This document shows positions 1 through 64,000 of a stretch of DNA of 64,000 bases, in pieces. The position numbers and the translations under genes are program-made. The stretch's first letter is position 1; each line of letters begins with the position of its first letter. The notes beneath the pieces are model-generated. The model ran no database searches and was not told the origin of the DNA. It saw only the letters and a list, made by a program, of their open reading frames with translations. This DNA is from Dehalococcoidia bacterium (GTDB lineage: Bacteria; Chloroflexota; Dehalococcoidia; DSTF01; JACRBR01): positions 34,357 through 98,356 of the forward strand of contig JAKFYB010000005.1 of the NCBI GenBank assembly GCA_021731085.1, read 5' to 3'.

Positions 1-216
1 GATCGAGAAGACATGAAGCTCGCCGCGGTCGCTGAGCTTGACGTCATCCATCGCGTCCGTCGAGAAGCATTTGCTGCACGCCATGCGCGAACCAAGGTAC
101 GTGGTCCCGCACTTCTTGCAGCGGCTGCCCTGAAGATATGGCGCGCCATCGGCCGGGACCTTCAGGAATGGGACGATGGGTTTGGACTGCTTTTCTGCGG
201 CTGGTGCGTCTGCCAA
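1..216 (-). CDS. DUF35-type Zn-ribbon/OB-fold protein (5' part; runs off window start)
   Basis: Hand translation, absent from ORF track: AAGGAGG RBS then TTG; MADAPAAEKQSKPIVPFLKVPADGAPYLQGSRCKKCG...MACSKCFS...KLSDRGELHVFSI with two CxxC pairs. Confidence 0.8.
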   Translation of the reverse strand, partial: MADAPAAEKQSKPIVPFLKVPADGAPYLQGSRCKKCGTTYLGSRMACSKCFSTDAMDDVKLSDRGELHVFSI

Positions 217-478
217 TGCGGCCTCCTTGTGAAGATCCGCTATTCACGGATCGCTGAGAGATTGCCGCGTGCAGGGTTCAGGGATGAGATGCCGTGCTTG
301 GACGCTTGTCGGGCGCCCACAGATGTTCGCATCCACGTGCTGCACGGCCCATTCGGCGAGGCTCCGCTTGCCTAACCGGAGAGGCGATCGCAAGTATCGA
401 TCCGTATGCGGCCGTGGGTCAAGCTCCACAGAAACGTGATCTGGACGCTATGACTCCTTCGCAACAACGAAAGCGAGG

Positions 479-892
479 CTACACTGGCCGCTCGCCCAGA
501 TCTTGCGCGAACCGCAACAGATAGCCATCCGGGTCGACGACGATGAACTGCTGGTTGCCGACTTCGGCACCCTCCCGCCGATACCACTTCTCCTCGATGG
601 GAAGGAAGATGGGCGCACCCGACGCGATGACCCGCTCGTACAAGACATCCACTTCCGTCACCTCGATCTGGAAGTTGACGCCGCGACCGAACGGCTGTGC
701 CAGCTCGCCGTTCACGAAGGCGCGGTCAGTCGGCTGCTCTAGCATGATTTGCGCGCCCTCGCGGTCGAGATACGCGAATCGCTCCTCCGGACGGGCATAC
801 ACGATGTCGAACCCAAGCACCTCCGTGTAGAACCGCAGGCTACGCTCGAAGTCCGAGCACACGAGTTCGGGGACGAGCTTCGCGTACTTCAT
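479..892 (-). CDS. VOC/glyoxalase (bleomycin resistance-like) protein
   Basis: MKYAKLVPELVCSDFERSLRFY...GRGVNFQI...VVDPDGYLLRF; start moved to ATG at 892. Confidence 0.9.
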   Translation of the reverse strand: MKYAKLVPELVCSDFERSLRFYTEVLGFDIVYARPEERFAYLDREGAQIMLEQPTDRAFVNGELAQPFGRGVNFQIEVTEVDVLYERVIASGAPIFLPIEEKWYRREGAEVGNQQFIVVDPDGYLLRFAQDLGERPV

Positions 893-943
893 ACGCCAAG
901 CGTACCGTCGATCGAGACATCGCCGGTGTGCGATACTCGCGCC

Positions 944-1741
944 ATGCACCCACCTCCCGTGCAATACGTCACCACCGTGGATGGTGTCCGCACTGCGTTC
1001 ACCGTCACAGGAAGCGGGCCGCCGCTCGTCGTTCTCAACGAGCCGAGCGCGAGCCATGTCGAGCGCGAGTGGACGGAGCCGACTCTTGGCCCCATCCTCG
1101 CCCACCTCGCGCAGCGCGTCACGCTAATCCGCCTCGATGTTCGGGGTACAGGACTTTCGGACCGCGTGACCGATCCTGGAACCGATGCTGTGGTTGGAGA
1201 GTTGCGCGCCGTCCTGGGCCGGCTGGGCGTCGAGCGCTATGCGCTCGTCGGCACACAATCGCTCGCTCCTGCTTCGATCATCTATGCGGCGACGTATCCG
1301 GACGAAGTCACCGCGCTCATCCTGATCGACCCTGCCCTCCGCGTCCTCGACATGGTCGCTTCGCCCCAACTGACCGCGGTCATCGTCTCGGCCGGGGCCG
1401 ACTGGACGATCGCGTCGGAGGTCATCGGGCGACAGGTATTCGGGATCGGGCGCATGGAGGCACGCGATTTCGGGGCGCATATCCGAGCGTGCATCACGCC
1501 GGAGTTCTACGCGATGGCCCTCCGGGCGACGAACATCCTCGATGCGACTGATGCCGCCACCGAAGTCCGCGCACGCACGATGGTCGTTCGCCACGAGGAC
1601 CACCCGTACGTAACGGCAGAACTGGCGCGTGATGTCACCGCGACAATCCCGGGAGCCAGCCAGATCACCGTGCCAGGCCTCTGGGCTGACGACCCGATCG
1701 GCATGACAGACCGCGTCCTGGGCTGGCTGCTCATCGAATGA
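944..1741 (+). CDS. alpha/beta-hydrolase-fold protein, probably non-catalytic; paralog of the N-terminal domain of the downstream cyclase
   Basis: VQYVTTVDGVRTAF..GSGPP, DVRGTGLSDR; nucleophile elbow is LVGTQS instead of GxSxG. Confidence 0.8.
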   Translation: MHPPPVQYVTTVDGVRTAFTVTGSGPPLVVLNEPSASHVEREWTEPTLGPILAHLAQRVTLIRLDVRGTGLSDRVTDPGTDAVVGELRAVLGRLGVERYALVGTQSLAPASIIYAATYPDEVTALILIDPALRVLDMVASPQLTAVIVSAGADWTIASEVIGRQVFGIGRMEARDFGAHIRACITPEFYAMALRATNILDATDAATEVRARTMVVRHEDHPYVTAELARDVTATIPGASQITVPGLWADDPIGMTDRVLGWLLIE

Positions 1742-1813
1742 CGCGAGCATAGTTCTGGGCCGTTTTGCTTTACGCCATTGCGAACCAATGCCGGCGCGCC
1801 GATACTTACGCCC

Positions 1814-3163
1814 ATGCCGCCACCCATCGTCCAGTACGTCACCACGAGCGACGGTGTCCGTGTTGCCTACACGGTCTGCGGCACGGGCCCGCCGGCCATC
1901 GTGCTGACGGACCCCAGCGTCAGCCATGTCGAACTTGAGTGGTCGCAGCCAATCCTTCGCGATATCTATGGCCGCCTGGCGCAGGACCTCACGCTGATCC
2001 GGATCGACATCCGCGGGACTGGCCTGTCGGATCGCGTCCAGTCCGTTGGCCCTGACACGATCTACGGCGAGATTCGCGCCGTCGTCGAGAAGCTCGGCTT
2101 GCAGCGCTACATCATCGGCGCGGTCCAGATCGTCTCGCCAGCGGCCATCATCTATGCGTCGCGATACCCAAACGAAGTGACGCATCTCGTCCTCATCGAT
2201 GGCTGCCTGAGTGTGATGCAGCTCTTCACCAGCCCGCAGATCGCCGCCGTCATCGCCGCTGGCCAGGCCGACTGGGTGACGGGTACCGAGGCAATCGGTT
2301 CATTCACGTTCGGCGCGGGCCATGCGGAATCCGTCGGCTACGGCACGTACATCCGGTCGTGCATCGACCAGACGTTCTTTCCGCTGGCGATGCAGGCGAG
2401 CCACGTTCACGACTCAACTCCCGTCGCGAAAGACGTGCGCGCTCCCACCCTGATCGTCAAGCACGCCGGCAACACGATCCCGATGGATGTCGCGCGCAAC
2501 GTTGCGACCAATATCCCAAACGCGAGCCTCGTCACGACGCCCGGGCTCTGGGCAGACGAACCCGTCGCCCTCGCCGAGCGTATGCTCGACTGGCTCGCGA
2601 CGACGCTCGCTGCTGAGGAAATGGAGCCCGCTCCATCTGCAAGCGACGCATCTCCGGCACAAACCGGCGTGCGTACCATCCTCTTCACCGACATCGAAGG
2701 TCACACGCAGATGATGCAACGCCTCGGCGATGATGCTGGACGCTCGCTCCTGCGAGAGCACGAGCGCATCACGCGCGATGTTATCGCGAAGCATGGAGGC
2801 GACGAGATAAAGACGATCGGCGACGCGTTCATGGTGTCGTTTGGCTCTGTGACGGCGGCGGCTCAGTGCGCAATCGACCTGCAGCAGGCGATCACGACAG
2901 AACCCATGACCGAACGCTTGAAGATTCGCATCGGGCTGAACGCAGGGGAACCCATCGCCGAGGAAGGCGACCTGTTCGGGTCGTCGGTCATCATCGCTTC
3001 GCGTATCGTTTCCCAGGCGAACGGAGGCGAGATCCTCGTCTCCGATGTCGTCCGCGGACTGCTTTCCGGCAAGCCGTTCATGTTCGCCGACCGTGGCGAC
3101 GTAGCACTGCGCGGGTTCGAGGACCCCATCCGCCTCTACGAACTCCGCTGGCAGCCAGCCTAG
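1814..3163 (+). CDS. alpha/beta-hydrolase-fold plus class III adenylate/guanylate cyclase fusion (Rv1900c/LipJ-like architecture)
   Basis: C-terminal TILFTDIEGHT, IKTIGDAFM, RIGLNAGE, DLFGSSVIIASRI motifs. Confidence 0.9.
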   Translation: MPPPIVQYVTTSDGVRVAYTVCGTGPPAIVLTDPSVSHVELEWSQPILRDIYGRLAQDLTLIRIDIRGTGLSDRVQSVGPDTIYGEIRAVVEKLGLQRYIIGAVQIVSPAAIIYASRYPNEVTHLVLIDGCLSVMQLFTSPQIAAVIAAGQADWVTGTEAIGSFTFGAGHAESVGYGTYIRSCIDQTFFPLAMQASHVHDSTPVAKDVRAPTLIVKHAGNTIPMDVARNVATNIPNASLVTTPGLWADEPVALAERMLDWLATTLAAEEMEPAPSASDASPAQTGVRTILFTDIEGHTQMMQRLGDDAGRSLLREHERITRDVIAKHGGDEIKTIGDAFMVSFGSVTAAAQCAIDLQQAITTEPMTERLKIRIGLNAGEPIAEEGDLFGSSVIIASRIVSQANGGEILVSDVVRGLLSGKPFMFADRGDVALRGFEDPIRLYELRWQPA

Positions 3164-3225
3164 CGCCGCCTCTATTGCTGTCACACGTCACCCTTTCGGG
3201 CCGTCGGCTGTAACCTGTAACCACC

Positions 3226-3873
3226 ATGGATCTGCGGCTTTTTCCGCTGAACACCGTCCTCTTCCCGAACATGCGGCTGCCGCTGCATATCTTCGAAGAG
3301 CGCTACAAGGTCATGATCCGCGAATGCATCGAGGAGGATGCGCCGTTCGGCGTGATCCTCGTGAAGTCGGGCGATGAGGTCGGCGACACGCCGGTGCCCT
3401 ACGAGGTGGGCACGACGGCCCGCATCATCCAGGTTGAGTACCTCGACGACGGGCGCATGAACATCTTCAGCATGGGCCACGAGCGCTTCCGCACGATCGC
3501 GATCACGACGACCGAGCCGTACCTGCACGCCGAAGTGACACTGCTCGAACAGCTGCCCGTCGGCGAAGCGGGATGGTCGGTCATGCCGCGCGCACGGCAG
3601 ATGTTCGACGACTACTTCAAGACGTACTTCTCGATCGCCGACCAGTGGGTGCGGGAGGTCTATCTGCCGCCGGACCCCGCTGATGCCGCCGACTACATCG
3701 CCGCACGCTGCGATGTACCACCCGAGGCCAAGCAGAAGTGGCTCGAGGAACTCGATCCGGAGGCGCGACTGCGGATGGAGCTGGAACTGATCAGCGAGGC
3801 GCTGCCGGAGATGCACGGCCGCCTCGTCGCGCACCTGCGCCAGAAGACGACGGGTTTCGGAGTGATGAACTGA
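3226..3873 (+). CDS. Stand-alone Lon N-terminal substrate-binding domain protein
   Basis: LFPLNTVLFP...LPLHIFEERY...VGTTARI. Confidence 0.9.
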   Translation: MDLRLFPLNTVLFPNMRLPLHIFEERYKVMIRECIEEDAPFGVILVKSGDEVGDTPVPYEVGTTARIIQVEYLDDGRMNIFSMGHERFRTIAITTTEPYLHAEVTLLEQLPVGEAGWSVMPRARQMFDDYFKTYFSIADQWVREVYLPPDPADAADYIAARCDVPPEAKQKWLEELDPEARLRMELELISEALPEMHGRLVAHLRQKTTGFGVMN

Positions 3874-3937
3874 GCTCGTCTCTCCACGAACGGCCACGAA
3901 TACGGCGAAGGATTCGAGGAAGCTGTCGGCCCAGAGC

Positions 3938-4046
3938 ATTTCGTTTCGCACTTCTGCCGTATTGAAGCTATTTCGTTTCGCACTATCGCCGTCTTGTGGG
4001 CATTTCGTTTCGCACTTTTCAACCTTCCCGGACTTCTATTCGCACT
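3938..4046 (-). repeat. Mini array of a 15-bp repeat (AGTGCGAAACGAAAT on minus strand): three perfect copies plus one 12/15 copy
   Basis: ATTTCGTTTCGCACT at 3938, 3970 and 4002 (32-bp period); ACTTCTATTCGCACT at 4032-4046 overlapping the stop codon of the adjacent ORF. Confidence 0.9.
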
Positions 4047-4573
4047 TATTCGTCGACGTCAGCACTGCTGAGACTTACATCCAGGCGTGCGAGGGGGGCG
4101 TGGCGGCCCGAGCGGCGATCCTGAAGGGCCTGCAGTTCGTGCAATGTCTGGGTGAGCTGCCTGTTGAGGTGTGCTTCGTATCGCATGATGGGGCGAAGGG
4201 CCGTGGGCGCAGGCAAGGTAAGGGGCAGATTCTCAGGTGGTTCGGCCGCAGCGCGCCAAGGGTCGAGCATACTGGGCTTGCGTCGCACGGCCTCGTATTC
4301 CGTCGGGCGCTCGAGGCGGTCGTACACGGCGTCATGCTCGGCCCGGGCGACACGGCGAAGCCGCCAAAGAATTTCTGCGATCCGGTGGGCGAACGCCTCT
4401 TCGAGCGTGCCTAGCGGTTCGAGGGCGTCTGCGGTCGCGGACGCGAAAGCCGCCCAATCCTCCTGAACCTCATCGGGCAGGACGATTTCCTGCGCGCTGA
4501 GGCCGTGGCGAAGACTATTTCGTGCGGCGATTGCTTTGCCTGCGGGTGTCGTGGGTCCGGTCTGGTCGGGCAT
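4046..4573 (-). CDS. Uncharacterised helical protein with TGPxTxxGK...NxxxHGL N-terminal motif
   Basis: AGGAGG RBS; MPDQTGPTTPAGKAIAARNSLRHGL...LWRLRR...RYEAHLNRQL. Confidence 0.8.
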   Translation of the reverse strand: MPDQTGPTTPAGKAIAARNSLRHGLSAQEIVLPDEVQEDWAAFASATADALEPLGTLEEAFAHRIAEILWRLRRVARAEHDAVYDRLERPTEYEAVRRKPSMLDPWRAAAEPPENLPLTLPAPTALRPIMRYEAHLNRQLTQTLHELQALQDRRSGRHAPLARLDVSLSSADVDE

Positions 4574-4712
4574 GGGTCACCTCCTGGTTAGGAATTCCCA
4601 TACAACGGCTCGAAACGCCAAGGGCGCGATGGCACTTCAGTCGTCTTGCTGCTCATAAGGCATAGCCGCCGTATCATGCAGCCCCAAACGCAATGGAAAG
4701 GACACGAGACCA

Positions 4713-5729
4713 ATGGCACTGGAAATGCGGCCCTTCGGCCGAACGGGCGTGAAAGTATCGAGCATCTGCCTGGGGGCGATGATGTTCGGGGCGAAGACGA
4801 ACCTTGAGGACTCCTGCGCGATCGTCGATAAGGCGCTCGACTCCGGCATCAACTTCATCGACACCGCGAACGTGTACTCGCGCGGCCGCAGCGAAGAGGC
4901 CGTCGGCGAGGCGCTGGCCCGCAACGGCAAGCGCAACCGGACCTTCCTGGCTACGAAGGTGCATGGCGCGATGGACGACGACGACCCGAACATGCAGGGC
5001 ACGTCGCGCCGCCACATCATCCAGCAATGCGATGAGTCACTGCGCCGCCTGAAGACGGACTGGATCGACCTCTACCAGATCCACCGCCCGCGCTCCGACA
5101 CGGCGATCGACGAGACACTCCGGGCGCTCGATGACCTGATCCGCGCCGGCAAGGTGCGGTACATCGGGAGCAGCACGTACGCCGCGTACCAGCTCGTGGA
5201 ATCGATCTTCATCGCGAAGGAGCTGGGCACCCACCGCTACGTCTGCGAGCAGCCGCCGTACAACCTGCTCGACCGCCGCATCGAGCGCGAACTGTTGCCG
5301 ATGGCGCAGAGCTACGGCATGGCGATTATTCCGTGGTCGCCCTTGGCGGGTGGACTGCTGACGGGCAAGTACCAGCGGGGCGACGAGCCTCCGGAGGGGT
5401 CACGCTTCGCTGACCAGACTAACCCGCTGTACCGCCGCCGCTTGAACGACCGCATCTATGATGTTGTCGAGGGCTTGCAGCCGATGGCCGAAGCAAAGGG
5501 CGTCACGCTATCGCAACTGGCGCTCGGCTGGGTACACCAACAGACGGGCGTCACATCGCCGATCATCGGGCCGCGGGCGATGGAGCAGTTCGACGACAAC
5601 ATGAAGGCGGTCGAGGTCTCGTTCGAGGACGATGAGCTGCGCCAGGTCAACCGCGTTATTCGCCGCGGAGAAAGCGTCGCGCCGTTCTATGAGGCGGACT
5701 TCGGCCCCGCGCAGTACGCGCGGCGATAG
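4713..5729 (+). CDS. Aldo/keto reductase
   Basis: GINFIDTANVY, LATK, IDLYQIH, PWSPLAGGLLTGKY. Confidence 0.95.
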   Translation: MALEMRPFGRTGVKVSSICLGAMMFGAKTNLEDSCAIVDKALDSGINFIDTANVYSRGRSEEAVGEALARNGKRNRTFLATKVHGAMDDDDPNMQGTSRRHIIQQCDESLRRLKTDWIDLYQIHRPRSDTAIDETLRALDDLIRAGKVRYIGSSTYAAYQLVESIFIAKELGTHRYVCEQPPYNLLDRRIERELLPMAQSYGMAIIPWSPLAGGLLTGKYQRGDEPPEGSRFADQTNPLYRRRLNDRIYDVVEGLQPMAEAKGVTLSQLALGWVHQQTGVTSPIIGPRAMEQFDDNMKAVEVSFEDDELRQVNRVIRRGESVAPFYEADFGPAQYARR

Positions 5730-5777
5730 AGGCGGCGGGGCGCATGCGCCATCCGATTCTGGCCCGCGCGCGCCGAG

Positions 5778-6230
5778 TTAGGTGGACTCGTATTCGCCAA
5801 GCCAGCGTGCGTTTGGAAACGCGTCCCCGATGGCGCGCAACAAGCGCTGGTCGTCGGTCCAGAAATTAGCCCCGAGCCGGACAGCGAGCGCGAGATACAT
5901 TGCGTCGTAGAGGCTCGCCAAGCCGTGCTGCGCGGCGAGTTCGAAGGCGGCTCTTGGAAGTTCCGGAACGAAGACAACCGGGAACTCCATCGCGAGGAAA
6001 CTTGCAAGCGCAGCCTCAGCTCGTGCGAGGGAAACATTCTGACGGCGGACCTGCTGGTACGCAGCGTTAGCAACCTCGCTATGAAAGTGAGGTGGAACGC
6101 TCACCCTCACACCACCACGGCGAAGTTCAGTAACGAGAGACAGCGCGCGATCAGAATAGGGTTCATCGATAACAAGCTTGACGGCGACGCTCGCGTCCAA
6201 AACGGTCGCACGATCCGGGTCGGCTGCCAC
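5778..6230 (-). CDS. vapC: VapC-family PIN-domain toxin
   Basis: VLDASVAVK, SEVANA, SLYDAMYLALA, WTDDQRL; translationally coupled to the upstream gene. Confidence 0.9.
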   Translation of the reverse strand: MAADPDRATVLDASVAVKLVIDEPYSDRALSLVTELRRGGVRVSVPPHFHSEVANAAYQQVRRQNVSLARAEAALASFLAMEFPVVFVPELPRAAFELAAQHGLASLYDAMYLALAVRLGANFWTDDQRLLRAIGDAFPNARWLGEYEST

Positions 6231-6607
6231 TATCGCTTGTCACGCCATTCGCGAATGATGTCGGTCGAGGATGGGACGAGCTTTCCGCCACGTTCCTTTC
6301 GCATCTCCGCGCGATTTTCTCCTGCGGCCTTCAGTGCGGCGTCGAGCCGGTGGCCTTCTTCTTCGGTCATGGGGCGTAACGATCGGCGGATTGCCTCCCA
6401 CGGATCCGTGCTTGCAAACGCGAAGGCAGGATGTGCTCCCGCCTCATCCACATCTCGCTTCCTCAGTCGAATGATCTTGGGGCCGATGCGTTGTGCCGGA
6501 ATCCGCCCGGCGCTGATCCAGCGCCAGATGGTCGAGGGGCTGACGCCAAGCTCGGCGGCTGCTTCCTTCACGGTCATGTAGTCGCGATGCGCGCTCGTCA
6601 TGGTCAT
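6230..6607 (-). CDS. Putative antitoxin with excisionase-like (HTH_17/BldC-type) DNA-binding domain
   Basis: YMTVKEAAAELGVSPSTIWRWISAGRIPAQRIG; C-terminus SSTDIIREWRD resembles VapB tails. Confidence 0.8.
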   Translation of the reverse strand: MTMTSAHRDYMTVKEAAAELGVSPSTIWRWISAGRIPAQRIGPKIIRLRKRDVDEAGAHPAFAFASTDPWEAIRRSLRPMTEEEGHRLDAALKAAGENRAEMRKERGGKLVPSSTDIIREWRDKR

Positions 6608-6611
6608 ACGT

Positions 6612-6656
6612 TAGCACATGATGCACTTGTTGCACACCATGCACTTGTTGCAGATG
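6612..6656. promoter_or_regulatory. Five 9-bp tandem direct repeats upstream of the antitoxin (candidate operator)
   Basis: tagcacatg atgcacttg ttgcacacc atgcacttg ttgcagatg. Confidence 0.6.
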
Positions 6657-6727
6657 GTCTGCGAGGTAGCAGCGTTGGCTGTGGTACGCTTCTAAATAAG
6701 CCCCCACTAACTTCATGGAGGACTCCC

Positions 6728-7744
6728 GTGTGCGGACGCGCCTTTCTGCTTGCTTGCGCGGCCTTGGTCAGCACCCTGGCGCTCGCGGCCTGTTCGGACG
6801 ATGACGGCGGGCCTTCGATCACGCTCTACTCCGGGCGCAATGAGGCCCTAGTCCAGCCCATCATCGACCAGTTCACGGCCGACACCGGGATCGAAGTCGA
6901 AGTGCGCTACGGCGACACGACGGAACTCGCAGGCGTCCTCCTGGAAGAGGGCGACAACTCCCCCGCGGACCTGTTCTTCGCGCAGGACGCGGGCGCGCTC
7001 GGCGCCGTTTCTGACGAAGGGCAGCTGATGACGCTCCCGCAGCCGGTGCTCGACCTCGTGCCAGCGAAGTTTCGCGCCGACAACGGCCAGTGGGTCGGTC
7101 TCTCCGGCCGCTCACGCGTGGTGGTCTACAACAACACGGCTGAGCTGACAGACGCTGATCTGCCTGACAACATCGATGCCTTCACCGATCCGTCGTGGGA
7201 CGGGCGCATCGGCTGGGTGCCGACGAATGCGTCATTTCAATCATTTGTCACGGCGTATCGCCTGCTTGAGGGTGAAGAAGCGGCGCGGGCATGGCTCGAA
7301 GGCATCCAGGACAACAATCCGACGGTGTATCCAAACAACGGTGCAGCGGTCGAAGGTACCGCCAACGGCGAGGTCGATGTGGCCTTTGTCAACCACTACT
7401 ACCTGTTCCAGTTCCTGGCGGAGCAGGGCGAAGACTTCAGTGCGCGCAACCACTTCCTCTCGGGCGGTGATGTCGGCGCCCTCGTGAACGTGGCCGGCGC
7501 CGGCATCCTCGAATCTTCGGACCACAAGGAGGATGCGCAGGCCCTGATCGAATATCTCCTGTCCAAGGTCGGTCAGGAATACTTTGCGAACAAGACTTAC
7601 GAATATCCGCTCACCGCAGGCATTTCCGTGACCGAAGGGCTACCCCCGCTCGAATCCCTGGAGCCGCCGGAGGTTGACTTGAGCAACCTCGACGACCTCG
7701 CAGGCACGATTGCTCTGCTGCAGGAGACGGGCGTGCTGCAATAA
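6728..7744 (+). CDS. Fe3+ ABC transporter substrate-binding lipoprotein (FutA/AfuA-like)
   Basis: GGAGG RBS + GTG; lipobox LAAC; TLYSGR, VNHYY iron-ligand motif. Confidence 0.9.
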   Translation: MCGRAFLLACAALVSTLALAACSDDDGGPSITLYSGRNEALVQPIIDQFTADTGIEVEVRYGDTTELAGVLLEEGDNSPADLFFAQDAGALGAVSDEGQLMTLPQPVLDLVPAKFRADNGQWVGLSGRSRVVVYNNTAELTDADLPDNIDAFTDPSWDGRIGWVPTNASFQSFVTAYRLLEGEEAARAWLEGIQDNNPTVYPNNGAAVEGTANGEVDVAFVNHYYLFQFLAEQGEDFSARNHFLSGGDVGALVNVAGAGILESSDHKEDAQALIEYLLSKVGQEYFANKTYEYPLTAGISVTEGLPPLESLEPPEVDLSNLDDLAGTIALLQETGVLQ

Positions 7745-7749
7745 CGGCT

Positions 7750-9329
7750 GTGGCTGACTTCGCACGATCCTTCCGACGTCCCGGCTCCGCGCCGACATTC
7801 GTTGTCGTGGCTGCCCTCGCTATTGCCGCGGCGATGCTGCTCCCGACCGCATATCTCGTGGTGCGCGTGCTCGACGAAGGGGTATCGGCATGGGAGGACA
7901 TCACCAGCGTTGCCGCGCGACAGGCCGTCGTTCGCACCGTCGCGCTTGCAACGACCGTAACCGCTGCTTCCGTCGCCCTCGGCGTATCGCTTGGTTGGTT
8001 GACGGCCCGCACGGACTTGCCATTGCGGCGAATGTGGACGGTCCTGCTGGCGCTGCCCCTCGCCGTGCCCTCATACGTCGGCGCGTACACATTCGTCGCC
8101 GCCTTCGGCCCGCGTGGCATGCTGCAAGACGTGCTGTCACCACTCGGGGTCGCGACGCTGCCCGAGATCTACGGTTTTCGCGGTGCGTGGCTCGTGCTGA
8201 CGCTGTTCACGTTCCCGTACGTGCTTCTGCCCGTGCGGGCTGCGCTGCACATGATGGATCGCTCGTTTGAAGAAGCTGCGCGCGGACTCGGCGCCAGCCG
8301 GGCTGAGGCCTTCTGGCGCGTGACGCTGCCGCAGCTTCGGCCCGCCATCGCCGCGGGCGGGGTCCTCGTCGCGCTGTATACGCTCAGCGATTTTGGCGCG
8401 GTGTCGATCCTCCGCTTCGACTCGCTGTCACGCGTGATCTACATCCGCTACACGTCCTTCGACCGCGGGTCCGCGGCCGCGTTCGCGCTCGTGCTCGTCG
8501 CGCTCTCGCTCGTGGTCGTCATTGGCGAGAGCATGCTGCGCGGAAAGGCGCGCTACCACGCAACGACGCGGCATGCGGCCGCGCCCGTCGTACGTCTCGG
8601 CGCCTGGAAATGGCCAGCGTTCGCGTTCTGCACGAGTGTCGTCATCATCTCGCTCGTCGTCCCGTTGTCCGTCATCGCGTACTGGCTCGCGCGCGCAGCC
8701 ACCGATGACAGCGCTTCCTGGCTGACGCGCGAGGCAGCGTGGAACTCCGTCTACGCGTCCGGCCTCGCAGCCCTCGTTGCTGTTGCCGCTTCGCTGCCGA
8801 TTGCCCTGATGGCCGTGCGTTACCCCGGTGCCCTCGCTTCCGTCGCCGAGAAGGCCGCCTACACCGGCTATGCGCTGCCGGGCATCACGATCGCGCTTGC
8901 GCTGGTGTTCTTCGCAGCCAACTACGCGCCATCGCTCTACCAGACAATGCCGCTGCTGATCTTCGCTTATACCGTTCGTTTCCTCCCGCAAGCGCTCGGT
9001 TCTTCGCGCACCGCGCTGCTGCAGGTGAATCCGAACACCGAGGACGCGGCGCGCGGGCTTGGTAGGAGCCGGGCCACAGTGTTTCGGCGCGTCACGCTCC
9101 CGCAAATCGTGCCGGGCCTGACGAGCGGCGCTCTCCTCGTCTTTCTGACCGTGATGAAGGAACTGCCCGTTACGCTGCTCGTCAGCCCTATCGGCTTCGA
9201 CACGCTCGCGACGCGCGTATGGTCGGCGACGAGCGAGGGGTTTTTCGCGCGCGCCGCCCTCCCCGCCCTCTTGCTCGTGGCGCTTTCCTCTATTCCGTTG
9301 TTAGTGTCAGTGCTGCGGGAGGAACGCGC

Positions 9330-9333
<4 letters not shown>
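7750..9333 (+). CDS. Fe3+ ABC transporter permease
   Basis: Duplicated TM halves with two EAA-like motifs (EEAARGLG, EDAARGLG). Confidence 0.92.
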
Positions 9334-10355
<1,022 letters not shown>

Positions 10356-10370
10356 CTCAAGACTTCGAAG

Positions 10371-11210
10371 CTACACCTTGAGCGTCAGCCCCTCTTGTCC
10401 AGGGATCAGCGGCACATCGATCTCACCGCATTCCAACTCCGCGTCGGCATGGAACTGATCGAGCTGAGCATCCGTGTGCGCAGGATCGTGATGGAACGTC
10501 ACCAGGCGTCCGACCGCAGCCGCCTTCGCCAGAATCAGAGTGTGGCTCAGGGCGCTGTGCCCCCAGCCGATCTTCCCTTCGTATTCGTCGTTCGTGTACT
10601 GCGCGTCGTGGATGAGCACGTCGGCACCTTCAGCGAGCTTGAAGCCGGACGTCCACTCCTTCTCCGGCTGGAAGCTGCGGAACCCGAGCGCCGGTTCGTG
10701 GTCCGGCATGTACGCCAGCGTCCGGCCGCCTTCCGTGATGCGATAACCAAGGGTTGGGCCGGGGTGGCAAATCAGATCGGCTTCGACACTGAGCGACCCG
10801 ACCTCGAAGTTGCCCAGCGGCGTGTTGTGCAGCGTGAGCTTGCACGGAAGGTCGCGCAGCAGCACCGGGAACAGCGGCGGCGAAAGGTAGCGAGCCAGCC
10901 GCTCCCGCATGTCGAGCGTAGTCGATGCGGGCCCCCAGATGTGCACGTCGAGGTCGGGCGTGAACAGCGGCGCGAAGAACCCGAGCCCCTGTATGTGGTC
11001 CATGTGCAGATGCGAAAGCAGCAGGTCGACGCGAGTGATCTCGGGCCCTACCGTCTCGCCAAGCGCGCGCACGCCGCTGCCTGCATCGAGGACGGTGACC
11101 CAGCCCTCCTGCGCTTGCACTTCAACGCAGGACGTGTTCCCGCCGTAGCGCACGAAATCATGGCCCGCACTGGGCACCGACCCGCGTGTCCCCCACAACT
11201 TCACGTTCAT
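10371..11210 (-). CDS. Metallo-beta-lactamase-fold hydrolase (GTRGS family, phosphodiesterase-like)
   Basis: WGTRGS, YGGNTSC, SHLHMDHIQG, HDAQY, FHHDP. Confidence 0.9.
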   Translation of the reverse strand: MNVKLWGTRGSVPSAGHDFVRYGGNTSCVEVQAQEGWVTVLDAGSGVRALGETVGPEITRVDLLLSHLHMDHIQGLGFFAPLFTPDLDVHIWGPASTTLDMRERLARYLSPPLFPVLLRDLPCKLTLHNTPLGNFEVGSLSVEADLICHPGPTLGYRITEGGRTLAYMPDHEPALGFRSFQPEKEWTSGFKLAEGADVLIHDAQYTNDEYEGKIGWGHSALSHTLILAKAAAVGRLVTFHHDPAHTDAQLDQFHADAELECGEIDVPLIPGQEGLTLKV

Positions 11211-11602
11211 GACGCCGCGATCTCCCAGAACAGCACCGCCGCGCCCAACACCCGCCCGCCTTGCCCTTCGACTGGAAACGCCGTCACATCGACGCGCATC
11301 CATGGCTTCCCGAATCCTCGCATCTTTACCTTGCCATGGGTGGGACGGCCCTCGAACAGAGCTACGGCCAACGGAAGCTCGTTTGGAGGCATTGGATTCC
11401 CGTCCTGGTCGCAAATCTCGAACAGGCCACCTACTTCCGCCAGGGAGATCTCTCCTGCCTCGTCGAAGCGTCGTCCAAGTACACCTTCGGCAGGTTCGTT
11501 GTAGTAGATGAGGTTACCTTCGGCATCGGCCACCCAGATGGGCACGGCCAGATAGCTTGCGAGCTGGCGGAGGAGGATCAGTTCAAGTGGCTGCTGTGCC
11601 AT
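11207..11602 (-). CDS. Stand-alone PAS-domain protein
   Basis: IWVADAEGNLIYYNEPAEGVLG; overlaps the start of the MBL gene. Confidence 0.8.
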   Translation of the reverse strand: MAQQPLELILLRQLASYLAVPIWVADAEGNLIYYNEPAEGVLGRRFDEAGEISLAEVGGLFEICDQDGNPMPPNELPLAVALFEGRPTHGKVKMRGFGKPWMRVDVTAFPVEGQGGRVLGAAVLFWEIAAS

Positions 11603-11710
11603 GACGGTCTCCGTTGCGGCCGGTTGAGGGCCGTCCGGCTAGCGTATGCCGGACGCCCGCATGGATCAACGGCTGCCCCCAGAAACCGGCACGGCTATAA
11701 TGCCCCACCC

Positions 11711-12751
11711 ATGCCAAACGACGCCGTCACACAACTACGCACCGAGGCGCGGAAAGCGCTGGACGCCGCACCAGATCAAGGCGCGCTTGATGCATGGCGT
11801 GTCGACTTCCTCGGCCGCAAGGGGCGGCTTACTGGCGTTCTACGGGGACTCGCCGATCTCTCGATCGAAGAGAAGAAGACGGTCGGCGCAGCCGCCAATG
11901 CACTCAAGCTCGAACTGGAGGAAGCGTTCGACGCACGCGCGGATACTCTGCGTCTCGCGTCGCTCACGAAGTCGATCGAGACCGGTAGGCTCGACGTCAC
12001 GCTGCCCGAGCGGCCGCATTTGCAGGGCGGTTTGCATCCCGTCACGCAACTCTCGCGCAAGATCCTTGATGCATTTCGCTCGATGGGCTTCTCGATCATC
12101 GAGGGCCCGGAGGTCGAACTCGACCACTACAACTTTGAGGGACTGCGCATCCCCGCCGACCATCCGGCGCGCGACATGTGGGACACCTTCTGGGTCGACG
12201 AGGAAGTTGATGGCCGGCGGTCGATCCTTATGCGTACGCACACATCGCCGATGCAGATCCGCTTCATGGAAGAGCACAAGCCGCCCATCCGCATCGCCGT
12301 GCCGGGCCGCGCCTACCGCTTCGAGGCGACAGACACGACACACGAGTGGATGATGACCCAGGTCGAGATCCTCGCCGTGGACGAGGGCCTGAACATGGGG
12401 CACCTGAAGGGCACCCTGCTCGACCTTTTCCGGCGACTCTTCGGGCAGGAGCGGCAGATTCGCCTGCAAGCGTCGTACTTCCCGTTCGTCGAGCCCGGCG
12501 CCGAAGTCGCGATGGACTGTTATGTCTGCAATGGCAAGGGCTGTCAGTCCTGCCACGGCAGCGGCTGGATCGAGATGCTGGGCGCCGGCATGGTCCACCC
12601 CGAGATCCTCGACAGCATGGGCATCGACTCTCGGAAGTACACCGGCTTCGCGGCGGGCATGGGCCTCGAGCGGCTCGCGATGCAGTACTACGGCGTCCCC
12701 GACATCCGCTGGTGGTATCAGAACGATCTTCGCCTGCTGAACCAGTTTTGA
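11711..12751 (+). CDS. pheS: Phenylalanine--tRNA ligase alpha subunit
   Basis: HPARDMWDTF, RTHTSP, YFPFVEP, GFAAGMGLERL. Confidence 0.98.
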   Translation: MPNDAVTQLRTEARKALDAAPDQGALDAWRVDFLGRKGRLTGVLRGLADLSIEEKKTVGAAANALKLELEEAFDARADTLRLASLTKSIETGRLDVTLPERPHLQGGLHPVTQLSRKILDAFRSMGFSIIEGPEVELDHYNFEGLRIPADHPARDMWDTFWVDEEVDGRRSILMRTHTSPMQIRFMEEHKPPIRIAVPGRAYRFEATDTTHEWMMTQVEILAVDEGLNMGHLKGTLLDLFRRLFGQERQIRLQASYFPFVEPGAEVAMDCYVCNGKGCQSCHGSGWIEMLGAGMVHPEILDSMGIDSRKYTGFAAGMGLERLAMQYYGVPDIRWWYQNDLRLLNQF

Positions 12752-12796
12752 TCACGAGAATCTAGAACCAAGAATCAAGCACCTGGGTTTTGTTCG

Positions 12797-15241
12797 ATGC
12801 GCGTTTCATTGAAGTGGCTCTCCGAATACGTCGACCTCAAGCTTCCGCCTGAGGAACTTGCGCACAAGCTCACGCAGGCTGGACTCGCCGTCGATGCGAT
12901 CGTGCGCACAGGAGCAGACTGGGGCGATGAGATCCGCGTCGGCGAAGTAAAGACTGTCGAGCCTCACCCCAACGCCGACCGCCTACGACTCGCGACGGTC
13001 GCGCTTGGCGGCGATGACACGCGGCGCGTCGTCTGCGGCGCACCCAACCTAGCCGTCGGCCAGCGCATCGCATTCGGTGCGATCGGCGCCAAGTATCGCG
13101 ACGGGCACAACGGCAAGTACGGCACGCTCAAGGCCGGCGTCATCCGCGGTGTCGAATCGGCGGGCATGGTGATGAGCGAGTATGAGCTCGGCCTCTCCGA
13201 AGACCATGAAGGCATCCTCGAACTGCCTGCGGACGCGCCCGTCGGGCAGAAGCTCGCGGACGTCCTCGGCGATGTCATCTTCGAGCTGTCGGTGACGCCC
13301 AACCGCCCCGACTGGCTTTCCGTCCTCGGCATCGCTCGCGAGGTAGCAGCACTCACCGGCGAGACCGTCCGCGAACCATCGCTGGAATTCGAGGCCGCCG
13401 GGCCCGCAATCAAAGGGAAGTGCGCTGTCGCGATCAAGGACCCCGACCTGTGCGGCCGCTACATCGCGACAGTCGTCTCGGGCGTGAAAATCGGGCCATC
13501 GCCGCAGTGGATGCAGGAGCGCCTGATCGCGCTGGGCCAGCGCCCGATCAGCAACATCGTCGACATCACGAACTACGTGATGCTCGAGATGGGTCAGCCG
13601 TTGCACGCGTTCGACTACGACACGATCGCGGGGCACCACATCATTGTCCGACGCGGCCGCTCCGGCGAGGCGTTCAAGACGTTGGATGGCGAAGAGCGCG
13701 AGTTGACCGACGACATGCTCGCTATCACGGACGAGTCCGGGCCTGTCGCGTTGGCCGGCGTGATCGGCGGCCTCGACACCGAGGTGACGGCGAAGACGAA
13801 GAACATTCTGCTGGAAGCGGCGTCGTTCAACGGCCCGAACGTCCGCCGCACCAGCACAGCCCTCAAGGCCCGAAGCGAAGCTTCGACGCGCTTCGAGAAG
13901 GGCCTGCCACCGGAACTGCCGGCGCTCGCGTCCAAGCGCGCGACGAAGCTACTCGTCGAACTCTGCGGCGGTACGGCCATGCAGGGCGCGGTGGACGTGT
14001 ATCCCGGCAAGCAACGCGAAGCGCGCGTCGAAGTCACGCGAAACCGCATCGTGCAGGTCCTTGGCATCGACCCGCCGACGGCCAAGGTGCGCCAGGTGCT
14101 GACCGGCCTCGGGTTCTCCGCCCGCTGGGTGCCACCGGACCGCTACGTCGTACGCGTGCCCTACTGGCGGCCGGACGTGCGCATCGATGACGACGTGTGC
14201 GAAGAGATCGCCCGCATCATCGGCTACGACCAGATCCCCGCACTCCCGCTTTCGGCAGCGATACCTGCACCCGTCGTCCAGCCACGGCGCGAACTTCGCG
14301 AGCGCGCACGCGATCTGCTCGCCGCTGCCGGCATGCGCGAGACGATCTCGTACGCAATGACGACGATGGAGATCCTCGAGCGCGTCATACCGAAGGAAAC
14401 GCTCGCCATCTACCCGCCGTTCAAGCTCGTTAATCCGCTGACGTCGGACCACGAGTACCTGCGACCGACCCTGCGCGCGAGCCTGCTGATGACGCTCGCG
14501 TACAACGCGCGCTTCCAGAAAGGCCAGATCGCGATCTACGAGACGGCGAAGACGTACGAGCGCCCCGACGAACGCAAGCGCGTGCAGGGCCGCCCCCACG
14601 GCGAAGAGGCTCTGCCCGTCGAGCGCGAGGTTGCATGCGGGGTCGTCAGTGGCCGCCGCGCCGATCGCTGGGGCCGCCCATCGGATGAGGACGTCGACTT
14701 CTTCGACGCGAAGGCGTTCGTCGAGGATCTGTTGCGCGGCGTCAACGTGACTGCGGAGTACGTCGCCGCCGACGAGTTCGCGATGCTGCCCGGACGGACG
14801 GCCGAGATTCGCGTAGGCGGCGTGCGCATCGGCGTGATCGGGCAGGTGCATCCGGATGTAGCAACGGCGTTCGAGGTCGAGCAGGACGCGTTCTTATTCG
14901 AAATCGTCCTCGACGACCTGCTGATGCACGTCGGAGACCAACGAAAGGCCGGGAGCATCTCGCGCTTTCCCGCGGTCGAGCAGGATCTCGCGCTCATTGT
15001 CGACGACGAGACGACGGCTGGCGCGCTGCAAAACGTCATCGAAGCCGCCTCGCTCGTCCGCGCAGCGCGCGTGTTCGACGTCTACGTCGGCGACCAGGTA
15101 CCCGCGGGGAAGAAGTCGATCGCCTTCTCCGTCGTCTACCAGTCAGACGAGAAGACCCTCACTGACGACGATGTCGCGAAGGCACAACGGAAGATCCTCG
15201 AACGCCTGCGCCGCGAGTTCAACGCAGAGCTCCGCGCGTAG
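12797..15241 (+). CDS. pheT: Phenylalanine--tRNA ligase beta subunit
   Basis: MRVSLKWL, HPNADRL, VVCGAPN, TPNRPD, C-terminal anticodon-binding domain. Confidence 0.98.
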   Translation: MRVSLKWLSEYVDLKLPPEELAHKLTQAGLAVDAIVRTGADWGDEIRVGEVKTVEPHPNADRLRLATVALGGDDTRRVVCGAPNLAVGQRIAFGAIGAKYRDGHNGKYGTLKAGVIRGVESAGMVMSEYELGLSEDHEGILELPADAPVGQKLADVLGDVIFELSVTPNRPDWLSVLGIAREVAALTGETVREPSLEFEAAGPAIKGKCAVAIKDPDLCGRYIATVVSGVKIGPSPQWMQERLIALGQRPISNIVDITNYVMLEMGQPLHAFDYDTIAGHHIIVRRGRSGEAFKTLDGEERELTDDMLAITDESGPVALAGVIGGLDTEVTAKTKNILLEAASFNGPNVRRTSTALKARSEASTRFEKGLPPELPALASKRATKLLVELCGGTAMQGAVDVYPGKQREARVEVTRNRIVQVLGIDPPTAKVRQVLTGLGFSARWVPPDRYVVRVPYWRPDVRIDDDVCEEIARIIGYDQIPALPLSAAIPAPVVQPRRELRERARDLLAAAGMRETISYAMTTMEILERVIPKETLAIYPPFKLVNPLTSDHEYLRPTLRASLLMTLAYNARFQKGQIAIYETAKTYERPDERKRVQGRPHGEEALPVEREVACGVVSGRRADRWGRPSDEDVDFFDAKAFVEDLLRGVNVTAEYVAADEFAMLPGRTAEIRVGGVRIGVIGQVHPDVATAFEVEQDAFLFEIVLDDLLMHVGDQRKAGSISRFPAVEQDLALIVDDETTAGALQNVIEAASLVRAARVFDVYVGDQVPAGKKSIAFSVVYQSDEKTLTDDDVAKAQRKILERLRREFNAELRA

Positions 15242-15507
15242 GGCGCTGCCCTCCCTAAGACCGGCTCGAAACCAAGGCTGTACGCCGCAGTCGACAGCCG
15301 AGGCGGCTGTCGCTACGCGTGAACGTCGCTGATTCAACCTGTTCGTTAACCCCTCGTAACGCTGCGTTCATCGCGCACGCCTATTGTGAAGGAGGGAACT
15401 GTCCGCATGCAGGGCCGAACATGCGGCGATCCCCCGATATCACCGCGCTTTACGACGAGCGTACGATGGCTTCGTCCAAAGGCGGAGGAAAGCTGGAGGA
15501 AAGTCAC

Positions 15508-16221
15508 ATGGCCACAATCGCCACCGCGCTCTCACCGCAGAAGCCGGCGCAACCGCACGCATGGCAGACACAGATCTGGGCGACGACGCTGCGCCGGGCA
15601 GGACGCCCCTGGGTGATGTCGCGCCATATCAACCACTTCTGCGACCCCCTCACGATGGAGGGACGCGAGCATCTCGATGTCGTGCGCGGCCCGATCATCG
15701 TCATGCCGAACCACAGCTCGCACATGGACACGCCCGTCGCACTGTCGATGCTGCCCGAGCGCATCCGCTCAAAGACGTACGTCGGCGCCGCCGCCGACAG
15801 GTTCTACCGGCCGGGCAAGCGCACGTGGTGGTTCTCGCTGTTCTACGGCACATTCCCCATCCACCGAGGCGGAGGCAGCGCGACGCTGGAGTACGCGTCG
15901 AAGCTGCTCAACAGCGGCGCGTCGGTGCTGCTCTTCCCGGAGGGCACACGCTCCGTCGATGGCGAGATGGCGCGATTCCACCACGGCGTCAGCATGATGG
16001 CGATGAAGCACGACATCCCGGTGCTCCCGATCTACATGGAAGGCCTGCGCAACGTCATGCCGAAGGGCCAGCGCGAGCCGCAGCCAGCCGCCGTCCACGT
16101 CCGCATCGGCGCGCCCGTATCGCTCGCGACAGCGTCGTCGGTGCCCGCGGGCACGTCGATGCTCGAAGAGGCGATGTGTGAGTTGGCAGGGATTCCGTTG
16201 GCGGCGGCCGTCGCGGCTTAA
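15508..16221 (+). CDS. Lysophospholipid (PlsC-family) acyltransferase
   Basis: NHSSHMD, FPEGTRS. Confidence 0.9.
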   Translation: MATIATALSPQKPAQPHAWQTQIWATTLRRAGRPWVMSRHINHFCDPLTMEGREHLDVVRGPIIVMPNHSSHMDTPVALSMLPERIRSKTYVGAAADRFYRPGKRTWWFSLFYGTFPIHRGGGSATLEYASKLLNSGASVLLFPEGTRSVDGEMARFHHGVSMMAMKHDIPVLPIYMEGLRNVMPKGQREPQPAAVHVRIGAPVSLATASSVPAGTSMLEEAMCELAGIPLAAAVAA

Positions 16222-16262
16222 CGGACACAATCGCGCGCGAAAGGGCGCGGCAAGCAGCGCCC

Positions 16263-17177
16263 CTACGACGCACCTTGTCTCCCGAACGCTGCGGTGCGTG
16301 ACATCGAGGCGATGATCCAGAGCGACTCAGCGACAGCGTACGTGATGCCGTCCTCGCCGACGAGCGCCGACAGCCCGAAGAACTTGCGCCCATCACGCCG
16401 CAGCGCTTTCGCGACGACCCGATACTGCATCGCAGCCGGCGCGACACGAAGGTAGTGCGCGTCCATCGATCCGAGCAGGAAGAACTGATCCTGTTCGAGC
16501 AGGTCGCGCTGCATGGCGATCGGCATGCAGATGCCGCTGCTACAGTCGATGGCTGACGTCAGAACGGGTGTCGAGAGCGTGCCATCGCCGTTGTCGAAGT
16601 CGGAGGCAGATGTCCAGGGCGCGCACGTCACGCCGTCCGCGACGACGCGCGGGTAGATGTGCAGTCCGGCGGCGTTGTCGTAGCCGCATGAGAAGCAGCC
16701 CGGTATCGGGTGGTCGCCCGTCGCGACGTACCAGGGCTCGACATCAGGCACGGGCGTCGCGGCGAGCTGCGCAACATCCGCCGCGATGTGCTCCGGGATC
16801 GCCGCCAGCGTGTCGCCCCGCGCCGACGGTCGATCGAGCACGCGGATATCGGCCGTTGCGGTGATGATCTCCGTGTCGCTATCGCGCACCGAAACGGCGT
16901 ACCCACCCTCGTCCGCTGGCCACACCTCAACGGCGAGATCGCGTTCGACCGGCACACCTGCCCGCAGCCGCGCATTGATCCGCGTCACGGCCGCGTGCTC
17001 GATGCCATCGCGCGCGGCGGCATGCAACACCGGGCACGCGAGCATCCCCGTCGCCATGCCGCCGTTCACGTTCGTCGGAGGGCCAACGAAGCGCGCGGGG
17101 ACGCGCAGGAGGCGACCGTCGTCGTAGGACAGCCGTTGTGGGTTCGAGGCGGCGCAGGCGTAGCAAGAGTGGGGCAT
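16263..17177 (-). CDS. Double hot-dog-fold thioesterase-like protein
   Basis: Two repeats of CxxCG/A..N..xL followed by hot-dog motifs (FVGPPTNVNGG; TSAIDC). Confidence 0.65.
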   Translation of the reverse strand: MPHSCYACAASNPQRLSYDDGRLLRVPARFVGPPTNVNGGMATGMLACPVLHAAARDGIEHAAVTRINARLRAGVPVERDLAVEVWPADEGGYAVSVRDSDTEIITATADIRVLDRPSARGDTLAAIPEHIAADVAQLAATPVPDVEPWYVATGDHPIPGCFSCGYDNAAGLHIYPRVVADGVTCAPWTSASDFDNGDGTLSTPVLTSAIDCSSGICMPIAMQRDLLEQDQFFLLGSMDAHYLRVAPAAMQYRVVAKALRRDGRKFFGLSALVGEDGITYAVAESLWIIASMSRTAAFGRQGAS

Positions 17178-17230
17178 GACTGTGATTGTGGGATACTCAC
17201 CCCAGCGAGCAAGCGCGTCAGGACTTCACG

Positions 17231-17689
17231 ATGGATGACGCCCCAACTGCAGCCCACGATCAGGACAACGCGACAGCCCGCGCCGTCGCGCTCTTCGGCG
17301 TGAAGAGCGTGCACTCCGTCGCGTTCTTCATCATCCAGACCGCCATCCTGTACCTGCTCTACGCCGGGATGCGCGGACGGAGCGACCGGACGGCGGCGCT
17401 AGCGGCGGGGATCGCGCTCGGCGAGTCGGCGATCTACGCCGGCAACGGATTCCGCTGTCCCCTGACGGGTGTAGCCGAGCGTCTGGGCGCCGAAAGCGGC
17501 GCAATCACGGACATCTTTCTGCCGAAGTGGCTCGCCCGGAACGTCGCCAACATCTACGTCCCGTTGCTCCTCATCGCCATCGCCCTCCACGCCCGCAACG
17601 TGCTTCCACGACGCCAGGCAACGCACGATGAGCCCGCCGTCGAAGCAGGATCGGTGCTTGCGACGGATCCTCAAGACGGAATCCGTTGA
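17231..17689 (+). CDS. Small membrane protein with a CPLT motif
   Basis: Three hydrophobic segments; NGFRCPLTGVAER. Confidence 0.65.
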   Translation: MDDAPTAAHDQDNATARAVALFGVKSVHSVAFFIIQTAILYLLYAGMRGRSDRTAALAAGIALGESAIYAGNGFRCPLTGVAERLGAESGAITDIFLPKWLARNVANIYVPLLLIAIALHARNVLPRRQATHDEPAVEAGSVLATDPQDGIR

Positions 17690-17733
17690 CAGCCACCACC
17701 GTCGGTGGTAAGTTAGTGTCATAGTGACACTAA
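17686..17733 (+). promoter_or_regulatory. nadA promoter with overlapping NrtR-type operator
   Basis: TTGACA(17686)-N17-TAAGTT with extended TG; 21-bp palindrome TTAGTGTCA-TAG-TGACACTAA (17713-17733) with GT-N7-AC core. Confidence 0.8.
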
Positions 17734-17772
17734 GTCCGCCTCTCCCGCGGACGTCACGAACGGAGGCGCAGG

Positions 17773-18978
17773 ATGACGGCCACCCTGATCCCACTCAAGG
17801 ACAAGACCCCGCGCGGCGGCATCGCCTGCGAGAGCGACAGCATCGAGACGGTGCCGCTGACCGAGGAGCGCTCCTTCGCCTACTGGCAGAAGGACATCCC
17901 CGAGGCTTACTGGTCGCTCACCGCCGACGAGATCACCGAACGCATCCGTGTCGCTCGCGCGAAGCTCGGGACACGCCTCGTCGTGCTCGGCCATCACTAC
18001 CAGCGCGAGGACATCATCCAGTTCGCCGACTTTCGCGGCGACAGCTTCAAGCTCGCACAGTGGGCGGCCGAGAAGCCGGAGGCGGAGTACATCGTCTTCT
18101 GCGGCGTGCACTTCATGGCGGAGGCGGCCGACATCCTCAGCGCGCCGCACCAGAAGGTGGTGCTGCCGAACATGGCCGCCGGATGCAGCATGTCCGACAT
18201 GGCCGACCCCGACGACGTCTACAACGCCTGGGCCGAGCTCGAGGAGTTGGGCATCGCGCAGGACACGCTGCCCATCACGTACATGAACTCAGCCGCCGCG
18301 CTCAAGGCGTTTGTCGGCGAGAAGGGCGGCGCCGTCTGCACCAGCAGCAACGCCGCAAAGGTCATGGAGTGGGCTTATGCCCAGAAGAAGCGCGTGCTCT
18401 TCTTCCCCGACCAGCACCTCGGCCGCAACACCGGCTATTCGATGGGCATCCCGCTCGAGCAGATGGTGCTCTGGGGCTGGGCGCGGCCGTACGGCTCGAT
18501 GGGCGGCCACACGCTTCAGGAACTTCAGGACTCGCGCGTAATCCTCTGGGCGGGGCACTGCTCCGTACACCAACGCTTTACGCCGCAGCAGATCGACGAG
18601 GCGCGCGCCAAGCACCCGGGCCTGCAGGTCATCGTCCACCCGGAGTGCCGGTTCGAGACCGTGCAGGCCGCCGACCTCAACGGCTCGACGGAGTTCATCG
18701 CGAAGACCATCGCGGCCGCACCGGCTGGATCAACATGGGCGATCGGCACCGAGATCAACCTCGTCGCCCGGCTCGCGAAGGAGAACCCCGACAAGACCGT
18801 CTTCTGCCTCGACCCTGTCGTCTGCCCTTGCTCGACGATGTACCGCGTCCACCCCGCCTACCTCGCGTGGACGATCGAGTCGCTCGCCGAAGGCCACGTC
18901 GTGAACCAGGTGCTCGTGCCAGAGAACATCGCCGCGAACGCGAAGTTGGCGCTCGACCGCATGCTGGCGATCAAGTAG
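17773..18978 (+). CDS. nadA: Quinolinate synthase
   Basis: LGHHYQ, GDSFKLA, FCGVHFMAE, AGCSMS, HCSVH, VHPEC. Confidence 0.97.
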   Translation: MTATLIPLKDKTPRGGIACESDSIETVPLTEERSFAYWQKDIPEAYWSLTADEITERIRVARAKLGTRLVVLGHHYQREDIIQFADFRGDSFKLAQWAAEKPEAEYIVFCGVHFMAEAADILSAPHQKVVLPNMAAGCSMSDMADPDDVYNAWAELEELGIAQDTLPITYMNSAAALKAFVGEKGGAVCTSSNAAKVMEWAYAQKKRVLFFPDQHLGRNTGYSMGIPLEQMVLWGWARPYGSMGGHTLQELQDSRVILWAGHCSVHQRFTPQQIDEARAKHPGLQVIVHPECRFETVQAADLNGSTEFIAKTIAAAPAGSTWAIGTEINLVARLAKENPDKTVFCLDPVVCPCSTMYRVHPAYLAWTIESLAEGHVVNQVLVPENIAANAKLALDRMLAIK

Positions 18979-18985
18979 CGTCGTT

Positions 18986-19453
18986 TTGGAGCCGCCTCTC
19001 ATCTATTCCAGGCTCCGAAAGGGAACGCGACTTCGGATTGAGTCCGACTATGCAACGCACGCTCTGACGTCTTGGACAGCTCCATATACCGGCAGTGAAA
19101 GCTGCGTCGTTCCACGGGGAACAGTTGTCGAGATCTGTCACGACGTGCGTACGCCACAATGGGAAACGCGTTACGAACGCATAAGCGAGCCCAAGGATGA
19201 ACCAGGACTCAAGACTGTGTATCCGTGGGCGCTTGAACTATTGGAACTTCGCGCAGAAGTGGAGCAACACCCTGAACGTTGGGCCGGGGTTTCTGAGTGG
19301 GTGCCAAGTGGCGTTGCTTGTACGCCGATTGATTACGAAGCCTTCGAACGGATTCTCATCCCATTGGAGACGCGGTCCAGCCCAAAGTACGACGGGTACA
19401 GACTCTCGATCCCGGTCGCTGACATCGGCATCAAGCTTTCCTTCGTCGAATGA
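18986..19453 (+). CDS. Hypothetical protein
   Basis: 155-aa ORF filling the gap between nadA and the tRNA; start uncertain. Confidence 0.5.
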   Translation: MEPPLIYSRLRKGTRLRIESDYATHALTSWTAPYTGSESCVVPRGTVVEICHDVRTPQWETRYERISEPKDEPGLKTVYPWALELLELRAEVEQHPERWAGVSEWVPSGVACTPIDYEAFERILIPLETRSSPKYDGYRLSIPVADIGIKLSFVE

Positions 19454-19500
19454 TGTGATTTCGTACTGCACGGACTCGTGCTAAACTCAACCATCCTCGT

Positions 19501-19578
<78 letters not shown>

Positions 19579-19666
19579 AAGTAATTATCCGGTCGCCGCT
19601 GAATCTACAACATGTAGAGGAGGCGGCGATTCGTGCGTTTAGGGACGTACTAGTTTGGAGGCTAGA

Positions 19667-20629
19667 ATGGCTAAAATTGGAACTACGATGATCGAAACGC
19701 AGAGCCTCACTAGGTCGCAGGATCGTGAGGACATCAGGGACTTCCGTCACCACGTCACCGCGAAGGGTAGATCGCCCAAGACTCTCCGCACCTATGGCCA
19801 GGCAGCGGAAGCACTCGCCCTGTTCCTGTCCGAACGCGGAATGCCGGACCTGGAAAACGCCAAGCGCGAGCACGTCGAAGACTACATCGCCTCGATGTGG
19901 GAGAAGGGCAACAAGCCAGCCACGGTTCGCAACCGCTACGCCGGGTTATGTGCCCTGTTCAAGTGGATGCAAATATCCGACATCCGACGGGATAACCCGA
20001 TGGAGCGCATCACGCCTCCAACCGTGCCGGAGCAGGTGCAGCCGGACTATACGCTCGACCAGATCCGCATCCTGCTCGATAGCATCCCCACGAAAACACT
20101 TCTTGATCTGCGCGATCGCGCCATAGTGGCGCTGCTCATCGATACCGGCTTGCGTTGTCAGGAACTCTGCGACATCAACATTGAGGACATCGACCGAGAC
20201 GCGCGCCGCATTCACATTCGAGCTGGCAAGGGTGGTAAAGGGCGCTTGGTCGGATACAGCCACGACTCGGCTATGGTCGTAAACCGCTACATCCGCAAGC
20301 GCGGCGGCTGGGACATGCATGACCCGAAGGAGCCACTGTTGGCAGGTCGCGATGGGGCTGCGATGTCGCCCAACAGCGTGCGCTTGACCATGCTTCGCCG
20401 ATTCGAGACAGCCGGTCTCGAATTCCACGGCACCCACGGTTTCAGGCGCGGATGGGGACAGGCGTATCTGGATGCTGGCGGCGATCCAATGGACCTCAAG
20501 CAGTTGGCAGGATGGTCGTCGCTAACCATGTTGAACCGCTACGTGAAACGCACAGCACAGGAACGGGCGCTCCGCAACGTGGACCAGTTCTCTCCAATGA
20601 CGCGCGTCACGGCACAAACCACGAAATGA
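19667..20629 (+). CDS. Tyrosine recombinase/integrase
   Basis: DTGLRCQEL (R), GKGGK (K), HGFRR (HxxR), LAGW, NRY (Y); N-terminal SAM-like domain. Confidence 0.95.
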   Translation: MAKIGTTMIETQSLTRSQDREDIRDFRHHVTAKGRSPKTLRTYGQAAEALALFLSERGMPDLENAKREHVEDYIASMWEKGNKPATVRNRYAGLCALFKWMQISDIRRDNPMERITPPTVPEQVQPDYTLDQIRILLDSIPTKTLLDLRDRAIVALLIDTGLRCQELCDINIEDIDRDARRIHIRAGKGGKGRLVGYSHDSAMVVNRYIRKRGGWDMHDPKEPLLAGRDGAAMSPNSVRLTMLRRFETAGLEFHGTHGFRRGWGQAYLDAGGDPMDLKQLAGWSSLTMLNRYVKRTAQERALRNVDQFSPMTRVTAQTTK

Positions 20630-20630
20630 C

Positions 20631-21365
20631 ATGAATCAAGATGAATCCCCTGGGTGGGTCCGGTCTGATAGAGGTCTCATTCGAGAACCGTTGCCCTACA
20701 ACTTCAAGACGGTGGCGGAGGAGGAATGGTTTCGTGGCGTCTTGTCTAGCCTCGCCACCAATGTCTTGGCATTGCCGAAGGTCGAATCGTTCAGGCAAGC
20801 CCTAACCACCGATCCATCAATCGATGACATCGAGGCGCTTTGCAGGTCAGTAAACGTGCCATATGGCCGCGTCGCAGAAACGATTCACCTTGCGCTCCTG
20901 GCAGACTTGCGAGGCTACTCCGAAACTACCATTTGGACGCAGCCCGAGCAGGCCCCTGCCCGTCTTCGTGTGTCCCTGGTCGAAATACTACGCCTCGCGG
21001 CGGAGGCGATCGAAACCAATCCAGCCGTGCTGGACGTTCCTTGGCCACACATGGAGCAACGTGTCAAAGAGATTTTCAGCAACCTGAGTCTCGCAGCCCA
21101 AATCGCGACTGCCGCAGCGTTGAACATAGATAAGGGCAGGCGAAGATCTGACTTGAACAGCTCCGCGAAGCGAACTGCGAAGACTCCGAGTCCTCAACGG
21201 ATCGGTGAGACCCTCTTTCGTCTCTGGTGCGAGGGCGCATCTCGCTACTCGCTTGCGAAGGCGCTCTTTTTGGAAGGGCGGTTCCAGGACGTTGCTTCTG
21301 CCAGCAAACGCATCAAGGAATGGGAGTCGAAGGCGCAAAGGCTTCTAATCCCGTTAGGCAGTTAG
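20631..21365 (+). CDS. Hypothetical protein, possible C-terminal HTH regulator
   Basis: 244-aa ORF directly after the integrase; C-terminal EGASRYSLAKAL helix pattern. Confidence 0.55.
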   Translation: MNQDESPGWVRSDRGLIREPLPYNFKTVAEEEWFRGVLSSLATNVLALPKVESFRQALTTDPSIDDIEALCRSVNVPYGRVAETIHLALLADLRGYSETTIWTQPEQAPARLRVSLVEILRLAAEAIETNPAVLDVPWPHMEQRVKEIFSNLSLAAQIATAAALNIDKGRRRSDLNSSAKRTAKTPSPQRIGETLFRLWCEGASRYSLAKALFLEGRFQDVASASKRIKEWESKAQRLLIPLGS

Positions 21366-21422
21366 TACACACACCTTAAATGGGCCTAGTTCAACCATGG
21401 GCGAGGGTGAGAAACTCGCTGC

Positions 21423-21593
21423 ATGGACACTTCATTGCCCATTCGGTTTGCAGCACGATCGCTCGGAATAAGTCCTTGCACTGTTCGGCGCTACCTGCGC
21501 TCCGGACATCTGCGGGGTTTCCGACTCCCCTCCGGTGTTTGGCGCATCCCCGCGTCTGAAATCGAGCGCATCAAGGCGCGAGGTGGTCGCTGA
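21423..21593 (+). CDS. Excisionase-like HTH_17 protein (56 aa; below ORF-track cutoff)
   Basis: MDTSLPIRFAARSLGISPCTVRRYLRSGHLRGFRLPSGVWRIPASEIERIKARGGR; TGATG overlap with the next ORF. Confidence 0.85.
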   Translation: MDTSLPIRFAARSLGISPCTVRRYLRSGHLRGFRLPSGVWRIPASEIERIKARGGR

Positions 21594-21913
21594 TGGTCCG
21601 CGCCTCCACCCCCGAACGCGAGCACATCGCAAACCTCCGACGCCGAGCAGCAATGCTCCGACGCCACGCTGAGGCAATAGGCCCAGATGGCCGATCCACG
21701 CTCGCTGTAGAAGCTGGCCGGCGTGGCGGTCAACGAACGGTGGAGCGCCATGGCCCCGGCGCCGCATGGTCGCTTGCCCTGAATTTGCGTCGCTGGCACG
21801 ACATTGATGTGCCATGGAAAAGCGTAGAGACAGAAAGTGCGAACAGCCCGGCGGACACCGGGCTGGCGCGGAAGGAGGTCCGACGTGCTAGATCACGCCG
21901 AACAGCAGCATGA
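21593..21913 (+). CDS. Hypothetical protein
   Basis: Coupled to the xis-like gene; contains AGRRGGQRTVERHG (KGG-like motif). Confidence 0.55.
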   Translation: MVRASTPEREHIANLRRRAAMLRRHAEAIGPDGRSTLAVEAGRRGGQRTVERHGPGAAWSLALNLRRWHDIDVPWKSVETESANSPADTGLARKEVRRARSRRTAA

Positions 21914-21986
21914 TATCCAACTGCCGCGTCTCGCCGATTTCCTCGTAGGGCACGCACTACAGCGCGGACTTGCGAGGGCGGCATGA
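21885..21986 (+). CDS. Putative 33-aa peptide coupled to the primase-helicase
   Basis: AAGGAGG RBS, GTG start, MLDHAEQQHDIQLPRLADFLVGHALQRGLARAA; ATGA overlap with 21983. Confidence 0.45.
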   Translation: MLDHAEQQHDIQLPRLADFLVGHALQRGLARAA

Positions 21987-24172
21987 CATTCGACTACATC
22001 GATACGGCCAAAGGCGGAGCCAATCGCCGCAACAACGTGATGCGCATCGCCGACTTCCACCCAGATGGCGGGACGGACGTATACCGGACCTACTTGCGGT
22101 TCACCGAAGAACTGAAAACCTACACGACGACGAACCTCAATGGCAGGGGCAAGCCGTCCGTCGCGAAGTACCCCGGCCCCGGTCTTGCCGACTTCGTGCC
22201 GCTCGACTTCGACAGCGAAGAGAATCTCGCGCTCGCACTCGAAGACGTGCGGCGCTTTGTCGAACACCTCGACACACTCGAAGTGGACCGGCGCAGCGTG
22301 AGGTTCTACTTCAGCGGAATGAAGGGCTTTGCTGGGGAAATGCCCGCGAACCTCTTTGGCGGGTTCCAGCCGAGCACCGACATCACAAAACGTATGCGCG
22401 TACTTATCGAACGGCTGACGGCCAACCTCGGACTATCGACGCTCGACACGGCCATCTACGAACCAATGCGGCTCTGGCGCGTTCCTAACACAAGGCACGG
22501 CAAGAGCGGACTCTACAAGATCCCGCTGACGGCGGATGAGGCGATGACCCTCGACATTGAGGAGATCCGCGCACTGGCGAAGATGCCGCGCATGATCGAG
22601 ACGATGCCCGAAGGCGAGTTCGGCGCTAACTTCGACCTGCGCCAGCTCTGGGCCGCGACAAAGGGTGCTGAACCTGCGCCGACGACGGGAACAACCGATC
22701 CCGACGCGCCGATCACTTCCGGCAGCCGTCACCCGCATCTCCTCAGCGTCGCTGGTGCGATGCGTAGGCAAGGCTGCGACGAAGGCGAGATCCTTGACGC
22801 GCTACGGTCCGTGAACGCACGCCGCTGCGATCCACCGAAAGAAGACGCCGACCTCGTCACCTTGGCGCATGACGTCGTTGGTCGCTATCAGGAAGAACCG
22901 CAGGCGTACGTCATTCACGACGTTAAGAGGACCAGCTCCGTTGGTGGAGAAGATGATCGTCTTAGCGGTCCGGTGCTAGTGAACATGGCCGACGTGCAAC
23001 GCGAGGAGGTGAGCTGGCTGTGGCGGTGGCGCATCCCATTCGGCAAACTCACACTCCTCGAAGGCGATCCCGGCCTTGGCAAGTCATGGCTGACGATGGC
23101 GCTTGCTACGTCGGTCACGCTCGGCTCCCACCCAGGCCTGCGGCTACCCGACGACTACAGCAACAGCGACCCGCGAAGCGTGCTGGTGATGACGGCGGAG
23201 GACGGCCTAGGCGATACCGTTCGGCCACGCCTCGAAGATATGGGTGCAGACCTAACGCGCGTCCAGGTGCTCACCGCAGTGATCAATGAGCAGGGCCGAG
23301 AGACGTTTCCATCGCTCGCACGCGATCTCTGGCAGCTCGAATCTGCCTTGAGTGGAGGAGATTATGCGCTCATCATCATCGATCCGATCAACGCATACCT
23401 TGGCGGTGTTGATGGGCACCAGGATGTTGACATCCGATCCGTTCTGGGACCGCTGGCGAAACTCGCCGAAAAGTACGGCGTAGCTATTCTCTGCCTTCGG
23501 CATATCACCAAGGGTGGACGCGACAAGAGCATCTATCGAGGCCTCGGCAGCATCGGTTACACCGCAGCCGCGCGATCTGTGCTGCTGGTCGGAGTCGATC
23601 CGGACGATGAGAACCTCCGTGTCGTCGTCTGTCACAAACACAACTTGGCGCCCGACTCTCCCGGCATCGCATTCGAGATCCAGAACGGCCAATTTTTCTG
23701 GCGCGGCGAGTCCAGCGTCACGGCCGACGCGATGTTGGCGCCGACTTCGACAGAGGATCGAAGTGTGCGCGAGGAAGCCGCTGACTTTCTGCGCGAGCTA
23801 CTCGCGGACGGCCCGAGAAGGACGGAAGATGTGCAGCGCGAAGCGAAACGGATTGGAATCTCAGCCAGCACCCTCAAGCGCGCGCGGCACGACCTAAACA
23901 TTCGCAGCGAGCGCGTCGGCGGACTCGGTGCAGCTGGGTGGTGGGAAATGCGGTTACCGTACGGCCTCACTAAGAGGACCAACGTTCCCAATGACGGGCA
24001 CGAGAGCGCATTAGCAGCGGTTGAAGCCACCGAACCGAATTCCTCCGCACCACCTGACCCACTTAGCTCATCATCTCTGGCAGCGGCGCGCTTCGGTGAG
24101 TCGGCGATGGGTAGTCCTGCCTTGGAGGCCTACGCTTCGACGCCGCCTCGCTCCGCCGAATCACGCCACTAA
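21983..24172 (+). CDS. AEP-type primase + PriCT-like + AAA_25/RepA-type helicase fusion
   Basis: PLDFD, FSGMKGF, RLWRVPNT; SGSRHPHLLSVAGAMRR; Walker A GDPGLGKS, Walker B IIIDP. Confidence 0.85.
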   Translation: MTFDYIDTAKGGANRRNNVMRIADFHPDGGTDVYRTYLRFTEELKTYTTTNLNGRGKPSVAKYPGPGLADFVPLDFDSEENLALALEDVRRFVEHLDTLEVDRRSVRFYFSGMKGFAGEMPANLFGGFQPSTDITKRMRVLIERLTANLGLSTLDTAIYEPMRLWRVPNTRHGKSGLYKIPLTADEAMTLDIEEIRALAKMPRMIETMPEGEFGANFDLRQLWAATKGAEPAPTTGTTDPDAPITSGSRHPHLLSVAGAMRRQGCDEGEILDALRSVNARRCDPPKEDADLVTLAHDVVGRYQEEPQAYVIHDVKRTSSVGGEDDRLSGPVLVNMADVQREEVSWLWRWRIPFGKLTLLEGDPGLGKSWLTMALATSVTLGSHPGLRLPDDYSNSDPRSVLVMTAEDGLGDTVRPRLEDMGADLTRVQVLTAVINEQGRETFPSLARDLWQLESALSGGDYALIIIDPINAYLGGVDGHQDVDIRSVLGPLAKLAEKYGVAILCLRHITKGGRDKSIYRGLGSIGYTAAARSVLLVGVDPDDENLRVVVCHKHNLAPDSPGIAFEIQNGQFFWRGESSVTADAMLAPTSTEDRSVREEAADFLRELLADGPRRTEDVQREAKRIGISASTLKRARHDLNIRSERVGGLGAAGWWEMRLPYGLTKRTNVPNDGHESALAAVEATEPNSSAPPDPLSSSSLAAARFGESAMGSPALEAYASTPPRSAESRH

Positions 24173-24236
24173 CCGCCATCGGCAGTCCCAATTTACGAGG
24201 CTTCCAAGCACTCGCTCGCTAACGTAGAATCCCCAC

Positions 24237-24944
24237 ATGGCCAAGCAGCCCGGTCTCGGCGACCCGCTATTCGGCACTCCCATGGCGGGTGCGCTCGTCA
24301 AGTCGAAGCAGCGCGTCGCCGACCACGGCGAGGTGTTCACACCCCCATGGATGGTCGCGGCGATGCTCGACCTCGTGAAGGACGAAAGCGAACGCATCGA
24401 CTCGCGCTTTCTCGAACCCGCATGCGGCAGTGGAAACTTCCTCGTCCCCGTCCTGCATCGAAAGCTCGCTGCTGTGGAGGCCAAATTCAGCAAGGCCGAC
24501 TTTGAGCGGCGGCAATACGCATTACTCGCCGTCATGTGCATCTACGGCATCGAACTTCTTCCAGACAACGTCGCCGAGTGCAGGACTAATCTGCTCGACA
24601 CGCTAAAGGATTATCTGGATCTGGACGACGCAGACGATCTCTACCGAGCAGCCTCCTTCGTCTTGTCACGAAACATCGTTCACGGCAATGCACTGAGCAT
24701 CCGCACCGACACTGGCGAGCCAATCACGTTCGCCGAATGGGGATATCTGGGTAAGGGCAAGTTCCAGCGGCGCGACTTTCTGCTGGACAACCTCACAGAG
24801 AGTTCCGCTTGGAGCAAAGAGGGCGACATGTTCGCCGCACTCGGCAAGCACGAAATCTTCACACCGGTCAAGACGTATCCGCCTATGACTGTAGCTGAGC
24901 TAGCGTTCTTGGCGGTCTACAGCGTCCATAAGGAAGCCGTATGA
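24237..24944 (+). CDS. Short DNA methyltransferase-like subunit (SAM-binding half only)
   Basis: GEVFTP, FLEPACGSGNFL, IYGIEL; no NPPY/DPPY motif. Confidence 0.85.
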   Translation: MAKQPGLGDPLFGTPMAGALVKSKQRVADHGEVFTPPWMVAAMLDLVKDESERIDSRFLEPACGSGNFLVPVLHRKLAAVEAKFSKADFERRQYALLAVMCIYGIELLPDNVAECRTNLLDTLKDYLDLDDADDLYRAASFVLSRNIVHGNALSIRTDTGEPITFAEWGYLGKGKFQRRDFLLDNLTESSAWSKEGDMFAALGKHEIFTPVKTYPPMTVAELAFLAVYSVHKEAV

Positions 24945-26554
24945 CCACGCAGCCTGGGTTCACGATCCGGGGTCGCAATCCGGATGTGCTGACGTGCATC
25001 GCAAACCTCTCCAACGATGAAGTCTTCACACCGCCTGAGTTCGCGAACCGCATGCTGGATGCTATCGCGGACGCTTGGGCGGCGGACTCCGGTGGCGCCA
25101 ACATCTGGGCCGATCCAAAGGTCAGATTTCTAGATCCATTCACGAAGTCCGGCGTGTTTCTCCGCGAGATCACAAGCCGTCTCACTTCAGGTTTGGCGGA
25201 CGCGATTCCGGACCTCCAGGACAGGGTGGAACACATCGTAACCAAGCAGGTATTCGGTATTGCCATCACGTATAAGACGAGCCTGCTTGCCCGGCGGAGC
25301 GTCTACTGCTCGAAACACGCAAAGGGGAAGCACTCGATTGCCAAGAGCTTCGCTACCGACAGCGGGAACATATGGTTCGAGCGGACCGAGCACACTCGGG
25401 TGAGCAACAAGTGCAGCTATTGCGGTGCCAGCAAGGAGATGTTGGATCGCCCAGACGAGCTGGAAACGCACGCATATGCATTCATCCACACCAACGACAT
25501 CAAGGCGCGAGTCGCTGAGTTATTTGGAGGCACCATGCAGTTCGACGTCATCATTGGAAACCCGCCGTACCAACTGGACGACGGAGGCTATGGCACGAGC
25601 GCAGCGCCCATTTATCAGCTCTTCGTGCAACAAGCCAAGGCACTGGAACCGCGCTATTTGTCAATGGTCATCCCTGCCCGTTGGTTCGCAGGCGGCAAGG
25701 GGCTGGATGAATTCCGAGAGTCGATGCTTACAGACGATCGACTGCGCTCAATTGACGACTACTTGAGCGCATCGGATGTGTTTCCGGGCGTCGGCCTCAA
25801 GGGTGGCGTCTGCTATTTTCTCTGGGACCGGAACAATCCCGGACCGTGTCGAGTTAGCACGCACTTCAAAGACTGGCCTGTCTCGACAACGACTCGCCCG
25901 CTTCTTGAAGGCGGAGCGGACGTGTTCATCCGGTTCAATGAAGGGTTATCGATCCTCAAGAAGGTCGTTGAGTTCGAGACGGGGGACACAGCCTCGGTCC
26001 TCTTGCCCCAAACCAAGCGTTTCGACCAGCTGGTTAGCTCTCGGAAGCCCTTTGGACTGGAGACAACATTCAAGGGCAAGGCGTCCAAAGGCACCGGTGA
26101 CTTACTTGTTTATCAGAATGGCGGCACAGGTTACGTCGCAAAGACTTCAATTTCCTCGGGCGGTCAATTCATCGACAAATGGAAGGTGTACGTGGGTCGA
26201 GCGGCTCCGGGGACTGGCAATAGGGACACGTACCCGCACAAGATCATCAGTACGCCGTTCGTTGGAGAGCCAGGCACCATCTGCGCTGAGACATATCTCT
26301 GTATAGGCCCGTTTGACTCGAAGAGTCAGGCTGACAGCGTCCTGTCTTATCTCTCTTGTCGGTTGACGCGCCTGTTGATTCTGCTACACAAGCCTTCACA
26401 AGACACGACCCGTAAGGTGTACACGTTCGTTCCAACACAAGCATGGACGAAGTTGTGGACCGACGAGGATCTGTATACCAAGTACGGCCTTTCCGGGGAT
26501 GAGATCGCTTTCATCGAGAAAGTAGTTCGTCCTATGGGCGAGGCTGATGAATAA
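24941..26554 (+). CDS. Eco57I-like N6-adenine DNA methyltransferase with C-terminal target-recognition region
   Basis: DEVFTPP, FLDPFTKSGVFL, FDVIIGNPPY, IPARW. Confidence 0.9.
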   Translation: MTTQPGFTIRGRNPDVLTCIANLSNDEVFTPPEFANRMLDAIADAWAADSGGANIWADPKVRFLDPFTKSGVFLREITSRLTSGLADAIPDLQDRVEHIVTKQVFGIAITYKTSLLARRSVYCSKHAKGKHSIAKSFATDSGNIWFERTEHTRVSNKCSYCGASKEMLDRPDELETHAYAFIHTNDIKARVAELFGGTMQFDVIIGNPPYQLDDGGYGTSAAPIYQLFVQQAKALEPRYLSMVIPARWFAGGKGLDEFRESMLTDDRLRSIDDYLSASDVFPGVGLKGGVCYFLWDRNNPGPCRVSTHFKDWPVSTTTRPLLEGGADVFIRFNEGLSILKKVVEFETGDTASVLLPQTKRFDQLVSSRKPFGLETTFKGKASKGTGDLLVYQNGGTGYVAKTSISSGGQFIDKWKVYVGRAAPGTGNRDTYPHKIISTPFVGEPGTICAETYLCIGPFDSKSQADSVLSYLSCRLTRLLILLHKPSQDTTRKVYTFVPTQAWTKLWTDEDLYTKYGLSGDEIAFIEKVVRPMGEADE

Positions 26555-29081
26555 GACCGTCGAGGAAATCCTCGCGCCCAAGCCGGAGGCCCAGCCACGC
26601 ATCTATGCGTATTCAATCGACGACGAACCACACAAGGGTCTTCTTAAAATCGGGCAAACGACGCGCAATGTGAAGCAGCGCGTCGCCGAACAACTCAAGA
26701 CAGCCGCAATCAAGAACTTCACCATCGAGTTGGACGAGTCCGCCGTGCGCGATGACGGCGCGCCGATCACCGATCACGCCGTTCGGTCGGCTCTCATCAA
26801 GAGAGGTTTCGCGAACGACGATGGGGAGTGGGTTAAGTGCACGATCAAGGACGTTCGCGCGGTCCTAATCGAGCTGCGCACAGGGCAGCGGTTCAGCGGA
26901 ACTCACGACCAGAACTTCAAGATGCGTCGAGAGCAGGCAGAGGCCGTTGCCCGGACCCATGCGTATTTCCATTCCATCTGGAATGAGGACATGCACGCAG
27001 TCCCTCGGTTCCTCTGGAACGCCAAGATGCGATTCGGCAAGACGTTCGCCGCTTACCAATTGGCGAAGAAACTCGGAGCTAAACGGATACTCGTGGTGAC
27101 CTTCAAGCCAGCCGTCGCGGACGCATGGCAAACAGACCTTGAGTCACACATCGATTTCGATGGTTGGCAGTATCTGTCGCTTCTTTCTGGTGCCGATCCC
27201 AGCAAGTTCGGACGCAAGACACCGGTCGTCTGTTTCGGCTCCTTCCAAGATCTTCTCAGCAAGGAGAAACATGGGATCAAGGCGAAGAACAAGTGGGTGC
27301 ATGAACTGAACTGGGACCTCGTTGTGTTCGATGAGTACCACTTTGGAGCCTGGCGTGAGTCCGCGAGAGAACTCTTCGAGGGCGAGGAGGAGGCAGTTAC
27401 CAGAACTGAAGCCCTTTTGGAGGATGCGAAGCACCTGAACGAGAAGGTTGCCGATCTGCAGGAAACCTTGGAGAAAGAAGGCGATTTTCTTCCCATCACC
27501 ACCAAGGCGTACCTATACCTCTCGGGCACGCCCTTCAGGGCGCTGCAAACGGGGGAGTTTATTGAAGATGCAATCTTCAACTGGACATACACCGACGAGC
27601 AACGCGCCAAGGAAGAGTTCGCGAAAAACAATCCGGGTCAATGGAATCCGTATGGCGCGCTTCCTCAAATGTCGCTGCTTACCTACCAGATGCCAGAGGA
27701 GCTAGTCGGAGTTGCGAGCACAGGAGAGTTCGACGAGTTCGACCTCAACGAGTTCTTCGCCGCATCAGGCGTGGGCGAGGGCGCGAAGTTCAAGCACAAG
27801 AGCGACGTGGAGAAGTGGCTGAACATCATACGAGGCTCGTACGTGCCGCACGCGGTTGAACATCTTAAGGCGGGAGCGCGACCGCCATTTCCATACTCAG
27901 ACCCTGACCTACTGCCGTATCTCCAACATTCATTCTGGTTTCTCCCGAATGTCGCGGCGTGTTTTGCGATGAGGAACCTCCTCTCCGAAAAACACAATAC
28001 GTTCTGGCGCGACTACAACGTGCACGTCGCAGCCGGTACGTCGGCGGGAACCGGGTTAGGTGCCTTGCCTCCGGTGCGCAAGGCCATCGGCACAGGCTTT
28101 GACTCGAAGACGATCACCCTATCGTGCGGGAAGCTCACGACAGGGGTAACTGTGCCGCAATGGTCATCCATCCTGATGCTGCGCAACCTCAAGTCGCCTG
28201 AGACCTACTTTCAGGCGGCATTCCGTGTGCAATCGCCGTGGTCTATGAAGAACCCCAATGGCGACGATCCGAACGAGGAGGAGATATTCAAACCCGTCTG
28301 CTTGGTATTCGACTTTGCGCTGACACGTGCCTTGAGACAGATCTCTGAGTACGGCGTCGGGCTGTCGCCAAACGAGCCAAGCCCAGATAAGGCACTCAAG
28401 GAGCTGCTGTCCTATCTCCCCGTGCTTGCGTATGACGGCGCGAGCATGATCCAAATCGATGCAGGTGGGATTCTCGATGGCGCCCAGACGGGAACCGCAG
28501 CGACGCTCTTGGCTCGCAAGTGGCAGTCTGCGCAGCTCGTGAACGTAGATGACGCCACTCTACGCCGGGTCTTGGACAACCCTGCGGCTCTCGCCGCCGT
28601 CGAACGGATCGAGGGCTTTCGCGCGCTCGGCGACAACATCATCGAGATGATCATCAGCAAGAATGAGAAGGTCAAAGAGCTGAAGAAGAAAGCCAAGGAC
28701 GGCGATCTGACAACGAAGGACAAGAAGCAACTCACCGACGACGAGAAGGAATGCAAGTCCAAGCGCAAGCTCGTCCAGGAGAAGCTGATCAAGTTTGCCA
28801 CGCTCATTCCCGCGTTCATGTATCTGACGGACTTTCGCGAACACACGCTGCAAGATGTGATCACCAAAATCGAGCCGGAATTGTTCCAGACGGTGACGGG
28901 ACTGACCGTGAAGGACTTCGACCTGCTCGTCAGCTTGCAGGTGTTCAATACCCTCCAGATGAACCAGGCTATCCGCGCCTTCCGTCGCTACGAAGACGCC
29001 TCACTGCGCTACACAGGCATCGACAGCCATGAGGACCTAACCCACTACGGCCTATACGACACCGTGGTGGCGAAGGACTGA
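26547..29081 (+). CDS. Restriction-associated nuclease-helicase (GIY-YIG/T5orf172-like N-terminus + SF2 ResIII-like helicase)
   Basis: IYAY...LLKIGQT; AKMRFGKT; DEYH; LSGTP; QAAFRVQ. Confidence 0.88.
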   Translation: MNKTVEEILAPKPEAQPRIYAYSIDDEPHKGLLKIGQTTRNVKQRVAEQLKTAAIKNFTIELDESAVRDDGAPITDHAVRSALIKRGFANDDGEWVKCTIKDVRAVLIELRTGQRFSGTHDQNFKMRREQAEAVARTHAYFHSIWNEDMHAVPRFLWNAKMRFGKTFAAYQLAKKLGAKRILVVTFKPAVADAWQTDLESHIDFDGWQYLSLLSGADPSKFGRKTPVVCFGSFQDLLSKEKHGIKAKNKWVHELNWDLVVFDEYHFGAWRESARELFEGEEEAVTRTEALLEDAKHLNEKVADLQETLEKEGDFLPITTKAYLYLSGTPFRALQTGEFIEDAIFNWTYTDEQRAKEEFAKNNPGQWNPYGALPQMSLLTYQMPEELVGVASTGEFDEFDLNEFFAASGVGEGAKFKHKSDVEKWLNIIRGSYVPHAVEHLKAGARPPFPYSDPDLLPYLQHSFWFLPNVAACFAMRNLLSEKHNTFWRDYNVHVAAGTSAGTGLGALPPVRKAIGTGFDSKTITLSCGKLTTGVTVPQWSSILMLRNLKSPETYFQAAFRVQSPWSMKNPNGDDPNEEEIFKPVCLVFDFALTRALRQISEYGVGLSPNEPSPDKALKELLSYLPVLAYDGASMIQIDAGGILDGAQTGTAATLLARKWQSAQLVNVDDATLRRVLDNPAALAAVERIEGFRALGDNIIEMIISKNEKVKELKKKAKDGDLTTKDKKQLTDDEKECKSKRKLVQEKLIKFATLIPAFMYLTDFREHTLQDVITKIEPELFQTVTGLTVKDFDLLVSLQVFNTLQMNQAIRAFRRYEDASLRYTGIDSHEDLTHYGLYDTVVAKD

Positions 29082-29242
29082 GGAAGCCTTCCTGAGGCAC
29101 GTACAACACCAACCCAGGCTCGCGACATCTCCACGGACTGACTCTTGCGCCTCTGACGGCGAGCGGGATGCCGACCCTTTAGCTCGCGCGAGACCGCGTG
29201 ATAGACTCTCGATCCGCTGGCAGGCGATCGACTGTTACGACC

Positions 29243-29530
29243 ATGCCCAGCGAAGTACGCCACCATCTCAACGATTACCGCCAACAGTACCGACAAGCCG
29301 CTGCCGCTGGATCGTGGGACTCAGCGAAGACGGCGGCAATCTTGTTGCGCCGATACGCCTGTGACACCGATGCGCAGTACGCCGAAGCACTCTACGCCGA
29401 AGGCTACGCCCGTGAGCGCCTGGGCGACCTCAGACTGGCCGCAGCCTGCTACCAGCTGGCGGTCGTCTTGACAGGACACGGGAAGGCTCATCGGAGGCGA
29501 CTCTTGTGCGAGTCATCGCAGCTATCGTAA
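29243..29530 (+). CDS. Small TPR-like protein
   Basis: AEALYAEGYARERLGDLRLAAACYQLA. Confidence 0.55.
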   Translation: MPSEVRHHLNDYRQQYRQAAAAGSWDSAKTAAILLRRYACDTDAQYAEALYAEGYARERLGDLRLAAACYQLAVVLTGHGKAHRRRLLCESSQLS

Positions 29531-29572
29531 GGTTCGGCACGGCGACACTACGCACAGGACTCGGGGAGGCTC

Positions 29573-30379
29573 ATGATGCTCAAGAAGACTGGCATCGCGC
29601 TCGCGCTGGGAATGGCGGCGACCCTGCTCGCGTCCGCATTCTCATCTACGGCGTCGGCAAAACAAGTAATCGTCCAAAACCTGGAACGCTCCACTGATTC
29701 CCTCACCATCGAAATCAGGCGCCCCGAATTGCGGTGCGATGGCGTTGATTCGTCGCTCGTGATCCTCACGCGGCGGCATCAAGATGGGAGTATTGCGGCG
29801 GGCGCCTCGATATCGATTTACATGTCGCCCGGCTCATACTCGGTCGCCAAGGGACCGGGTGACTCCTCTGGCCAGTATCAGTTCGATGAAAAGGGTGAGC
29901 TTCGACTTCGCGTCTACCCAACGGACACTGGGCACGGCTACTGGGTAATCCAGTTCGCTACCGCTCTCGGGCAGCGAAGCGGATTCCATTACCTTTCTTG
30001 TCCCTTTACCGACGACAGAACCTACACGGTCTCCGGCGAAGTCTGGAACGACCGCGACTCGGATGGTCAGCGCGACGTCCGGGAGCGGAATCTTTCAGGG
30101 TTCGGTATCAAGGTTCGGTGCGCGATTTGCTTCTACTTCGGAGGTGTTCCCTGGCATTTTCAAAGGACTGATGCATTGGGGCGATACGAGTGGACAGGGT
30201 TGGTCCAGGGCGGTGCGGGTAGCTATGGACGATGGGAGTTGTGCCTTGACGACAAGTACGCAGCACGATGGTCTATCGTCTCGGTGAACGGATCTCCAAC
30301 GGCATCCAACGCCTGCGTTGAATTTCACACCGTCGATCCCGGCAATCAGACCTTTTCGCTCGGCGTCGCCAGACGTTAG
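29573..30379 (+). CDS. Secreted protein with C-terminal SdrD-B-like domain
   Basis: Signal peptide; VSGEVWNDRDSDGQRD...RTDALGRYEW. Confidence 0.7.
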   Translation: MMLKKTGIALALGMAATLLASAFSSTASAKQVIVQNLERSTDSLTIEIRRPELRCDGVDSSLVILTRRHQDGSIAAGASISIYMSPGSYSVAKGPGDSSGQYQFDEKGELRLRVYPTDTGHGYWVIQFATALGQRSGFHYLSCPFTDDRTYTVSGEVWNDRDSDGQRDVRERNLSGFGIKVRCAICFYFGGVPWHFQRTDALGRYEWTGLVQGGAGSYGRWELCLDDKYAARWSIVSVNGSPTASNACVEFHTVDPGNQTFSLGVARR

Positions 30380-30438
30380 GCGTAGAGCGTCGTCGCTCAG
30401 TGCGGTCGCAACCCCGCGTTGGTCAGGAAGGCGCACCC

Positions 30439-30549
30439 ATGACCAGGCCGATAGTCTTAGGAGTAGCGGCGATCCTGTTGTTCGCGCTCGGCATCATCGC
30501 CGCGAACACGCGCATCGCTCAGGGCGTGATCCCCGTCACGTCAATTTGA
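30439..30549 (+). CDS. 36-aa hydrophobic peptide or truncated secreted-protein remnant
   Basis: AGGAAGG RBS; MTRPIVLGVAAILLFALGIIAANTRIAQGVIPVTSI. Confidence 0.45.
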   Translation: MTRPIVLGVAAILLFALGIIAANTRIAQGVIPVTSI

Positions 30550-30705
30550 CAAGCACCGAGATTCGGAGTCGCCGCAATCGTCATGACTGTTTCAAACCTG
30601 TGAGCAGCTCATATCGATCATTGTAATGCTCAATTATTTGTGCTTAAACTTGACTCGATAGCCCTTGACTCATCAGGTGATGTAGTCGATTATCCCAGTG
30701 TTCTT

Positions 30706-30754
30706 CCCCGGCGTTCGCCCCCCTCGTGGGGTCGAACTGCCGGGGTGTTTTTTT
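30706..30754 (+). terminator. 40-nt bulged hairpin plus T-tract facing the 3' end of the NYN gene
   Basis: CCCCGGC-GTTCG-CCCC..GGGG-T-CGAAC-T-GCCGGGG followed by TGTTTTTTT. Confidence 0.7.
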
Positions 30755-30756
30755 GA

Positions 30757-31350
30757 CTAGCTCCGGTAATCAGTGTAGTCCTGCACAGCCAGAAAGTCGC
30801 CTTTCCCCAAGCGGTGTGCCCATATTCCGGGAACAATCAAACCCTGCGGCGTAGTGTCGAACCAAGCGGCCGTTTCTATCCGTACGCTGTCCATACGCTG
30901 GACGTACTCGACGGCAGGTAGAAGGTCGGTGTCATTCGACATCAAAATGCCGATGTCGTAATTTCCGTCCACCGCGTTGGTGACAAGATCTACGGCCAAG
31001 GCTACATCGACTCCCTTCTCTTCGGCCTTCTCTGTGGGCCAATGGAACGGGTAGCGCAGAGTACGCGCAAACACGGTTGCCCCTGCTGCCTCCCATGCCC
31101 GATTGCGCTTCAATTCAGGTGCGTAGCTCTTCGGGTCCTTAGTTGCATCTGGGCGACCTGTATGAATGCGGACCTCGATGAGGTCTCGCTCAGCAGCCTT
31201 CTGCCCAGGTGGTTCCTTTTGGCAGAGCAATTGCGCAAGCTGGCAAGGGTTCGTGTGGCCGTCCAAGAAGCTCTTTGGTTGTGCAAAGAATGTCTCACGT
31301 GCCCGGCGGTAGCAGTTCTGTGCATCAATGAATACGAATACTCTTGCCAT
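30757..31350 (-). CDS. NYN-domain (LabA/PIN-like) ribonuclease
   Basis: VFIDAQN, EKGVDVALAVDL, ILMSNDTDLLPAV. Confidence 0.9.
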   Translation of the reverse strand: MARVFVFIDAQNCYRRARETFFAQPKSFLDGHTNPCQLAQLLCQKEPPGQKAAERDLIEVRIHTGRPDATKDPKSYAPELKRNRAWEAAGATVFARTLRYPFHWPTEKAEEKGVDVALAVDLVTNAVDGNYDIGILMSNDTDLLPAVEYVQRMDSVRIETAAWFDTTPQGLIVPGIWAHRLGKGDFLAVQDYTDYRS

Positions 31351-32102
31351 TAGTCACCATCTTATCTACCCCCACTCTCTCCGGTTACCCCGCCGGGGCA
31401 GATCACGGTTGTTTGAGTGTGAGAACGGTCATTCCGGAGCCGGAATCAGCGCGCTTTGTACAGGTTTCGTAGCCTCTTTGTCACCCCGCCCGATACGGGG
31501 TTCATCCCCGGACAATCCAGCCTGTGAAATGGCTACCTACATAATCCGGACTCCGGCCCATTAGACGCAACGCCAATCTGCCCACTCATCCGAAGCCTCA
31601 AACCCACATCATCGTGGGAAACAGCAAGGCCACACCTTCACATCGAAGAGGGCCTTAGGACCTGCTTCAACCTGTAGGCCGATAAATCAACCCAAACACG
31701 AGCGAGTCATCAACCCTTCAAAGGCGCACAGACCCTATTCGCCCGGCTTCCTCTTTCGACGTGATCCAACCAACCAACAGTTGATTAGGCAGTCCCCAAT
31801 CGACGCGTCCACACGTGGCAGGGAGGCTATTCGGAGCCCAATTAGCCGTTCCCTGGGTGGTCGAATCCGCCCGGCTCTGTCCGCGCAGTGCGCTGCATCA
31901 CGCCTCCGCCGCCGCCCAAGTCCTTAGGTCGATCGAGACACGCGCGCCAGACAGATACTTTCGCGTCTGGCGGAACCTAGGCAGCTTCGTATCGCAGATT
32001 CAACGTGGGTAGGCGATGGGTATGTTTTGATAGGTAGTAGGGCCATTTGGACGTCGTAAACTGCTTGTGTCGAATGCTGCGGAAAGGATTGACGAACCAA
32101 CT

Positions 32103-32291
32103 ATGAACTCACCTGTAACTACACCCGTTCTCTACACAAAGAAGCAGGTCGCTGAGATGGTCGGTTGCGCGGAGACAACGGTGCAGCGTTGGATCGTGGA
32201 AGGTCGCTTGCATCCAACCAGGCTGACCAAGCGCACTGTCCGAATCAGTCCGGCAGCCCTCGATCAATTCATCGCCGAACGCACTGCCTGA
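32103..32291 (+). CDS. Second excisionase-like HTH_17 protein
   Basis: LYTKKQVAEMVGCAETTVQRWIVEGRL...VRISPAALDQFI. Confidence 0.85.
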   Translation: MNSPVTTPVLYTKKQVAEMVGCAETTVQRWIVEGRLHPTRLTKRTVRISPAALDQFIAERTA

Positions 32292-32504
32292 TCATGCGCG
32301 GGCGCGCGTCGCGCCTTTTTTGGCGCTCGACTTCTTGAGCCGTTCGCGATAGCGTCGCTTTCTGGCGGTCTCCCGGCATCGCTCCGGAGAATACGTCTGG
32401 TTGGTCAGTCCGAGGAACGTCTCACCACACTCCGGGCAGACCTTCTTGGTCCGTTTGCGTTGAGCGGCCAGCTGGCGCCCGAGTTCGCTTGCATCCATTG
32501 ACAA
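32292..32504 (-). CDS. Small basic Zn-finger-like protein
   Basis: VCPECGETF...YSPERCRETARKRRYRER. Confidence 0.7.
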   Translation of the reverse strand: MSMDASELGRQLAAQRKRTKKVCPECGETFLGLTNQTYSPERCRETARKRRYRERLKKSSAKKGATRARA

Positions 32505-32516
32505 AGTCTAGGATTT

Positions 32517-32576
32517 GTCCCTAATGTCGTCAACTAGGGACTTGCAATGGTGTCCCTAGTATGCGTTAATAGGGAC
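32517..32576. promoter_or_regulatory. Two tandem palindromic operators GTCCCTA-N11-TAGGGAC
   Basis: Copies at 32517-32541 and 32552-32576, between the divergent Zn-finger and ardC-like genes. Confidence 0.75.
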
Positions 32577-32688
32577 ACAGCCAGTCCATCAGAATCGGAG
32601 CGCCTATGACGTAAGTCCCAATCAACCAAGAAGCCCGGCCAGTGCGTCAACACCGACCGGGCGCGAGTCAAAGGAGAGTTGACCTCCC

Positions 32689-34011
32689 ATGACACAGACA
32701 CAGCCTAACAAGACCTCTGAGGCATTGTCGCGACTCGAAACGGGAGTCGCCGCAATCCAATCAAGCGACGACTTCAAGCGATACCTGCAAGTCGCCGCGC
32801 GGTTTCACCACTACTCGTTCAACAACCAAATCCTGATCGCAGTACAGCGGCCAGACGCGACCAAGGTCGCGGGCTATCGTGCCTGGCAGGAACTCGGGCG
32901 CCAGGTCCGCAAGGGCGCTAAGGGCATCCAAATCCTGGTGCCCTACGTCACACGAACTAGCGACGCTAGCGACGATGAACCGGCGCCCGTTCCGCAGAAG
33001 CGATCGGGCACCGCTGTTCGGTTCGGCGTGGGCTACGTGTTCGACGTCGCGGACACAGAGGGTGTCGAACTACCAACACTCGACTACCAGCACACTCAAG
33101 GCGAAACAGCTCACGATCTTTGGCGTAGAGCGCTTGGCGTAGCGTCACAGCACGCCTGCAACGTCACAAGCGAAGACCAGCACATCAGCGCCACTGGCTA
33201 CTACAACCCCAGCACGCGCACCATTTGGCACCAGGGCAGCCTGTCGCTTGACGGGCGTGTCTCAACCGTTCTGCATGAGCTGGCGCACATGTTCGACCAT
33301 GACGCGCACCAGGCGGCCGGCGCATCCTTTGACTACATGAACCACCGAGGCGAACGCGAAACGGTTGCCGAGGCTGTCGCCTACGTCGCAGGGTTGCACT
33401 TCGGACTCGACACGTCGCGCGAAACGTTCACCTACGTCGCAACGTGGGCGCGCGATGGCGCAACGCTCAAGGCGCGTCTCGGCGAGATCCAGAAGCTGGC
33501 GAACGCATTGATCGCAGCACTCGAAGCGATAGAGCCCGAACCGGATAACTGCACTAGCTTGGGAGAACAATCAGACGTAGAATCTGAACACAGCGCCGAT
33601 CACTCTAGGTTGGACAACCGCCGTCCAACTCTTAATCAGCCGGTTCTGGGTTCGACTCCCGGGCGGCTCACCACGCAGGCACTTCGAACGCACACGCTTG
33701 CCGTGTGCGTTTTCTATTTCCGCGGGCTGCCTTTCCCGCGGATGCGCGCCCACACGCTAGCCGGTTCGACTCGCGCGGCGGATTCGGCGCTCTTCAGGGC
33801 GCGGAGTTCGGCTGCTGCGTTGTCCGCGGCTGCGGAGTCGATGGCCGCCTGCATGCGCGCCCGGTGCCAAATCTCTTCTTGGGGATCGGTGTCACGCGCG
33901 ACTCCGTGGGCTTCGCCGGACTGGGACCACGGATCGAGCGCTGTTCCGGTCGCCGGGCGAAAGAATGTCTTGAAGCACAGCGTCCCCCCGACATCTTCGC
34001 CATCGACTTGA
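32689..34011 (+). CDS. ArdC-like anti-restriction protein (ssDNA-binding N-domain + zincin HExxH); reads through attR
   Basis: FHHYSFNNQILI, AGYRAWQELGRQVRKG, VFDVADTEG, LHELAH, ETVAEAVAY; the folded part ends at about residue 285. Confidence 0.85.
   Translation: MTQTQPNKTSEALSRLETGVAAIQSSDDFKRYLQVAARFHHYSFNNQILIAVQRPDATKVAGYRAWQELGRQVRKGAKGIQILVPYVTRTSDASDDEPAPVPQKRSGTAVRFGVGYVFDVADTEGVELPTLDYQHTQGETAHDLWRRALGVASQHACNVTSEDQHISATGYYNPSTRTIWHQGSLSLDGRVSTVLHELAHMFDHDAHQAAGASFDYMNHRGERETVAEAVAYVAGLHFGLDTSRETFTYVATWARDGATLKARLGEIQKLANALIAALEAIEPEPDNCTSLGEQSDVESEHSADHSRLDNRRPTLNQPVLGSTPGRLTTQALRTHTLAVCVFYFRGLPFPRMRAHTLAGSTRAADSALFRARSSAAALSAAAESMAACMRARCQISSWGSVSRATPWASPDWDHGSSAVPVAGRKNVLKHSVPPTSSPST
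33628..33675 (+). repeat. attR core (48-bp duplicate of the tRNA-Lys 3' half)
   Basis: Identical to 19531-19578. Confidence 0.95.
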
Positions 34012-34976
34012 AGTGGGCCACCGATGTCGATCGCCTGCTTGCTCGACTTCATGGACACGACGAGATCGGCGTCGCCGTCCGGGCATGTCACGACGAGTTC
34101 GTATGTCCGTCCGGCGGACGACGGCTGCGGAGCGAGGTCTACCGTCAGCCACTCGCCGTCGACGACCTGCAGCGCGAGCAGGCGCATCGCGGCGATGTCG
34201 TCGCCGTGGTCGTCACGGACCGTGAAGAGCAGGTGCCGCATGCTCGGTCCGGCGGGACGGGCCATCAAGATGTCTATACGCGCGAGACCGTCACGCGCGG
34301 CGACGAAGGTCTGCGAGATCGTGCGGCCTGCGCTGAGCATCGGCAACTGGCCGTCGGCAACCCGCTGCTCGACATCCATGACGAGCGGGTCGGCGGGAAA
34401 GAGACAGCCGCCGAAGCTCTCATCATTCCAAGCATCTCGAGCGTTGCGCACGGCTTGATGGAAGTCATCCGTCGGCGTTTCCACCGACGTTTTGCGGCCG
34501 ATGCCGAACACGGTGTGCGGATTTTCTACGTTGCCCTGCACGAGCACGTAGCGGGAGGCTAGCGCGCGCATCAGGTGGTCGAACATCATCGGCGTGAAGC
34601 GCCAGTAGTCCGAGGGGTGCGCATGGATCGGGAAGTTCATGTGCGACGACATGACGACAACGCCGCCCGGTCGCAGCACGCGCGTCACTTCCTCCATCGC
34701 CGCCAGCGGTTCGAGGACGTGCTCCAGCGTGTCGAGGAGGATCACTGTGCCGACGGACGCGGTCGCGAGCGGCAGGCGGTGGATCGTGCCGACGCAATCA
34801 ACACCCGCCCCGTGTCGCATGTCGAAGCCCGCGTACGCTCCCGCGGTGAAATACGGGCGCAGATCGGCGTAGTCCTCCTGCCCTTCCGTCCGCAGCGAGC
34901 CGATGTCAACGACGGGCGCCGGAAAGACGGCCGTCTCGGCGAGAAGCTGTACGAACTGCTTGACGTTTGGGCGCAT
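33714..34976 (-). CDS. Class I SAM-dependent methyltransferase with C-terminal extension
   Basis: VVDIGS, LDTLEHV, RVLRPGG, HPSDYWRFT; start at MRPNVKQ. Confidence 0.8.
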   Translation of the reverse strand: MRPNVKQFVQLLAETAVFPAPVVDIGSLRTEGQEDYADLRPYFTAGAYAGFDMRHGAGVDCVGTIHRLPLATASVGTVILLDTLEHVLEPLAAMEEVTRVLRPGGVVVMSSHMNFPIHAHPSDYWRFTPMMFDHLMRALASRYVLVQGNVENPHTVFGIGRKTSVETPTDDFHQAVRNARDAWNDESFGGCLFPADPLVMDVEQRVADGQLPMLSAGRTISQTFVAARDGLARIDILMARPAGPSMRHLLFTVRDDHGDDIAAMRLLALQVVDGEWLTVDLAPQPSSAGRTYELVVTCPDGDADLVVSMKSSKQAIDIGGPLQVDGEDVGGTLCFKTFFRPATGTALDPWSQSGEAHGVARDTDPQEEIWHRARMQAAIDSAAADNAAAELRALKSAESAARVEPASVWARIRGKGSPRK

Positions 34977-35062
34977 GGACTCCAACGCTTTCGGCTCTGT
35001 GTCGGGAAGTATCGACCGAGTGAGAATACTACGGGATCGGCTCGACGAAGCTAGTGAGAGTC

Positions 35063-35809
35063 CTACACAATCGCGCTGATTGCGGACGCGATCGCGACAA
35101 ACGCCGACGCGAACAACAGGCAGAACACGATGCCCCGAAACGCTGCTGGCGCGACGCGCTGCGCAATCTGGCCGCCGACCACGAAACCTGTCGCGACAGC
35201 AGGAAGCGAGGCAGCCCACAACACGACGGCGTCCACAGTTATGAGCCCGCTGACCGCGAGAATGAACATCGTCGCGACGTTCGAGCTGAGGAAGAACACG
35301 GCCAGCGCAGCCCGAAAGTCATCAGGCGGCAGCTCGCGCCCCTGGAGGTAGAGCACAACCGGAGGACCGTTGATCCCGGTGCTCGTGTTCAGTACGCCGG
35401 AAAGGGCGCCGACGGCAAGCTCACTGTGCACGCTACGGTCGCCGAAACGCAGGCCACGCAGGAGGGCTAGGGCCATCACAGCCGTCGAGACGCCGACGAG
35501 CAACCGAATGACGCCGGAGGGCGCGATGAGCAACACTATGAGGCCAACGGGCATCGCCAGAACCGCAGCGGCGATCATCGGGGCGACCGTCTGCCACGGG
35601 ACGTGCCGGCGGTTGGACAGGGCGAGCACTGAACTGTTCACGCATCCCAGCAGCGTCGCGAGCACGATGGCGTCGCGGACGTCAAGGACCGCAACGAAGA
35701 CAGGCACGGCGATGAGCGCGAACCCGAAGCCGGCGACGGTCTGAGCCAGCACGCCGATGGCGACGGCGGCAACAATGATTGCGACAGTGGATGCGTCCAA
35801 CGACGCCAT
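35063..35809 (-). CDS. TauE/SafE-family sulfite exporter
   Basis: QTVAGFGFAL, GALSGVL..STGINGPP; multi-TM. Confidence 0.85.
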   Translation of the reverse strand: MASLDASTVAIIVAAVAIGVLAQTVAGFGFALIAVPVFVAVLDVRDAIVLATLLGCVNSSVLALSNRRHVPWQTVAPMIAAAVLAMPVGLIVLLIAPSGVIRLLVGVSTAVMALALLRGLRFGDRSVHSELAVGALSGVLNTSTGINGPPVVLYLQGRELPPDDFRAALAVFFLSSNVATMFILAVSGLITVDAVVLWAASLPAVATGFVVGGQIAQRVAPAAFRGIVFCLLFASAFVAIASAISAIV

Positions 35810-36029
35810 CGTGCCCGACATCGGCCCGAGACAGAAGGACAACGGGCCGAGAGCGGCCGCCGGCTTTACATCTGAAAGCAACGAGGTGACAATTGAGATG
35901 GCTGGCGCCGCGGCCACTCCTAGCCGCCTAAATGGGAATCCGTGTATAACTTGTACCACTGCGTGGTGAGGCCGGGTTCCGGTATTCCACTTCAGGTGTG
36001 AGGGCACGGCAGGCGTCACACCGCACGAC

Positions 36030-36114
36030 GGGGAAGTGTCGGAATTGGCAGACGAGCGTGATTTAGGATCACGTGCCGCAAGGCGTAGGAGTTCGAGTCT
36101 CCTCTTCCCCACCA
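36030..36114 (+). tRNA. tRNA-Leu(TAG)
   Basis: GGGGAAG/CTTCCCC acceptor stem, CGTGA-TTTAGGA-TCACG anticodon arm, long variable arm, ACCA end. Confidence 0.97.
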
Positions 36115-36203
36115 CAGCAACAACGGAGGCGTGACGCCCTCACAGCGCGTAAGCGCAGCGTCACGGCGGACGCGTTCCGTCGAACGGGCACAAGGGAGGT
36201 CTG

Positions 36204-37238
36204 ATGGGCACACTGCTTCAAGTCAAAGATTTGACGACGCAGTTCTATACCGAAGAAGGCGTTGTACACGCCGTCGATGGCGTGACGTACGACGTTGAAG
36301 AGGGCGAGACGCTCGGCCTCGTCGGTGAATCAGGCTCGGGCAAGAGTGTCAGCGCGCTGTCCATCCTACGGCTCATCCCCAACCCGCCCGGCAAGATCGT
36401 AAAGGGCGAGGTGTTCTTCGAAGGCGAAGACATCCTCAAGATGTCCGAAGAGGAGATCCGCCACATCCGCGGCAACCGCATCGCGATGGTCTTCCAGGAA
36501 CCGATGACATCGTTGAACCCGGTGCTCACGATCGGACGCCAGCTGACGGAGGCGCTTGAACTTCACCTCAAGATGGATCAGAACGGTGCGAAGAAGCGCG
36601 CCGCCGAATTGCTCGACATGGTCGGTATTCCGTCTGGCGGCGCCCGGCTCAACGACTACCCGCACCAGTTTTCCGGCGGTATGCGCCAGCGCGTGATGAT
36701 CGCAATGGCACTGTCCTGCAACCCGAAGCTGCTGCTGGCCGACGAACCCACGACAGCTCTCGACGTAACCATCCAGGCGCAGGTGCTCGAGATCATGGCA
36801 CGCCTCAGCCGCGAGCTCGGTACTGCCGTCATCATCATCACGCACAACCTCGGCGTCGTCGCCCGATATGCCGACCGCGTAAACGTCATGTATGCAGGCC
36901 GCATCGTCGAGACGGCGAAAGCCGCCGACCTCTATGCCAACCCGCGCCATCCATACACAATCGGCCTTCTGAAGTCGGTGCCACGGCTCGACCAGGGTAA
37001 GAAGGACCGCCTCATCCCGATCGACGGCGTTCCTCCGGACCTCGTGCACCGCCCGAAGGGCTGCTCGTTCGCGCCGCGCTGCGCGTACAAGATCGACAAG
37101 TGCATTACGGATGACCCGCCACTGCTTCCAGTCGACGACAAGCACATGTCAGCGTGCTGGGTGCAACCAACAGTCTCAACACCTATCCCTGGCGTACTCA
37201 ACGGTAGTGCAAGTGGAAGCGCCGGCGGCGCGGCTTAA
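36204..37238 (+). CDS. oppD: Oligopeptide/dipeptide ABC ATPase (OppD/DppD)
   Basis: [32 protein letters not shown]. Confidence 0.9.
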
Positions 37239-37252
37239 GGAACGGGGCGACC

Positions 37253-38287
37253 ATGACAACTCAAACGCTGCCGGTAGACAATCCCATGACGGCGTCGGAC
37301 ATTCTCATCAATGTCCAGAACCTGAAGATGTACTTCCCGATCAGCGCGGGGCTGCTGTTCCAGCGCAAGATCGCCGACGTAAAGGCCGTCGACGACATCT
37401 CGTTCTTCGTGAAGAAGGGCGAGACACTCGGACTGGTCGGCGAATCCGGGTGCGGCAAGTCGACGACGGGTCGCGCGATTCTCCAGCTCTACAAGCCAAC
37501 GGCCGGTTCCGTGAACTTCGGCGGCACCGAGCTGACGAAGCTCGGAGCGGGCGATATGCGCAAGATGCGCCGGAAGATGCAGATGATCTTCCAGGATCCG
37601 TATGCATCCCTGAACCCGCGCATGTCCGTCGGTTCGATCATCGGCGAGCCGCTTCAGATCCACGGCCTCGCGAAGGGCGGCAAGGCCCGCAAGGAGCGCA
37701 TCCAGGACCTGATGCGAGTCGTCGGACTCAACCCCTACTACGCGAACCGCTACCCGCACGAATTCTCAGGCGGTCAGCGCCAGCGCATCGGAATCGCCCG
37801 TGCCCTCGCGGTCGAGCCGGACTTCATCGTTGCTGACGAGCCCGTCTCGGCGCTCGATGTGTCGATCCAGGCACAGATCATTAACCTCATGGAAGACCTG
37901 CAGTCGCAATTTGGGCTGACCTACCTGTTCATCGCCCACGACCTCTCCGTCGTCCGGCACATCAGCGACCGTGTCGGCGTCATGTACCTCGGCAAGATGA
38001 TGGAGATGGCCGACCGCAACGAGCTCTACGACAACCCGCTCCACCCGTACACGAAGGCGCTGCTTTCAGCAGTCCCCGTACCGGATCCCGCGGTCGAAAT
38101 CAGCCGCGAGCGCATCATCCTCACCGGTGATGTCCCGAGCCCGCTGATGCCGCCTCCCGGTTGTGTCTTCCACACGCGCTGCCCCATCGCGATCGAGGAG
38201 TGCCGTCAGGTGCTGCCGGAGTGGCGCAACATGGGCAACGAGCACTACGTCGCGTGCCACCGCGCCGGCGACCCGCTTACGGGGTGA
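37253..38287 (+). CDS. oppF: Oligopeptide/dipeptide ABC ATPase (OppF/DppF)
   Basis: [37 protein letters not shown]. Confidence 0.9.
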
Positions 38288-38390
38288 GGTCGCAGCTCAA
38301 GTACGGATGCATTGAATGGTCCTCCAAATTGGAGGGCCATTCCTGTTGCTTAGCCACGCGCGTCGGCGCGCATCGGGCGTGACTCCGGAA

Positions 38391-38828
38391 TCAGGGTTTC
38401 GAAGCGCCGACGTCTGCAACGACGATCTCGCCATCAAGGGCCATCATGAGATGCGGCTGGACGTCGATCGTCGCGAACCAGCCTTCGACCAGTTTCTCGG
38501 CACTCCGCAGGTGCTGGGTATGGACGTCGATCTCGTTCACTTCCGTCGCGATGTCATCGTAGGCCCTGCAACTCACGTGGTTCATGAACAGAATGTCGTT
38601 AAAGCCGTGCAGTGACCACAGGAGGCGTATCTCCAACTCCATCGACTCCCGCATCGCCGCGCTCCTGGGGAGCACGAGAGAACGGATGCCGCCGGGCCGC
38701 GCGATCACGTCGTAGTCGTCCACAAGACCGTGGGTCTCGACGTACTTGCGGGCTGTCGATTGAAATCGAAAGTCCGAACAGGTGATGAGGAGCGCTGAAC
38801 ATTTACTGCGCCCGATGAGACCAGCCAT
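38391..38828 (-). CDS. beta-carbonic-anhydrase-like protein
   Basis: CSDFR (CxDxR) and HVSC (HxxC) zinc ligands. Confidence 0.75.
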   Translation of the reverse strand: MAGLIGRSKCSALLITCSDFRFQSTARKYVETHGLVDDYDVIARPGGIRSLVLPRSAAMRESMELEIRLLWSLHGFNDILFMNHVSCRAYDDIATEVNEIDVHTQHLRSAEKLVEGWFATIDVQPHLMMALDGEIVVADVGASKP

Positions 38829-38831
38829 GTC

Positions 38832-40049
38832 CTATGCCGCCAGCGCTTTCTTGAGATTCTCATCCAGCTTGTCCATGAACTGCTCCGTCGTCAGCCACGT
38901 CTGATCCGGCCCGACAAGCAGCGCGAGATCCTTCGTCATGAAACCGGACTCCACCGTATCGACGCAGACCTTCTCCAGCGTCCGCGCGAACGCCTCGACA
39001 TCGGGCGTGTGGTCGAACACACCTCTGTACGCGAGGCCTTGCGTCCACGCGAAAATCGATGCGATTGGGTTCGTGGATGTCGCCTCGCCCTTCTGGTGCT
39101 GCCGGAAGTGCCTGGTCACCGTTCCGTGCGCGGCCTCCGCCTCGATGGTGTTACCGTCGGGCGTCAGAAGCACCGACGTCATCAGCCCCAACGAGCCGAA
39201 GCCCTGCGCAACGCTGTCCGACTGCACATCGCCGTCGTAGTTCTTCGCCGCCCACAAGAAGCCACCTGTCGCCTTCATCGCGAAAGCAACCATGTCGTCG
39301 ATCAGCCGGTGCTCGTACCAGATTTCCTTCACCTTGAACTGGGACTCGTACTCAGCCTCATACACCTCCTGGAACAGATCCTTGAATCGGCCATCATACG
39401 CCTTCAGAATCGTGTTCTTTGTCGAGAGGTACACGGGATAGTTGCGATGCAAGCCGTAGTTCAGACAAGCGCGCGCAAAGTTGCGGATCGATTCGTCCAG
39501 GTTGTACATCGCGAGCGCGACGCCGCCCGCCGGAAAGTCGAACACCTTCCGCTCGATCGGCGCGCTGCCATCCTTCGGTTTGAATACGATGGTCAATTCA
39601 CCCGCGCCTGGCACGACGAAGTCCGTTGCCTTGTACTGGTCACCGAACGCGTGACGGCCGATCACCATCGGCTCGTTCCACGTCGGCACCAGCCGCGGCA
39701 CGTTCTTGCAGATGATCGGTTCGCGGAAGACAGTGCCATCGAGGATGTTGCGGATCGTCCCGTTTGGGGACTTCCACATCTGCTTGAGGCCAAACTCTTC
39801 AACACGCGCTTCGTCCGGGGTGATCGTCGCACACTTCACGCCGACGCCGTATTGCTTGATCGCGTCAGCGGCGTCCGTCGTCACCTTGTCACTCGTCTTG
39901 TCACGATGCTCGATGCCGAGGTCGTAGTACTTCAGATTGATGTCGACGTACGGCAGGATCAGCTTCTGTTTGATCATGGCCCAGATGACACGCGTCATCT
40001 CGTCGCCATCCAGTTCGACGAGCGGCGTCTTGACCTTGATCTTCGCCAT
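38832..40049 (-). CDS. icd: NADP-dependent isocitrate dehydrogenase
   Basis: [33 protein letters not shown]. Confidence 0.97.
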
Positions 40050-40110
40050 CAGTACATCCTTCTACAACATCGTCACAGACGGCGCGTCAGCGACGCGTCT
40101 CTACGGTTGC

Positions 40111-41091
40111 CTACTTCAGCGCGAGGGCGTTCGGCGGCGATCCAACGCCGCCCGTGATGTTCAGCGGCGCCGACGTCACCATGAATTCGTACACTCCATC
40201 GGCGGCGCAATCCTCCGCCAGCGCGTCGAGACGCCAGAGCTCGCCCAGGTTCATTCCGAAGTACACGATGAGCTGGAAGTGGAAGAACCCACGCTCAGGG
40301 TTGGCGAACTCCGGCGGCCACGACTCCACAGCGATGGTGTCGGTTGCGATCGCGGCGATGTGGTTGTCCCACAGGTACGCCGCCATCTCCGTACCCGCGA
40401 GCAGGCCCGGCGCCAGCAGATGCTCCGCCATTTCCACTTTCTTGGCTTCAGGTTGAGCGAGAAGCCACGCCAGCCAGCCGGTTCGGAACAGGAGCAGATC
40501 GCCGGGTTCGATCTCGACGCCCTGTGCCTTTCGGCAGGCCTCCAGAGTCGCCACGTCGATCGTCGCGCCACCGACCAGATCCAGCGACCGGCCATCCTTT
40601 TCGAGGAAGCGCCCGACATCGAGCAGCACGCCGCGCGTAGCAATGCCTCGATTGGCAAGGTTCTGAATCCCGAGCTTCGTGCTGCCTTCCCGGATCACAT
40701 CCTCGTGCTTGAATCCGTTGTAGAAGCCGAAGGCCGGATGAGCGACGTGCCGGTGGCCATCCCATTGCGAAGACGACTGCGGGCAGAATCCATCCAGGTA
40801 CTCATCGTAGGACGCGCGCGCCCCGCCGCTGCAGTCGAAGATGGTGTGGCGCGGGTTACCTCGAAACCAGAACAGAGGCCGCGAAGGCATCGCGTCGAGC
40901 GGCAGATTCAGGCTGAACACGGATCCCTTCTTGACGAGCGCCGCAGCCGCAGCCGTCTTTTCGGGCGTCACCAGGTTCCAGGTGCCTAGCTCGTCCTCAT
41001 CGCCAAAGACGCCCCAGGCAGAGCCAGCGGGCGCTCCGGCGCGCACGGGTAGCTCGCTGAACGACGGCAGCTTCGCGACATCGATGGACAT
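40111..41091 (-). CDS. Cyclase / kynurenine-formamidase-family metal hydrolase
   Basis: DELGTWN, SSQWDGHRH, RGVLLD, LFRTGW, GGVGSPPN. Confidence 0.88.
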   Translation of the reverse strand: MSIDVAKLPSFSELPVRAGAPAGSAWGVFGDEDELGTWNLVTPEKTAAAAALVKKGSVFSLNLPLDAMPSRPLFWFRGNPRHTIFDCSGGARASYDEYLDGFCPQSSSQWDGHRHVAHPAFGFYNGFKHEDVIREGSTKLGIQNLANRGIATRGVLLDVGRFLEKDGRSLDLVGGATIDVATLEACRKAQGVEIEPGDLLLFRTGWLAWLLAQPEAKKVEMAEHLLAPGLLAGTEMAAYLWDNHIAAIATDTIAVESWPPEFANPERGFFHFQLIVYFGMNLGELWRLDALAEDCAADGVYEFMVTSAPLNITGGVGSPPNALALK

Positions 41092-41359
41092 AGTGGTCTC
41101 CTGATGTGCTGGATCCGGAACGCCCCATCCTCGCAATTCAGCCGCTTACAAGGAAGCACGGCAGCCGCGCTTGGCAGCTTGCCCTGACTGCCCGACGCCC
41201 ACCGCAATGCCGGAACCGCGCCCGTCGTTATCCGTATGACGGGCTCGTTGTCGGCCCTTCAGCAGCTTACTGTTGGCCCGTTGTCGGCCTATTCGTGCGC
41301 GGCTATACTGCGGTGCCAACGTTCGTGAGGTCGCCAGGCGGCCCAAAGGATGAATCCAC

Positions 41360-41794
41360 TTGCCAAGCCAAAACCGCCCGGTCGTCAAAGACGGCAGGCT
41401 CGTCGTCAAGAAGCGCACCGACCGCAGCTACCTGAAGCCCACGACCGAGCCTGAGAACGCATCTGCGCCTTCAGAGGCTGAATCTGCGGCGACGGCCGCG
41501 CCCACGGCTGACGAAACGGTGCCTGTGACTACATCTGCAGCAACCGCGGCTTTCGCAGCGCCCGAGGCGACTCCCGCCGCGCCACCAGCGCTGACACCAG
41601 CCGTTGCCGCTGCTCCGAAGTCAGCCACCGCACGCGCGTTGGAACAGCAGGGAGTGCGCAAGCGGAGGGAGGTCGACCTCGATGCCGTGGCGAAGCGCGA
41701 TTCCGACTACGCCATGCACGAGCTTCGACGCATCGCGATTCTGACGGCGCTCGTCGTCGTGGCGCTCGTGATTCTGACGCTCACGCTCCGCTAG
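41360..41794 (+). CDS. Hypothetical protein with C-terminal membrane anchor
   Basis: Ala/Pro-rich linker, then ELRRIAILTALVVVALVILTL. Confidence 0.65.
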   Translation: MPSQNRPVVKDGRLVVKKRTDRSYLKPTTEPENASAPSEAESAATAAPTADETVPVTTSAATAAFAAPEATPAAPPALTPAVAAAPKSATARALEQQGVRKRREVDLDAVAKRDSDYAMHELRRIAILTALVVVALVILTLTLR

Positions 41795-42330
41795 CGAAGC
41801 CGCCCCGCCGCCACGAACACGCCGACGCCGCCTGCAATGAAGCCGGCGTAATCGAGACGCAACGTCTCGAACACCCAGTCATCGAACGCGAACAAGAAGC
41901 CCAGCCGCACCAGGAATGCGATCACCACGCCCGCAACGGCGATAGCCTGAAGTGGCGGTCCAGCCTTGCGGTTAGATGCGACTGACACCAACTCACCCAC
42001 CGCGTAGCCCACGCCAATGCCAACAGGCACTCCCCAGAAGAATCCCGTCACAACGTTGAAGAACGCCCACGCGAACCCGATCGCAAGGCCAGCCGTCAGC
42101 GCAGCCGCGCCCGCCCGGATAAAGGTCTGCGTCGGAATGTTGTAGGTCGGAAGGCGATTGGCGCGCGCGCAATCCGGGCATCGCGTGCCAACAGGCGTGT
42201 ACACAAGGCATTTCGGGCAGATGGGCGTCTCGCAACGGCCGCAAGCAAGCTCGGTCTCGACGTCGGGGTGGCGCGCGCATTGCAACGGTCGATGTCCTAG
42301 CTCGTTTTTCGTCCATCTGGACGCAGGCAT
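41791..42330 (-). CDS. B-box-like Zn-finger membrane protein
   Basis: CARHP...CGRCETPICPKC...TPVGTRCPDC plus about four TM helices. Confidence 0.8.
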   Translation of the reverse strand: MPASRWTKNELGHRPLQCARHPDVETELACGRCETPICPKCLVYTPVGTRCPDCARANRLPTYNIPTQTFIRAGAAALTAGLAIGFAWAFFNVVTGFFWGVPVGIGVGYAVGELVSVASNRKAGPPLQAIAVAGVVIAFLVRLGFLFAFDDWVFETLRLDYAGFIAGGVGVFVAAGRLR

Positions 42331-42391
42331 GAAAACGGCGCCCTCAGGCGCCCGCTCCGCATGATATCGCGCCTACGCGAGACAACAAACG

Positions 42392-42796
42392 TCATGCGGC
42401 GACCGGCGCCACCGCACTCTCGACTGGCTCCTCGAAGACAAGTTGATCACCCGTCTGCGTCCCCGTACGCTCCCCCACGCCAGCTGCGACCTCCAGCGCG
42501 TGTTTCGCGCCCTTCCCTCCAAACGACACCGTCCACGGCTTCATCGAATCCACCACCTTGACCACTCGGCCATCGTCGTCCAGATAGATGGCGTCCCAGC
42601 GGAAGAACATGAAGAAGCCATGCAGTGAGGAGCTCTTTGTCAGCAGGATGCCGCCACCCTCAGGAACACGGCGCTTGAACATGAGTCCCCAGAACCGCGA
42701 CCAGTACGAAGAGGCGAGCCGCGCACCTTCAGCGAGCGTTGTATCGCGCGTAGCGTTGCGGACGGTGAAGCGACGTAGCTGCGTCGGCTGCGCCAT
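42392..42796 (-). CDS. DUF192-family protein
   Basis: ASSYWSRFWGLM, LHGFFMFFRWDAIYLD, ALEVAAG. Confidence 0.85.
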   Translation of the reverse strand: MAQPTQLRRFTVRNATRDTTLAEGARLASSYWSRFWGLMFKRRVPEGGGILLTKSSSLHGFFMFFRWDAIYLDDDGRVVKVVDSMKPWTVSFGGKGAKHALEVAAGVGERTGTQTGDQLVFEEPVESAVAPVAA

Positions 42797-42807
42797 GGAA
42801 CGGACTC

Positions 42808-42969
42808 TCAGTCTCTCAGGGCGATGTTGATGATGTACGCGCACCCGCCGAAGAAAATGCCCAGAAAGACCCAAGCGGGACCGAGGTTCAGGGCGATCGC
42901 TGCCGACGCGAGCGTAATCGCTAGTACTGAGTCCCAGTTCTGCCGGATCATGCGCACGAAATCCGCCAT
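42808..42969 (-). CDS. 53-aa small membrane protein (below ORF-track cutoff)
   Basis: MADFVRMIRQNWDSVLAITLASAAIALNLGPAWVFLGIFFGGCAYIINIALRD; stop 11 bp before the DUF192 start. Confidence 0.65.
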   Translation of the reverse strand: MADFVRMIRQNWDSVLAITLASAAIALNLGPAWVFLGIFFGGCAYIINIALRD

Positions 42970-43119
42970 ATCCCCATGCTACGCCCATCGGACGTAGAAT
43001 TGCAATACCGCATGAGCACGTGAGGAAATCCTCGCCGGTGAAATCCGCACAGAGGATAGTCGGCGGCGGTGGCGCCCAAGTCACATTAGGACTTTGCCTA
43101 TCGCAGGAAGAAGGTGCGA

Positions 43120-44034
43120 CTAGGAAGTGGTCGCAGGCGCCAGGAGAAAGCGAAGCCGGTCGTTGCCGACCTGGATTTCGTCGTCGTCTTCCAGCACGAC
43201 GATGGACAACGCGGGGACAGCGCCCCCGACCCGAATCTGCTTCCCGGAGTGACGCAGCAGGAAGCGATCTCCATGACGCCACAGAGTCGCCGTGGCCTTC
43301 CCTTCACCAAGAGGCAGGACATTGCCGTCAAGCTCAACACGCGTCCCGGCACGTGGGCCGGCCGTGAAGATGACCTCAGCCAAGGTCACCAGGGCCACGG
43401 CCGGCGCAACCTCCTCGTCCTCAGCAGCCACGTCGGCTGGCCCGAGTGGAAGCTGAGACCGAAGCGTGAGTAGGCGGCGGTCGCGGGCGTCAAACTCCGG
43501 CGTTTGGCTCCGGCCAAGGCCAAGAAAGCCACGCTTGTTCTCGTTCGCCACTGGGTGTTCCTTGCGGGGGGCCATCGGCCGCGACCTGATGTCGTCCGAC
43601 ACAGGATTCAGCCGATTTCCCAGTGTAACCGGTCCCAACGTCTGGTCATAACGAGCCCGAAGCTGCGGGTTCGTCAAGATCCGCAATGCCTCATCGCGTC
43701 GGTGCCGTTCAAGGCTACTCGGCGACAGCGGCTGAGTTCGCTCAAGTACGGTGAAGGCGAGCCGTACCACGTCCTCGTCAGCGTAGCGATCCACATGCAA
43801 AGTGGAGTAGTGGCACGCAGCCTCGCGAGTCGTCTCCGTACCATCGCGACAGACGGCGAGCGCCCCAGCGTATGCTCTGTCCAGGGCATCGAGTGGCCGT
43901 GTCACCGCGCCCGTTCGGCGTGTCCGCCGCACAAGCGCTCCGTACACCTCAACCACCAACGCCTGCGGCGCCGAAGGATCAAGCTGAAGGGTCTGGAAAT
44001 AATTGACGGGCTGCAGTCCTTGCGCCCCGGCCAT
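43120..44034 (-). CDS. Degenerate J-domain(s) + FHA-like protein
   Basis: NYFQTLQLDPSA; HYSTLHVDRYA...LTNPQLRARYD; C-terminal LEDDDEIQVG. Confidence 0.7.
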   Translation of the reverse strand: MAGAQGLQPVNYFQTLQLDPSAPQALVVEVYGALVRRTRRTGAVTRPLDALDRAYAGALAVCRDGTETTREAACHYSTLHVDRYADEDVVRLAFTVLERTQPLSPSSLERHRRDEALRILTNPQLRARYDQTLGPVTLGNRLNPVSDDIRSRPMAPRKEHPVANENKRGFLGLGRSQTPEFDARDRRLLTLRSQLPLGPADVAAEDEEVAPAVALVTLAEVIFTAGPRAGTRVELDGNVLPLGEGKATATLWRHGDRFLLRHSGKQIRVGGAVPALSIVVLEDDDEIQVGNDRLRFLLAPATTS

Positions 44035-44057
44035 GCGGCTCTCCTTGCCTGAATGTA

Positions 44058-44963
44058 CTATCCGAAATCGCCGATCGCATCGAACGCGTTGATGAGAATC
44101 GGTCCGAGAACGACGATAAAGAGTGACGGCATGACGAAGAACACCAGCGGGAACACCATCTTCGGCGCCGCCTGACGCGCCATCTGCTCCGCCCGCTGCC
44201 GCCGCCGAATCCGGAGCTGGCGCGCCTGAGTGCGCAACACCATCGCGATGCTCGTGCCCAGCGTCTCCGCCTGGATGACGGAGTTCACGAAGACGTTCAC
44301 ATCCGGCAAGTCGATTCGCTCGGCCATAGCCGTCATTGCTTCCTTGCGCGTCTGGCCCAGCGCCTTCTCCCGCAGCATGCGGCTGACTTCCGCGCCGACA
44401 GGGCCCTTCTGACGCTCGGCGACACGCTGAAACGCGAAGTCGAGGCTGAGGCCGGCTTCGACACACGTAGTGAGCAAGTCCAGGCTGTCTGGCAGCGCCT
44501 TCCAAAACGCCATCTGACGGTTCTTCGCCCTGCGCCGTAAGACCATCAGGGGCGCGATGAACCCCACTAGGGCGAACACCAGCGTCAACCAGATCAGGTT
44601 CCCGGGAGAACCACCCGTGCTGCTCATCAGAATCACGAAGTAAATGGCCGGAAACGCGGTCGTACAAACGAGAAGGATCGATAGGAAGGTCGAGAGGCTC
44701 ATGCTGCTGTCGGACACCATCAGCCAATGGCGCGATCGCGCGATGACCGACGTCGGTAGCAAGTTGATGATGCGCGTCGCGAAGCCGTGTACTGCTGGGA
44801 ACATGACGCGTTGCGTAAACGGATCTTCCTGTTCCACCATCACGCGCCGGTGTGCGCTCAGCGCGCGCACGCGGTCCTCCATGACGTTCTTACTACGCGC
44901 GTACCACAACCCGAACAAGGCAACGGATCCGAACACGAGCATCGCGGCAAGTACGGGAACCAT
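44058..44963 (-). CDS. tadC: Tad pilus platform protein TadC
   Basis: LPDSLDLL..CVEAGL, QAETLGT, KMVFPLV. Confidence 0.92.
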   Translation of the reverse strand: MVPVLAAMLVFGSVALFGLWYARSKNVMEDRVRALSAHRRVMVEQEDPFTQRVMFPAVHGFATRIINLLPTSVIARSRHWLMVSDSSMSLSTFLSILLVCTTAFPAIYFVILMSSTGGSPGNLIWLTLVFALVGFIAPLMVLRRRAKNRQMAFWKALPDSLDLLTTCVEAGLSLDFAFQRVAERQKGPVGAEVSRMLREKALGQTRKEAMTAMAERIDLPDVNVFVNSVIQAETLGTSIAMVLRTQARQLRIRRRQRAEQMARQAAPKMVFPLVFFVMPSLFIVVLGPILINAFDAIGDFG

Positions 44964-44965
44964 CG

Positions 44966-45937
44966 CTAGACCTCGATATCCAGAATTCGGCGAATCGTGA
45001 GGAATCCAAGGAGCTGCAATGTCGCGCCAACGGCGAGCATGATCAGTCCGACTGTCGTCGTAAACAGCAGGCCTGTCTGATCCCAGTTGATCAGGCAGAA
45101 GAAGCCAAGCAGAGCAATCGGCCACAGACTCAACACCATGCCGGAGAACCGCTGCTGGGACGTCATCGTCTTGACTTCACCGACCAGTCGCTCCTTCTCG
45201 CGCAGGTGTTCACCGACGTTGTCCAGAATCTCCGAGAGATTGCCGCCGCTTGTGCGCTGGACGAGCACTGCCGTCACCAAGAGGTTCATCTCCTCCGTAT
45301 CACTGCGAGCGAGCAATCCCATCAACGCGTCCTCGACGGATGCACCAACGTTCATGTCGACCGTCATGCGCACGAACTCTTCTGATATGGGCGGCTCCAT
45401 CTGCTCGGACACCATCGCTACGCCGTGTTGAAACGCGAATCCTGCACGTAGCGAGTTCGAGATCATCTGCGTTGCTTCTGGCAGCTGCTTGTTGATCTTG
45501 TCTATGCGCCTCGCCCGGGCAGCCTTTACGAAGTAGCGTGGAATCAGAAATGCGAACCCACCCGCAGCAATGCCGAGTACCACCGCAAACGCATTGCGCC
45601 CGATGAACGCCACGAAAGCGAACGCCGCGATTGCGCATGCGATCCGGATGAGGACGTATTCGCCCGTGCGCAGCGACAGGCCAGCCGCCTCCAGCTCCAG
45701 CGTCATCTTTCGCGCCCACGAGCTCTCAAGCAGCCAATCGCGGAACAGTGGCAGCGAAGATGGCCCCCGGCGGCGCACTTCGTCCCAGGACAACGTCTTC
45801 TGCTCGCCCTCAGGCGGCTCTGTCAGCCGTTGCAGCCGGCGCTCGCCCGGCTGGATCGTCCGGCCCCGCGACAGCCGCAGGCCGAACAGGACGATGGCCC
45901 CGGCGGCAGCAAGCGCAGCGATCAGGGGAAGAATCAC
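44966..45937 (-). CDS. tadB: Tad pilus platform protein TadB
   Basis: QLPEA..ISNSLRAG, VQRTSGGNLSEIL. Confidence 0.92.
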   Translation of the reverse strand: MILPLIAALAAAGAIVLFGLRLSRGRTIQPGERRLQRLTEPPEGEQKTLSWDEVRRRGPSSLPLFRDWLLESSWARKMTLELEAAGLSLRTGEYVLIRIACAIAAFAFVAFIGRNAFAVVLGIAAGGFAFLIPRYFVKAARARRIDKINKQLPEATQMISNSLRAGFAFQHGVAMVSEQMEPPISEEFVRMTVDMNVGASVEDALMGLLARSDTEEMNLLVTAVLVQRTSGGNLSEILDNVGEHLREKERLVGEVKTMTSQQRFSGMVLSLWPIALLGFFCLINWDQTGLLFTTTVGLIMLAVGATLQLLGFLTIRRILDIEV

Positions 45938-47277
45938 CGGCGCCCCTCCGCAAAGCCCAGTCCCATGTCCTTCAGGTTCACACCGCTCAACGAGAACTTG
46001 TCCGTGAACGACGGAACAATCTGGGTGGCCTCAAGGGCACCAATGACACTGCCCTTCTCGTCGATACCGCGCTGGTTGAATGTAAAGATGTCTTGCATCG
46101 CGATTGTCTCGCCTTCGCGGCCTGTGATCTCTGTGACGTGCGTGACGCGACGGCGACCATCGGCGAAGCGCGCGAGCTGCACAACCACGTGAAGCGCAGC
46201 TGCAATCTGTTCACGGATCGCCCGCACTGGCAGGTCGAAGCCCGCCATCATCACCATGTTCTCGATGCGGAACAGGCCATCCCGCGGTGAGTTCGCGTGA
46301 ATCGTCGTCAGCGAGCCCTCATGGCCCGTGTTCATCGCCTGCAGCATGTCGAACGCCTCGATTCCGCGGACCTCACCGATGACGATACGGTCGGGGCGCA
46401 TACGGAGCGCGTTTCGCACGAGGTCGCGCTGGGTTACTTCGTTCTTGCCCTCAATGTTCGGCGGCCGCGCTTCCATCGAGATTACGTGCGACTGCTGGAG
46501 CTTCATTTCGATCGGGTCCTCGATCGTGATGATGCGCTCATTGTCCGGCACGTACGCCGAAAGCGCGTTCAGCAGCGTGGTCTTACCGGTACCGGTACCA
46601 CCCGAGATCAGGATGTTCAGTCGCTGGCCAACGCAGGCGCGCAGAAACTCACCGACCTCGGGCGTCATTGTTCCGTTTTTAGTCAGGTCATCGACCTTGT
46701 ACTTCTCTCGTCGGAACTTCCGGATGGTCAGCGTGGGAGCTTTCGGGACCAACGGTGGAATGATGATGTTGACACGCGAGCCATCAGGCAAACGAGCATC
46801 GACAAAGGGTGACGACTCATCGACACGCCTGCCCAGCGGTGCGATGATGCGCTCGATAATCCGCATGATGTGCTGGTTGTCGCGGAACCGCAGGGATGAC
46901 CGGATGATCATGCCGTCGCGCTCGTAGTAGATCTCGTCTGTCCCGTTGACCATCACTTCAGAGATGTTGTCGTCGTCGATCAGCTTCTGAATTGGCCCGT
47001 AGCCGATCGCCTCGTCGATGACGCGCTTAATCACGCGCTCGCGGTCATCACCCAACAGCGAGGGAAACTCCTGGGTTACAAGCTGCCGGGCGGCAACAGT
47101 CACGGCCTCACGCGCTTGCTGTGCGTCGAGCCTCTCGATCGCTCCTAGGTCCATCTCCAGCAGCATGCGCTGGTGGACCTGGTGAACAGCGTCAAACCAG
47201 TCGCCATCGTTGTCCGCTTCATCGGTGGCGAAGCGCTCGTTGCGCCAGATCTCTCGTGCTCGTGCGTCGATTGCCAT
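45934..47277 (-). CDS. cpaF: Tad secretion ATPase CpaF/TadA
   Basis: DARLPDGSRV, GGTGTGKTT, RMRPDRI, AMNTGHEG. Confidence 0.95.
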   Translation of the reverse strand: MAIDARAREIWRNERFATDEADNDGDWFDAVHQVHQRMLLEMDLGAIERLDAQQAREAVTVAARQLVTQEFPSLLGDDRERVIKRVIDEAIGYGPIQKLIDDDNISEVMVNGTDEIYYERDGMIIRSSLRFRDNQHIMRIIERIIAPLGRRVDESSPFVDARLPDGSRVNIIIPPLVPKAPTLTIRKFRREKYKVDDLTKNGTMTPEVGEFLRACVGQRLNILISGGTGTGKTTLLNALSAYVPDNERIITIEDPIEMKLQQSHVISMEARPPNIEGKNEVTQRDLVRNALRMRPDRIVIGEVRGIEAFDMLQAMNTGHEGSLTTIHANSPRDGLFRIENMVMMAGFDLPVRAIREQIAAALHVVVQLARFADGRRRVTHVTEITGREGETIAMQDIFTFNQRGIDEKGSVIGALEATQIVPSFTDKFSLSGVNLKDMGLGFAEGRR

Positions 47278-47346
47278 GGATTTCTGTTCCTCGCACACCA
47301 CAAGTTGGTGTGCATTACGCGGGCGCGGCAAGCCGCGCCCCTACGA

Positions 47347-48564
47347 TTAGCCTTCGGCGACCGCCGCTCCACCGCGCCACTTGAAGCCCGGCAGTTGTAG
47401 CTTCCCGCCCTTATCGACGCGGCCACCGGCAATCACCGTCGCCAGATCCGCGAGGCTCTTCGCCGCGATCGAATGCGGCGCCGTCACGACGATCGGCTGT
47501 CCAAGGTGCGTGCCCTGGCGGACCTTCCGGTCGTATGGGATGTTCCAAAAGACATCGCGCTGCAGCGCGTCCTGAACGACACTCGGCCGCACGCCGTCGT
47601 CCGGCGAGATCGCGTTCATGACGATGCGGACGCGCTCCTGCGAGTACGACAGCATCTTCAGCGCCTGCATCGCTTCGAGGGAATCCTTGACGCTCGCGTA
47701 TTCGGTCGTCGTGATCCACAACACGATCGTCGCCACTTCAACAGCCATCTCCGCGAGCTCGTTGAGCATGCCCGACGTGTCGAGGATGACGGTGTCGTAG
47801 TTACGCGCGAGGAACTCGATCACGCGCCGCACCTGGTCGGGCGAGATCTTCCGCCACTCAAGGACGGTCGGGCCCGCGAGGACGTCGAGGTCCGTGAGTT
47901 CGTGTTTTACGACGTACCGCTCGATGTCGTCGCGCTCGATCATATCGAGGTCGCGCACCATGTCGAACAGCGTCCTCTCCGGCCGCACGTCCAGCATGCC
48001 GGCGATGTCACCAAAGCCGTTATCGAGATCGACAATGACGACGGACGCGCGCTCCTGCCCGGCCAGCGACACGGCGACATTCGTGCTGATCGTCGACTTG
48101 CCAATGCCACCCTTCGCACCAAACACGGTGATGATCGTGCCAGCAGTCGCCGCACCGGGAATCTGCCCCAACTGCCGCAGCTTGCGCTTCTCTTCGGACT
48201 CAAGCGCCGCGAGCACAGACTGGCGCAGCGTCTCGGGCTTGATCGGCTTGGCGAGGAAGTCGCGCGCTCCAGCCATCATCGCCTTGCGGATGATGTCCAG
48301 CTCCTTCGTCGCGCTGTACACAATGATGGGCATGTCAGGCATCAGGCTCTGCAACGCCTCGACGGTCTGCAACGCGCGCTCGACAGGCTCTGTAACACCG
48401 AGAAACACGACGTCGGGCCGAAGCTCCTCAGCCGTGGTCACAGCCTCCATGCCGAAGCTGCATTCGCCACTGATGGTCAGCCCGGAAGCCTTCACCACCT
48501 GCTTCGCCTCGAAGCGCGACTGGATGTCCGTATCGACGATGAGTGCTGATGGTGTCTTTGCCAC
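47347..48564 (-). CDS. cpaE: CpaE/TadZ (receiver-like + MinD-type ATPase)
   Basis: N-terminal receiver-like domain; GAKGGIGKST. Confidence 0.9.
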   Translation of the reverse strand: MAKTPSALIVDTDIQSRFEAKQVVKASGLTISGECSFGMEAVTTAEELRPDVVFLGVTEPVERALQTVEALQSLMPDMPIIVYSATKELDIIRKAMMAGARDFLAKPIKPETLRQSVLAALESEEKRKLRQLGQIPGAATAGTIITVFGAKGGIGKSTISTNVAVSLAGQERASVVIVDLDNGFGDIAGMLDVRPERTLFDMVRDLDMIERDDIERYVVKHELTDLDVLAGPTVLEWRKISPDQVRRVIEFLARNYDTVILDTSGMLNELAEMAVEVATIVLWITTTEYASVKDSLEAMQALKMLSYSQERVRIVMNAISPDDGVRPSVVQDALQRDVFWNIPYDRKVRQGTHLGQPIVVTAPHSIAAKSLADLATVIAGGRVDKGGKLQLPGFKWRGGAAVAEG

Positions 48565-48623
48565 GCGTCCCCCGCGGATTGCTGCTCTGCGTTGTTGCTA
48601 CGACCTTCGATACGACGGGCCGG

Positions 48624-49433
48624 CTATGGCAGCTCGATCGGCCCGATTGGAAGTATCTCGCTATCGCCTTGCCCGCGAAGGACAAGCCAAACCGTACCCT
48701 CTTCCTGTGCCAGCGCGACAAGGGCAGCGTCCTCTGGAGCCACTGCAAGGGTTACCGTGTCTGCTTCCTCATTCACGCCCGCATCCTCTGGTCGTGTCGA
48801 AATCGAACCCTCGGCATCGCCGGTGTCGATGGGATTGCCGTCCGCATCCAGGCGGGCCACTGCCTCCTGCGCGTCCTGGGCAACAGCCAGCACTTCGACG
48901 TCCTGCAGCAGAGTTTGCGCGAACGATTCGTCTTCGCGCTCGAGAATGGCGATCACATCAACCCGGTCGCCCGCGACCACGAAGCCGCCGACAACCGTCG
49001 TCTCATCAACCTCAACCGCAATCGCACGAAGGCCAGGCGGCACGACGGCGCTCAGCGTCTTGTCGTCGTCTGCCACGCCTTGGCCGACCTTCGCCGACGT
49101 CAGCTGTTCGCCCTTCGCCATGTTTTGGCGCACGACCAGGCCCTCAAGGCCTTCACTCTCGAACAGCGCCCCGTCGACAATGCCGTTCTCGGGCAGCGTC
49201 GCAACCGTCAGGTCATCGCTGGAGATGGTTGTCCCAGCCGGAATCTCGCGTGCCGCCACGACGACGTTCACGCTGCCGGCAAACGAGGCTGCCCCACTGT
49301 CACCGTCGTCGTCCAGCACGCCGCTGAGGGCGACGAAGATCAACACGGCTGCCAGCGCCGCCAGCAAGATTGCGCCGATGAAGATGAGTCTGTTCTGCCG
49401 CTCCGGCATACCTGCACTGATGGTGCGAGCCAT
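48624..49433 (-). CDS. cpaB: Flp pilus assembly protein CpaB/RcpC
   Basis: SAF domain VVVAAREIPAG; VGGFVVAGDRVDV. Confidence 0.92.
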   Translation of the reverse strand: MARTISAGMPERQNRLIFIGAILLAALAAVLIFVALSGVLDDDGDSGAASFAGSVNVVVAAREIPAGTTISSDDLTVATLPENGIVDGALFESEGLEGLVVRQNMAKGEQLTSAKVGQGVADDDKTLSAVVPPGLRAIAVEVDETTVVGGFVVAGDRVDVIAILEREDESFAQTLLQDVEVLAVAQDAQEAVARLDADGNPIDTGDAEGSISTRPEDAGVNEEADTVTLAVAPEDAALVALAQEEGTVWLVLRGQGDSEILPIGPIELP

Positions 49434-49535
49434 TGTTCCCAGTCCTTACTCTCTGCCTCTATCTGTCAACGACCCGCCCGCCGTCTCATATCAACCGCGC
49501 GTTGTATTCGACCAATTATGTCGCCTAAGTGGATG

Positions 49536-50903
49536 CTAGTCACCGGCAGCCGTCAGGCCGCGTGCGGCGATCTCGAACGCGATGCCCTGAAAGATGCACG
49601 TCAAGTCTTCCGCATTGTCAGTCTCGAAATAGTGATCGTTTGTTCCGGGCCCTGAAGACGCGATGTCCTTCAGCATTTCCCGGGCATCAGAATCACCGAC
49701 ATTCCCCGGATCGGCTGGCAGACAGTCCGGCTGCGGGTCAGAGCCCTCCACGTTGAGGCCGACCACGTAGATCTCGAAGCCCATCGCCTTGAGGTCATCC
49801 GCAACGTCAGTCGTGCATCTGTTCAGCCGCGTGCTATTCGGACCTGCTCCGCCGCAGGCTCCTGCGCCTTCCGGAATGCACTCAGGCGGGATGCCTGGGC
49901 CATCCTCGTACACATTGTCGCCGTCGGTGAGTATAACGATGAACCGATCGACGTCAGCGCGCGAATTCGGACCGTCGAGAACCGCGCCAGCGGCCCAGAG
50001 ACCGAGACACACATTTGTGAACCCGAAGGGTTCTGTGTTGTCGATGCTATCGAGCAGGAGCTCCGCGTCATTGGTGAGGCATACGACCAGCGTCGGCCCG
50101 GGGTTATCACAGTCGCCACCGTTCGGCGGCAGCGGAATCGAAGGTATGCATTCGTCGGCGTCATCGTCGTCGTAGCAGAATGTATACGGCGCATAGCCGA
50201 TCTGGGATTGCGATGTGTCCGGGTCGTTGCCCAGAACTGTCGTCACAAATTGGCTCGATGCGACGCGTGCTTCCTCAATCGGGCACACCGGACCACCACC
50301 GCATCCTACGGACATGCTTTGGCTTGAGTCGATTGCGATAGCGAGATCGAGCGGCGAAACGACGAACTCAACCTTGGCAAACGCCGAGGATCCGATATCG
50401 AAATCAACACCGCCAAAGAACGAGCCGAAGAGATTCCCGGCCTGCTTCTCTACGATGACGCGAATTGTGTCGCAACCGCCTTCGCCAGGTGCGCTCGGGC
50501 ACAGGCTCAATGGGAAGGCCTCGAAGTCTTTATTCTCGTTGGTGCAGATGTCATCGGGAGGGTTATCGATGTCGTTCGCGCAGAAATACTGCACCGTCAC
50601 GACCGCGCCGCTCGATTCGCCGTACCCGTTGCGCTCCGCCCACACATGAGCCGAATCACACGACACCAACGCCGCGCAGGCGCCCGCGCGCTGAGTGTAC
50701 TCCTGGGCTGTCGCGTCCTCGGGAAGGTCCTGCACCGCGGCCAGCGCCGCCAGGTCGGAAGCCCGCGCGAGGCCGCGGCGCTCGCTTAGCCAGAAGCCGT
50801 AATCTATCGCGATCGCCGCCATCATGAAGACGAGCGAGATCACGATGACAAACAGAACCAGTGTCTGGCCGCGTTCACTCTGGGCAACGCGTCTCTTGGT
50901 CAT
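49536..50903 (-). CDS. TadG-like pseudopilin with vWA domain
   Basis: ERGQTLV prepilin motif; DLAALAA; MIDAS DSSQSM, ILTDG. Confidence 0.85.
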   Translation of the reverse strand: MTKRRVAQSERGQTLVLFVIVISLVFMMAAIAIDYGFWLSERRGLARASDLAALAAVQDLPEDATAQEYTQRAGACAALVSCDSAHVWAERNGYGESSGAVVTVQYFCANDIDNPPDDICTNENKDFEAFPLSLCPSAPGEGGCDTIRVIVEKQAGNLFGSFFGGVDFDIGSSAFAKVEFVVSPLDLAIAIDSSQSMSVGCGGGPVCPIEEARVASSQFVTTVLGNDPDTSQSQIGYAPYTFCYDDDDADECIPSIPLPPNGGDCDNPGPTLVVCLTNDAELLLDSIDNTEPFGFTNVCLGLWAAGAVLDGPNSRADVDRFIVILTDGDNVYEDGPGIPPECIPEGAGACGGAGPNSTRLNRCTTDVADDLKAMGFEIYVVGLNVEGSDPQPDCLPADPGNVGDSDAREMLKDIASSGPGTNDHYFETDNAEDLTCIFQGIAFEIAARGLTAAGD

Positions 50904-51346
50904 CAGCAGGTCGAACCCGCGTCGTAATCAGCTTCGACTCGAGAGCTTCCAATAACGGTCATGTCTATGTCGGGCATGTCGGCACCCCACCAGCCCAGCG
51001 CGATGTCCAGGATGAATGGCTCGTAGATATACTCGGCCTCGACGTCCACCGAGTCGCCGGGGCCGGGACCATCGCCTTCAAGATCGTCGTAGAAGATGCA
51101 CACATCCGCAGCTTCTACCAGATCCTGTGACTGGTCGACCGTCCGAGAGACGATAAACGCCTGATCCTCTGGGCGCGTCGCCGCAAAACGAGCACCTTCG
51201 CGAACTGCGTGCTGCAGCGTCGCTCGCCTGTTCATGGCGATGCCCACATCGAGAATCGCGAACAGGAAGAATACGAACAGGGGGAAGATGACGGCGAACT
51301 CGACCAGACCCTGGCCGAGTTCGCCGCGTGTACGTTTCTTCGTCAT
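50903..51346 (-). CDS. tadE: TadE-family pseudopilin
   Basis: GQGLVEFA...AVREGARFA. Confidence 0.9.
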   Translation of the reverse strand: MTKKRTRGELGQGLVEFAVIFPLFVFFLFAILDVGIAMNRRATLQHAVREGARFAATRPEDQAFIVSRTVDQSQDLVEAADVCIFYDDLEGDGPGPGDSVDVEAEYIYEPFILDIALGWWGADMPDIDMTVIGSSRVEADYDAGSTC

Positions 51347-51374
51347 TGGTGCCCTTGCGGCCGATCAGGATCGA

Positions 51375-51614
51375 CTAATTGATCTGGCACGCATCATCGT
51401 CGAACTCGATGCAACCCGTAATCGTGGTGGCGAACTCCTCGAAGACGTCCTCGCCGATGAAGAAGTACAGTGCGCCACCGGCCACCAGCGCGATCGCGCC
51501 GATGAGAATGGCGTACTCGAGTAGGTCCTGACCACGCTCTTCCTTGATCTTTGCGATTGCATAGCCGACCGTGTTGGTCACCCAGGCCATCGCCGACAAC
51601 ATGATGTTGCTCAC
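51375..51614 (-). CDS. flp: Flp family pilin
   Basis: EERG|QDLLEYAILIGAIALV; AGGAGG RBS before GTG. Confidence 0.9.
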   Translation of the reverse strand: MSNIMLSAMAWVTNTVGYAIAKIKEERGQDLLEYAILIGAIALVAGGALYFFIGEDVFEEFATTITGCIEFDDDACQIN

Positions 51615-51960
51615 TTCTGCAAACCCTCCTGCACTGACCAACCGGCCCGTGTGACTATCCGACACCCCGCCACCCGCGAGGGTATGTCCTTGTTCACGCG
51701 CTCCATGAGCGCTCTAAAAATCCGGGAACGAGTGCAAGGCTCTCGTTCTCCCCCTACACAACGCGACGGATATCGGCGCGTTGCGCATTGACAACAATCC
51801 AGCGGAACTTCGGTCCGCGCACGATGCCACGCAAGGCTGGACGCCGCGCGCACGCACCGTTGGATCTGCTCGATTTGAAGTGGTTATTGGGCTAGGCCCA
51901 CACCTTGCCGGAAGCACGCCACCAACGCTCAACCAGCAGCTTCGGCGGGGAAGCAGTCCG

Positions 51961-52015
51961 AACGTATCACCAGCATAAGAGGCTGTCAAGCCATTACGTT
52001 GACAAACCCCGTCAA
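51961..52015 (-). promoter_or_regulatory. flp-tad promoter with upstream palindrome
   Basis: Minus-strand TTGACA-N17-TACGTT with extended TG (51961-51989); TTGAC-N7-GTCAA at 51999-52015. Confidence 0.65.
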
Positions 52016-52130
52016 GTACGAAGACGTTCATGCAGGATGTCCTGATTCGTAACGCGGGGGTGGCGCACCAACGCCCAAAGTGGGTGCCTCGCCTGGTGTC
52101 GTTCGACAGCGGGACGGCTGTCCCTGCGAC

Positions 52131-53681
52131 CTACAATTTGTCTTTCGACGACTCCTCATCCTCCGTGTCCCGGAACTGGAACCGCCACTTCCCGATCACA
52201 ATCTCGTCGCCATCCTCCAGCCCCACCCAGTCGGCCTCATGACCCGACACATACGTCTTCCGGCTCATGCCGCCGACGTGGTGCAGCACGTAGCCACGGC
52301 CCCGAAGCCAGATGCGCGCGTGCTCCGGGGCGATACTTCCGCCGTTGTACACAAGCACGTTGCATACCCTCGGCGACGAACCGATAACGACCGGCCCCGC
52401 GCCGATCGGTATCACTCGCCCCTCGCCGCCGCGCTCTACGAGCCGCCCCGACCCATGCTCTTCTGCGACGGCCGCCGCCTTCGCATGCTCCGCCGCCTTG
52501 TACGATCCCGTGGCACGAGGAACGCCCTGCGCGGTCGCCAGACGGACGTTGGGCTCGACGACCGCCTTCTGGCGCGCCTCTTCTCGGCGGTGCGCGCGCA
52601 GTCGCCGGAAACCAACTGCCCCGCCTCCAGCTACCGCCAGCGCCGCTACGCCCAGCAGCCCGTACATGATTACATCGCTCGCGCCATCCTCCGAGCCTGA
52701 CTCCCCTGGCACTTCTGGCACGGCCTCCGGTTCGCTTTCGTCAGGTGACGCCGCCAGGACACCGCGCTGGAATCGCCCCACCGCCGACGCCGGCGTCGTG
52801 CCTACAAACGCTATCACCTGGGCTGAGCCTTCGCCCGCGTCCGCTGGCATGGTGGCCATGGCTGTCACGACGTACTGGCTGCGCAGTAATGTCGACAGCT
52901 CTCCGTATACTTCGCCGATCGTTCCGGTTGTTGCCTCGCGGTACGCGCCTCGCGTCATATCAGCAATTTGTTGCAGGTAGACCGGATCCGACAGATCGCC
53001 GAATGCGATTGGATAGACCGGGATCCCCGACCCACTCGCGATCGCCTGCGAGACCTCGCTCGTCGCGTCCGATGCCTGTGTGTCATTTTCGCCGTCTGAC
53101 AGCAGGACAACAGACGCCCGCGAACCGTCGGCGGCCGCCGAGGCAGCAAGGAACGTACTCACCTGCACAGCCTCAAAGAGCGCCGTGCCACCGACCGCCT
53201 CAAGGTTCGCGATCGCATCTGATAGGGCGCCTTTGTCCTCCGTCAGCCCCACCACCGGGGTCACTTCATCGCTAAAGGAGACCAGCGCCGCGCGGTCATT
53301 CGGACCCAGGCTCTCGATAAACTCAATCGCCGCCGCCTTCGCGCTCGCAAGCGGCTCCCCCACCATGCTGCCTGAGACATCAATCGTGACGACGACATCG
53401 AGCCGCATGTCCTCGTCTTGCGCAGCAACAGCCTCCAGGATTTCGAGCTGCGTCCCTTCGTCGTACACCTGGAACTGCGAAGGCACGAGTCCAGCCACCG
53501 GAAGGCCGTTGCCATCGACAACAGTGACTACGGCTCGTAGCTCCGGGTACAGCGAAGCATCGAGCTGATTAATCGTGAGCGTGGCCGCTCCGTCCTGGGC
53601 GCGCGCCGCCGGTTGGAGACCAGACAACGCGGCTGCCAGACACAGGCTGAGGGCCAACAGCGCCAACAGACGTACTCGCAT
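52131..53681 (-). CDS. Membrane protein: extracellular vWA + TM + cytoplasmic FHA
   Basis: Signal peptide; DVSGSM, LLSDG; TM; IAPEHARI, LEDGDEIVIG. Confidence 0.88.
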   Translation of the reverse strand: MRVRLLALLALSLCLAAALSGLQPAARAQDGAATLTINQLDASLYPELRAVVTVVDGNGLPVAGLVPSQFQVYDEGTQLEILEAVAAQDEDMRLDVVVTIDVSGSMVGEPLASAKAAAIEFIESLGPNDRAALVSFSDEVTPVVGLTEDKGALSDAIANLEAVGGTALFEAVQVSTFLAASAAADGSRASVVLLSDGENDTQASDATSEVSQAIASGSGIPVYPIAFGDLSDPVYLQQIADMTRGAYREATTGTIGEVYGELSTLLRSQYVVTAMATMPADAGEGSAQVIAFVGTTPASAVGRFQRGVLAASPDESEPEAVPEVPGESGSEDGASDVIMYGLLGVAALAVAGGGAVGFRRLRAHRREEARQKAVVEPNVRLATAQGVPRATGSYKAAEHAKAAAVAEEHGSGRLVERGGEGRVIPIGAGPVVIGSSPRVCNVLVYNGGSIAPEHARIWLRGRGYVLHHVGGMSRKTYVSGHEADWVGLEDGDEIVIGKWRFQFRDTEDEESSKDKL

Positions 53682-53796
53682 AGATAGTGTCCAGCGTACA
53701 AGGGCGGGTTGGATTGTTGCGAGCCTCACGCGGGCATCGACGGCCCAAACGTCAACATTGCGTCAACTTTTTGCCGTGAGCGTCTGGGGCCCCTCG

Positions 53797-54945
53797 TCAG
53801 GGCGCATCGTCGTTCGTGAGGATGAGTGTGCCAGCTGCGTGGAACATGCCGCCGACGCCGTGCGCGATGCTCGTCCGAACGTTCGGAAGCTGTGCCGCTG
53901 CTTCCCCTCGGAGCTGTCGCATCGACTCCTGGATCGCGAACATGCCGTACATGCCCGTGTGCGTGTAGCTCAGGCCACCGCCGTTGGTGTTCAGCGGGAA
54001 GTCGCCTCCCGGTGCCGTCCGCATCTCTTCGAAGAACGGCCCGCTCTCGCCCTTCCCGACGAAGCCCAGCGCCTCCAGTGCGAACATTGGCGTGTGCGCA
54101 AACGCGTCGTAGAACATCGCGTGGTCGATGTCCTTGTGGGCGATCTTCGCCTCGTCGAATGCCAGCTTGCCCGACACCTTGAATGCCCGCGACTCCGTGA
54201 AGTCGTGCATCATCGAGATCATCGAGTGCTCGGTCGACTCGCCCGTGCCCATGATATACACCGGCTTCTTCGGGAAGTCCTTCGCGCGCTCCGCTGACAC
54301 GACGATCAGGGCACCGCCACCATCCGTCACAAGGCAGCACTCGAAGAGGTGGATCGGGTATGCGATCATTCGCGAATTGAGTACATCCTCGACCGTGATT
54401 GGATCGCGCATCATCGCGCGCGGGTTCTTCTCCGCCCACCGGCGCGTTGCGACCGCCACGGACGCGAGTTGTTCGTGAGTCGTGCCGTACTCGTGCATGT
54501 GGCGCAGGATGGGCACCGTAAAGCGCGTCGGCGGTCCGGCAACACCGAACACTTCTTCGAACTGCGACCCGACGTTCTGCGGCGCGCGTCCCCAACCCGA
54601 CATTCCGACGCGCGAGCGCCCGCTCTCGCCGTGCGTGATCAGCGCCACGCTGCAGAGCCCCGCCTTGATCGCCGCCGCAGCATGACGCACGTGCAGCATG
54701 TACGAACAGCCGCCAACGCTCGTCCCATCAACATACGTCGGCGTGATGCCGAGATACTCCGCCACCTGCACCGGCGACTGACCGGCGCAGAGCACGCCGT
54801 CGACGTCGTCCTTCGTCAGGCCAGCATCTGCGAGCGCGTTGAACGCCGCTTCAGCGTGAAGCTGGATCGCTGACTTGTCCGGCTGGATGGCGACGCTGTC
54901 CGTCTCCGCCGCGCCAACGATGGCCACACTCATCCTGAGACTCAC
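53797..54945 (-). CDS. Thiolase-like (SCP-x/lipid-transfer type) protein
   Basis: CCLVTDGGGA, YDAF, NTNGGGLS; GTGA overlap with the DUF35 gene. Confidence 0.9.
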   Translation of the reverse strand: MSLRMSVAIVGAAETDSVAIQPDKSAIQLHAEAAFNALADAGLTKDDVDGVLCAGQSPVQVAEYLGITPTYVDGTSVGGCSYMLHVRHAAAAIKAGLCSVALITHGESGRSRVGMSGWGRAPQNVGSQFEEVFGVAGPPTRFTVPILRHMHEYGTTHEQLASVAVATRRWAEKNPRAMMRDPITVEDVLNSRMIAYPIHLFECCLVTDGGGALIVVSAERAKDFPKKPVYIMGTGESTEHSMISMMHDFTESRAFKVSGKLAFDEAKIAHKDIDHAMFYDAFAHTPMFALEALGFVGKGESGPFFEEMRTAPGGDFPLNTNGGGLSYTHTGMYGMFAIQESMRQLRGEAAAQLPNVRTSIAHGVGGMFHAAGTLILTNDDAP

Positions 54946-55355
54946 GCGACCCCCTGGGGCTTGAACAATGGGATTGTTATTTCGTCGGTGAGCTTCTCCC
55001 ACGTCACCTCTACAGGCAGATCGATGGGGAGGTTCTCGGGCGTCGCTTCGATGCCGACGATGTTCGTCATCATTCGCGGCCCTTCGTCGAGCTGGACGAC
55101 GGCGATCACGTAAGGCGTAATGTCGTCGAAACCATACGCCGCGCGGTGATTAATAACGTAAGAGTAGAGCTTTCCTTTACCCGAGGCCGTGAACCACTCG
55201 ACGTCCTTCGACGAGCAGTTCGGGCAGAAGGGCCGCGGGAAGAAGTATGCCTTCCCACACGAGCGGCAGCGCTGGATGCGAAGCTCGCCGCGGCGCGCGC
55301 CGTCCCAGTACTCCGCCGTCTCAGGCGTGGCTTGAGGTATCGGTCGTTTCGGCAT
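54942..55355 (-). CDS. DUF35 Zn-ribbon/OB-fold protein
   Basis: QRCRSCG...FCPNC, ASGKGKLYSY, LDEGPRM. Confidence 0.92.
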   Translation of the reverse strand: MPKRPIPQATPETAEYWDGARRGELRIQRCRSCGKAYFFPRPFCPNCSSKDVEWFTASGKGKLYSYVINHRAAYGFDDITPYVIAVVQLDEGPRMMTNIVGIEATPENLPIDLPVEVTWEKLTDEITIPLFKPQGVA

Positions 55356-55447
55356 AGCTGCGGGGCTGAGTATGCCGCACCCATCCGTACGCGCCAGTTG
55401 ACGTGAGCGTTAGGGATCGAGCGACGCTTCTTGTAGAATCGCTTCCT

Positions 55448-56539
55448 ATGACTGCAATCTGGAAGAACGACGGCGACGGCTGGAGTCTGCTCTCGCCAGC
55501 AGGATTCCCCGATGAGGCCGCCCTGCACCGACTCATTGGCGACGAGCCACAATTACTCCCGCTCGCGGGGTCTCCCCAACTCACGGTTCTCGGCAGCGAA
55601 GTTCTGTTGGGTAACGGATACGCGGATCTCATTGCGATTGAGCCGTCGGGCCGTGTCGTCGTGATCGAGGTGAAGCTTGCTCGCAACTCGGAGGCACGCC
55701 GAGCCGTAGTTGCGCAGGTGCTGACATATGCGGCCTTCCTCCGGGGAATGGATCCGGATCGGTTCGAGAAGGAAATCCTCCAGCAGCATCTCCAGAAGAG
55801 CGGTCACGTTTCGCTCGCGGACGCTGTCGCCGAAGACATCCAAGGCGCCGCATTCGATAGAGCGGTGTTCGACAGCGGACTAAAGGCAAGCCTGGCCGAC
55901 GGCCGCTTCCGACTCGTGCTGGTGCTCGACGAGGCACCCCAAGAGCTCGTGCGACTTGTCGGCTACCTCGCGGTGATCGCGGAGAAGGTCATTATCGATC
56001 TGGTGACTGTTTCCTCATACGACGTGGGTAGCTCTCGAGTCTTGGTTCCCCAGAGAGTAGATCCCGAGTATCAACCTGCAGACTCGCCTCGATCCTTCGT
56101 TCAAAGCACAACTGCGAGCACCGTTGAAGGCCCTGCTGAATTCGACGAAGAAATCGCGAAGACGGACGGTGAGTTGCGTGTCCTGCTGGTTGCTTTGAGA
56201 GATTGGGCAGTGGCTCTACACGCAGAGAACGTGATTCGATTGCAGACCTACCGTGGCAAGAGTGACCTTATCACGTTGCTCCCTCGCCTGAGGCCAGATA
56301 ACGCGGGGCTCGTTTGCGTCTACTTCTATCCAGAGAGAAAGAGCCTTGGCCTTGAGATGTACCGAAGTGCGTTTGAAAGGCGTTGTCCTGAAGCAATCCC
56401 TGTCATCGAGGAAATCCTCGGGGAGCCGATGTCAGCGAAGCCGTGGGTGAAGGAAAAGCTCCCCCTGTTGTACACAAGGCTGCTTCCTGCGCTCACAGAC
56501 GCTTACCGCACCGCCGCGCGAGGTAGGGTCTCCAATTAA
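55448..56539 (+). CDS. PD-(D/E)xK nuclease (NucS/DUF91-like)
   Basis: ADLIAIEPSGRVVVIEVK...AQVLTYA. Confidence 0.8.
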   Translation: MTAIWKNDGDGWSLLSPAGFPDEAALHRLIGDEPQLLPLAGSPQLTVLGSEVLLGNGYADLIAIEPSGRVVVIEVKLARNSEARRAVVAQVLTYAAFLRGMDPDRFEKEILQQHLQKSGHVSLADAVAEDIQGAAFDRAVFDSGLKASLADGRFRLVLVLDEAPQELVRLVGYLAVIAEKVIIDLVTVSSYDVGSSRVLVPQRVDPEYQPADSPRSFVQSTTASTVEGPAEFDEEIAKTDGELRVLLVALRDWAVALHAENVIRLQTYRGKSDLITLLPRLRPDNAGLVCVYFYPERKSLGLEMYRSAFERRCPEAIPVIEEILGEPMSAKPWVKEKLPLLYTRLLPALTDAYRTAARGRVSN

Positions 56540-56547
56540 TACTCCTC

Positions 56548-57999
56548 CTACCGTTCGAGGAACCGCGCCAACGATCGCGCCGCACGGTCGACCGTCGGAT
56601 ACACCGCGAGCTGCGCATCGATGAACCGCTGGCGGCCGCCGGCCACCGCACGCCACTTCGACTCGTCGAGCGAGTCCGCCTCCCCTAGCACGAAGGCCAG
56701 CGGCTTCTGCGACTTCTTCCCGATCTCGACGAAGCGGTCGACGAGCGTCACCATGCGTTCGGCCGCGTCCGGCCGTCCCAGCACCCAGTCCTCGCCCACA
56801 TTCCCGATCAGTGCATCGAAGTCCGGGTGTTCCAGCATCATGTCGAGGATGCGCGCGCCCGAGAACCCGCTGCCTGCCAGGATCGACTGGTCGACCGGAT
56901 TGTCGACCCAGTCCGCAAGCTGCGGTGCCTTCGCCCGCAACGCCTCACGCATCTCCGATGGCAGCTTCGGCACCGCCAGCCCCGCCTCTTCGCAGACGTC
57001 CGCCGACTGCACCGCCCGCCCACCACCGCCGCCGACCACGCCGACACGCGGCTTCGCGGCTGGCGAGGGCGCCCGTCCTCCTGCCCTGCTGTCTGCTGTC
57101 TGCTGTCTGCTCTCGTTCCGCAGGAACGCGAATGCGACGAGCATGTCGATCAGGTCGTCGAACGTCGTGACCTCGACCGCGCCCGCTTGCTTCAGCGCCG
57201 CCGACCAGATCTGCCGCTGCCCGGCCAGCGCCGCCGTGTGCGACGCTGCCGTCCGCGAGCCCGATGACGTGCGCCCGCCCTTCAGGATGACCACCGGTTT
57301 CCGCTCCGAGCACTTCCGAAGCGCCGCGAAGAGCTTGCGGCCATCGCGCGTGCCTTCGATATAGGCGCCGACGACGGTCGTCTCGTCGTCGTCCGCCAGG
57401 TACTCGAAGAAGTCGGCTTCTGTGATGTCCAGCGCGTTGCCGTAGCTGACGACCTTGCTGAAGCGGAGACCGCGCGCCGCCCCGTGCAGCATTAGCTCGA
57501 CCGAATTGTTGCCGCTCTGCGAGATGAAGGCGACGCCCCCCTTCTCGCGCGGCAGGTCCGGCCGAAACGACAGCCCGCTCGTCGAGTCGAAGACACCCAT
57601 GCAGTTCGGCCCGACGAGCCGTATGCCAGCATCGGCCGCCGCCTGCATCACCTTCGCCTCAAGCGCGATCGCGTCCGCCTCGCCCGTCTCCGAGAAGCGG
57701 CCCGTAAACATGATGATCGTGCGGACGTTCTTCGTCCGGCATTGCTCAATGAGTTCGAGCACGCCATCCGCCGGGATGCACGAGATGACCAGGTCGATGT
57801 CGGTAGGCGCGGCAGCGACGGATGCGTACGCCGTTAGCCCCGCGATCTCGGGCGCCTTGAGGTTGATCGGGTAGATCGACCCCTCGAACCCGCCCTCCTT
57901 TATCGCCCTCACATAGTCATACCCCGGGCTATCGACGTTCGACGACGCGCCTGCAACGGCGACGCTCTTCGGGCGGAAGACTTCGTGTGGAATAGGCAT
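56548..57999 (-). CDS. Acyl-CoA synthetase (NDP-forming) alpha-type, CoA-binding protein
   Basis: PKSVAVAGAS, VGPNCMG, SQSG, ASHTAALAG, NPVD. Confidence 0.92.
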   Translation of the reverse strand: MPIPHEVFRPKSVAVAGASSNVDSPGYDYVRAIKEGGFEGSIYPINLKAPEIAGLTAYASVAAAPTDIDLVISCIPADGVLELIEQCRTKNVRTIIMFTGRFSETGEADAIALEAKVMQAAADAGIRLVGPNCMGVFDSTSGLSFRPDLPREKGGVAFISQSGNNSVELMLHGAARGLRFSKVVSYGNALDITEADFFEYLADDDETTVVGAYIEGTRDGRKLFAALRKCSERKPVVILKGGRTSSGSRTAASHTAALAGQRQIWSAALKQAGAVEVTTFDDLIDMLVAFAFLRNESRQQTADSRAGGRAPSPAAKPRVGVVGGGGGRAVQSADVCEEAGLAVPKLPSEMREALRAKAPQLADWVDNPVDQSILAGSGFSGARILDMMLEHPDFDALIGNVGEDWVLGRPDAAERMVTLVDRFVEIGKKSQKPLAFVLGEADSLDESKWRAVAGGRQRFIDAQLAVYPTVDRAARSLARFLER

Positions 58000-58061
58000 G
58001 TCAGTAGGTTACAGGTGACGGGTTACTGGTTACAGGCGTGCTTGAGACCCTCTATGACCGG

Positions 58062-58433
58062 TCACCGCCGGTTGTAGAACTCGACCGACCAGCGCCACTC
58101 GCTGCCGTCGTCGGCGTTCCACCACGCCGTTAGCACGCCCGCCTCGCCGCCCGGCAGGATGACGACGGTCCCGATGTCATTCTCCGACGGCCAGCGGTCC
58201 TCGCGGGTGACGACGCCGTCGGCTCGCGAAAGCCGTGTCATCGGCAGGTACTTCCCGTCGCGCTCGATACGGTCGGCGAAAGCGAGCCGCTGGCCATCGT
58301 CGTCGCGGACCTCGATGCGCAGCGTGTCCGGCGCCGCGTGCAGCCAGACCACGTCGTGAGCGTCGATCCGCGCGCGTGCGACAAGCAGTCCTTGCGCGCC
58401 GCCCTTCGGGTACCAGATGTCCCATACTTCCAT
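58062..58433 (-). CDS. Conserved-looking hypothetical protein
   Basis: In-operon 123-aa ORF; VVILPGGEAGVL..WWNA..GSEWRW. Confidence 0.7.
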   Translation of the reverse strand: MEVWDIWYPKGGAQGLLVARARIDAHDVVWLHAAPDTLRIEVRDDDGQRLAFADRIERDGKYLPMTRLSRADGVVTREDRWPSENDIGTVVILPGGEAGVLTAWWNADDGSEWRWSVEFYNRR

Positions 58434-58437
58434 TCGC

Positions 58438-59562
58438 CTACTCCAGCACCAAACGCGCCGCGATCTCGACAGCGTGCTCCGGGTATTTCTCCGCGAACGC
58501 GACCAGAAGCCCGAAGCAGCCGCTGATCATCATGTCGCCATGCGGCGTTGCGAAGTACGGCGCCAGCGATGACCCTCGGATCTTCGATCGCTGCGGCCCC
58601 GTCACCGCGACAATGTCCGGCGACGGTCTGCTGTCTGTTGTTTGTTGCTTGCTCTGTTCGGAGTAGAAGACGCCGTGCCCCTTCGAGCCGAACACTTCCT
58701 CATGCATAAGCTCGCCCGTGATCAATCGCGACGTGAAGTCCGTGATCTGCTCCGCCGTCATCTCGCCGGTGTGATGCTCGTATAGCGAGATGATGTGCGT
58801 GCCCATCAGGTGGAAGGCCAGCGCATGCATGTTGCCGAGATTCAGCACGAGCTGCACACGCGCATCGCTGACACGCCCGTCCTGCAGCGCACCGAGCGCC
58901 GCCGCCGGTCCCGTGTCGAGGAACACCAGCGGTGTGTCGTCCGCATCCTGAGTCGCCGCCGTCGCCATCATCGTGCGGGCGCGCGTGAGATAGTCGGGGA
59001 TCTCGTCCGGCAGCATGGCGAACGCGCGCAAATCGTTGCGCTTCTCGACGACGCGCTTCAGGTGGTCGAAGCGAAACAACCGGTCGCTGTCGCCGGGCGG
59101 CGCCGCACCGTGATCGAGGCACGCCAGCGCGATCCCGTCGAAGTGCGGCGATACATCGAACGCGGCGAGCGCAGCGCGGATCGCAGGCAGGTCGAGATCT
59201 TGCAACACGACACGATCGGCGTCGGCGATGCTCGTCGCTTCGTCATCGCTAACAACCGTGATGCCCATCGCCGCGACCTGGTCGAGATCGTCGTCGAATG
59301 TGCGCGCGGCCTCCTGCGTTGTGTACGCTGCGTATCCCGCACGGAGGTGGTCGTCGAGCGCCCAGTGGCAGGGCCCGCCGCCCTGCGTCACGCCCGTCAG
59401 CACGACGGGTCGCCCGGCCGCCGTCGCGCGCCGGATGCGGCCTTCGGCGATCTTCGTCGCCGACGGCATGACCAGCTTGATGCAGTTCTCGACCGGCCCG
59501 CTGGAGTCGAACAGGAGGATGTCCTGCGTGCCGGTGCCCATGTCGATGGCGAGAATCTTCAC
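58438..59562 (-). CDS. DUF1786-family (ASKHA-like) protein
   Basis: ILAIDMGTGTQDILL, DTGPAAALGAL, NLGNMH, YEHHT, PHGDMMISGCFGL. Confidence 0.85.
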   Translation of the reverse strand: MKILAIDMGTGTQDILLFDSSGPVENCIKLVMPSATKIAEGRIRRATAAGRPVVLTGVTQGGGPCHWALDDHLRAGYAAYTTQEAARTFDDDLDQVAAMGITVVSDDEATSIADADRVVLQDLDLPAIRAALAAFDVSPHFDGIALACLDHGAAPPGDSDRLFRFDHLKRVVEKRNDLRAFAMLPDEIPDYLTRARTMMATAATQDADDTPLVFLDTGPAAALGALQDGRVSDARVQLVLNLGNMHALAFHLMGTHIISLYEHHTGEMTAEQITDFTSRLITGELMHEEVFGSKGHGVFYSEQSKQQTTDSRPSPDIVAVTGPQRSKIRGSSLAPYFATPHGDMMISGCFGLLVAFAEKYPEHAVEIAARLVLE

Positions 59563-59593
59563 GCCCGAAGGTTACTGCCTTGGCGCCGAAGAA

Positions 59594-59620
59594 TGTCATT
59601 CTGAGCAAAGCGAAGAATCT
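59594..59620. repeat. REP-like interspersed element
   Basis: TGTCATTCTGAGCAAAGCGAAGAATCT resembles, from memory, a widespread GTCATTCTGAGC..GCGAAGAATC repeat; single copy in this window. Confidence 0.45.
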
Positions 59621-59793
59621 TCGTCGAGCGCCGCCACACCAACATGCGATGGCGCCACCAATTACCTCACTACGACCCAGCCGATCCTCTGTGCCTCTGC
59701 GTTTCCCGTCAAAGCGCCGGGAAGGTGGCTAGCGGCAGGGACAGGCGCGGCGCTTTGTCGCAGGGTTTTAACCTCATGCGGGGCACTTCTTAA

Positions 59794-59823
59794 TTGACAC
59801 AGATTCCGACACGTACGTATGAT
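59794..59823 (+). promoter_or_regulatory. sigma70-type promoter for the surface-protein gene
   Basis: TTGACA-N18-TATGAT. Confidence 0.6.
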
Positions 59824-60114
59824 CCCTTCACATACAGAGTAGAATTGCCCAGGGTCCGGAAACGGCCCCGCCGGCCCCGCTGAAGGTGGCACTTCGGAAC
59901 GCCGGGAGCTCCATTCACGGCTCAGTTTGAAGCAGGGACGCTGCGCACCGCACGGAAGCGGGCGGCCAGAAGCAGAAGTGAAATCCGCCGGGGGGAGCGC
60001 GGCCAGTACTGGCGTGCGTCTCTTAGTCTGCGTCCCGCCACGCGCAGAGATGGTCACAGCTAGCGCAACGGCGCCGGAATCCGGGCGTTTGACAACGTGA
60101 AGGGTGTTCGAAGC

Positions 60115-63100
60115 GTGAGATTAAACGTGCGGTGGGCGGGACCGGACCGTAGGTGGCTCCTTGGGCTACCCGCGCTTCTCGCCGTCATCGCCGTCCTCGG
60201 TATCGCCGCTCTTGCCTCCCAGACCATCTTCGGCGGGAGCCGCCCAGCAGAAGCCGTGAACAGCGGCACGATGCGCATCGAACCGCCCGGCATCCAAACC
60301 CAGCAGGGCAACAACTTCTCCGTCTTCGTCGCGGGATCGAACGACACGCCCCTTGGGACGTTCACGATCCAGATCGGCTACGACGCAAATTTCCTCTCGT
60401 TCAACTTCGCACAGGAAACGGGCTATCTCGCCTCAGGTGGAAACACCGCGCAGTGCTTTCCTCCGACCAACAATGTGAATGGCGCCAGCAGTTCCGTTCG
60501 CTTCGAGTGCGGATCGTTTGGGCCCAACGGCGGGCCGACAACGCTCAACGACAACTTCGCCATCTTCAATTTCAATGCTGCCAATCCAACACTGCCCGGA
60601 CCCGTCACCCCGCTGACGCTGCAAGTCGCCGAGATGACGGACGTGCTCGTGAACACGATCTACAACGTCGTCGTCACGGGCAACGGTGTCGTGGAGATCG
60701 CCGGAGTCGGAGGCACGCCACAACCGACGTTCACGCCATCAAACACGCCGACAATCACAAACACGCCGACAATCACGAGTACGCCTTCTCCGACACCAAC
60801 GCCGGGCATTGCGCCGCCTGGGGACTGCGGCCCGCAGGACGCGGCCGCTGTGTGCATCACACCACCTGCGATCAATGCGAACCAATTCGCGCCGCTCACC
60901 GTCGATGTGCAGATCGAGGATGTCACGCAGGTCCTCGCGTTCGACGTGACGCTCGGCTTCGACCCCGGTTTCTTCAGCACGGACCCGCTGACAATCCAGG
61001 CCGAGGCTGGTCCGTTCCTCAGCAATTCAGGCCGCGACGTACTGTGCCCACAGATCGTAAAGACCAGTACCACTGTGCGTTTAGCCTGCGTCACGCTCGG
61101 ACCTGTGCCACCTCCAGGCGCTGGCGGCACAGGCGTGCTCGCGCGGTTCACGCTCGTGCCGAGCAACACCGGCAGCACGATCCTGACGATCGAGGATGCG
61201 CAGGTCATCCGGTCGGCAGCGACGGTCGACGACCCCGCGGCCGTCGCGCTCTTGCCCGTCGGGTTCAACTCCACCGCCAACATCACGATCGCTCCGTGCG
61301 TCGGGCCATGTCCCGCCAGCACCTCGACACCGACGCCCGTTCCGCCAGCGACCGACACGCCGACGCCGACCGAGTCACCGACATCCACGGTCACGAACAC
61401 CGCGACCACGTGTCCCGGGACTTGCGCGACGGAAACGCCAACCAACTCGCCGACACCGTCGCCGACGGTCACGCCAACGTTTGGGCCATCGACGATCCGC
61501 GTCGTGCCCGTCGCGCAAACGGCGACCACAGGTAACACGGTCTCGATCGGAATCGTCGCCGAGAACGTGGTGAACCTGGGCGGCTTCTCCGTGAAGCTCG
61601 CCTTTAACCCCGCCCTGCTCAACGAGAGCCAGGCCAACGGCACGTTCGGTCCATTCCTGCTGACATCAGGCCGGACAGCCAACGACATCTCGTGCTTCGT
61701 AAGTGGTTCGATCCCGCCGGAACCCGGCGGCGATCCGCCACCCGATCCCGCACCCGGTGAGATCGGCTTCAACTGCGTCGTCTTCAACGGAAACGTGCCC
61801 GGCGTGACGGGCAGCGGGCTCATCGCGACCATCACGATGCCGGCAATCGCCGCGGGCACGTCGGTGCTCGACCTCATCGAAGTGACGATGGTGACACCGT
61901 TCGGCGTGCCAATCCCGACGGGCTCGCTCGTCGATGGCAGCGTCACGATCGAGGCTGCGGCGACAGCCACGCCATGCCCGGGCGTCTGCCCGACGGCTAC
62001 ATCAACATCAACGCCAACGATCACACCGACACCGGGCGGCGTTCCGGCCATCGTCATCGTGCCGACGCAGCAGATCGTTGGAGTCAACGAGTTCGTCGAC
62101 GTGCAGGTCAATGTCTCTGATGTGCAGAATCTGGGCGCCTACCAGTTCAGCATCCGATTCCTCGGCGGCGCGCCATTGGAACAACTCGAATTGGTGAGCG
62201 TCACCAACAGCAGCTTCCTCGGCAGCTCGGGCCGCACCGTGTTCTGCCCGCCGCCTCTCGTCGTCAGCGGATCTGTGCAGTTCGGCTGCGCCTCGCAAGG
62301 ACTGACGCCACCGGGCCCGAGCGGTAGCGCCACGCTCGCGACCATCCGGTTCCGAACGCTCAACCCCGGATTCGTGGACCTGCGATTGAACGTCACAGGC
62401 AACGAACTGGCGCAGCCGAATGGCGCGGACATCGCCAAGACCTTGAACAACGACGCGGCGGATGAAATCGTCATCATCGCAGGCACGCCGACGAACACAC
62501 CGACGATTACCAACACGCCAACGCAGACCTTCACACCTTCGCCGACGTTCACGCCGCAGGCACAGCCGCCGTGCGTGACGCAGCCGGGCGGCACCGGCAA
62601 CACCTGTTTCGTCATCGACGCCGACCCGCTCGAGCCGGGCTACCAGCCCCTCAAGGGCGTGCCGGCCAGCGGCAACTTCAACGTCGATGTCTACCTGCGC
62701 GACGTGCCGGCGGCGAACAACGGCCTCAACAACTTCCAATTCACGATGCTCTACGACGTCTCGTGGCTGACGGCCGCCGCGCCGATCAGCCCGCTCACCG
62801 GAGCAGGATTCCAGTGCAACATCCCGCCGCCATCGGGCGACCTCGACGAAGGCGACTCCAACGCCGACGGTAACCCCGCCACGGGCGATGCCTTCATCGC
62901 CTGCTTCACGTTCGGCGCCGGGCCGTCGGGTGACGTGCTGGTCGCGACGGTGCCGTTCACCGTCACAGGCATCGGCACATCGCCGCTGACCCTCTTCCGC
63001 GGCCTCGCAGCGGACGAGAACCTCACCGAACTCGCGAGCTGCAACCCGGTGAACGTGAACCCCGGCGCGGGCTGCCGAAACGCAGTTGTGTTCAACGGCG

Positions 63101-64000
63101 CGCCGCCGACATCGACGCCATCCCCGACCAACACCCCGACGCCCACCGACACGCCGACTCCTACGGACACACCGACACCAACAGACACGCCAACACCGAC
63201 ACCAACGGAGACCCCGACCTACACGCCAACGCCGACGGAAACGCCGACCGACACGCCGACGCCGACAGAAACACCAACAGACACGGCGACGCCGACGGAG
63301 ACGCCGACCGACACGGCCACGCCAACGGAGACGCCGACCGACACGGCCACGCCGACGGAAACGCCGACGGAAACGCCCACTGACACGGCGACCCCAACGG
63401 AAACACCCACGCCCACGGAGACGGCGACAGGAACGCCCACGGACACAGCAACGGCGACGGCAACCCCGACGACGGTCGATCAGCCGCTGTGCGTGCAGCA
63501 GCCAGGCGGCACGACGAACGTCTGCTTCGTCGTCGATGCGGACGCGCTGACCAGCGGCGAGCAAGCATCGCGCATCCTGCCACCATCCGGCACCTTCGAT
63601 GTTGAGATCGTCGCGCGCGACGTGCCTTCCGGCGCTGGACTCGGCTCGTTCCAGGTGACGCTGCTCTACGACAACGCATGGCTGACGGCCGGCACGCCGA
63701 CGAGCGCACTAACGGGCGCCGGCTTCGACTGCAGCGCCACGCCTGCAAGCGGCGACCTCGACGAACTCGACCCGAACGCCGACGGCAATCCGGCGACAGG
63801 CGACGCGTTCATCGCCTGCGCCATCGCAGGTACCGGGCCGGACGGCGACATCGTCCTTGCGACGGTGCCGTTCACAATTACAGGCACCGGTGGTGGACCC
63901 CTGTCGGTGTTCCGTGGCCGGATGGCGGACGGCCTCGGCTTCCAGCTTGTGAGCTGCGCGACGGTCGATACGGAAGCGGGTGCGGGCTGCCTCGACGGCG
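60115..64000 (+). CDS. Large secreted multi-cohesin-like protein with Pro/Thr linkers (3' end outside window)
   Basis: Frame-1 ORF open to the window end and absent from ORF track; signal peptide [18 protein letters not shown]; repeated beta-sandwich modules (e.g. [12 protein letters not shown]...GPFLSNSGR...GTGVLARFT) separated by PT repeats; start codon uncertain. Confidence 0.85.

What the first reader, a model, noticed from the sequence alone, without database searches (positions are those of the whole stretch)
3938..4573. Uncharacterised gene followed directly by a mini repeat-spacer array: candidate new protein + small-RNA (or protein + iteron) system
Seen: a 175-aa ORF of unknown function (TGPTTPAGK...NSLRHGL...LWRLRR...RYE) whose stop codon overlaps the first of four AGTGCGAAACGAAAT repeats. 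Three are perfect with an exact 32-bp period. The spacers are distinct, 15/17/17 nt (CCGGGAAGGTTGAAA, GCCCACAAGACGGCGAT, AGCTTCAATACGGCAGA). The two 17-nt spacers share an inner CAAnACGGC, giving repeat-variable-core-variable units loosely reminiscent of TIGR-type tandem guides, but with no Cas or Nop-domain gene. The cassette lies on the opposite strand between two ordinary genes. Unverified recollection: hypothetical proteins with this N-terminal motif often end in 'RNE' peptides, which is what this repeat encodes, so gene and repeat may travel together. Inference: an undescribed selfish or RNA-associated element, or a protein that binds its own phased repeats (32 bp is about three helical turns).
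Basis: partly seen in the sequence, partly recalled or inferred. Interest (0 to 1): 0.8.

Follow-up and report, generated by a model that had tools for sequence, protein, structure and literature searches.

The report
Small gene with spreading DNA tag
A small uncharacterised protein gene found in many bacterial phyla often carries the same roughly 16-base DNA box just behind its stop codon, and in this bacterium's lineage that box has multiplied in tandem and across the genome, which points to an undescribed protein-plus-repeat system.

Summary
A 175-aa ORF (4046-4573, minus strand) is followed by three perfect AGTGCGAAACGAAAT copies at an exact 32-bp period. A fourth, degenerate copy touches the stop codon.

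The array is not a CRISPR- or TIGR-like guide array. It is a local tandem amplification of a conserved box (AAAsTGCsrAACGAA) that belongs to the gene. Among 101 non-redundant homologue loci, 37 have the box in sense starting within -3..+10 nt of the stop; control windows give 0-2. These loci are Chloroflexota, Rubrobacteraceae and Armatimonadota.

In Planctomycetota and Verrucomicrobiota the same core lies behind the gene but inverted, which favours a DNA-level site over a 3'-UTR RNA.

The protein is all-helical and Arg-rich, with no hit in Pfam, NCBIfam, PHROGs, PADLOC or PDB. The family is very large: 30,298 cluster representatives.

In the window's family of Dehalococcoidia the box has spread to 16-104 intergenic copies per genome. 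Each genome has its own variant, which matches the variant next to its gene. Relatives without the gene have 0-2 copies.

Best reading: a sequence-specific nucleic-acid-binding protein with its cognate box, behaving like a REP/RAYT pair but with an unrelated protein and a non-palindromic repeat. Binding and the copying mechanism are inferred, not shown.

The parts
4046..4573 (-). CDS of 175 aa (stop TAA at 4046-4048). It belongs to a very large uncharacterised all-helical family. Conserved blocks: RGPxTPxGKA..NxLRHGL, WRLRRV..AE, RYEAHLNRQL..LHELEALQ.RR.G..PLARLDV.
   Evidence: ORF. Homologues. Alignment A1. AlphaFold2 model, pLDDT 80.1, five helices. No family or structure match.
4579..4584 (-). 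Shine-Dalgarno AGGAGG, 5 nt before the ATG
   Evidence: Read from the sequence.
4574..4712 (-). 5' intergenic region of the cassette (139 bp, GC 0.56). The promoter is not identified.
   Evidence: Composition. No sigma-70-like site found.
4032..4046 (-). Box copy 1, degenerate (AGTGCGAATAGAAGT, 3 mismatches). It shares one base with the stop codon.
4002..4018 (-). Box copy 2, perfect (AAAGTGCGAAACGAAAT with its leading A's)
3970..3984 (-). Box copy 3, perfect
3938..3952 (-). Box copy 4, perfect. It is the last unit, 65 nt from the stop of the convergent LON-domain gene.
3938..4048 (-). The whole four-unit array: a tandem amplification of the gene's 3' box. As RNA it is unstructured.
   Evidence: TRF. 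The fold is weaker than shuffles, z = +1.30. No Rfam match.

Best explanation
The cassette is one copy of a widespread two-part unit. One part is a small Arg-rich helical protein. The other is a box of about 16-27 nt (AAAsTGCsrAACGAA, often extended to AACACnAAAA...CTCC) placed directly behind the protein's stop codon. I read the box as the protein's cognate recognition site, most likely on DNA. The four units here are a local tandem amplification of that box.

In this Dehalococcoidia family the box has also been copied to tens to about a hundred other intergenic places. The pair therefore behaves like a REP/RAYT pair: a dedicated protein plus its own dispersed repeat. The protein is unrelated to RAYT and the repeat is non-palindromic.

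Shown:
- The gene-box linkage and its conservation across phyla.
- Genome-specific box variants that match the copy next to the gene.
- Few or no box copies in relatives without the gene.
- Tandem-duplication structure of the arrays.
- No conservation of the two solo sites compared with the congener G003.

Inferred:
- That the protein binds the box.
- That binding is to DNA rather than RNA.
- That the protein has a part in copying the box.
- What the bound box does for the gene (autoregulation, insulation or roadblock, or a cis site for mobilisation).
For: 1. Linkage. Among 101 non-redundant homologue loci, 37 have the box in sense starting at -3..+10 nt of the stop, and 4 more at +11..+30. 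Twelve control windows of equal size give 0-2 each, and the antisense strand gives 1.

2. Breadth. The box follows the gene in Dehalococcoidia, Thermomicrobiales, Rubrobacter/Rubrobacteraceae and Armatimonadota. In genomes G234-G236 (Armatimonadota, Rubrobacteraceae, Thermomicrobia) the only match without a mismatch is the one behind the gene. So the box belongs to the gene and is not a pre-existing host repeat.

3. Box versus coding sequence. In the Rubrobacter-type loci the box is invariant while the C-terminal residues differ.

4. Orientation. Of 23 loci outside those phyla, 7 have the 12-nt core within 110 nt after the stop in antisense. All 7 are Planctomycetota or Verrucomicrobiota. One locus has it in sense. 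In 500 nt of coding sequence per locus the counts are 0 sense and 1 antisense. A site that keeps its sequence but flips strand argues for a DNA-level site.

5. Spread. Box counts against reversed-pattern controls:
- G000: 30 vs 0
- G016: 31 vs 1
- G006: 21 vs 0
- G007: 17 vs 0
- G003: 104 vs 0, for its own variant AAACTGCCGAGCAAT
- G021: 16 vs 0
- G022: 25 vs 0
In G003, G007, G016, G021 and G022 the variant is the same as the one behind that genome's gene copy.

6. Co-occurrence. All 9 relatives with 4 or more copies carry the gene (8 of 8 without the unpublished G024). The 16 relatives with no protein match have 0-2 copies. Two further variant patterns, each tried on two of four of these gene-less genomes, found none.

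7. Core versus spacer. In the window the 15-nt core is perfect in three units while the spacers agree at 9 of 17 positions.

8. Turnover. At two loci syntenic between G000 and its congener G003, the G000 box copies have no clear counterpart in G003.

9. Protein features. The conserved helices are rich in Arg, His and Glu (WRLRRV, RYEAHLNRQL, HELE), and the N-terminal peptide is basic with conserved Gly and Pro. The model is all-helical.
Against: - No binding or activity data exist, and no RNA run was available.
- The protein has no recognisable DNA-binding, nuclease, recombinase or transposase domain.
- 44 to 60 of the 101 loci, depending on the threshold, show no box. One Dehalococcoidia subgroup (C-termini ...LARLDISGPP) lacks it altogether.
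- In G000 the majority variant (CTGCCAAACGAAC, about 24 copies) differs from the variant behind this gene (GTGCGAAACGAAAT, about 6 copies). No gene copy next to the majority variant is in the assembly. The paralogue on contig 17 has no box.
- In most genomes with the gene the box is not amplified. If the protein copies the box, it rarely does so.
- The genomes compared are kin and mostly metagenome-assembled, so the co-occurrence counts overstate independence.
Confidence: 0.45

Rival explanations
1. RNA-level system. The box acts in transcripts as an unstructured A-rich protein-binding site: in the gene's own 3' UTR and in leaders of other genes. The arrays act as multi-site decoys, as in the CsrA/CsrB scheme (recalled).
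For: - The box is in sense in 41 of 101 loci.
- In G000 the nearest downstream ORF is co-oriented at 14 of 21 box loci, and the upstream ORF at 15 of 20. Nine sites lie 4-96 nt before a co-oriented ORF (crude GC3-based gene caller).
- The array RNA is unstructured, z = +1.30.
- The N-terminal peptide is basic.
Against: - The box is inverted relative to the gene in 7 Planctomycetota and Verrucomicrobiota loci.
- Boxes also lie in convergent and divergent intergenic regions.
- Copies are near-identical over about 27 nt and the two sites compared are not conserved in the congener G003. This looks like copy-and-paste rather than evolved regulatory sites.
- No transcript data are available.
Confidence: 0.2
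2. The gene is a site-specific mobile cassette that inserts just upstream of a pre-existing host repeat. The box is its target, not its partner.
For: - The gene is multi-copy and patchy: 25 of 41 relatives, up to 7 matches per genome.
- Many homologues sit on contigs of about 1-3 kb.
- GC3 is 0.70 against 0.87-0.88 in the neighbouring genes.
- The LON-domain and reductase neighbours lie on different contigs in G001-G003, with other genes beside them.
- Two 90%-identical copies occur in G022, one beside a tRNA-Pro gene.
Against: - In G234-G236 the only match without a mismatch is the one behind the gene, and in the Planctomycetota genomes G238 and G239 that copy is the only match, so there was no repeat family to target.
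- Several Rubrobacteraceae loci share the same neighbours, which suggests vertical descent with the box kept.
- No terminal repeats, target duplications or transposase were seen.
- No hit in plasmid, phage or viral-contig collections.
Confidence: 0.12
3. No protein-box partnership. The box is an ordinary cis element of the mRNA or gene end, such as a termination or stability signal. The array is a neutral minisatellite.
For: - Arrays in G003 are near-identical tandem duplicates of whole 55-nt and 136-nt units.
- The genome carries other short tandem and dispersed repeats.
- No length variation appears among four DNA runs of one study.
Against: - The box is conserved letter for letter across phyla, behind only this gene family.
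- In the window the core is perfect while the spacers have diverged.
- Box variants are genome-specific and co-occur with the gene.
- No terminator-like site was found.
Confidence: 0.1
4. A miniature CRISPR- or TIGR-like guide array whose spacers target other nucleic acids.
For: - The layout is repeat-spacer with distinct 15-17 nt spacers.
- One of many tied structural rows is a TasH complex, Z 8.1.
Against: - No Cas or Nop-domain gene lies in the ORF or within about 4 kb.
- The repeat is shorter than CRISPR repeats.
- Spacers within arrays are copies of each other.
- Most family members have a single box and no spacer.
- The TasH row is tied with designed helical hairpins at Z 8.0-8.4, which is the chance range for helical models according to the tool's own note.
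Confidence: 0.02

Closest known systems
REP elements with their RAYT gene (REPtrons). Seen only as search listing and abstract starts of PMC2817692 and PMC3733652; the rest is recalled.
   Same: - A dedicated protein gene sits physically next to a copy of a short repeat.
- The repeat is also dispersed in tens to hundreds of intergenic copies.
- The repeat sequence is genome-specific.
- The repeat is missing where the gene is missing.
- Clustered arrangements occur.
   Different: - The protein is all-helical and has no Y1/HUH transposase match.
- The repeat is non-palindromic and unstructured.
- The repeat lies on the 3' side of the gene only.
- Most carriers have just one box.
Direct-repeat binding-site arrays next to the gene of the protein that binds them: F-plasmid sopB-sopC, P1 repA-incA iterons (recalled).
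   Same: A protein gene is followed by head-to-tail copies of a short non-palindromic site at a regular period.
   Different: - The context is chromosomal, with no plasmid match.
- The protein is not a ParB or Rep relative.
- Periods differ from array to array.
- The site is also dispersed genome-wide.
Conserved boxes of conserved DNA-binding proteins that lie at or near their own gene: ParB-parS, DnaA boxes, Tus-TerB (recalled).
   Same: The box sequence is conserved across phyla while the protein diverges to 30-45% identity. One copy lies beside the gene.
   Different: - Those are single-copy housekeeping genes with fixed chromosomal roles.
- This family is patchy, multi-copy and poorly codon-adapted.
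- No replication polarity is seen: GC skew is positive at 7 and negative at 14 of 21 loci.
Type III toxin-antitoxin systems such as ToxIN (recalled).
   Same: A protein gene is coupled to a short tandem array of 30-45-nt units.
   Different: - The array follows the gene instead of preceding it.
- There is no ToxN/AbiQ-type match.
- Most homologues have a single box.
- The box can be inverted.
TIGR-Tas tandem guide arrays
   Same: Short tandem units with a conserved and a variable part.
   Different: No Nop-domain protein. The variable parts are duplicates of each other.

Membership tests
CRISPR array | Direct repeats of about 23-50 bp | tested here: not met
   The conserved core is 15 nt here, and at most about 27 nt in dispersed copies.
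CRISPR array | Unique spacers unrelated to each other | tested here: not met
   The spacers here share 9 of 17 positions. Spacers in L010 and in the G003 arrays are identical or near-identical.
CRISPR array | cas genes nearby | tested here: not met
   Pfam on the ORF and seven neighbours between 1778 and 9333 gives cyclase, LON domain, reductase, PIN, HTH_17 and ABC transporter parts.
TIGR-Tas | Adjacent Tas protein with a Nop domain | tested here: not met
   No Nop-domain hit in the ORF or its neighbours. The structural row for TasH at Z 8.1 is tied with unrelated helical hairpins.
REP/RAYT (REPtron) | Repeat is an imperfect palindrome that forms a hairpin | tested here: not met
   The array folds less well than shuffles, z = +1.30. 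The motif is not self-complementary.
REP/RAYT (REPtron) | Associated protein is a Y1 (HUH) transposase relative | tested here: not met
   No Pfam or NCBIfam hit. The model is all-helical. Foldseek finds no match at E <= 0.001.
REP/RAYT (REPtron) | Gene flanked by its own repeat, which is also dispersed and genome-specific | tested here: met
   The box is on the 3' side only: 37 of 101 loci. Dispersed variants match the gene-adjacent variant in G003, G007, G016, G021 and G022.
Type III toxin-antitoxin (ToxIN-like) | Repeat array upstream of a ToxN/AbiQ-type endoribonuclease gene | tested here: not met
   The array is downstream. No PADLOC or Pfam match.
Type III toxin-antitoxin (ToxIN-like) | Repeat RNA is processed into units that inhibit the protein | not testable with these tools
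   No RNA data are available.
Plasmid iteron or centromere arrays | Rep or ParB-type protein on a replicon that needs the site | tested here: not met
   No Rep or ParB family hit. No plasmid record matches. The setting is chromosomal.
Plasmid iteron or centromere arrays | The protein binds the direct repeats | not testable with these tools
   This needs EMSA or footprinting.
Known RNA families (Rfam 15) | Match to a curated covariance model | tested here: not met
   No match at E <= 10 in 3000-5500. Eight other array loci gave only tRNAs and sub-threshold chance rows.

The most novel reading that the evidence does not exclude
The family is a new class of sequence-specific DNA-binding proteins. 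Each carries its cognate box behind its own stop codon and can copy that box, in tandem and to new intergenic sites, without any known transposase, recombinase or reverse-transcriptase fold. That would be a new copy-and-paste mechanism for short repeats, and a function for one of the largest families of 'hypothetical proteins' in bacteria.
Probability: 0.2. Interest if true: 0.9.

Novelty: new variant of a known kind. Interest (0 to 1): 0.7.

Why it matters
- **Size of the unknown.** The family has 30,298 cluster representatives at E <= 0.001. It spans at least Chloroflexota, Actinomycetota, Armatimonadota, Planctomycetota and Verrucomicrobiota. It has no domain annotation in any library searched. 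A conserved, easily synthesised 16-nt box beside the gene turns 'function unknown' into a direct binding experiment.
- **Origin of short repeats.** If the protein also drives the spread of its box, this would be a second, unrelated solution to the problem RAYTs solve for REPs. It would explain some short non-palindromic intergenic repeats and minisatellites in GC-rich genomes.
- **Annotation.** Some database proteins of this family are artificially extended through the box and carry KLPNEL or SRETNP peptides.

Tried and rejected
**Protein family and structure**
- Pfam, NCBIfam, PHROGs and PADLOC gave nothing above threshold.
- A PDB sequence profile search gave 0 hits at E <= 10.
- Foldseek against PDB gave 0 hits at E <= 0.001.
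- VIA-align wide gave a best Z of 8.4, all generic helical hairpins over residues 54-158, within the chance range for helical models.
- In the ESM Atlas, 30 of 30 nearest clusters are 'hypothetical protein' without a Pfam family.
- The search for longer forms found no informative fusion. The one protein with a methyltransferase domain reads through two box copies.
- Homodimer prediction gave no verdict, score 0.02.

**RNA and signals**
- Rfam found nothing.
- The consensus scan found no promoter or terminator.
- The RNA fold is weaker than shuffles.

**23S rRNA mimicry**
- The majority G000 box shares 12 nt (TGCCAAACGAAC) with 23S rRNA at contig 11:20133.
- The rRNA segment does not co-vary with the box variants of G007 and G022, so I treat the identity as chance.

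**Genome-level tests**
- Replication polarity: GC skew on the box strand is positive at 7 and negative at 14 of 21 loci.
- A class-wide scan of 201 genomes was little use for correlation. Apart from G000 (19), only G190 (7) stood out (G114 and G215 had 4 each), and many single hits are probably this 23S rRNA segment (shown only for G000).
- Empty-site test: the LON-domain and reductase genes lie on different contigs in G001-G003, so no clean empty site could be aligned.
- Element boundaries from the G022 paralogues (877 bp, 90% identity) showed no terminal repeats or target duplication.
- No neighbour gene is conserved across 174 loci, except a TubC_N-domain ORF at 8 Rubrobacteraceae loci.
- A possible second upstream motif (AAACAATCAAA) is too rare to count as part of the repeat.

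**Mobile-element collections**
- No match in plasmids, phages or IMG/VR contigs.
- A single Planctomycete query found no loci. An alignment query then did.

**Expression and read data**
- No RNA holder was listed.
- Contigs of four DNA runs of one study, which may be the source sample, show the array unchanged, with no joint that skips the cassette.

**Literature**
- Search on Chloroflexi, intergenic repeats, REP and RAYT: 55 papers, none on this motif among the 15 listed (listing and abstract starts only).
- Six 13-mers of the box searched as text: 0 papers.
- No paper was read in full and no supplement was seen.

**Not tried**
- Matching the 15-17-nt spacers to viral collections. Exact matches of that length are expected by chance.
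Full report
**1. The observation**

The ORF is at 4046..4573 on the minus strand: 175 aa, ATG start. An AGGAGG lies 5 nt upstream.

On the same strand AGTGCGAAACGAAAT occurs exactly at 4002-4016, 3970-3984 and 3938-3952. A copy with three mismatches at 4032-4046 shares one base with the TAA stop. Tandem Repeats Finder reports period 32, 2.5 copies, score 109. The two 17-mers agree at 9 of 17 positions.

The cassette lies between a LON substrate-binding-domain gene (3226-3873, +) and an aldo/keto reductase gene (4713-5729, +). Further neighbours are a cyclase-domain protein, a PIN/HTH_17 pair and ABC-transporter parts. No Cas, Nop or transposase gene is near.

The ORF has GC3 0.70 against 0.87-0.88 in its neighbours. 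The array stands unchanged in contigs of four DNA runs of one study.

**2. The protein**

No library names it:
- Pfam, best E 0.042, below cut-off.
- NCBIfam, PHROGs and PADLOC.
- PDB sequences by profile.

It is nevertheless a real and very large family:
- 310 near-length relatives, all unnamed or 'hypothetical protein', none with a Pfam domain.
- 101 longer forms.
- With a profile of 31 members, 30,298 cluster representatives at E <= 0.001 and 15,271 at E <= 1e-10.

The alignment shows three conserved blocks: RGPxTPxGKA..NxLRHGL at the N-terminus, WRLRRVxRAE, and RYEAHLNRQL..LHELEALQxRRxG..PLARLDV. A variable middle is expanded to give forms of about 300 aa.

The AlphaFold2 model (pLDDT 80.1, pTM 0.66) is all-helical, with helices at 10-24, 37-51, 56-88, 90-98 and 123-154. 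Foldseek finds nothing at E <= 0.001. VIA-align finds only generic helical hairpins, best Z 8.4. All 30 nearest ESM Atlas clusters are unnamed.

**3. Gene and box travel together**

In 40 relatives plus the window's genome, 25 of 41 genomes have the protein. There are up to 7 matches per genome, and none is more than 51% identical to the query.

Reading the DNA behind each stop codon showed the same motif family again and again, for example TGAAAACTGCGAAACAAATCCC and TAAAACTGCCGAACGAACTC. Some loci have 2-7 tandem copies.

I scored a loose 16-nt consensus at 15 of 16 or better on 101 non-redundant loci:

| Scan | Loci with a hit (of 101) |
|---|---|
| Sense, starting at -3..+10 of the stop | 37 |
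| Sense, starting at +11..+30 | 4 |
| Twelve control windows of the same size | 0-2 each |
| Antisense strand at the stop | 1 |

The carriers are Dehalococcoidia, Thermomicrobiales, Rubrobacter/Rubrobacteraceae and Armatimonadota.

In one genome each of Armatimonadota, Rubrobacteraceae and Thermomicrobia, the only match without a mismatch is the one behind the gene. In the Rubrobacter-type loci the box is invariant while the last residues of the protein differ.

The box is therefore part of the gene unit and is under selection. It is not a host repeat next to which the gene happened to land.

**4. Orientation flips in another superphylum**

I ran a second locus search with an alignment of long forms. 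In five Planctomycetota and two Verrucomicrobiota loci the same 12-nt core lies 4-53 nt behind the stop, but on the opposite strand.

| Region scanned (23 loci outside the phyla above) | Sense | Antisense |
|---|---|---|
| 110 nt after the stop | 1 | 7 |
| 500 nt of coding sequence per locus | 0 | 1 |

These genomes hold only 0-4 matches to the pattern.

A site that keeps its letters but changes strand relative to the gene is easier to explain as a DNA site than as part of the gene's 3' UTR.

**5. Spread of the box in the window's lineage**

The window's genome has about 32 copies at 21 loci of a closely related unit, AaACacCAAAACTGCCAAACGAACTCC. The unit is conserved over about 27 nt, with no conservation beyond that. 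Some copies are in tandem, with periods of 41, 42 and 55 bp.

Counts against a reversed-pattern control:

| Genome | Box copies | Control | Note |
|---|---|---|---|
| G000 | 30 | 0 | window's genome |
| G016 | 31 | 1 | |
| G006 | 21 | 0 | |
| G007 | 17 | 0 | |
| G015 | 11 | 1 | |
| G024 | 10 | 0 | unpublished genome; this count rests on it |
| G023 | 7 | 0 | |
| G013 | 5 | 0 | |
| G002 | 4 | 0 | |
| G003 | 104 | 0 | own variant AAACTGCCGAGCAAT; same genus as G000 |
| G021 | 16 | 0 | own variant |
| G022 | 25 | 0 | own variant |

In G003, G007, G016, G021 and G022 the variant is the one that follows that genome's gene copy.

All 9 relatives with 4 or more copies carry the gene (8 of 8 without G024). 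The 16 relatives without a protein match have 0-2 copies. Two further variant patterns, each tried on two of four of these gene-less genomes, found none. These genomes are kin and mostly metagenome-assembled, so the counts are not independent.

Across 201 genomes of the class, expansion is rare: G000 has 19 and G190 has 7.

**6. What the arrays and solo copies are**

Arrays in G003 are near-identical tandem duplicates of whole units of 55 nt (8 units) or about 136 nt (4 units). In L010 two spacers are identical. The arrays are minisatellite-like, not spacer-acquiring.

In the window the core is perfect and the spacers are half diverged. This points to an older duplication with the core kept.

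Periods differ between arrays: about 30, 36-38, 41-42, 52-56, 63 and 135-137 bp. The three-helical-turn idea is therefore not general.

At two loci syntenic between G000 and G003, the G000 copies have no clear counterpart in G003. So solo copies turn over between congeners.

With a crude GC3-based gene caller, 18 of 21 box loci fall outside called ORFs. The downstream ORF is co-oriented at 14 of 21 loci and the upstream ORF at 15 of 20. Copies occur in tandem, convergent and divergent intergenic regions. There is no GC-skew polarity: 7 positive against 14 negative.

**7. Mobility of the gene**

The LON-domain and reductase genes lie on different contigs in the three congeners, with other genes beside them. 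The cassette thus sits at a variable spot, but no clean empty site could be aligned.

Two G022 copies share 877 bp at 90% identity, from about 150 nt upstream of the CDS to 122 nt behind the stop. They show no terminal repeats or target duplications, and one lies beside a tRNA-Pro gene.

No conserved partner gene exists across 174 loci, except a TubC_N-domain ORF in 8 Rubrobacteraceae loci. No plasmid, phage or viral-contig record holds a relative.

**8. Reading**

Shown:
- A conserved gene-plus-box unit across at least five phyla.
- Lineage-specific amplification of the box, in tandem and dispersed, with genome-specific variants tied to the gene.

Inferred:
- The protein recognises the box, probably as DNA.
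- The four units here are a tandem amplification of its site.
- The protein may have a part in copying the box.

The closest working analogy is the REP/RAYT pair. Membership fails on the two defining features tested, the hairpin repeat and the Y1 transposase. Iteron or centromere arrays behind sopB or repA share the anatomy but not the protein or the replicon (recalled). The CRISPR/TIGR reading fails on repeat length, spacer nature and partner genes.

An RNA-level reading (binding sites in transcripts, arrays as decoys) remains possible for the Terrabacteria, where the box is always in sense. The inverted box elsewhere weakens it.

**9. Limits**

- There are no expression or binding data.
- The consensus I scored is my own.
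- The gene caller is crude.
- Many genomes are incomplete MAGs.
- In G000 the majority box variant has no linked gene in the assembly, and the contig-17 paralogue has no box.
- For literature I saw only a search listing with abstract starts and a blank text search for the box strings. I read no paper in full and saw no supplements.
- What I say about REP/RAYT beyond those abstracts is recalled. So is what I say about ToxIN, sopC, incA, ParB-parS, DnaA boxes, Tus-Ter, CsrA/CsrB and TIGR-Tas.
It appears to be the same phenomenon found on other DNA. I reached my reading before seeing it, and I do not count it as independent support.

Noticed in passing
G000 contig 11:20133-20146 (about 14 kb upstream of the window; locus L140): The majority box of this genome shares 12 consecutive letters (TGCCAAACGAAC) with a single-stranded-looking stretch of 23S rRNA (Rfam LSU model positions 730-930). 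The rRNA stretch does not co-vary with the box variants of G007 and G022, so this is probably chance.
   Followed up: yes
window 5778-6607 (minus strand): A PIN-domain protein (150 aa) and an HTH_17 protein (125 aa) with overlapping stop and start. This is a VapBC-like toxin-antitoxin pair directly after the reductase gene.
   Followed up: partly
L008 (G000 contig 17:8776-11991), 1273-2280: The genome's second family member is a 335-aa long form. It is followed not by the box but by several GC-rich REP-like hairpins (GGGGCCGGGGGTGAGG type). A Pro/Thr-repeat protein lies upstream.
   Followed up: partly
L040, L044, L046, L062, L070, L071, L076, L086, L113, L115 (downstream of homologues without the box): Homologues of the '...LARLDISGPP' subgroup are followed by short microsatellite-like runs with 6-10-nt periods (GGTTCC, CCTCCTA and CCCTCGA types) instead of the box.
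   Followed up: no
P0253, P0338 (database proteins): Predicted proteins that run through the stop region into box copies carry repeated KLPNEL or SRETNP peptides.
   Followed up: partly
L100 404-745 and 8 Rubrobacteraceae loci: In Rubrobacteraceae the family gene is preceded by a conserved ORF with a TubC_N docking domain (E 1.6e-12) and followed by a convergent Cys-rich 209-aa ORF with no family match. This could be an integrated element.
   Followed up: partly
L015 1160-1237 (G022 contig 9): One of two 90%-identical gene copies lies about 60 nt downstream of a tRNA-Pro(CGG) gene. The shared block begins in a run of AATCTGCG-like repeats.
   Followed up: partly
G000 contigs 3, 10 and 23 (around 3:91981, 10:18596, 23:236): Several solo boxes are preceded, 30-45 nt upstream, by G-poor, A/C-rich tracts that contain AAACAATCAAA. 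This is too rare (4 exact copies) to call a second module.
   Followed up: partly
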